Positions 1 through 17,519 of a DNA stretch of 17,519 nt are shown piece after piece. The stretch spans positions 1 to 17,519 of the forward strand of contig JBHLON010000050.1 of the NCBI GenBank assembly GCA_048940445.1, written 5' to 3'. Position 1 is the first letter of the stretch, and the number at the start of each line of letters is the position of its first letter. The translations under genes were made by a program, and so were the position numbers. The DNA is from Promethearchaeota archaeon. GTDB taxonomy: Archaea; Asgardarchaeota; Lokiarchaeia; Sigyniarchaeales; SOKP01. The notes under the pieces were generated by a model. The model was not told where the DNA came from. It saw only the letters and a list, made by a program, of their open reading frames with translations, and made no database searches.

Positions 1-1122
1 AGTACAAATGATATTAATTTTGATGCTATTTATGTCGGAGTAATGAGTCCAGAAATTTATAATCATATATCTGGTGTAGCCAGTGCTCTTGTTGATAAAT
101 TAAGTTTAATACCAGCAGCTGCAGATGATATTAAGAATGGTCCTGCAAGTGGAGGTTCAGCTATTAAAGCAGGCTTTCAAGCAGTTGCTTCTGGTATGAG
201 TGATTTGGTATTAGTAGTGGGTGGTGAAAAAATGACGCATATCACAGAACCTGGTTATATCACTTCAATTGTGGCCAATTTAACGCACCCAGAAGCAGAA
301 AGACCTCATGGAGTTTCATTACCTGCTTTTGGTGGCATGCTAACTCGAGCTTATTTGGAGAAATATAATGCTAAACTAGAATGGATTTCAGATATTGCGA
401 TCAAAAACCATAATAATGGAATATTGAACCCAAATGCACATTTTCAAAGATCAATCGATGACTTTATGAAAAGTGCAATTCAAAAAGGAAGGGGGAATTG
501 GGATAATATTTATGATTTTCTTGAAGATGATAAGGCTAACCCTATAATTGCTGATCCATTACGACTTTTTCATACATGTCCTATCTCTGACGGTGCTGCT
601 GCCATAGTTTTATGTAATGCCGAAAAAGCTAAGCAGTATAACGACACACCTGTTTTAATCTCTGGTATTGGACAGGCTACGGATACTCATATAATATATG
701 AGCGTGAGGATCTAACTACTTTAAAAGCTTTAAAAATTTGTTCGAATCAAGCGTATAAGATGGCTAAAAAAACTCCAGAAGATATTGATGTTTGTGAAGC
801 TCATGATGCATTTTCTATTCTTGAAGCGATACAGAGTGAAGATTTGGGATTCTTTAAGAAAGGTGAAGGTGCTAAAGCTGCTCATGAGGGTTTAACTGAG
901 ATAGGTGGGAGAATCCCTATAAATCCTTCAGGAGGATTGAAAGCCAGAGGTCATCCCTTAGGGGCTACTGGAGTTGCTCAAGTAGTAGAATTGGTTTGGC
1001 AATTAAGAGGAGAAGCAGGTAAGCGACAAATTGATGGAGCAAAAACAGGGATAACATGCAATTTTGGAGGTTTTGGAAATAATATTATTTCGATACTAGT
1101 AGAGCGAAAGTATGGAATCTAA
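1..1122 (+). CDS. Thiolase-family protein (SCP2/archaeal type), 5'-truncated by the window edge; nucleophilic Cys replaced by Pro
   Basis: Frame 1 is open from base 1 (STNDINFDAIYVGVM...), so the true start is upstream of the window. Thiolase motifs: VGGEKM, KNHxNGxxNPNAHF, ADPL..CPISDGAAA, EAHDAF (HDAF at 802-813), NPSGGLKARGHPLGATG (GHP at 949-957). The usual (E/N)xACASG reads KNGPASGG. Confidence 0.92.
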   Translation, partial: STNDINFDAIYVGVMSPEIYNHISGVASALVDKLSLIPAAADDIKNGPASGGSAIKAGFQAVASGMSDLVLVVGGEKMTHITEPGYITSIVANLTHPEAERPHGVSLPAFGGMLTRAYLEKYNAKLEWISDIAIKNHNNGILNPNAHFQRSIDDFMKSAIQKGRGNWDNIYDFLEDDKANPIIADPLRLFHTCPISDGAAAIVLCNAEKAKQYNDTPVLISGIGQATDTHIIYEREDLTTLKALKICSNQAYKMAKKTPEDIDVCEAHDAFSILEAIQSEDLGFFKKGEGAKAAHEGLTEIGGRIPINPSGGLKARGHPLGATGVAQVVELVWQLRGEAGKRQIDGAKTGITCNFGGFGNNIISILVERKYGI

Positions 1123-1137
1123 TATAAAACTACCTTC

Positions 1138-1896
1138 TTATGAAGATATTATCTTTCTAACTCTTATTAAATCATTAATTGTTAAATTTAATTTGTTTTT
1201 ATTATTCTTAAATTGCATAAATCCTTTATGATTAATTCCATCACAATAATATTTCATTGAATCATCAAGGATTACTTCTTTTCCATAAATTTGGGAGTGT
1301 TGATTGTATTCTTGGATTAAAGTCTGAATTTTTTCCGGATTGAATTCAATAATAGGTAAAAAATATTGATTTGCATAGAAACATATTTTATGAGCAAAAT
1401 CATCGAGAGAAACTGATTTATGTAATATGTCTTTAATGGATATAACTGTTGATTTTAAATCTTTTGGCATTTGGCTGCTTGGGTTATTTAAATTTACACC
1501 CATTCCAATCAAAATATAATTTTTTTGAGGGCCTGTTATATAATCGATTAAAATTCCCGCAAGCTTTTTATTTTTATATAACAAGTCGTTAGGCCACTTA
1601 ATTTGAACTATTCGATTATATTCTTCTTTAATAACATGTGTTAATAATATTGCTGTAAAATAGTGGAACAAAGCTAATTGCGATTCATTCAACGATATTG
1701 AAGTTAAAATCCCCAAAGATGCCCAAAATCCACCTTCTGGAGAAAACCAATCATCTTCCTTTCTACCTCGACCCTTAGTTTGAGTTTTTGCTATTAATAG
1801 AATTGATGAATAAAAGTCGTTTTGAAGGTATTCAATTACCTTATTTTGGGTTGAATCTGTTCTATTAATATGGATAATCTTTATTTTAGAGAACAT
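1138..1896 (-). CDS. birA: Biotin--protein ligase (group I, no N-terminal HTH repressor domain)
   Basis: Motifs DSTQN, QTKGRGR..W.SPEGG, KWPND, KKLAGIL, IGMGVN. About 252 aa with no DNA-binding N-terminus. ATG at 1896; an alternative TTG lies at 1899. Confidence 0.93.
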   Translation of the reverse strand: MFSKIKIIHINRTDSTQNKVIEYLQNDFYSSILLIAKTQTKGRGRKEDDWFSPEGGFWASLGILTSISLNESQLALFHYFTAILLTHVIKEEYNRIVQIKWPNDLLYKNKKLAGILIDYITGPQKNYILIGMGVNLNNPSSQMPKDLKSTVISIKDILHKSVSLDDFAHKICFYANQYFLPIIEFNPEKIQTLIQEYNQHSQIYGKEVILDDSMKYYCDGINHKGFMQFKNNKNKLNLTINDLIRVRKIISS

Positions 1897-2080
1897 CAAA
1901 ATATTAAATTTTTAAAAGTCTTAAATAATTCATAAAGTACTTTTTATTTTAAATTTTTAGCTCCACATTAAAAATGAGAAAATAAAAGTGTTGAAAACTG
2001 AAACTACGCTATTTATACAATGAAAACGGAGTAAATATGACATTTCATCAAGAATCTATTTTCATACTTTTTATTTAAAA

Positions 2081-2098
2081 TGAATGAATGTACATTCA
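2081..2098. promoter_or_regulatory. Palindromic operator, TetR/FadR-like (TGAATGA-N4-TCATTCA type)
   Basis: TGAATGAATGTACATTCA, which contains the perfect 14-bp palindrome TGAATGTACATTCA (2085-2098). A second copy lies at 17487-17504. Confidence 0.65.
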
Positions 2099-2225
2099 GT
2101 AATGATGGATAACGATAGCTTGCTAAATTCTAAAGGAAAAACCTTGAATTTGGCGTTTAATAAAAATCAAACGAATATTTAATAATAGCTTTGATAAAAT
2201 AATACTTTTAATAATCTGTTTTCAA

Positions 2226-2275
2226 GTAAAAATTTTATAAATAAACTTTTGATCAAAATATTAATTCTTTATATG
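2226..2275 (+). promoter_or_regulatory. Candidate archaeal-type BRE/TATA promoter elements
   Basis: GTAAAAATTTTATAAA (2226-2241) is perfectly conserved in the second repeat copy. TTTATATG (2268-2275) lies about 23-30 bp upstream of the ATG at 2298. No Shine-Dalgarno sequence precedes the ATG. The AT-rich background limits certainty. Confidence 0.4.
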
Positions 2276-2297
2276 AATAATTGAACGTCTATTCAAA

Positions 2298-3869
2298 ATG
2301 ATCTTAAGAGATAATAAATTGGAAAAGAAACAGAGAATTTCAAATAAATTACAAGAACTTCGAGATGCATATAAACTCGGTGGCGGACAAGAACGTATTA
2401 ATGCCCAACATAAAAAAGGAAAATTGACCGCAAGAGAGAGAATCGAATTATTAGTAGATTACGATTCTTTTATGGAAATTGACTCATTTGTTATGCATCA
2501 TAACGATAAATTTGGGATGGATAAAAAGAAATTTCTTGGAGATGGTGTGATAACTGGTTATGGTACAATAGACGGTCGAAAAGTTTTCATCTATAGCCAA
2601 GATTTTACAATATTAGGAGGGACTATTGGTAAAGCTCATGCTCAAAAAATATGTAAAGTGATGGATTTAGCATTAAAGATGGGATGTCCTATTATTGCTT
2701 TGATAGATTCAGGAGGTGCTCGTATTCAAGAAGGTGTTGATGCTCTAGATGGTTTAGGAGATATCTTTTATCGTAATGTTAAAGCTTCTGGGATTGTACC
2801 TCAAATTTCTGTTATCTTAGGAACTTCTGCTGGAGGAGCCGCATATAGTCCAGCATTAACTGATTTTATTATAATGGGTGGAAAAAATTCTTACATGTTC
2901 ATCACTGGTCCCCAAGTAGTGAATTCAGTTACTGGAGAAAACATCTCCTTATCTGAATTAGGAGGTTCTGAAATTCATTCAAAAATATCAGGTGTATGTC
3001 ATAAAGCGGTAGATACAGAGGAGGAAGCCTTAGAATTCGCAAAGAAACTGTTATCCTATTTACCTTCAAATAATCTAGATGATATACCTCATCCCCGAAA
3101 ACAGTTTCAAGTAACTGATTCCTATATATTAGACAGTCTAGTACCAGAAGACGAACATGAACCATATGATATGAAAAAATTAATCAATGTAATAGTGGAT
3201 CAGGGTTCATTTATAGAACTTTATCCTGATTGGGCTAAAAATATATTGATTGGGTTTGGGAGGTTTGAAAATCAAACGGTTGGTATTATTGCTAATCAGC
3301 CGGCGTTCCTTGGTGGCGCATTGGATTATAATGCATCAGATAAAGCTGCGAGGTTTATCCGATTTTGTGATGCATTTAATATACCACTCCTAACATTAGT
3401 AGACGTTCCAGGATTCATGCCTGGAGTTAAACAAGAAAATTCTGGAATTATTCGCCACGGTGCTAAAATGCTTTTTGCATATTCAGAAGCTACGGTACTA
3501 AAAATTACAGTTATTGTACGTAAAGCTTATGGTGGCGCGTATATTGTTATGAATTCAAAAAAATTAGGTTCTGATGTCAATATCGCATGGAATTCAGCAC
3601 AAATTGCTGTAATGGGCGCGAAAGGAGCATGTAAAATTTTATTTAGAAATCATTTAAAAGAAGTGAAAGATCCTGAGATTCTATTAAAAGATTTTAGCAA
3701 TCAGTATAAAAAAGAATTTTTAAATCCTTTTAGAGTTGCTGAAAAGGGACAAGTAGATACAGTAATCTTCCCACATGAGACACGAAATGAAATTATCAAA
3801 AGTCTGAAATTTTTTGAAACTAAACGTGAACAATCTCCCAAGCGGAAGCATGGAATCTCTCCAGTCTAA
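2298..3869 (+). CDS. Acyl-CoA (acetyl/propionyl-CoA) carboxylase, carboxyltransferase subunit (PccB/AccB/MmdA family)
   Basis: Motifs QHKKGKLTARERI, GDGVITGYG, DSGGARIQEG, GGAAYSPALTDF, ARFIRFCDAFNIP, DVPGF.PG..QE..GIIRHGAK, RKAYGGAY and C-terminal RKHG. 523 aa. Confidence 0.96.
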   Translation: MILRDNKLEKKQRISNKLQELRDAYKLGGGQERINAQHKKGKLTARERIELLVDYDSFMEIDSFVMHHNDKFGMDKKKFLGDGVITGYGTIDGRKVFIYSQDFTILGGTIGKAHAQKICKVMDLALKMGCPIIALIDSGGARIQEGVDALDGLGDIFYRNVKASGIVPQISVILGTSAGGAAYSPALTDFIIMGGKNSYMFITGPQVVNSVTGENISLSELGGSEIHSKISGVCHKAVDTEEEALEFAKKLLSYLPSNNLDDIPHPRKQFQVTDSYILDSLVPEDEHEPYDMKKLINVIVDQGSFIELYPDWAKNILIGFGRFENQTVGIIANQPAFLGGALDYNASDKAARFIRFCDAFNIPLLTLVDVPGFMPGVKQENSGIIRHGAKMLFAYSEATVLKITVIVRKAYGGAYIVMNSKKLGSDVNIAWNSAQIAVMGAKGACKILFRNHLKEVKDPEILLKDFSNQYKKEFLNPFRVAEKGQVDTVIFPHETRNEIIKSLKFFETKREQSPKRKHGISPV

Positions 3870-3880
3870 CAATTAAATTG

Positions 3881-6800
3881 ATGAGCTTTATGAAAAAGAA
3901 AAACACTATTCGAGAAATATTAAAAAATGAAATTCCTATTTGGGGTTATTCTCCCTTAGGATTAATCAATCCTTCACTTTCAGTTCAATTATCCCAAAAT
4001 GGAGGTGTTGGTTTAATTGATTTTGATGGTCTTGATTTTGATCAATGTCGAGTACTTTTAAATAAATTGTCGTCATCATTATCTTCCGATCATCTATGGG
4101 GTGTTAGAATTTCTACTCCAGATATCCTTAATGCACTCGAAATTCGAGATCTGATCCCAATTATCATTTGTGCATTTTCCCCTAATAGTAATGATATTAG
4201 ATTCATGAAAGAACATTCAAAATTACTTGTTTCTGAAGTCTTATACTTGAAGGAAGCTTATGAAACAGCAGAATGGTCAGATTTATTTCTTGTAAAAGGA
4301 AATGAAGCAGGTGGTATAGTAGGAAACAAAAACAGTTTTATACTTATTCAAGAATTCCAAAAAGCAGGTCTTTCCTTCATAATACAAGGTGGATTTGGAG
4401 TTTATAACATATCTCCTGCTCTTATTGGTGGAGCCTTGGGAGTTGTATTAGAAAGCCAGTTATTTCTACTCCCAGAATGCCCTTTGAGTCCAGAATTTAA
4501 GAATTATATCAAAACCATTGAAGAAAATGATTTTTATCTTATTAAGGAAACTTCTCGATATAATTATCGTTTGATTGGCAAACTGGCTAATAAATCAATA
4601 CGATACATAAAGGATTTTTACCAAAAAAATTTTAATATTTCAGAAAAAAAATTTAATACAGATTATCAAGCACTTAAAAAGGAATTTTTTCAGGAAATAA
4701 ATAAATTCATAAATAAATTTCAAATTTATTCAAATACAGATCCAAAACATTCATTCTTACCAAGTGATCATGGTATATGTTTTGCGAATTATATTCTCAT
4801 TAAATTTCAAAATATAGAAAATTTTCTTAATAATTTAACTAAAATAATTACTACTCAAGTTAAAAATTGTTTAGCCCATTGGCCTTTTACCAAAAATTCT
4901 GAATTTGCAAAACAGCTAGGCATTACATATCCAATCATTCAAGGTCCAATGGCAAATATCTCTGATAAATTATCTTTTGCTAAAACTATTGCAGATAATG
5001 GTGCCCTTCCAATTTTAGCGTTAGGGGGATTATTACCAGATGAAACAAATGAGTTGTTATCCGAATGTGATTCTGTAAATTTAGATAAGCCATATGGATG
5101 TGGTATTATAGGTTTAGATGCTGTAAAATCTCGTAGGGATGAACATCTTAGATGCATCTCAAATTACGGTCCTGAAATCACTTTAATTGCTGCCGGCACT
5201 ATAGATCTTGGTGTTCAAGTTCAAAACTCAGGCAATATTGTTTTATTCCACACACCTGCCTTATCGATGTTTAAAGAAGCTATAAAAAGAAACTTACCTT
5301 ACATTATATTAGAAGGTAGTGAATGCGGAGGACATTTTGGAACTCTCTCATCTTTTATTCTTTGGGAACGCATTTTGGAATATTTGGATGCAGATAAAAA
5401 GAATTTTCATAGGAAGATCAATATCATTTTTGCTGGTGGAATCATTAATGAAGTAAGTTCGGCATTATTAGCGGTAATGATATCAAATCATTTAGATCTT
5501 ATAAACCCCGGTATACAAATGGGAACCGCTTATCTCTTAAGTGAAGAAATTGTTACGACCAATGCATTATCACCAGTATATCAAGAGCAATTACTGAATA
5601 ACTCGTCCACAAATGTGATTGGTACGACTGTAAATACTCGTGCCAGAGTAATCCCTTCTGAATTCTCTCATCAAACTATTAAAAAAGAATATTTACGTAA
5701 AGTGAAAGGAATATCTATTTCTCAAAGAAAGGAATTGTATGAAAAAGATAATCTGGGTGCTCTTAGAATTGCTTCTAGAGCAGAAATTTGGAATAATAAT
5801 CATGAAGAGGGAAGTGGGACAACTCAATTCATTCCGGTCTCAACTAAAGACCAATTAACTAGAGGTGCTTTCATGACAGGTGATTCCATTTCCCTGCAAA
5901 AATCAATCAGAAGTATCTCGCAAATACATTATGATGTAGTAGATGAGGGTTTCAAATATATAAAAAAAAATTCAGTTCCAATTTTAACAAATTTAGGTTC
6001 TGTGTCTATGATAACCAAAAAAAAAAAACAAAAATTACACTCTATCGAAAATAAGATAGCAATTATAGGTTTGGGCTGCCTTTTCCCAGATGCCGAGAAC
6101 ATACCACAATTCTGGGAAAATATCATTAATAGAAAGTATTCTATAACAGAGGTTTCTAAAGATAGATGGGATTCAGATATATTTTATGATAAAGATCATT
6201 CAACTCCAGACAAATCATACACAAAAATCGGTGGATTTGTGAAAGATTTTGAGTTTAAATCTGTAAAATATCGGATTCCCCCAAAGATGGCAGAAAGGAT
6301 GGATTTAGTTCAGAAATGGGCCATTATCACAGCAAAAGAAGCACTCGATGATGCTAAGTTTCCTACTGATGGAAAACAACGTTTACCTATAGCCGTTATC
6401 GTTGGAAATTCCTCAGGAGGAGATGCTCAACGCCTTAGTAATAAAAGAGTGTTATTCAACGAAATCAAGTATAGAATTAATGAAGCATGTTCATATAAGA
6501 TCTTGAATCAAGAAGAACAAGATAACCTTATTAATTTCCTTGAAGACAAAATTATTAACCAAATTCCAATGATTAACGAGGATACAATGCCGGGTGAACT
6601 ATCGAACATAATTGCTGGAAGAGTTGCTAATGTTTACAATTTAACTGGTAAAAGCATGACAACTGATGCGGCATGTGCTTCAAGTTTAGCAGCTATTGAT
6701 ACTGCAGTTAATGGATTACTTGTCAAAGATTATGATACTGTCCTTGTAGGAGGGGCTGATAGTTCAATGGATCCTCAAACATACATTAAATTTTGTAAAA

Positions 6801-9800
6801 TTGGTGCACTTTCTGAAGAAGGGACTTATCCATTTGATGCTCGTGCAAATGGTTTTGTAATGGGTGAAGGAGCTGGGTTTTTGGTTTTAAAAAGACTTGA
6901 TGATGCTTTGCGTGATGAAAATAAAATTTATGCCATCATTAGTGGATATGGTAGTTCATCAGACGGAAAAGGAAAGGGAATTACAGCACCTAATCCAGAA
7001 GGTCAAAAATTAGCCATAAAGAGAGCATTGAAAAATAGTAGTGTTGATCAATCTGAGATTCAATATCTTGAATGTCATGGGACTTCTACTGCTGTTGGAG
7101 ATGCAACGGAATTAAATATATTAGGAGATGTATTTTCTGGAAGAGCTCCGGATGATAAACTCGCTATTGGCTCAATAAAAAGTCAAATTGGGCATCTTAA
7201 AAGTGCATCGGGAATAGCAGGCATTATTAAGACAATACTTGCATTAAGCAACAAAATTATTCCTCCATCCATTAATGTTTCAACTCTTAATCCCGCTATC
7301 AATTGGGATGTTGCTCCCTATTATGTTAACACTCAACCAATTGAATGGCCACTTCCTAAAAATGGAATTAGAAGAGCAGGAATTTCTTCATTCGGATTTG
7401 GAGGTACAAATTACCATGTAATCCTTGAGGAATACATACCACATGATTATGAAAAATCATCTATTGATACACCGAATCAATTTCCTTTATGTGAAGAACA
7501 TATGTATGATCATCTTGAATCTCCAATTGAGAAATCTTTTATTTCTTATTCAAGTGATCTATGCTTTTTATTTAGCGGTCAGGGAAGTCAATATATTGGT
7601 ATGGCAAAAGAATTATATGAGAATTTCCAAATAGTTAAAGAAGTATTTGATAAGGCAAATGAAATATGCAGAGAATCTGGTGGCTTCGATCTACTAGAAG
7701 TGATTTTTGGATCACCTAATTTATCTCAAGAAGAAAATTCTAAAAGATTAAGACAAACAGAGTTTACACAACCTGCTATCTATTCAGTTGAAATGGCTTT
7801 AGTAGAACTATTGAAAACAAAAGATGTTATCCCTGGAATTGTTGGTGGTCATAGTTTAGGAGAATTTACAGCTTTAGTTACTGCAGGAGTATTTAGTTTT
7901 GAGGACGGTTTAAAAATTGTAATTAAGAGAGGTAGTGCTATGTCAGAATTACCTCCTGGAGTTCAATGCACAATGGCAGCGATATTTACATCACCTGATG
8001 TAGTTGAGAAAACCTTGAACGAAATATCTATCGAAGGCGTATCAATATCAAATTATAACTCTACTTCTCAAACGGTTGTTTCAGGCGAATCTTCTGCAAT
8101 TGAGTCAGTAGTGAAAATCTTCTCAGAGAAAGACATACGTGCTCTTAAATTAAATGTTTCTAATGCCTTTCATTCAAAATTTGTTGCACATGCAGAGGAA
8201 AAGTTAAAGGAATTTTTAGAAACCATACCATTTAAACCTCCTAGCATCCCAGTTTATAGTAATGTAACAGGAAAGATATATCCCGATAATCCTGAAAAAA
8301 TAAAATCAATCCTGCTTAAACAGATTACATCCCCAGTAAGATGGGTTGATGAAATCATGAATATTTATCAAAATGGCGGACGAAAATTTTTAGAGATAGG
8401 TCCAAAAAAAGCCTTATTCTTCTTTACTAAGGATATCCTGAAAAAATACAAGGATATTGATGTAAATTTTACCCTTTCACCAAAATCTTCTGAAAAAGAA
8501 CACATTCAAAAAATCTTTGAGAAGTTTAAAACCTCAAAACCAACGAGTTCTACTGAAGATAACATAATTTTTTCGCAATCAAGTGTGATTTCAACACCTG
8601 TAATAAAACAAGATATTTCAAGTTCGAATATAGGACCATTTGATATAAACCAGCTTCCATTTTTTAAAGAGTTTTTAGAGGAACAAAAAGAGATTCTGTC
8701 TTCTGTGATGATCCAAGGTTTTCGTAATTACTTCAATAAACTTCATACTTCAATCGAAAATTTTTATGGGAAAGATAGAACAGGATCAAAATCTAACCCT
8801 GTAGTAATTACTGGTGTAGGTATTGGACTTCCTGGGAAAAATCGTAAGATTTTTGATGATAAAAATATAGATGATATTTTGGATGGAGTAAATCTAATAG
8901 AATCTGTTAGTAGTGAATATCAAAAACAATTATTGAAAAAGAAAATAATTCGATTAGAAAAATCTCCTACAGGTAATGCTAAATTTGTTTCTGTTGATAA
9001 GATTTCCGATGTGATTCACATGGCTGGGCAACTGGGAGAATTTAATCCTACAGATGATTATCAGCTGAATTCTAAGATGCTAAATGCCTTAGATATTACA
9101 TCTCAACTGGCAATATGTGCAGGATACGATGCGCTTAAAGATGCGGGAATTCCATTAATTCGCACTATTGTTAAAACTTCTACAGGGAAAACTTTAAGCG
9201 GAGACTGGGCTCTCCCTGAATCCTTACAAGATGATACTGGTGTTATTTTTGCATCAGCTTTCCCCGGATACGATAACTTTGCCGAGGAATTTTTAAATAA
9301 TTCCAATCTTGACCAAAATAACCAAAATACTGTTGAGGACGAACATAAAAATTTTAATCGTTCATTTTTATTTAGAGTTTTATCTATGGGTCATTCACAA
9401 TTTGCTCAACTAATAAAAGCAAAAGGGCCTAATACATCTACGAATGCGGCATGTGCTTCTACTCCTCAAGCAATTAGCATTGCTGAAGATTGGATTCGAA
9501 ATGGGAGATGTAATCGTGTTATCGTCATCACAGCTGATAATGTCACAAGTGAGAACCTTTTTCAATGGATCGGAGCAGGTTTTTTAGCAAGTGGAGCGGC
9601 CACAACGGAATCAACATGGGAAGATGCTGTACTCCCGTTTGGTGAGGGAAGGAATGGAATTATCTTAGGTGCAGGGGCAAGTGCATTCGTTATTGAGAAA
9701 CATTCTGTGGCCGAATCTCGAGGAGTTAAACCGATTGTTGAAATTATTGGCTCGGATTTCGCAAATAGTGCATATCATGGTACTCGACTAGATAAGGATC

Positions 9801-17519: not shown

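Follow-up and report, generated by a model that had tools for sequence, protein, structure and literature searches.

Among the secondary-lipid synthases of bacteria, the survey by Shulse & Allen (2011, PLoS One 6:e20146, PMC3098273) lists an uncharacterised 'Type R' with the layout KS-MAT-'CLF'-ACP(3-6)-KR, found in Koribacter, Solibacter, Elusimicrobium and Roseiflexus. A PPTase is associated with it, and the Koribacter cluster also includes an acetyl-CoA carboxylase gene. The same text mentions the 'Type S' synthase of Desulfobacterium autotrophicum HRM2, for which a role as core FAS was proposed as possible. Further systems for comparison are the canonical Pfa synthases, split into PfaA/B/C/D/E, the animal FAS (KS-MAT-DH-ER-KR-ACP-TE, with an MDR-type ER) and the barrel-forming fungal/CMN FAS (AT-ER-DH-MPT-ACP-KR-KS(-PPT)). 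A published description of the Asgard megasynthase treated here was not found in a literature search.

Architecture and family membership

The window analysed here is an entire 17.5-kb contig (17,519 nt) assigned to a Promethearchaeota archaeon; coordinates refer to its plus strand unless stated otherwise. It carries a single uninterrupted frame at 3878-14407 which encodes 3509 aa when counted from TTG 3878. Alternative starts are ATG 3881, the choice of an earlier annotation made from the DNA letters (the sequence-only reading), and ATG 3890, which is conserved in homologues (invariant M5); the database twin (P0002) has 3505 aa, so that the length is 3,505-3,509 residues depending on the start. 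Pfam and NCBIfam scans recover the order psiER-ER-KS1-AT-KS2-ACPx3-KR-DH-PPTase in one chain, and alignments show that the catalytic residues of the active domains are present here and invariant across 56-120 homologues. The order given by the sequence-only reading is therefore real and, as had been claimed, its layout differs from those of animal FAS, fungal/CMN FAS and the canonical split Pfa synthases. The same order recurs in more than 50 independent assemblies, two closed Asgard genomes among them, and end-to-end homologues that share it measure 3350-3800 aa. Judged by its domains, the chain comprises a complete enzyme set for a saturated acyl chain plus its own activating enzyme; no methyltransferase, cyclase or terminal reductase was found in the ORF with Pfam.

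The likeness to the Pfa synthases consists of two active KS domains, tandem ACPs with KR and a PKS-type DH behind them, an ER of the PfaD/FabK fold and a PfaE-like PPTase of the Sfp type. The proposed PfaA-like backbone can accordingly be recognised in KS1-AT, the tandem ACPs, KR and DH, with the PfaA model TIGR02813 scoring 894.6 bits in four stretches, which is below its curated cut-off of 1010.1. Unlike in PfaA/B/C/D/E, however, all domains reside on one chain; PfaB, a KS-CLF pair and a FabA-type DH/isomerase are absent, KS2 is placed between AT and the ACPs, and the carriers have Thr instead of Ser. With the fungal/CMN FAS the protein shares an FMN-dependent TIM-barrel ER and a PPTase at the C-terminus of the chain, but the order is another one, an MPT/AT pair is missing, the ACPs are in tandem, and the condensing region KS-AT as well as KR/DH are of the PKS/Pfa type. 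Of the suggestion that ER and PPTase recall fungal FAS, the shared traits thus stand, whereas the fusions are analogous and the architecture is not commonly inherited. The animal FAS has an MDR-type ER, a TE and a different order, in contrast to the N-terminal NMO/FabK-type ER and the lack of a TE here.

The single pfaA-like ORF of Type R, with KS-MAT, a second KS-like domain, ACP(3-6) and KR corresponds to KS1-AT-KS2-ACP3-KR(-DH) here, but its PPTase is a separate downstream gene and it has no ER, whereas here the PPTase is fused C-terminally and an ER didomain N-terminally. In addition, KS2 keeps Cys-His-His and hence is no Cys-less CLF, the host is an Asgard archaeon, and the operon includes a whole carboxylase, a BirA and a hydrolase. 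The shared architecture and the existence of family representatives with KS1-AT-KS2-ACPn-KR-DH suggest relatedness to Type R.

KS2 marks out a family that counts at least 150 clusters at 50% identity, in the census of which the core KS1-AT-KS2-ACPn-KR-DH dominates and within which fusions of ER and PPTase are variable add-ons. Cluster representatives include Polyangiaceae and Thermoplasmatota. The identical order ER-ER-KS-AT-KS2-ACP2-3-KR-DH-PPT is found in the Desulfomonile type (~3550 aa, e.g., P0115 of D. tiedjei), with 28-49% identity per domain to the megasynthase of the window. The Desulfobacter type, which is probably 'Type S', has a CLF-like domain added after KS1 and no PPTase. Both types have DLGIDTVK carriers and both are bacterial, unlike the host of the window. 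In a midpoint-rooted FastTree phylogeny the Desulfomonile-type bacteria fall inside the archaeal clade, but this evidence is unrooted and no direction of transfer is drawn from it.

The megasynthase hence belongs to the lineage of Pfa/PKS-like megasynthases and is not a de novo invention. The claim of an unusual architecture does not hold in that form, since its core is catalogued as 'Type R' and the full order occurs also in Desulfomonile-type bacteria. As to the idea of an independently built type I FAS, the complete set on one chain remains and the independence is lost to the Pfa/PKS descent; 'type I FAS' itself is a putative assignment, the product being uncharacterised for every member of the family.

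Domains and catalytic residues

The chain starts with psiER (ER1; 3890..4885, residues ~5-336), a degenerate duplicate of an FMN enoyl reductase of the FabK/PfaD type. Its NMO match in Pfam (residues 1-336) reaches 28.1 bits against a cut-off of 28, profile-profile comparison with ER2 (hhalign) gives a probability of 98.4% and an E of 9e-15 over 240 columns, and ER1 modelled by itself with AF2 (pLDDT 90.5) aligns to FabK 2z6i with Z 29.9 and an rmsd of 2.8 A over 297 residues (VIA-align). While the full FabK-type fold is kept, the catalytic His and the QGPM site are lost throughout the family: where the His would stand (residue 147), this protein has Ile and its homologues have R/K/I/L/M, and the place of QGPM is taken by WGYS here and by W/F-G/A-Y-S/N in homologues. 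The label 'psiER' is thus justified by the match to ER2, the FabK-like model and the missing residues.

ER2 (4886..5992, residues 337-705) is an intact, NMO/FabK-like enoyl reductase of the FabK/PfaD type. It matches TIGR03151 (FabK) over 342-695 with 81.3 bits and, as this is below the equivalog cut-off of 453.1, is a FabK-fold domain and not a FabK orthologue. Its PDB sequence matches are FabK (E ~1e-15), and its model aligns to 5gvh (Z 36.8, rmsd 2.2 A over 308 residues), to PfaD (Z 32.7; PfaD structures 4z9r, 6lkc) and to the ER of yeast and Candida FAS (Z 27-29). QGPM, ExGGH (H486) and GG are invariant in homologues. By sequence and model the ER is therefore, as predicted, of the FMN/TIM-barrel type known from FabK, PfaD and fungal FAS, and not of the MDR type. 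Modelled together, ER1 and ER2 form one rigid unit (pLDDT 90.8, pTM 0.92); ER domains of the FabK/PfaD type work as homo- or heterodimers (PMC13311796). Fusions of NMO and KS exist also among proteins found in an ESM Atlas search.

KS1 (6035..7492, residues 720-1205) is a PKS/PfaA-type ketosynthase with a C-terminal linker (PF00109, PF02801, PF16197; KS at 725-1134 plus KAsynt_C_assoc in Pfam), which covers positions 7-466 of TIGR02813, has its best PDB matches in the KS-AT of type I PKS, and of which C933, H1067 and H1106 are invariant in homologues. It is followed by a malonyl-type AT (7550..8482, residues 1225-1535, Pfam match 1230-1529; PF00698 154 bits, TIGR00128 FabD 243.6 bits) with an invariant GHSxG (S1326) and AFH His (H1432). 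The second ketosynthase, KS2 (8795..10162, residues ~1640-2095), is divergent and FabF-like (PF00109 63 bits; FabF 2gqd, E 4e-28). As its C1859, H2007 and H2047 are invariant in 120 sequences, like its H-E-T motif, a Cys-less chain-length factor is ruled out.

Downstream of the ACPs, the KR region (11225..12667) consists of a presumed structural subdomain and the catalytic ketoreductase (Pfam KR at residues 2692-2916; PF08659 98.8 bits, best PDB matches PKS KRs), with GGxxGI, Y2885 and N2889 invariant in homologues. Residues ~2450-2690, its N-terminal part, have no Pfam match and would represent the structural subdomain. The DH (12881..13621, residues 3002-3248) is a PKS-type double-hotdog dehydratase (PF21089 plus PF14765; PDB match 5hst, a PKS DH) whose H3012 is likewise invariant in homologues.

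Operon, genome-wide complement and product

The gene is part of an operon, BirA-PccB-megasynthase-hydrolase-BCCP-AccC, which is syntenic in six Asgard genomes from five families, two of these genomes being closed. A BirA-type biotin-protein ligase (1138..1899, minus strand; TIGR00121 124.5 bits) precedes the PccB-like acyl-CoA carboxylase carboxyltransferase (2298..3869; PF01039 605 bits), which lies immediately upstream of the megasynthase and is syntenic in all six. An alpha/beta-hydrolase (14413..15207; PF12146), a candidate chain-release enzyme with esterase and monoglyceride-lipase matches in the PDB, has its ATG 5 nt past the megasynthase stop (the longest hydrolase ORF begins at 14365) and is syntenic in G227, G026, G046, G063 and G112. 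A biotin carboxyl carrier protein (15211..15738; PF00364, PRK05641), again syntenic, and the biotin carboxylase AccC (15787..17337, minus strand; PRK08654 592 bits) complete the set, and AccC and megasynthase are identical in presence and absence in 31 relatives. Repeat search and alignment furthermore reveal a leader of ~200 nt upstream of pccB (2077..2277), with an inverted second copy at 17309-17508, upstream of accC. The leader holds the palindrome TGAATGAAYGTWCATTYA; in the repeat search the copies match along 121 nt (82%) and 40 nt (80%), and they were aligned over 241 columns. The duplicated leader thus precedes both transcription units. Rfam gave no match in the window.

In five Asgard genomes searched (G000, G026, G046, G227, G112) the megasynthase provides the only PP-binding domains, the only ACPS domain and the only strong KS matches. 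That carriers, PPTase and true ketosynthases are found nowhere else in them supports a self-contained and self-priming system. PF07977 (FabA/FabZ) is absent from the ORF and from the same five genomes, whereas the control search was positive in 9 reference genomes; with no FabA-type domain anywhere in the genome there is no route to cis double bonds. Homologues of PlsY and/or PlsC are present in Asgard genomes, and one PlsY adjoins the cluster in G046. The cluster itself is patchily distributed (67/400 Asgard genomes) and occurs in 0/41 genomes of the window's own genus, and must therefore be dispensable in many lineages.

It is unlikely, though to be taken seriously, that the enzyme specialises in a secondary lipid or polyketide and that its product (e.g., a very-long-chain, hydroxy, diol-type or signalling lipid, or a precursor tailored elsewhere) is not a general membrane fatty acid. 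Its descent from Pfa-like synthases, the characterised relatives of which make PUFAs, heterocyst glycolipid chains and phenolic-lipid alkyl chains according to PMC3098273, points in this direction, as do the patchy distribution, the combination of two KS with multiple ACPs, which follows PUFA-type rather than housekeeping FAS logic, and the lipidomics of a cultured Lokiarchaeon, where archaeal lipids only were reported (Imachi 2020, as cited in PMC13400652). However, the full reducing set KR-DH-ER in an ORF that is devoid of FabA-type isomerase, methyltransferase, cyclase and terminal reductase, the tight and conserved linkage to a complete acetyl/acyl-CoA carboxylase and biotin ligase, the position as sole ACP-dependent system in the genome and the near-universal presence in some Asgard families (f13 27/31, f15 11/12, f18 12/12) all argue against this reading.

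Placement of the contig

With a window that comprises one whole contig, an assembly or binning artefact has to be considered: separate genes could have been joined into a chimera, or the contig could be bacterial and have ended up in an archaeal bin. By composition the contig stands apart from the rest of its bin (GC 32.3% vs 30.2%; ranked 68/72 in tetranucleotide distance), the cluster is missing from the 41 same-genus genomes, and in G000 a second copy of the orthologue of the flanking thiolase is located on C4, while congeners have one. Yet a 171-kb contig (G227), which also carries a Ras-family GTPase, shows the identical gene and operon order at 70-85% identity, the same order occurs in closed Asgard genomes of 4.36 Mb and 3.33 Mb, and the best matches of the neighbouring genes are archaeal-type models. 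These observations rule out a chimera or bacterial contamination, and the recurrence of the order in independent assemblies and end-to-end homologues likewise shows that the ORF is not pieced together from separate genes, so that such an artefact is very improbable. The contig probably owes its place in the bin to mis-binning or to transfer from a sister genus; the doubt is limited to the assignment of the host at genus level, and concerns neither the gene nor its Asgard origin.

Threonine carriers and the fused PPTase

The three tandem ACP domains (10427..11203; PF00550 x3, at 10427-10621, 10700-10897 and 11000-11203) match positions 1201-1487 of TIGR02813, with KR and PS-DH coming next. All three read DLGIDTVK and have Thr (2214, 2305 and 2405) at the canonical position of the phosphopantetheinyl-Ser; the Ser of the carrier-protein motif (D)LGxDS, the attachment residue of PF00550, is absent from each. 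Across the family, Thr occupies this position in 342/357 instances of the motif and Ser in 15, and in over 200 diverse homologues from archaea and bacteria practically all carrier copies read DLGIDTVK. We know of no phosphopantetheinyl-Thr, and the S36T variant of E. coli ACP is not modified by AcpS, Ser-to-Thr mutants of ACP not being AcpS substrates; for these reasons the priming of the carriers is put forward here as a proposal only.

The fusion of a PPTase, as postulated before, is borne out by a C-terminal Sfp-type 4'-phosphopantetheinyl transferase domain (13745..14404, residues 3290-3509, stop codon 14405-14407) in which PF01648 matches in two stretches, corresponding to the two ACPS lobes, in addition to PF22624 (AASDHPPT_N) and TIGR00556, with AcpS and HetI models matching on both halves, and in which D3397/E3399 (D-x-E) and K3435/E3436 (K-E) are invariant in homologues. 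Fused, and the sole ACPS-family domain in each of the five genomes, it gives good grounds to infer that the megasynthase would be self-activating. That the protein is a non-functional relic with three carriers which cannot be primed, as Thr at all three attachment positions and the failure of the Ser-to-Thr mutants might suggest, is scarcely credible, since the Thr motif conserved in nearly every carrier copy, the other invariant catalytic residues, the uninterrupted frame of 10.5 kb and a dedicated PPTase, fused or adjacent, that co-evolves with it indicate purifying selection on a working system.

Proposed mechanism

We therefore consider it likely, though by no means certain, that the ORF encodes an intact, iterative, PUFA-synthase-like type I megasynthase, the most fused form of a KS2-bearing 'Type R-like' family, which works as follows. 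Malonyl-CoA would be supplied by the carboxylase of the operon (PccB, BCCP, AccC), and the three carriers would be primed in cis by the C-terminal Sfp-type PPTase on the Thr of DLGIDTVK, a chemistry without precedent. Malonyl units loaded by AT would be condensed by both KS1 and KS2, which probably share the labour as in PUFA synthases, each serving different chain lengths or one priming and the other elongating, and full reduction of each beta-keto group would fall to KR, the PKS-type DH and the FabK-type ER2. In this process psiER may act as a catalytically dead partner, offering ER2 a dimer-like interface that in FabK/PfaD-type ERs otherwise comes from a second subunit. Because there is no FabA-type dehydratase/isomerase in the genome, the expected product is a long acyl chain, saturated or at most partly reduced, which might be released by the adjacent hydrolase or passed to acyltransferases of the PlsY/PlsC type. 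The roles of KS2, psiER and the hydrolase are presumptive.

Implications for Asgard lipids

Archaea are held to lack both FAS I and FAS II, with ACP and ACP synthase nearly absent (reviews; 2024 preprint 10.1101/2024.07.05.601840), and Asgard genomes carry plsY and plsC without a known acyl donor (PMC13400652). On paper, a conserved operon with malonyl-CoA supply, a complete carrier-based synthase and an activating enzyme fills this gap. A further step, which we can advance only tentatively and which is on present evidence rather doubtful, is that several Asgard lineages inherited the megasynthase in ancient times and have it as their native and only ACP-dependent FAS, that it is phosphopantetheinylated on Thr in cis, and that its products enter PlsY/PlsC and partly fatty-acid-based membranes. 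If true, the archaeal lineage from which eukaryotes arose would possess a complete fatty-acid route, and Thr phosphopantetheinylation would be a type of post-translational modification that no carrier protein is known to undergo. For enzymology, the interest lies in a FAS that is assembled from Pfa/PKS parts on one chain, in a tandem of a dead and a live ER, and in carriers with Thr sites. The operon also makes the question of the 'lipid divide' directly testable in relatives of eukaryotes: with this locus it can be tested whether their closest archaeal relatives synthesise fatty acids.

Architecture and active sites of the megasynthase

The megasynthase is encoded by a single uninterrupted frame on the + strand (3878-14407), comprising 3509 codons when counted from the TTG at 3878. 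The ATG at 3881, taken as the start in the sequence-only reading, lies one codon inside, while the start kept by the homologues, in which M5 is invariant, is the ATG at 3890; the identical protein in the database, P0002, is 3505 aa long. Searched in full and in parts against Pfam and NCBIfam, the protein resolves into a weak NMO-like domain (ER1, residues 1-336; 28.1 bits, cut-off 28), a clear domain of the NMO/FabK kind (ER2, 337-705), a KS with a PKS-type C-terminal linker (KS1, 725-1201), an AT (1230-1529), a second, divergent KS (KS2, about 1640-2095; PF00109, 63 bits), three PP-binding domains (profile matches, nt 10427-11203), a KR (2692-2916), a DH of the PKS double-hotdog type (3002-3248) and a PPTase of the Sfp type, made up of two ACPS lobes (3290-3509). 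The order psiER-ER-KS-AT-KS-ACP3-KR-DH-PPT claimed beforehand is therefore correct.

When each domain was excised from up to 120 homologues and aligned, the catalytic residues proved to be invariant in KS1 (Cys933, His1067, His1106), AT (GHS1326xG, His1432), KR (GGxxGI, Tyr2885, Asn2889), DH (His3012), ER2 (QGPM, ExGGH486, GG) and the PPTase (Asp3397, Glu3399, Lys3435, Glu3436). The same holds for Cys1859, His2007 (within an invariant H-E-T) and His2047 of KS2, which therefore is not a Cys-less chain-length factor. The nearest solved relatives of KS2 are FabF enzymes (2gqd, E 4e-28), and the KS1-AT region most resembles the PfaA model and the condensing regions of type I PKSs. All three carriers read DLGIDTVK, with Thr2214, Thr2305 and Thr2405 at the position of the phosphopantetheinyl serine. 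Across over 200 homologues from archaea and bacteria, nearly every carrier copy shares this threonine (342 motif instances with Thr, 15 with Ser); it is a hallmark of the family and no lesion.

The first ER had been read as a pseudo-ER, and this is borne out by three lines of evidence. In a profile-profile comparison the ER1 and ER2 alignments match with 98.4% probability (E 9e-15, 240 columns), placing EGSECGGHFG of ER2 opposite KGNEAGGIVG of ER1. The ER1 homologues have R, K, I, L or M at the position of the catalytic histidine, and W/F-G/A-Y-S/N in place of QGPM. Finally, an AlphaFold2 model of ER1 by itself (pLDDT 90.5) superimposes on the FabK of S. pneumoniae (Z 29.9; rmsd 2.8 Å, 297/317 residues), the ER2 model reaching Z 36.8 to FabK and Z 32.7 to PfaD. 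Modelled together, the two form one rigid body (pLDDT 90.8, pTM 0.92). Since ER domains of the FabK/PfaD type are reported to be homodimers or, in thraustochytrids, a heterodimer (PMC13311796), we infer that the dead ER1 copy may supply the partner surface of ER2 inside one chain.

Relationship to known systems and family census

In agreement with the sequence-only reading, the domain orders of animal and fungal FAS are both absent from the megasynthase; an FMN-type ER and a terminal PPTase are common to it and to fungal FAS as analogous fusions. With 894.6 bits against a curated cut-off of 1010.1, it falls outside PfaA. Going by the architecture as described, the closest catalogued entity is the Type R secondary lipid synthase cluster of Shulse and Allen (2011; PMC3098273), which combines KS-MAT-CLF-ACP(3-6)-KR with a PPTase, in Koribacter also includes an ACC gene, and has an uncharacterised product; for the related deltaproteobacterial Type S cluster the same source proposes a possible role as core FAS. 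Apart from a note at the antiSMASH level (PMC7472256), the literature search returned no paper on this enzyme of Asgard archaea, and a 2024 preprint (10.1101/2024.07.05.601840) describes archaea as being without FAS I and as nearly lacking ACP and ACP synthase.

Searching with the full length retrieved proteins of 3350-3800 aa that are homologous from end to end. They stem from numerous independent assemblies, classified as Hod-, Loki-, Heimdall-, Thor- or Kariarchaeota or Promethearchaeota, and one of them is the original entry for Lokiarchaeum GC14_75, whose annotation is 'Pks15/1'. When domains were mapped, every full-length Asgard match had the same order, and with this recurrence across independent assemblies a chimera of separate genes is rejected. 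Nor is the architecture unique: bacteria of the Desulfomonile type have the identical order in proteins of about 3550 aa (for example P0115 of D. tiedjei). Desulfobacter-type proteins (about 3900 aa) carry an extra CLF-like domain after KS1 and no PPTase, and another archaeal group (about 3000-3250 aa) is devoid of the ER didomain.

With KS2 alone as query against 1.84 billion representatives, 509 clusters were found at E <= 1e-30, the top 150 scoring above 385 bits each; Polyangiaceae and Thermoplasmatota are among the few named members. Among the 73 representatives that are 2400 aa or longer, about 25 consist of KS1-AT-KS2-ACPn-KR-DH, about 27 extend this core by a PPTase at the C-terminus, about 10 are of an ER-ER-KS-CLF-like type and about nine show the fully fused order. 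What stays constant is thus the backbone, to which ER and PPTase are variably fused. In a midpoint-rooted tree of KS1+AT+KS2 (P0001-P0121), the Desulfomonile-type proteins lie inside the archaeal clade and adjoin its ER-less forms, the Desulfobacter-type proteins forming the other deep clade. The tree makes a transfer between the domains of life, in either direction, likely.

Gene neighbourhood

The megasynthase gene is preceded by genes for an archaeal-type, PRK06064-like thiolase (1-1122), BirA (1138-1899, - strand) and a PccB-type carboxyltransferase (2298-3869, +), and followed by those for an alpha/beta-hydrolase (14413-15207, +), starting 5 nt past its stop, BCCP (15211-15738, +) and AccC (15787-17337, -). 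The BirA-PccB-megasynthase-hydrolase-BCCP-AccC block is syntenic on a 171-kb contig of the Asgard genome G227 (70-85% identity), where the thiolase also flanks it, in G063, and in two closed genomes, G026 (4.36 Mb) and G046 (3.33 Mb). In G112 the genes are adjacent in rearranged order; in G085 PccB and AccC alone accompany an ER-less megasynthase gene, and no match for hydrolase, BCCP or BirA was found. Among 31 relatives the presence of AccC coincides exactly with that of the megasynthase. In G063 an extra PccB-AccC pair lies immediately upstream of the cluster's PccB (locus L022, 3192-8032), the carboxylase genes being tandemly duplicated.

Leaders of approximately 200 nt precede the pccB operon (2077-2277) and accC (17309-17508). 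They are about 80% identical, have the same orientation relative to their own genes, each contain the palindrome TGAATGAAYGTWCATTYA, and matched no Rfam family. Ends of a mobile element are disfavoured; the pair looks like a duplicated promoter/operator that might couple both transcription units.

Distribution and origin of the contig

The gene was found in 67 of 400 genomes of the phylum, being near-universal in the families f13 (27/31), f15 (11/12) and f18 (12/12) and patchy in the window's own family (9/54 in genus g20); the cluster was detected in none of 41 other genomes searched in the window's genus. The window makes up one complete contig of a 3.64-Mb bin (93% complete), within which it is an outlier in GC and tetranucleotide composition. 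Its best match is the g20 genome G227 (80% identity), and the bin holds a second, 81% identical copy of the flanking thiolase orthologue (C4:48674-49777), congeners having one copy. Taken together, these observations suggest that the contig was probably either mis-binned or recently transferred horizontally from a sister genus. The Asgard origin of the cluster is nevertheless secure, because it occurs in closed genomes and because in G227 it lies about 5 kb from the genes for TPR/wHTH proteins and for a small GTPase of the Ras family (locus L014, 10743-11285), useful markers of an Asgard chromosomal context.

A self-contained system and its putative product

Genome-wide domain searches in five Asgard genomes (G000, the source bin, G026, G046, G227 and G112) showed that PP-binding domains and strong KS matches are confined to the megasynthase gene and that its own ACPS-family PPTase domain is the sole one; no FabA/FabZ domain was found in any of the five. 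PlsC-type acyltransferases are present in three of them and PlsY homologues in four. In the closed genome G046 a PlsY-type glycerol-phosphate acyltransferase gene (C1:564206-564820) lies just upstream of the cluster (L016), adjoining its BirA, which hints at the destination of the acyl product.

As a mechanism it may be proposed that the carboxylase provides malonyl-CoA and that the carriers, primed by the PPTase in cis, are loaded by the AT. Condensation would be carried out by KS1 and KS2, probably over different chain-length ranges as in PUFA synthases, and each unit would be fully reduced by KR, DH and ER2. As there is no isomerising dehydratase, the product would be a saturated chain, which might be released by the hydrolase or transferred to acyltransferases.
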